Shown here one piece after another: positions 1-12,486 of a stretch of DNA of 12,486 bases (position 1 is its first letter; the number at the start of each line of letters is the position of its first letter). Source of the stretch: Candidatus Bathyarchaeia archaeon. Lineage in GTDB: Archaea; Thermoproteota; Bathyarchaeia; Bathyarchaeales; Bathycorpusculaceae. A program made the position numbers and the translations under genes. The stretch spans positions 1 to 12,486 of the forward strand of contig JAVZLK010000042.1 in NCBI GenBank assembly GCA_038883795.1, in the 5' to 3' direction. The notes beneath the pieces were generated by a model that saw only the letters and a program-made list of their open reading frames with translations, ran no database searches and was not told where the DNA came from.

Positions 1-421
1 GATATGACAGATAACTACTCATTTCTGTTATAATGTCATCTAATGATTGCCGTTGCCTTGTCGGCATGCCACATAACCATTCAAGTTCCTTTTTTCCCTT
101 TTCTGTGATTTCATACAGTCCGTCTTCACGTTTCCTAATGCTTTCTTCTTTACAAAGTTCGGCTAGTAGCGGATAAATGGAGCCTGGTGAGGGTCTCCAA
201 TCACCTTGGCTCGCAAACTCTATTTGATTTATTATTTCATATCCGTTTCTTGGCGTTTGTTGAAGTATTGAGAGCACCCATGTTCTGAGGTTTCCTCGCC
301 TGTGGTGATGTCCGTGATGTTTTGTTCCATGTTCATGCAGATGCTCAGAATGGCAGTCATGGTTTAAATGGTGATGCTTATGATGCTCTCTTTCGTGGTA
401 TTCATAACTATTTCCAAACAT
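1..421 (-). CDS. PadR-family transcriptional regulator with His-rich N-terminus (YqjI/NfeR-like architecture); 3' end runs off the window
   Basis: Manual translation from ATG at 421: MFGNSYEYHEREHHKHHHLNHDCHSEHLHEHGTKHHGHHHRRGNLRTWVLSILQQTPRNGYEIINQIEFASQGDWRPSPGSIYPLLAELCKEESIRKREDGLYEITEKGKKEL... It contains the PadR signatures 'GYEII', 'W-x-PSPGSIYPLL' and 'YEITEKG'. Open to position 1 and absent from the ORF track. Confidence 0.93.
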   Translation of the reverse strand, partial: MFGNSYEYHEREHHKHHHLNHDCHSEHLHEHGTKHHGHHHRRGNLRTWVLSILQQTPRNGYEIINQIEFASQGDWRPSPGSIYPLLAELCKEESIRKREDGLYEITEKGKKELEWLCGMPTRQRQSLDDIITEMSSYLSY

Positions 422-448
422 GTCTGTCGCTTCTTTATAATCGTTTAA

Positions 449-473
449 TCGATATATCGAATGTTCGATATAT
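449..473. promoter_or_regulatory. Palindromic operator, probably the autoregulatory site of the PadR gene
   Basis: Perfect 10-2-10 inverted repeat ATATATCGAA-TG-TTCGATATAT (452-473) overlapping a perfect 12-bp palindrome TCGATATATCGA (449-460). Lies between the TATA box and the ATG at 421. Confidence 0.7.
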
Positions 474-474
474 T

Positions 475-489
475 CTAATAAACCTTTCG
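475..489 (-). promoter_or_regulatory. Archaeal BRE-TATA promoter of the PadR gene
   Basis: Minus strand reads CGAAAGG-TTTATTAG: a purine-rich BRE followed by a TTTAT box, about 55 nt upstream of the start codon. Confidence 0.65.
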
Positions 490-592
490 ATTCAAAATCT
501 TGTTAAGCCTCTGCTGAGAATCTTATCTGTGAAAAATGTTTAACAGGCATGCTCAATAATTAAGTTTTATCTACACAGTAGATCTCTGCATG

Positions 593-664
593 TTGACAGT
601 TTAAACCCTCATGTGAGGTTAAAGTGCGGGGGGTTAGGTTTATACTATCGTTTAAAACTGTCAA
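593..664. repeat. 72-bp segment bounded by 14/15-bp inverted repeats
   Basis: TTGACAGTTTAAAC (593-606) versus GTTTAAAACTGTCAA (650-664; reverse complement TTGACAGTTTTAAAC), identical except for one T. Internal dyad CCTCA-TG-TGAGG (607-618) and a G-run near 628-633. Confidence 0.75.
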
Positions 665-820
665 GGCGCTTCGCATATAAAACTTCTTTCAACTTAGCAT
701 GTTTTACATGTAATTACTGATTTATATTCTTGTTTAACAAATCATTTAAACGAAGAGCTAGTACTGTTTTTAGTGATTAAAAGGGAGTGAAAGACAATTA
801 TCAGACCATCAACAGGTAGT

Positions 821-1398
821 GTGACGAAGAGAGTAAAATGTGAGTACCTATCTGATGATGGTTTATGCAAAGCAGTAGTGAAGAACCCAGAGGGCAGAGC
901 ATTAAGAGATGAATTTTGTGTAAATGAAATTTGGAATTTTTGTTGTTACACGTGTCCATCTCGAGAAGCTTGTGAAATTAGTTGTAATTACTTGGAAAAA
1001 GAGGTTCTGGAAAACCAGTCAACTAACAGGATAAATCAGGAAATATCTAAATATCAAAAGAGTATTGAAAAATTGTCAGTTTTCTTTGCTGAAGGTAAGA
1101 TTAGTGAGGAATCTTATCTGAGGTCTGTAAGAAGGCTTGAAAGCATTATAAATAACTTAAAGGGGCTTAAGAAAAACAATGAAGCGTTTGATGATGAGGA
1201 ACGTAGTTTAGTTGAAAAACCGTCCGCAGCATGGTATTTGGTTCGTTTCTTTTTGGATTAATTGGCGGAGTAATCGGTTATGTTGGAACAAAAGATAGAG
1301 ATGAAGATATGGCGTTTGGCTTGCTTGTTTTTGGCATAATTTGGTCATTTGTTTTGTTTTTCATTGGTTGGGCACTTTTCAATTCCATTTTGCACTGA
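821..1398 (+). CDS. Cys-rich (metal-binding) + SHOCT-like membrane protein, frameshifted near 1244
   Basis: Track ORF 821-1261 has 8 Cys in its first 55 aa and a SHOCT-like helix (FFAEGKISEESYLRSVRRLE). Restoring one C in GTT C[C]G TTT gives ...SAAWYLVPFLFGLIGGVIGYVGTKDRDEDMAFGLLVFGIIWSFVLFFIGWALFNSILH* (TGA 1396-1398), a two-TM C-terminal domain. About 192 aa in total. Confidence 0.75.
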
Positions 1399-1409
1399 GG
1401 AATACAATA

Positions 1410-1601
1410 TGTCTAGAAAATTCAAGGTTAAAAAAGCTCATTGCGAAACTTCATGCCATGGATTTTAAAAAGCTTACTTAAATTCGAGTTTCATGTCTGC
1501 GATACCAAAAATGTCTAGAAGAGGCAATCGCACGCCACGAAGCAAAAATCGCTGAGGCTAAACAGGAGGCAGAAGAAAAGGAAGACGGCGGGCTGCGGTG
1601 A
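1410..1601 (+). pseudogene. Possible remnant of a charged helical/coiled-coil protein gene
   Basis: One frame reads CLENSRLKKLIAKLHAMDFKKLT*IRVSCLRYQKCLEEAIARHEAKIAEAKQEAEEKEDGGLR* with a single internal stop. Protein-like composition but no recognisable family. Confidence 0.25.
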
Positions 1602-1706
1602 AGATTGTCCTTCAAATAGTGTGCCCATACGAAGAACCACCATTGTATACTTGAGTCTTTTTCAAGTGAAAACATTAAATTCAAGAAAAACGCCAATAAG
1701 ACCATC

Positions 1707-1901
1707 ATGAATGTTGAAAAGGTAGAAAAAGCCCTTGCGAATATCCTTGAAGAATTTTATCCAAACAAGTTAAGTATAAAAATTCTCGAAGTCGAGGTCC
1801 AAAAAGACTCTTGGATTGTCAAAGCAGAGGTATCTGATAATCCATCGAAGAGGCTTGGTCATGAAGTAATTATCGTAGTAAAGAAATACGAAATCACTTA
1901 A
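1707..1901 (+). CDS. Small hypothetical alpha/beta protein (64 aa)
   Basis: ATG start, protein-like helix-then-strand pattern, and a BRE/TATA-like GAAAAC-ATTAAAT (1668-1680) about 27 nt upstream. Its stop overlaps the stop of the convergent gene at 1898-1901. Confidence 0.6.
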   Translation: MNVEKVEKALANILEEFYPNKLSIKILEVEVQKDSWIVKAEVSDNPSKRLGHEVIIVVKKYEIT

Positions 1902-2722
1902 CTCTCGTTATAACTTGCTATTTTTCTAATATTCTCTTTTACGAGCTTAATGCCTAGTAAACGTTGTCTGCATTCTCTTTCGTCGTAGTTAAGTTCTTTA
2001 ATTAAATATTCCCTAAGTTTTTCGTCGCTGAACCAAATTTTTACCCATTCAAACGTCCTCTTTTTCATAAGTTCGAATATCTCTTGTTTTCTATTCTCTG
2101 ATATCTTCGGTATTATGTCTAACGGCGGTAGGGTGATAAGACTCAAATGAAAATATAAAACGCTGCGTGTTAAGTCCTCTCGTAAAAAATCATCCATTTT
2201 GTCTAATCCTTTAGACTCGTATAAATATGGCACGTATGCCCTGCAGAAAGCCTTCAGAGCATCCACAACAATACCTTCCGCATGGTTCCTCTTAAAATGT
2301 TCCCATTTTCCAAATATTAAAGGAAGCTTGTCCGCATGCTTCGCTGCAATTTCTTCTATGTACCCCCACGATTCTTTGTTAAATTCTAGAAGATATAATA
2401 AACCAAGTAGCGTTAAGGTACAAAGTTTTTGGGGAGGACCTTTTTTGGATTTCGTTAGCTCTTTCGCTTTTTTAATGAACATTCGTCTTTCGAGTCTCTG
2501 TAACGAGCGTTCTACAGTGCTGTAATAAACTGGAAACGTTTTTATTTTGTTTATTCTAAGAAAACGTGGCAATTCAATTCTTTTTAATTTGCGATAAATC
2601 TTGTAACCCCAACTTACTCCTTCTTTTGCTAAAATTTTTAGGCATAATGAATCTATTAGATGTTGCTTTTGTTTACGCCCGAGAACTTTAAATTTCTCCG
2701 AAGTTTCCAACGGTAATCCCAT
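1898..2722 (-). CDS. Winged-helix (PadR/MarR-like N-terminus) DNA-binding protein with helical C-terminal domain; putative element regulator
   Basis: wHTH pattern: 'ILAKEGVSWGYKIYRKL', recognition helix 'YSTVERSLQRLERRMFI', and wing 'KGPPQKLCTLTLLGL'. Divergent from the recombinase operon. Confidence 0.8.
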   Translation of the reverse strand: MGLPLETSEKFKVLGRKQKQHLIDSLCLKILAKEGVSWGYKIYRKLKRIELPRFLRINKIKTFPVYYSTVERSLQRLERRMFIKKAKELTKSKKGPPQKLCTLTLLGLLYLLEFNKESWGYIEEIAAKHADKLPLIFGKWEHFKRNHAEGIVVDALKAFCRAYVPYLYESKGLDKMDDFLREDLTRSVLYFHLSLITLPPLDIIPKISENRKQEIFELMKKRTFEWVKIWFSDEKLREYLIKELNYDERECRQRLLGIKLVKENIRKIASYNES

Positions 2723-2796
2723 TTTTAATTGCCGTTTTGGGTATACTCGGTTTCAGCGGTTTTACCATGGATAAAAATTAAGTGCGGTTTTTAGTT

Positions 2797-2838
2797 TTGA
2801 ACTTTCAGAATTGAAAATTAAGATTTGAAAAATAAGAG
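2797..2838 (+). repeat. Three tandem 14-bp imperfect repeats in the divergent promoter region
   Basis: TTGAACTTTCAGAA (2797), TTGAAAATTAAGAT (2811), TTGAAAAATAAGAG (2825). Consensus TTGAA-N5-AGA with an exact 14-bp period. Confidence 0.5.
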
Positions 2839-2849
2839 AGTGTGGAAAT

Positions 2850-3119
2850 TTGTCATGTTCAAGAAAGAACAAGGAAGCTTGTGATAAAACATGTACTGTC
2901 AGGTTGAACCTTGTTCTCAGAGCAGATGTAGCAAAGGCGTTAAAGGAGTTGAAGTCCCGAGGTTTAATTAGAAGTTATGCTGATGGGGTTAACCAAGCTA
3001 TCAGAGCTTTTTATACGTCGATAAAAAAGGAAGAACTGTTATCTGCTCGCCTAAAAGCTCTCCAAAGTCCACCGGAAGAAGATTATTGTGATAATGGGAG
3101 AAAAATTTTTAAGTCATAA
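2850..3119 (+). CDS. Ribbon-helix-helix (CopG/MetJ/Arc-like) DNA-binding protein
   Basis: Alternating beta-ribbon 'VRLNLVL', helix A 'DVAKALKELKSRG' and helix B 'SYADGVNQAIRAFY'. The TTG start is uncertain. Confidence 0.7.
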   Translation: MSCSRKNKEACDKTCTVRLNLVLRADVAKALKELKSRGLIRSYADGVNQAIRAFYTSIKKEELLSARLKALQSPPEEDYCDNGRKIFKS

Positions 3120-3146
3120 AATCATATAGCCATATAGTCATATTCG
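3115..3146 (+). repeat. Four tandem 8-bp CATA-core repeats (candidate RHH binding array)
   Basis: CATAAAAT (3115), CATATAGC (3123), CATATAGT (3131), CATATTCG (3139), immediately upstream of the second RHH gene. Confidence 0.65.
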
Positions 3147-3159
3147 TGGTGTGACCCAC

Positions 3160-3690
3160 ATGTCTGCATATAAATGGAGGGGCGTTTTAATACGCTTCGT
3201 TAAAGATGAATTGGAACGGTTGGATGCTTATTGCAGGGAAAATCACCTAAAAAGGAGTTATGTTATCCGTAGTGCAATACGCCTTTACATAACTAATCCA
3301 GACCTTGTTAACGGTGTAATTAGAGTAAGAGATACCGGTTTCGAACTCTCCACAACCATAATGGATAGTATCAGCGCTATTGCCAAGAGAGTCGAGAACA
3401 TTGAAAAGAAACTGGACTCTTTCTCTCAAGAAAATGGTCATAACGATTGGAAAATCAGTGAAAAAATGCTAGAAGCGGTCTTAATAATAAAGAGAAGAAC
3501 TAAAAAGGGCATTATAACGCTAGACCAGTTGAGAGAGAAGTTAAAACGCATAAACCCTTCTTTTGCTCCATTTTTGTACGCTACTAATTCTTCAGGAATA
3601 TGTGTTCTTGATGAAGTTTTGCATAAACTCGAAGAAAAAGGCGAGTTGAGTAGACGTTACGGGGGAATTATCAGTTTTAAAAGTGATTGA
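3160..3690 (+). CDS. RHH + coiled-coil + C-terminal winged-helix protein
   Basis: N-terminal RHH 'GVLIRFVKDELERLDAYCRENHLKRSYVIRSAIRLYI', heptad segment 'ISAIAKRVENIEKKLDSF', and wHTH-like C-terminus 'ITLDQLREKL...LDEVLHKLEEKGELSRRYGGII'. ATG 3160 follows a GGTG RBS; the track start GTG 3151 is an alternative. Confidence 0.8.
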   Translation: MSAYKWRGVLIRFVKDELERLDAYCRENHLKRSYVIRSAIRLYITNPDLVNGVIRVRDTGFELSTTIMDSISAIAKRVENIEKKLDSFSQENGHNDWKISEKMLEAVLIIKRRTKKGIITLDQLREKLKRINPSFAPFLYATNSSGICVLDEVLHKLEEKGELSRRYGGIISFKSD

Positions 3691-4633
3691 AATGCGACGT
3701 GGCAGGAAAATAGACAGGACGAAGCTTCCGCATATACTACAACGCTACGACGATTATATGGCAATTCGCTTTTCGCCAAGGACCCGGGAGGGGCGACTCT
3801 ATCAGCTTATTGAATTTCATGGTTTTATGATGCGAGAGCGGAGGAAAAGCATAGAGCATTTGACAAGGTCAGATGTTGAAGCGTACATAGCTATGCTTAC
3901 ACAACGAAGAGAAAAGAAAGAGATTAAACAAAGAACTGTAAAAGGATGTGCTAGTACTATTAAAATGTTTGCCAAGTGGCTCGTAAGAGAGGAAATACTT
4001 GATTCAAGAGACTTCTATAAAATAGAGGAAGACATAAAGGAGTTGCCTGGAGAAAAAGGCGAAGATAATAGAGTAGCTCTCACCGATGAACAAGAGAAAC
4101 GAGTTTTAACGAAATTATGTGATGTTCTCCTTCAGTTTATAGTATGGTTGGGTTTGAATTTTGGACTGCGGCTCTTAGAATACTGCAATTTACGTATTAA
4201 ACATGTGGAGCTTGACAGAGATATGCCCAGGCTAAAAATCGAACTCAGTAAAGGTCACATAAAGAAAACACGGTATATACCGATTACTCCACGACAAGCG
4301 GAGCAATTCAAGAAATGGTTAGAGTTTAGGGCATCACTTAAGCTTCCTCATGATTTTCTGCTTTATAATCCTCGAGACCCAACAATTGGGTTAACAGTTT
4401 ACAGTCTTGGGTATCTATTCCGTAAAATGTCACAGATGACGGGAGAGCACCTCTATAGCCATAGATTAAGGTATACATATGCTGTTAAGCTCTGGAGACA
4501 TGGAGTTGACCTTTGGACCATAAGTCTTGCTCTAGGTCATGAGAAGGTTGAAACAACTGTTAGATACCTCAAGATACATGAGGAGGATTATTATAATAAG
4601 TACATGAACGGAACCAAAGGTTTATTTTATTAA
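3683..4633 (+). CDS. Tyrosine recombinase/integrase (XerC/XerD-like, with N-terminal core-binding domain)
   Basis: Full catalytic set: R163 (GLRLLE), K190 (SKG), H260-x-x-R263 (HRLR), H286 (LGH) and Y295 (TTVRY). N-terminal SAM-like domain 'SPRTRE...LTRSDVEAYI'. The start may be ATG 3692. Confidence 0.96.
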   Translation: MIEMRRGRKIDRTKLPHILQRYDDYMAIRFSPRTREGRLYQLIEFHGFMMRERRKSIEHLTRSDVEAYIAMLTQRREKKEIKQRTVKGCASTIKMFAKWLVREEILDSRDFYKIEEDIKELPGEKGEDNRVALTDEQEKRVLTKLCDVLLQFIVWLGLNFGLRLLEYCNLRIKHVELDRDMPRLKIELSKGHIKKTRYIPITPRQAEQFKKWLEFRASLKLPHDFLLYNPRDPTIGLTVYSLGYLFRKMSQMTGEHLYSHRLRYTYAVKLWRHGVDLWTISLALGHEKVETTVRYLKIHEEDYYNKYMNGTKGLFY

Positions 4634-4645
4634 CGGTGCGTATTT

Positions 4646-6238
4646 TTGGCTACTTTTTACAATGCCACCAAGAAAATAATTTTAGGAGTTTTAAGTGATG
4701 GCAAACCAAAATCTAGCGCAGAAATTGCTTTATTAACTGGACTAAAACCGAACATTGTATGGTCTGCCTTAAGGAGATATTGGCACAAGAAACTCGTTTT
4801 ACGCTCTAAAATGCCATTAAGGGAGACTTTTCAGAGATTCAGGGGTAGAGCTGGGGTATCTAGGAATCTGCGTTCATACTATCTATATACTTTAAAGCCA
4901 AAGGATATCGAATCTATGGTAATAAATGGTATTTATTTTGTCAGTTTTGAAAATACGCAGAATGCCAAGAAAGAAAGTAAAGCAAAGTTGATACTACGTT
5001 TTTTAATCGAGAATGCTCAAAGGGCTTTTTTCACTACGGATGTGGTTAAAGCACTTTCAGGAATGGGTGTTAAACCTTGTGATGTTATGTCTAATGTGAG
5101 AAGATGGGAGAAAAAAGGTTTAGTTTTTGTCAGAGGCTATAGATTTGATGATAGACAAACACCCTTCAAAGAAGGATATTTAATTACGTATATAGATTCT
5201 TCAAAACTAAGGGAAGAGGCTATAAAAGAGGCTGTTGAAAAAACCGAAAGGGCCCTTGCTGAAAAAGAATCAACGAATCCTACAATACAGAGAGTTCATA
5301 GAATTCGAGATTTAATTCTTGAATCCTCAAGATTAAGAGAAATTATAAGCTTCACTTATATCTGTGAGAGTTTAGGTTGTAGTAAATATGAAGCAGAAGT
5401 CGCAGTCAACAGGGCATTACAATTATACCCAGACTTAAGGGAAATTAAGTTATTTAATACTTTCAGATATTTCTATCACAATTCTATAACTGAAGATGAG
5501 TTGAAAGCTGCCATAGCAATGAAGGAAAATTACATTCGAATGACCAAAGGTAAAGCAAATCGCATTGGACACAACTGGGAAGCTGTTGTGGAGTGGTTCA
5601 TTGATAAATTTACAACAGGAGCTCGCTTTTGGACTCAAAATCATAGGCTACAAGGCATGGATTCCCGTCGAATCACCATACATTTAGTCAAAAGCGTTAG
5701 AGGGCGCATAAGAAATGCTGAGGTTGACCGTGTATGGGAAGTAACTCCAAGCCTTTTTTCTCCTTCAGTCACTTATGTTTTATCATGTAAGTGGGGGTTA
5801 ATCTGTAAACGGGACATTGATGATTTCTTTGACGTTTTAAGGTGGAGCAAGGAATTTGGCGTCAGTACTCCTGAAGGACGGGAAATTAAACAAGGAGTAA
5901 TTGGAATCTTTGCTGGTAGCGCATTCAATCCTAATGAAAGAATCCAGATAAATGATAACTCTATCAGCTTAGCATCTTATGCAGCGCACAGAAATATTCA
6001 ACTTTTGAAAGCTGCCGATTTTAATAGTAAGCTTCATGAGAGAGGCTGTCCACGAGAGGTAAGTGTTCAAAAAATATGCAAAATAGCCAAGGATGAAAAA
6101 CAAGTTAGGGAAATTTTAGAGAGAGTATGGCAAAATCCGCAAGACAGTGAGCATATCTTGGAGTTTGCAATTGAAAGGAACAAAGAAATTTACGAATTCG
6201 AGAGAATGTTAGAAGAGCATAGTTTTCATCATGTATAA
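4646..6238 (+). CDS. Tandem winged-helix protein with C-terminal PD-(D/E)xK (Mrr-like) restriction-endonuclease-fold domain
   Basis: Three wHTH-like units (about aa 5-85, 108-185 and 215-280). Nuclease motifs G-x-x-W-E312, E359-V-D361, VL-S380-C-K382, helix 'KRDIDDFFDVL' and strand 'GIFAGSAF'. GGTG RBS (4635-4638) before the TTG start. Confidence 0.75.
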   Translation: MATFYNATKKIILGVLSDGKPKSSAEIALLTGLKPNIVWSALRRYWHKKLVLRSKMPLRETFQRFRGRAGVSRNLRSYYLYTLKPKDIESMVINGIYFVSFENTQNAKKESKAKLILRFLIENAQRAFFTTDVVKALSGMGVKPCDVMSNVRRWEKKGLVFVRGYRFDDRQTPFKEGYLITYIDSSKLREEAIKEAVEKTERALAEKESTNPTIQRVHRIRDLILESSRLREIISFTYICESLGCSKYEAEVAVNRALQLYPDLREIKLFNTFRYFYHNSITEDELKAAIAMKENYIRMTKGKANRIGHNWEAVVEWFIDKFTTGARFWTQNHRLQGMDSRRITIHLVKSVRGRIRNAEVDRVWEVTPSLFSPSVTYVLSCKWGLICKRDIDDFFDVLRWSKEFGVSTPEGREIKQGVIGIFAGSAFNPNERIQINDNSISLASYAAHRNIQLLKAADFNSKLHERGCPREVSVQKICKIAKDEKQVREILERVWQNPQDSEHILEFAIERNKEIYEFERMLEEHSFHHV

Positions 6239-6272
6239 CTCTCAAATTTTAGGAGCTTTTTTGGGTGAGGTT

Positions 6273-6560
6273 ATGAAAATATCAGAAAAAACCAGATGCT
6301 GGATTTGCGGTCGCAATTCAAGGGAGTTGAAAAACACCATAGAAGCCTATTGGGAGAATGGAGAACTTGAGAAAGATATGGATGTTAATGCTTGCTTTGA
6401 AATTGTCAGCATAAAAAAGTTTTATTCCGAGGAACAGATGAAAATTCCAATTTGCACGATATGTTCTCAACTGATGCTTCAATATATCTCAGTTTATCTA
6501 AAAGAGAACTTAGAGGTTGTTGTTAAGATAGAACAGCCTAAAGTTTCAATAAGCATCTAA
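6273..6560 (+). CDS. C2-C2 zinc-finger protein
   Basis: CWIC and CTIC pairs. Strong RBS GGGTGAGG just before ATG 6273; the track start 6231 overlaps the upstream stop and is an alternative. Confidence 0.75.
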   Translation: MKISEKTRCWICGRNSRELKNTIEAYWENGELEKDMDVNACFEIVSIKKFYSEEQMKIPICTICSQLMLQYISVYLKENLEVVVKIEQPKVSISI

Positions 6561-6848
6561 AAAGGGATAACAACGTTTAACCTATGCCTCCTCTTTTTAT
6601 CATGAGTGCTCAGAATCTACCGCAGTCCTCACCACTGTTTTTCTTAAATAGCCTTCGCAATAGTTCTTACAATTAAGTTTTTCATAGCTAGGGGATATCG
6701 CAACCGTCAAGCTAAACTTAGAAATAAATTGAAAAGGACCTGGACCAAAGGACAGAATTTGCATTAATCCAAATGCAGATGCGTCTACCTCATCCTTCTT
6801 CTCCTTTCTATTATTTGGAGTATACATAGAGGGGCAAAATCAACATTA

Positions 6849-7178
6849 TTGAATAATGATTTCTGCATAAAACAAAGTCTAAGTAGTTCTTTTTCCATTC
6901 TTTCATGGTTTATTGGACGCCACAATTGGAAGAAAATTCAAGTGTTTGTTGGAGCAGTATGTTTCACTCTGCGGGATGACTTGATTAAACTTAAAGTGGA
7001 GCATAGAAGTGCAGAGGAAAAACTACAATATTATCTGCAAGCTGGCAATATGGAATTGAGGAAAATAGTGTCTGATAGGTTGAACATGCTTTTTAAGGAA
7101 ATCAAAGAACCGAAAAAGAAATTGAGAAACTCGAAAGCCTATTTTTGTAGGATAATACCTTTTCTCATTTTTATTTAG
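6849..7178 (+). CDS. Hypothetical or degenerate helical protein
   Basis: Only the central charged helical segment (LRDDLIKLKVEHRSAEEKLQYYLQAGNMELRKIVSDRLNMLFKEIKE) looks protein-like. The start and both ends are unconvincing. Confidence 0.3.
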   Translation: MNNDFCIKQSLSSSFSILSWFIGRHNWKKIQVFVGAVCFTLRDDLIKLKVEHRSAEEKLQYYLQAGNMELRKIVSDRLNMLFKEIKEPKKKLRNSKAYFCRIIPFLIFI

Positions 7179-7235
7179 CAATTGCCACGGAATAAAGAAT
7201 TTTAAAAACTTTTCACTAGGTAATTAGCCGGAAAA

Positions 7236-8192
7236 ATGTCCCGCAAACTGCATGTCTCCGTATCGTTTATTGCTATTCTTCTTGGAGCATTTATCATAGG
7301 ATTTGCAATAATTAGCCAAAGGAGACATGAAGAATATTTTTCAACTCCAGAGAAACATGGTGAGAACCCACCTCAACCGCTCACGACACCTATCCTCACT
7401 GCTTATTTGCATGAAGTGAATGGTTATTGGACCAGAGATTCTAATTTGGATTTGCCGGTGTACATTACTAATGTTGAGTTTTCTTTGAGGAATTATGGAA
7501 ATGGCAATGCTGAAAATGTAAACGTGGTGGTTAAAGTTGAGGGGGTAACATATTTAGAGCGAACAGTTCCATTATTAAGACCCTATGAGGAGTGCTCGGA
7601 TTCATTCAGTTTAGAAATAGTCTATGACACCTCAAAAACAATCAGCTTATATGCTTCATGCATGGAATCATCAGATTCTGCCATAATGACAGTTAGCGCC
7701 GTCCTGCCACGTTATTTTGACTCTAATTTATGTATGTTGTTCATAACTCCAAATGAGGCTAACGTTGTCCAAATTAAAAACCAAATTTTAAGCAACAAGT
7801 TTCCCTTAATCCCCAACTGGGTGGCGTTAAGGGATTGGGTGGGGAATAGTGTCACATATCAGTATGATTCAAACGCTTATGGAACTAATGATTATTGGCA
7901 ACTGCCAAAAGAGACGCTTCAGCTAAGAACTGGTGATTGTGAAGACTTTGCAATTCTTCTATGTTCCCTTTTACGTGCTGACGGATGGTCTCCTAACGAT
8001 GTCTATGTAGTTATAGGTAAGAACAATAACAATCAATATCATGCATGGGTAAAAATAAACCTTGGCATTTTAGGCTGGTACAATATTGAACCTCAACAAA
8101 ACGGATGGAGCACTATTATCGGTGACTTCCTGTCGCTTTCTGGATATGAGGCAATATGCTATTTTAACGACTCTCAATATCATACAACCTGA
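7236..8192 (+). CDS. N-terminally membrane-anchored transglutaminase-like cysteine proteinase (BTLCP/C93-like) with a CARDB/Ig-like domain
   Basis: TM helix at aa 7-26, Pro-rich linker, and Ig-like 'LRNYGNGNAENVNVVVKV'. 'DYWQLPKETL...GDCEDFAIL' gives C235, 'YHAWV' gives H269 and 'IEP' gives E285. TATA-like TTTAAAAA near 7201. Confidence 0.9.
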   Translation: MSRKLHVSVSFIAILLGAFIIGFAIISQRRHEEYFSTPEKHGENPPQPLTTPILTAYLHEVNGYWTRDSNLDLPVYITNVEFSLRNYGNGNAENVNVVVKVEGVTYLERTVPLLRPYEECSDSFSLEIVYDTSKTISLYASCMESSDSAIMTVSAVLPRYFDSNLCMLFITPNEANVVQIKNQILSNKFPLIPNWVALRDWVGNSVTYQYDSNAYGTNDYWQLPKETLQLRTGDCEDFAILLCSLLRADGWSPNDVYVVIGKNNNNQYHAWVKINLGILGWYNIEPQQNGWSTIIGDFLSLSGYEAICYFNDSQYHTT

Positions 8193-8210
8193 AAAAGTGA
8201 ATGAAATATT

Positions 8211-8438
8211 TTAGGGAATTGTACCTTTATGGGGAGCATTAATCTTCTTTCTCAACAATCTTAACGTCTTTATGAAATTTTCCATGGTATTCTTCATTCT
8301 GGCAAAATATTCTAGCTTTCCAGTTTCGTCAAACATTATAGCCGCAGATAAGCATTCATCAATGCATCGCCGAAGCGCAACTCTATCTTCCTTAGTTAAC
8401 TTTGCAACTATACGCTGCGCTTTTTCAATTTCATCCAT
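8211..8438 (-). CDS. Small alpha-helical hypothetical protein (75 aa)
   Basis: ATG start and amphipathic charged helices. Co-oriented downstream of the ATPase and fits the gap without overlap. Confidence 0.65.
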   Translation of the reverse strand: MDEIEKAQRIVAKLTKEDRVALRRCIDECLSAAIMFDETGKLEYFARMKNTMENFIKTLRLLRKKINAPHKGTIP

Positions 8439-8531
8439 TCTTACCGCAATAAATTATCACCAACAATTACAAATGTTTTTTCCGTTCGTCCTGCAAGCAA
8501 CATTACTCGAATCAATTAATTCAAGTAAACA

Positions 8532-10042
8532 TTATGCAAGCAAAAGAAAGATGCTAAGAGGAACAACCACATACCTCTTTCCCGCTTCAAATCGGGTTCT
8601 CGATGTAATAATTCCAAAGTCATAAGAGCGCCCTGTTTTCATGAAATTATATATTCCCCTTGCGTCATCTTTCTGGATATTGTCAGAGTACTTGACTTCT
8701 ATCGGCAAAAACTTGCCCTCCAACTCAATTACAAAGTCAACTTCAGTCTTTTTATCTTTCCAATAGAAAACATAGTTTGACGGGTCAAAGAGGGAGCTGG
8801 GATATAAGTTAAACATAAAACGAGAAAGATGATTACTAACTACACACTCTATTAACTTACTCTTGTTCTCCAACGAGCTCAGAAAAATTTTACTTAAATC
8901 AAATGCCTTCTTGCCATAAACCCAGCCCCTACAAGCATGAAATATGAATGGGTCTTGAAAGTAAATTTTCTTATTGCTTACATAATCAGCCGACCCCTTT
9001 CCTATATCTAATTGATAAAAGTATGAAAGCACAAAACTATCTTTTAGTATATTTACATAAGATTCCGCCGTTTTGGGGTCTCTAATATCTGTTCCTTCTT
9101 TAAGTTGATTCCAACTAATGTGGGATGAGAGAACTTCAAATATCCTTCGCAATATTTGCCTTGCATAAATTTCTTCATGCTTCCATCTGCAAACATCCCG
9201 TACCATCAAGCTTACGAAAGTAGCGTAAGTATCTTCGGCTATTTCCCGTTTTGAAATGTATTGATGTATAGCTTGAGGTATTCCACCAGTAACTAAAAAT
9301 TGGTCTAAAAGGAGTTCTAATTCTCTAGTAAAGAGAGCAAGCCTTTTCAACTCTAGTGGTATTTTGCCATGAGCAAGTTCAATTAATATTTTGCTTCGGT
9401 TTTTAAGCGACAAAAGCCATAATCCTCGTAGCTCATTGGATAATGTGGGCTCAAGGGTTTCTACGTATTCTGAAAATTTTGCTGGAAGCAGTATCTTATC
9501 GGGGGTCCCGTATTTTAGCCTTTCAATTTTACCTCTTCTGCCAGAAGCGACTCTGACCCTTTTCGAAGGTCTATGCTATGAGAACCTGTTAAGATGACAG
9601 TGCACTCTCTAAATTTTCCGGAGTCTATAAGCAGTTTTATAGCCTTTTGCCACTCAGCTAGCATGGAAACCTCATCGATAAAGAGATACGCCCATTTTTC
9701 AGCTTTCCTTTGTTGAGCTAGGTAATTGTCAATTGCTGTAAACAACTGTTTTGGGGTTTCTATCGCATCGCATGGAAAATAAAAAATGTTCTCTGGAGGG
9801 ACGCCTTCTTCTAGAAGCTTTTTTATCCTTAGTTTTAGTAAAGTAGTTTTGCCAACTCTTCTGGGACCCCTTAGAACATATATAACTTCTTCGTTCTCAA
9901 TAGTTTCACTTAATCTAGGGGTCCACTTGAAAGCTGATTGCGACCAATCTTGGATGTTTACATCCTCATCAGGGAACTTTTTTGTTCTCCACCATTCATT
10001 CCAATAGGCTAGCTCGCTTATACTTAAATTCGTGATGGACAT
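8532..10042 (-). CDS. AAA_14-family ATPase with C-terminal DUF4143 (PD-(D/E)xK) domain; one gene split by a frameshift near 9545
   Basis: Walker A GPRRVGKT, Walker B YLFIDE and sensor 'LTGS'. Restoring one T (TCG CTT [T]CT GGC AGA AGA) gives ESLSGRRGKIERLKYGTPDKILLPAKFSEYV...LWLLSLKNRSK, which joins track ORFs 9515-10042 and 8532-9413. Also 'TGGIP', 'KKIYFQDP' and 'EVDFVIELEGKFLPIEVK'. About 503 aa. Confidence 0.92.
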
Positions 10043-10043
10043 G

Positions 10044-10098
10044 TTTGGAATTTATTCCTAAATTACTTATAAAATTTTTTGGAATACATTCCTAAATT
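10044..10098 (-). promoter_or_regulatory. ATPase promoter: TATA box flanked by two palindromic 21-bp direct repeats
   Basis: TTTGGAATTTATTCCTAAATT (10044-10064) and TTTGGAATACATTCCTAAATT (10078-10098) are 19/21 identical and each contains GGAAT-N2-ATTCC. Minus-strand TTTTATAAG (about 10066-10074) lies between them, 24-32 nt upstream of the ATG at 10042. Confidence 0.8.
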
Positions 10099-10147
10099 TA
10101 ATTTAAACAAGTGGAATGTGCTTGAAAATTGGCTAAAAATAGTGCTC

Positions 10148-10306
10148 TTAGAACCTGATTTCTCCTTTTTCAATTAATTCTTTCACTTTCATTATGGCGT
10201 ATTGGACGGCGTGGCTTCTGTCTGCGAAATAGCCTTTTTCTACTTGTTCATCTATCCATCTTATGAGTTCTGGTAGGATGCTGACTGTTAGTTTGACTTT
10301 TACCAT
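10148..10306 (-). CDS. Ribbon-helix-helix (CopG-family) protein, 52 aa
   Basis: Manual translation: MVKVKLTVSILPELIRWIDEQVEKGYFADRSHAVQYAIMKVKELIEKGEIRF*. Classic archaeal RHH pattern (KLTVSI ribbon; G-x-F-x-x-RS-x-A-V-x-x-A-I). Too short for the ORF track. Confidence 0.9.
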   Translation of the reverse strand: MVKVKLTVSILPELIRWIDEQVEKGYFADRSHAVQYAIMKVKELIEKGEIRF

Positions 10307-10458
10307 TTTAATCCTGTGGAAATCGTATGAGTTGTTCGATGTTTAGGGCTTATCTGTGATTGTAAGCATTTGTAAGTAAAAGTTATAAGCATGAAAGTTA
10401 ATATTAGTGTATAGTAAGACATAATACAGTCTACTCCAAGAATAAAAGTGGGTGAATA

Positions 10459-12315
10459 ATGTCGCCCCCATGCCCAGACTCAATCGCCATTAGAAAGAGA
10501 AGCCTCATCACAGAGATTTTTGTGCTTTCTATTTTATTATCATTGTTTCTCGGCCTAACTCTCCCGCAAACTTACGCTTCTACTTCCACATACAAGTTTA
10601 CGTACACTTTTTACGTTGAAAATGGTTGGTTATGGGAGTATTGGGAGCCACACACTCTTTACGTTTCTATTACCCAATCACTGTATGATTATTATAAGGG
10701 GAGAGACCACAGTTGCTATTCTAGGAGCGATTACTTGAAATTTATTACACCAGATGCGGTTAGACCCATCGCCGATAGAATTTGGAGTATTTGTCAAAGC
10801 CAATCCCACAGCGAAGAACAATTTGCCAATGCAGTTTTAATGGTTGTTCATCAAATCCCCTATGTTGTAAGTAGCCCAAAATATCCTGTCGAAACTATCG
10901 TGGAGAATTCCGGGGACTGCGACGTTTTCTCTTTATTGGCTGCCTCTATTATGAAGGCTAAGGGAATGGATGTCGTATTGTTTGATTGGACAGACAAGGC
11001 GCATATGAACATTGGAGTGTATCTCTCGGAAACTCCCGTGTATGCTAGAGGGGGCTCTGTGTGGTACATCTCTTACAACTCTAAAAGGTATTACATTGCG
11101 GAATGTACTGGATATTGTAGTGGTGCAAATGCTACCTCTGGATGGCGAGTAGGCGAATGCCCCGACGATTTAAAGCAAGCATCCGCAACCATAATCCCTC
11201 TGAATAACGTTGAAATGTCTTCACCCGCACAAGTTTCCGCAAGCGTCGACGCTGATTTATCTACCTCATATTTTGCCACGTTAACTCGCTCGCCTTCACC
11301 TCCCTATTATGTTGGACAACAGATACAAATTCAAGGCACTATTTCCCCTGCCCACGTGGGGAAAAACGTAGTTCTTTACTGTCGGAAAGGAACTGGTTCT
11401 TGGACTGTATTGAGTACGACCACTATGGATTCTTCCGGGGCTTTTTCATTCACATTCACTTTTAGTTCTGTTGGAACCTATTATTTGCGGGCAAGCTGGA
11501 GTGGAGATGCTGACCATGAAGGTGCTGACAGTTCCATTCTCAGTTTTGATGTCTCTCTTGCGCCGTCAAGCATATACTTAACGTTATCTGCTTCAACAAT
11601 TTACATTGGAGAAACCGTTACTATTACGGGGTATATATCGCCAATTCACTCTTATCAAACCATAAACTTGTACTATAGCATAGACGGGGAAGACTGGCTT
11701 CTTTTGACACAAGTTGATACAAATATTGACGGCTACTTTTCATATCAATGGGCTCCGACGCTTGCAGAAACTTTTTACATAAAGGCTGTGTGGCTTGGGG
11801 ATTCCGACCATCAAGGCGCCACCAGCGAAGTGCAAACCATCATAGTTAATAAAGCAATGTCAACGCTCACGTTATTGTTATCTTCATCCAACATAAACCT
11901 TGGAAACACGGTTATACTGTCCGGAGAAATAACGCCGATACACCAATGTGCAAGTGTAGATTTGTACGTTAGCGAAAATGGATATCAATGGAACCTTCTC
12001 GCAACCGTAATAACAGACACACAAGGTCGTTATGTCTATCAATGGACCCCGACATCAACGGGAACATACTACTTAAAAGCACATTGGCTTGGTGATACAG
12101 ACCACACAGGAGATGAAAGTAACATTTCTACGTTGCAAGTGGCTTATTCTCCAACAAGCCCGGATGACCAGGGAACACCGAATCCTCCAAGTCCTCCGAC
12201 ACCACCAGATAACCAAGGTTCAGAGAGCTATATCCCAACATATCTCCCAATGGTTTTAATAGCAGCACTTATGATTGGAGTTGGGCTATTATTTATATGG
12301 CGAAAAAGGATTTAG
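10459..12315 (+). CDS. Secreted, C-terminally anchored transglutaminase-like protease with three Ig-like repeats
   Basis: GGTGA RBS and signal peptide ending TYA (aa 40). 'KYPVETIV...GDCDVFS' gives C154, 'AHMNIGV' gives H182 and 'YIAECT' gives E215. Then three Ig-like repeats, a Pro-rich stalk, and a TM helix with an RKR tail. Confidence 0.9.
   Translation: MSPPCPDSIAIRKRSLITEIFVLSILLSLFLGLTLPQTYASTSTYKFTYTFYVENGWLWEYWEPHTLYVSITQSLYDYYKGRDHSCYSRSDYLKFITPDAVRPIADRIWSICQSQSHSEEQFANAVLMVVHQIPYVVSSPKYPVETIVENSGDCDVFSLLAASIMKAKGMDVVLFDWTDKAHMNIGVYLSETPVYARGGSVWYISYNSKRYYIAECTGYCSGANATSGWRVGECPDDLKQASATIIPLNNVEMSSPAQVSASVDADLSTSYFATLTRSPSPPYYVGQQIQIQGTISPAHVGKNVVLYCRKGTGSWTVLSTTTMDSSGAFSFTFTFSSVGTYYLRASWSGDADHEGADSSILSFDVSLAPSSIYLTLSASTIYIGETVTITGYISPIHSYQTINLYYSIDGEDWLLLTQVDTNIDGYFSYQWAPTLAETFYIKAVWLGDSDHQGATSEVQTIIVNKAMSTLTLLLSSSNINLGNTVILSGEITPIHQCASVDLYVSENGYQWNLLATVITDTQGRYVYQWTPTSTGTYYLKAHWLGDTDHTGDESNISTLQVAYSPTSPDDQGTPNPPSPPTPPDNQGSESYIPTYLPMVLIAALMIGVGLLFIWRKRI
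11260..12147 (+). repeat. Three intragenic ~98-aa Ig-like (Big_3-type) repeats
   Basis: Repeat-end motifs YYLRASWSGDADHEGADS / FYIKAVWLGDSDHQGATS / YYLKAHWLGDTDHTGDES recur at 294-nt spacing, each preceded by 'G-x-I-S/T-P-x-H'. Confidence 0.85.
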
Positions 12316-12364
12316 AACTAAATTTTTGAATAATGGGCATGTAGCAGAAGGAAGCGAAAACTTT

Positions 12365-12486
12365 CTAAATTTGTTCTTTAATTCTTTGAAGTTCTGTGCT
12401 AGAAAGCCCATAAAGCTCAGCAACGAGCTCATCAATTTCATTCTCAATGTGGGATAACGCTTTTTTGTCATCTTTTTCTGCATAAT
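12365..12486 (-). CDS. C-terminal end of a probable N6-adenine methyltransferase / Type IIG-like restriction-modification enzyme (5' part outside the window)
   Basis: The minus-strand frame open from the window edge reads ...YAEKDDKKALSHIENEIDELVAELYGLSSTELQRIKEQI* (TAG at 12365-12367). 'EIDxLVxxLYGL(S/T)xxE' is the typical C-terminal signature of Type IIG RM proteins. Only 39 aa are visible. Confidence 0.75.
   Translation of the reverse strand, partial: YAEKDDKKALSHIENEIDELVAELYGLSSTELQRIKEQI

Follow-up and report, generated by a model that had tools for sequence, protein, structure and literature searches.

The integrase of SNJ2, a haloarchaeal pleolipovirus, requires two co-transcribed small proteins for integration (PMC5861418). 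The locus described here, which lies in a stretch of 12,486 nucleotides from a Candidatus Bathyarchaeia archaeon (the window), bears similarities to this system in several respects. According to the part of the SNJ2 paper drawn on here, in both cases two small proteins are encoded upstream of a tyrosine integrase and co-transcribed with it (in SNJ2 one of the two binds DNA), the neighbouring gene is divergent, and a tRNA gene is targeted through a short core of 14 bp in SNJ2 and about 10-18 nt here; the SNJ2 accessory proteins promote integration (PMC5861418). However, the accessory proteins are set apart by type, i.e. MarR-wHTH or coiled-coil there and RHH-type here, and SNJ2, as far as the same part of the paper describes it, has no counterpart of the 530-aa wHTH-nuclease (P530) or of the Zn-ribbon gene that stand behind our integrase (PMC5861418).

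Elements of the pNOB8-type or Xer-like kind resemble the locus in that the integrase gene stays intact after integration, direct repeats copying the 3' part of a tRNA bound the element, and the distribution is sporadic, so far as the portions of the two sources used here go (PMC6563490, PMC3293823). They differ from it since our recombinase, Int316, is embedded in a conserved module of six genes, and a second group of islands (group B, below) keeps the wHTH-nuclease, usually without an integrase. In Yucahu-i of the Asgard archaea (Atabeyarchaeia) the integrase is followed by a 'Holliday junction resolvase', and the authors suggest that this nuclease cooperates with the integrase (PMC11529989). 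The likeness here is a nuclease-fold gene directly after a tyrosine integrase, with HTH proteins next; on the other hand, the Yucahu-i att is an 11-bp AT-rich motif that is not tRNA-derived, and its nuclease, compared by its description in part of the paper only, is a resolvase and not a 530-aa triple-wHTH fusion (PMC11529989).

FokI-like type IIS and Mrr/type IV restriction endonucleases share with P530 the succession of several winged helices and a PD-(D/E)xK cleavage domain; no sequence similarity was found between P530 and these enzymes. Restriction genes also differ in having a methyltransferase partner, which is absent here, and the fixed tRNA- or integrase-adjacent context is unlike theirs. 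A weak structural match (Z 5.3) links P530 to the nuclease fold of 2okf, which we take to be an XisH-type protein of the Anabaena fdxN element. XisH and XisI are excision-controlling factors, so that nuclease-fold XisH is an accessory of a site-specific recombinase, but it is small, has no wHTH array and its partner is a serine recombinase.

The recombinase operon and its proteins

A sequence-only reading had described the locus as an operon of five co-oriented genes with a divergent gene beside it. The six ORFs lie where they were first placed (Table 1) and the spacings are confirmed: along the operon, successive genes are 31/40 nt apart, overlap by 8 nt, are 12 nt apart and overlap by 8 nt. 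An intergenic region of 127 nt (2723-2849) separates the divergent gene from the operon.

Table 1. Features of the window, in order of position.
Feature	Position	Strand	Remarks
PadR-family regulator gene	2..421	-	3' end cut by contig end; PadR matches 3.5e-15
L arm of attachment-like site	593..623	.	opens with TTGACAGTTTAAAC, inverted copy of R-arm motif
Attachment core GTGCGGGGGG	624..633	.	reverse complement of tRNA-Leu 3' acceptor end
R arm	634..664	.	closes with GTTTAAAACTGTCAA; core + R form a 41-nt block with sharp edges
Small cargo ORFs (146, 55, 64 aa)	821..1901	+	between R arm and module
Divergent gene (274 aa)	1898..2722	-	putative regulator
RHH89 (89 aa)	2850..3119	+	opens operon
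RHH179 (179 aa)	3151..3690	+	N-terminal ribbon-helix-helix; start GTG 3151 or ATG 3160
Int316 (316 aa)	3683..4633	+	Xer-like tyrosine recombinase, active site intact
P530 (530 aa)	4646..6238	+	three winged helices, long helical linker, PD-(D/E)xK-like domain, helical tail
Zn109 (109 aa)	6231..6560	+	two CxxC pairs, motif read from translation

Group A was defined as the loci (n=19) with a P530 identity of at least 62% to the protein of the window. The order divergent gene/RHH89/RHH179/Int316/P530/Zn109 recurs at 19/19 of these loci, which have the closest P530 homologues, and this recurrence puts the arrangement far beyond chance. Int316 is directly 5' of P530, at a spacing of 12 nt, in all 19, while RHH179 is kept in 17, RHH89 in 16 and Zn109, directly after P530, in 14; the genes that were not found belong mostly to loci cut by contig ends. 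Homologues of the 274-aa gene occupy the same place at 10/19 loci by tblastn, and locus L008 also carries one according to clustering.

The recombinase had been called intact, and this stands: Int316 matches Phage_integrase (PF00589) at 1.1e-18 with 68.1 bits (cut-off 27.1), the SAM-like N-domain PF02899 at 2.7e-6 with 28 bits (cut-off 22.3) and a PHROG integrase at 7e-29, and its catalytic residues R163, K190, R263, H286 and Y295 are invariant in 13/13 aligned homologues.

The domain labels given to the other proteins fared unevenly. RHH179 has sub-threshold matches to aCcr1_fam (5.4e-8, 32.6 bits, below the cut-off of 60) and to RHH_1 (0.0026), both at residues 19-47, but RHH89 and the divergent protein, labelled RHH and wHTH, had no match in family-model searches; the sole match of the latter is a PadR chain at E 0.42. 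Zn109 has no family match above threshold. For P530, the label of three wHTH domains and a nuclease fold agrees with the AF2 model (pLDDT 78, confidence low across residues 330-420) and with the fold searches. The fold matches, which are of middling strength and rely on the predicted model, include FokI (Foldseek E 2.4e-4 against the whole model), MspJI, Bax1, AF1548 and NucS, and further AspBHI, LlaBIII, SduA, HamA, Card1 and Can2. The best whole-model Foldseek E is 6e-5; AF1548 gives the best Z (7.7), and LlaBIII, AspBHI and MspJI match at Z 5-7. Residues H309, E312, E359, D361 and K382 are invariant (72/72), and at position 380 52 of the 72 proteins have S and the other 20 have E. The least conserved part is wHTH1 (0.53 within group B), the best conserved the nuclease core (0.76). 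P530 has no match in Pfam, NCBIfam or PHROG.

The attachment-like site and tRNA-Leu

It had been noted that no tRNA is beside the recombinase. This is literally true, and no tRNA gene was found in the window (ARAGORN; Rfam at E<=1), but it is misleading, as an attachment-like site that was overlooked in that reading is present at 593-668 and its core is tRNA-Leu-derived. Positions 1-641 of the window are 93% identical to G001:C8:125204-125846, and in this genome, which is of the same genus, the L arm runs directly into a genuine tRNA-Leu(tag) whose gene adjoins the matched stretch; the core overlaps the final 18 nt of this tRNA. The L arm is also joined to a real tRNA-Leu gene in G000:C37 and G012, where the core is common to 'core+R' and 'L+core' half sites. 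Pairs of the form 'core+R ... L+core/tRNA' are found there 650-890 nt apart, at tRNA-Leu(tag) in G000:C37 and at tRNA-Leu(cag) in G012. Locus L008 has three complete L-core-R copies, with homologues of the 146- and 64-aa ORFs between two of them. Group A loci L009, L011, L014, L021-L023 and L028 as well as G012 and G000:C37 share the core+R block at 83-98% identity, with unrelated flanks. In L009 and L011 the block is found on the outer side of the divergent gene at a distance of 50-157 nt, and in L021-L023 and L028 it is likewise upstream of the module.

Because other group A loci have the R arm immediately beyond the divergent gene and the L arm is at tRNA-Leu, the module is placed at the tRNA-distal end of an integrative element that targets tRNA-Leu, and not in mid-element far from any tRNA. 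The PadR gene at the contig end is the tRNA-proximal gene of this element or of a neighbouring tandem element. The complete L-core-R junction of the window may be the attP of an episome, the point where tandem elements meet, or an assembly join across the 41-nt repeat. Metagenome contig ends cluster at 621-629 and 662-665 in 4/4 runs and public contigs break at the 41-nt repeat, which is compatible with all three origins; in run X3 one contig joins 665 to 1388.

P530 at the borders of group B islands

The archaeal P530 family comprises more than 700 proteins. In the tree, group A and its sister clade of 63 loci, group B, are the two sides of one branch with 100% support. The proposed linkage of the nuclease gene to recombinase and RHH genes holds at 19/19 group A loci, but 63/82 full-length P530 loci, the group B loci, are without the recombinase operon, and matches of the integrase-domain HMM were obtained at 5/63 group B as opposed to 19/19 group A loci. 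Random contexts unlinked to recombinases had been named as the observation that would speak against the module; the group B contexts are indeed not linked to this recombinase operon, yet they are not random, as the gene is found there at island borders, with a co-oriented tRNA gene, of one of many kinds, 141-176 nt upstream of it.

ARAGORN detected a co-oriented upstream tRNA in 35/63 group B loci, 34 of them at this distance, and Rfam added one for 5/11 further loci; 27/63 contigs end 59-346 nt upstream of the P530 gene. Counting independent genome loci, 13/28 have a co-oriented upstream tRNA. In genus g17, synteny ends exactly at the 3' end of tRNA-Ser. P530 with its promoter spacer of ~150 nt is the sole feature common to all group B islands, the downstream content being unrelated, and the promoter is conserved across them. 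The clades of P530 track the kind of tRNA. A distal att repeat was found in 2/12 islands examined: the G401 island (36.6 kb) is bounded by a 53-nt tRNA repeat (90.6% identical), and the other is G308. None was found in G023, G248, G314, G273, G245, G265, G108, G290, G201 and G418.

Possible roles of P530

The explanation that we prefer, tentatively and with a probability of roughly 45%, is that P530 is a nuclease that binds DNA site-specifically and serves as a partner in integration, within the recombination module of a tRNA-Leu-targeting element. This integrative element, from a hot-spring Bathyarchaeia-like archaeon, would use the 3' end of a tRNA-Leu gene as its insertion site, and Int316 most likely exchanges the strands at the core GTGCGGGGGG. 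RHH89, RHH179 and the divergent gene would be regulators or directionality factors, by analogy with the operon of the SNJ2 integrase. The conserved partners in our operon are P530 and its Zn-ribbon neighbour. P530 may recognise the attachment region through its three winged helices (the first varies more than any other domain) and may help to assemble, target or process the recombination site. In group B, P530 is the signature of islands at a variety of tRNAs and stands on their tRNA-proximal side; the majority of these islands are probably without a tyrosine recombinase of their own, and one could be supplied in trans by host XerA or resident integrases. The data show that the operon is conserved, that its distribution is that of a mobile element, that the att site derives from a tRNA, that P530 genes adjoin tRNAs and that P530 has a nuclease-like fold and motif, whereas which protein cuts what, and all protein-protein and protein-DNA contacts, we infer. 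Several observations count against this explanation: PadR, clearly no recombinase, is tRNA-proximal in the group A element, so that tRNA adjacency does not prove a function in integration, a distal att repeat was found in no more than 2/12 group B islands, and the fold matches are of middling strength.

P530 may itself be an integrase, although we consider it unlikely. As a new tRNA-targeting enzyme, its winged helices would recognise the tRNA gene or att and its PD-(D/E)xK domain would break the DNA, host repair, ligation or recombination completing the insertion; in group A it would have been captured by, or have captured, a tyrosine-recombinase element. The invariant catalytic-type residues, the spacer shared by all group B islands, the tracking of tRNA kind and the scarcity of integrase matches in group B argue for this, and a fixed distance and orientation to a tRNA are typical of integrase genes. 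Moreover, both att repeats are present in the G401 island while a canonical recombinase is missing, i.e. no PF00589 match and no Pfam recombinase except IS transposases among the 36/39 called ORFs scanned (those >=70 aa), and G023:C24 (372 kb) has no PF00589 match at all. However, the intact tyrosine recombinase beside group A P530 would be redundant, the delimited G308 island contains a tyrosine recombinase, and integrases may be encoded outside the 8-40 kb that were examined, or decayed islands may have lost theirs. Hydrolytic nucleases work without a covalent intermediate, and we know of no PD-(D/E)xK enzyme that performs conservative site-specific integration leaving 17-53-nt att repeats.

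It is likewise rather improbable that P530 serves in defence or exclusion, as an Mrr/type IV-like or FokI-like nuclease that is border cargo of integrative elements, has no role in recombination and owes its place behind the integrase to expression alone. Restriction and defence nucleases dominate its fold matches (AF1548, AspBHI, LlaBIII, SduA, HamA, Card1, Can2, MspJI, FokI), Mrr_cat clusters are among its Atlas neighbours at 0.87, a lead only, and the window itself encodes a PDC-S01-like ATPase. The cargo of group B islands includes restriction-modification and defence genes (methylases, GmrSD, DpnII, HerA), which fits a stand-alone defence nuclease and counts against the integration-partner reading. 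Nevertheless, PADLOC gave no family above threshold for P530 (its only row is sub-threshold, E 0.0053) and no methyltransferase partner was found in the window. Defence cargo is not normally kept at a fixed distance from a tRNA with a promoter conserved across unrelated islands, and the strict co-operonic place behind the integrase at every group A locus is also unfavourable to this reading.

Still less probable is a replication initiator or maintenance protein of an episomal form, with the wHTHs binding the origin and the nuclease nicking or processing it. No other replication protein was recognised in the window, a ParB gene is present at some group A loci, and wHTH proteins were proposed as initiators of small thaumarchaeal cryptic elements, according to the part of that survey used here (PMC6563490). 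On the other side, the fold searches gave no known initiator fold, the window has no iteron-like repeats, and many group B copies have housekeeping genes within a few kb or are in islands without other plasmid or virus genes.

The reading of the operon as syntenic core chromosome, with Int316 as the housekeeping XerA, is very improbable: although XerC and XerA models are its best NCBIfam matches, Int316 reaches 96.6 bits, where the XerA cut-off is 220, and comes fifth in G000, with C21:888-1769 as the best XerA-like gene (173.7 bits, also under the cut-off), so that by these scores it is evidently not XerA, and within the genomes searched a core location is refuted by the distribution. Window positions 1900-6560 have no DNA match in four same-genus genomes except one of 27 nt, and P530 is present in 3/41 relatives and in 58/401 genomes of the class, many copies being broken by stops. 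The original view that the island is not core chromosome is upheld, and a mobile-element module is supported.

P530 represents an uncharacterised archaeal family whose members are mostly found directly beside tRNA genes, at the edges of genomic islands. Surveys seeded with tyrosine integrases, the method of PMC6563490 in the part used here, would let the group B islands escape.

Organisation and conservation of the recombination module

The window is a complete contig of 12,486 nt (C42 of genome G000, which comprises 2.18 Mb in 81 contigs and is 87% complete), and the public runs that contain it carry the label 'hot springs metagenome'. It harbours a conserved six-gene module, located at an element end, in which a gap of 127 nt separates a divergent gene for a 274-aa protein from five plus-strand genes. 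The latter encode, in this order, RHH89, RHH179, the tyrosine recombinase Int316, the 530-aa triple-winged-helix (wHTH), nuclease-like protein P530 and Zn109; gaps of 31 and 12 nt precede RHH179 and P530, and overlaps of 8 nt join RHH179 to Int316 and P530 to Zn109. ORF listing and translation bore out the reading frames of the sequence-only reading at its coordinates. The GC content of the window is flat (34-46%), ARAGORN and Rfam detect no tRNA genes in it, repeats within it are limited to chance-level pairs, and the terminal overlaps that mark circular contigs were found neither here nor in the loci checked.

Features of the window and of the P530 protein (P530 domains in residues, all other positions in nucleotides)
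Feature	Position	Strand	Description or basis
PadR gene	2-421		tRNA-proximal gene
L arm	593-623		starts TTGACAGTTTAAAC; sequence reading
Core	624-633		GTGCGGGGGG; reverse complement of tRNA-Leu 3' acceptor end
R arm	634-664		ends GTTTAAAACTGTCAA, inverted copy of the L-arm motif; sequence reading
274-aa gene	1898-2722	-	ORF
RHH89	2850-3119	+	ORF, first operon gene
RHH179	3151-3690	+	ORF
Int316	3683-4633	+	ORF
P530	4646-6238	+	ORF
Zn109	6231-6560	+	ORF
P530, three winged helices	~7-100, 112-182, 212-278		AlphaFold2 model
P530, remainder	326-455 (mixed alpha/beta domain)		also two long helices and a helical tail; AlphaFold2 model

Int316 falls into the tyrosine recombinase superfamily, as it matches PF00589 with 68.1 bits (cut-off 27.1) and has a SAM-like N-domain at its N-terminus according to Pfam. 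Of the R-K-H-R-H/W-Y residues that mark this catalytic domain, R163, K190, R263, H286 and Y295 are invariant in an alignment of 13 homologues (13/13), and the first histidine, in the SHRLR motif, is replaced by glutamine in two of the 13. The best NCBIfam models are XerC and XerA, both far below their cut-offs. The sequence-only reading had named a housekeeping XerA, or a place in the core chromosome, as what would speak against a mobile system. The XerA assignment is rejected, since Int316 reaches 96.6 bits against an equivalog cut-off of 220 and ranks only fifth in G000, where a gene on contig C21 is best with 173.7 bits; furthermore, positions 1900-6560 find no match in four genomes of the same genus by DNA search. 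Elements of the Tn554 or RIT type, which have two or three tyrosine recombinase genes per operon, are also rejected: the contig has a single PF00589 match (G000:C42:4079-4579).

RHH179 gives a sub-threshold ribbon-helix-helix/aCcr1 match at residues 19-47, Zn109 contains two CxxC pairs in its translation, and no Pfam, NCBIfam or PHROG family matches RHH89, the 274-aa protein, P530 or Zn109. Co-folding of Int316 with P530 returned a score of 0.00, which speaks neither for nor against a contact.

We compared 82 loci with a near-full-length P530, which a tree divides into two sides of one branch with 100% support: 19 group A loci (P530 at least 62% identical to that of the window) and 63 group B loci (56-61%). 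Group B is under-sampled, since of 495 metagenome loci the best 80 were taken. The adjacency of recombinase and nuclease-like gene that the sequence-only reading proposed holds throughout group A, where an Int316 homologue lies directly upstream of P530 in all 19 loci, but it does not extend to the 63 group B loci, which lack the operon. An integrase-domain HMM built from 19 G000 integrases matches 19/19 group A versus 5/63 group B loci; among the five, one match is directly downstream of P530 (L082), two are fragments (L038, L050) and two are weak (L007, L074). RHH179, RHH89 and Zn109 are present in 17, 16 and 14 of the 19 group A loci, and the divergent gene was found in ten of them by tblastn and additionally in L008 by clustering; several of the absences are contig ends. 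Group A includes near-duplicates (L006=L024, L021-23, L018-20, L016-17), so that kin are not independent; it has 14 distinct P530 sequences plus that of the window. Apart from G000, copies of this group were found only in metagenome contigs and in a single further species genome, G041. The convergent genes downstream of P530, of 413 aa in group A versus 417 aa in group B, have no detectable relation.

The remainder of the window contains three further genes of note. The gene at 7236-8192 (+) encodes a transglutaminase-like cysteine protease that also has a CARDB domain; its DNA is 68% identical to G003:C17, and it is probably cargo or host-derived. At 8532-10042 (-) the reading frame of an AAA_14/DUF4143 ATPase is interrupted, giving a 175-aa and a 293-aa ORF that each match the PADLOC candidate defence family PDC-S01; this gene represents an indel in the population, as a contig from run X2 joins 8442 to 10148 and skips exactly this gene. 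A 618-aa Ig-like (Big_3_5) surface protein is encoded at 10148-12317, and a second copy, 87% identical, is found at G000:C21:16051-18220; this duplicate may be the reason for the nearby end of the window contig. Contig C21 also has the best XerA-like gene and further integrase matches. G000 is unusually rich in integrative elements: it has 26 Phage_integrase (PF00589) matches at E<=0.001, of which 22 exceed the family cut-off and many are on short contigs, compared with 9 in genome G023.

An attachment-like site with a tRNA-Leu core

Positions 1-641 of the window are 93% identical to contig C8 of G001, a genome of the same genus, and the DNA match ends there. G012, G007 and G000:C37 share with the window a piece of 40-45 nt around 621-668. 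By its sequence, this region is a putative attachment site, with a core derived from tRNA-Leu between inverted arm motifs, and it is accompanied by an intact, Xer-like recombinase. The sequence-only reading, which noted no tRNA beside the recombinase, had overlooked this site. In G001 and G000:C37 the L arm continues into an actual tRNA-Leu(tag) gene, and in G012 into tRNA-Leu(cag), in each case on the opposite strand. In G000:C37 and G012 a half site consisting of core and R arm lies 650-890 nt to the left of the L arm, core and tRNA, the order in which attL and attR would lie if a small remnant of an integrated element were left.

A 41-nt block of core and R arm with unrelated flanks lies just outside the divergent gene, at 50 nt in L009 and 157 nt in L011, and the block is also present in group A loci L014, L021-23 and L028. 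This position, along with the joining of the L arm to tRNA-Leu, places the module in a tRNA-Leu-targeting element, at the end distal to the tRNA. In line with the logic of pNOB8-like tRNA-targeting integrative elements, the ends of the group A element carry a copy of the 3' part of the tRNA, with the intact tRNA at one of them, in a picture assembled across loci, the ends of no single group A element having been found together. In G041 no distal att repeat was detected within +/-20-38 kb. An SSV-type ('suicidal') integrase, whose gene contains the att site and is split on integration, is rejected because the core is ~3 kb from the intact Int316 gene, and in L009 and L011 the core and R arm lie outside the divergent gene with the integrase whole.

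The complete L-core-R site of the window is either an episomal attP, a junction of tandem elements or an assembly join. The tandem junction is suggested by L008, which has three complete L-core-R copies. These sites (L008:1135-5109), spaced by 1.5-2.1 kb, enclose small sets of genes, and one set includes homologues of the 146- and 64-aa ORFs of the window; the region resembles a tandem array of mini-elements or cassettes at a single attachment site. Contigs of four public runs (Logan) all break at 621-629 and 662-665, where coverage is several-fold higher. This shows a multi-copy repeat at the site and speaks neither for nor against the junction, circular forms or empty sites.

The 15-nt arm motif of group A, GTTTAAAnCTGTCAA, also occurs as a promoter-like box before P530 in one group B clade (L044, L045, L054, L056, L061, L073, L074 and L093), 39-72 nt upstream of the P530 match where it could be placed; L093 is unplaced. 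The motif has 31 matches in 1.39 Mb, almost all at arm or P530-box sites, and the group A arms may double as promoters or operators.

P530 at the tRNA-proximal border of islands

The AlphaFold2 model of P530, built from 32 homologues, has a pLDDT of 78 (67 for the C-terminal domain modelled separately). In Foldseek the whole model matches TFIIIC tauB (6e-5) and FokI (2.4e-4), as well as Bax1, MspJI, NucS and AF1548, and the C-terminal domain matches MspJI, Bax1, AF1548, BbvCI, Cap4 and NucS, all with E of at least 6e-3. VIA-align ranks AF1548 (Z 7.7) and NucS (7.0) for the same domain, with further matches to AspBHI, LlaBIII, SduA, HamA, Card1, Can2, FokI and XisH. The scores are middling (Z at most 7.7), yet nearly all matches are PD-(D/E)xK nucleases, a superfamily defined by an alpha-beta-beta-beta-alpha-beta core with E ... 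D ... (D/E)xK. Residues H309, E312, E359, D361 and K382 are invariant in 72/72 distinct full-length homologues, and position 380 carries E in 20 of these and S in the other 52, giving D...(E/S)xK. We predict, on moderate fold evidence, that the C-terminal domain is PD-(D/E)xK-like. The nuclease core is the most conserved part of the protein (0.76) and the first winged helix the least (mean identity 0.53 within group B). Searches of PDB sequences with P530 or its C-terminal profile returned nothing relevant.

The family is large and sporadic. Among 8000 scored candidates, 726 relatives were found at E<=1e-3, and at 90% identity the family forms more than 700 clusters; relatives with names are annotated as 'hypothetical' or 'HTH domain' and come from Bathyarchaeia, Nitrososphaeria and Freyarchaeota. 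Among 1.84 billion representatives the C-terminal profile finds 268 at E<=1e-3 and 56 at E<=1e-30, all of the same architecture or fragments, with no informative distant relative. Longer fused forms were not found either, which is weak evidence. P530 occurs in 3/41 relatives and in 58/401 genomes and 30/132 genera of the class, and the copies in the class sample are often fragments with stop codons. A copy in G028 (C118:2-1122) is a pseudogene, broken into three frames. A literature search found no prior description of the family, and supplementary lists may carry such genes under other names. The 813-bp ORF of a Caldiarchaeum tRNA-Thr insertion (PMC3293823) does not belong to the family, as far as can be told.

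In the sister clade, group B, P530 is the only constant gene at tRNA-proximal island borders. ARAGORN places a co-oriented tRNA upstream of P530 in 35/63 loci, 34 of them at 141-176 nt, and Rfam adds intron-containing tRNAs at 140-152 nt in 5/11 further loci. Of the 63 contigs, 27 stop 59-346 nt upstream of P530, at or in the tRNA; contig ends at such a place usually point to an assembly branch point. Independent species genomes show the tRNA-P530 arrangement in 13/28 loci. The tRNAs include Leu, Gln, Gly, Arg, Ala, Phe, Met, Thr and Ser, P530 clades track the kind of tRNA in the tree, and the spacer between tRNA and P530 has a conserved BRE/TATA-like box. The downstream content is unrelated between loci and includes restriction-modification and other defence genes and sometimes, within a few kb, housekeeping genes. 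A conserved, virus-like block of ~9 genes without family matches, including those for 417-, 344- and 588-aa proteins, follows P530 in L035, L041, L064, L067, L070, L071 and L072 at four or more tRNAs (tRNA-Gln, -Leu, -Met and others), and it may be an unclassified provirus.

One delimited island is that of genome G401. In genus g17, 40/41 genomes match the host side of this locus and the matches end at the 3' end of tRNA-Ser; a 53-nt copy of the 3' part of the tRNA, with 90.6% identity, is found at a distance of 36.6 kb and is followed by host flank. The island carries genes for Fic, Kelch, NosD, ferredoxin and an IS transposase, and we found in it no PF00589 match in six frames and no other site-specific recombinase by Pfam (36/39 called ORFs, 70 aa or more). 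At the same locus (L119, G401:C9:139648-140408) a tandem duplication of 380 bp (96.8% identity) has its end within tRNA-Ser(gct), close to tRNA position 50, and leaves a 5' tRNA fragment upstream of the intact tRNA-Ser(gct) that precedes P530. A second island, in G308, has a 17-nt repeat 13 kb away and does carry a tyrosine recombinase. A distal repeat was not found for ten other group B islands, among them those of 8/9 further genomes and that of G023, where none was detected within 27 kb or by pattern. The 372-kb contig G023:C24 has no PF00589 match.

Possible roles of P530 and comparison with known systems

The closest known system is the recombination module of the haloarchaeal pleolipovirus SNJ2 (PMC5861418), which has the operon logic and tRNA core in common with the module described here. 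Modules of this type are recognised by an integrase operon, two small accessory proteins, a divergent neighbour and homology to the SNJ2 proteins; in the window the arrangement of the genes is like that of SNJ2. In SNJ2, Orf2 and Orf3 regulate or direct the integrase reaction (PMC5861418). Next closest are tRNA-targeting Xer-like or pNOB8-like elements in general. The Asgard element Yucahu-i (PMC11529989) has an integrase followed by a nuclease-fold 'resolvase'.

We propose that Int316 exchanges strands at the core and that the RHH proteins and the divergent gene would, as with Orf2 and Orf3, regulate or direct the reaction. P530 would bind the att region and add cleavage, processing or synapsis, and in group B it may rely on a recombinase supplied in trans; a possible source of this kind is seen in G000, which alone has 26 PF00589 matches at E<=0.001. 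A bolder alternative is that P530 itself is the integrase, and this fits the positional evidence at least as well as a role as partner, although we know of no enzymological precedent for a P530-like nuclease acting as integrase. That P530 is a defence nuclease would agree with its fold matches, but not with its fixed geometry. As a member of a known restriction-modification or defence system it is rejected, its best PADLOC match (E 0.0053) being sub-threshold, like that of Zn109 (E 0.0018), with no stretch passing; nor is there a methyltransferase partner among the Pfam matches of the window.

Going beyond the partner role of P530, we speculate that the triple-wHTH/PD-(D/E)xK family might form a so far unrecognised class of integrases that are nuclease-based and target tRNA genes, or else might supply obligatory targeting subunits which hijack the Xer recombinases of the host. 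Its members would mobilise genomic islands as well as virus-like elements in Bathyarchaeia and, going by source names, also in Nitrososphaeria and Asgard archaea, and integrase-centred surveys would miss them. This is doubtful, and we would give it roughly one chance in four.

Archaeal integrated elements are usually found via their tyrosine integrases, and Bathyarchaeia are among the most abundant archaeal groups of sediments and hot springs. The P530 family is a conserved and abundant mark of the tRNA-proximal border of islands that are mostly without tyrosine integrases, and one of its clades is welded into a tyrosine-recombinase operon. Even on the most ordinary reading, the window provides an uncultured lineage with a recombination module and an att site that are fully mapped and testable in vitro. 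If P530 takes part in integration, site-specific insertion at tRNA genes would be seen to use a new principle, be it accessory or catalytic; part of the Bathyarchaeia mobilome that has stayed hidden would then come to light, together with a compact nuclease for DNA targeting, in which the first winged helix is what differs most among copies at different tRNA genes.
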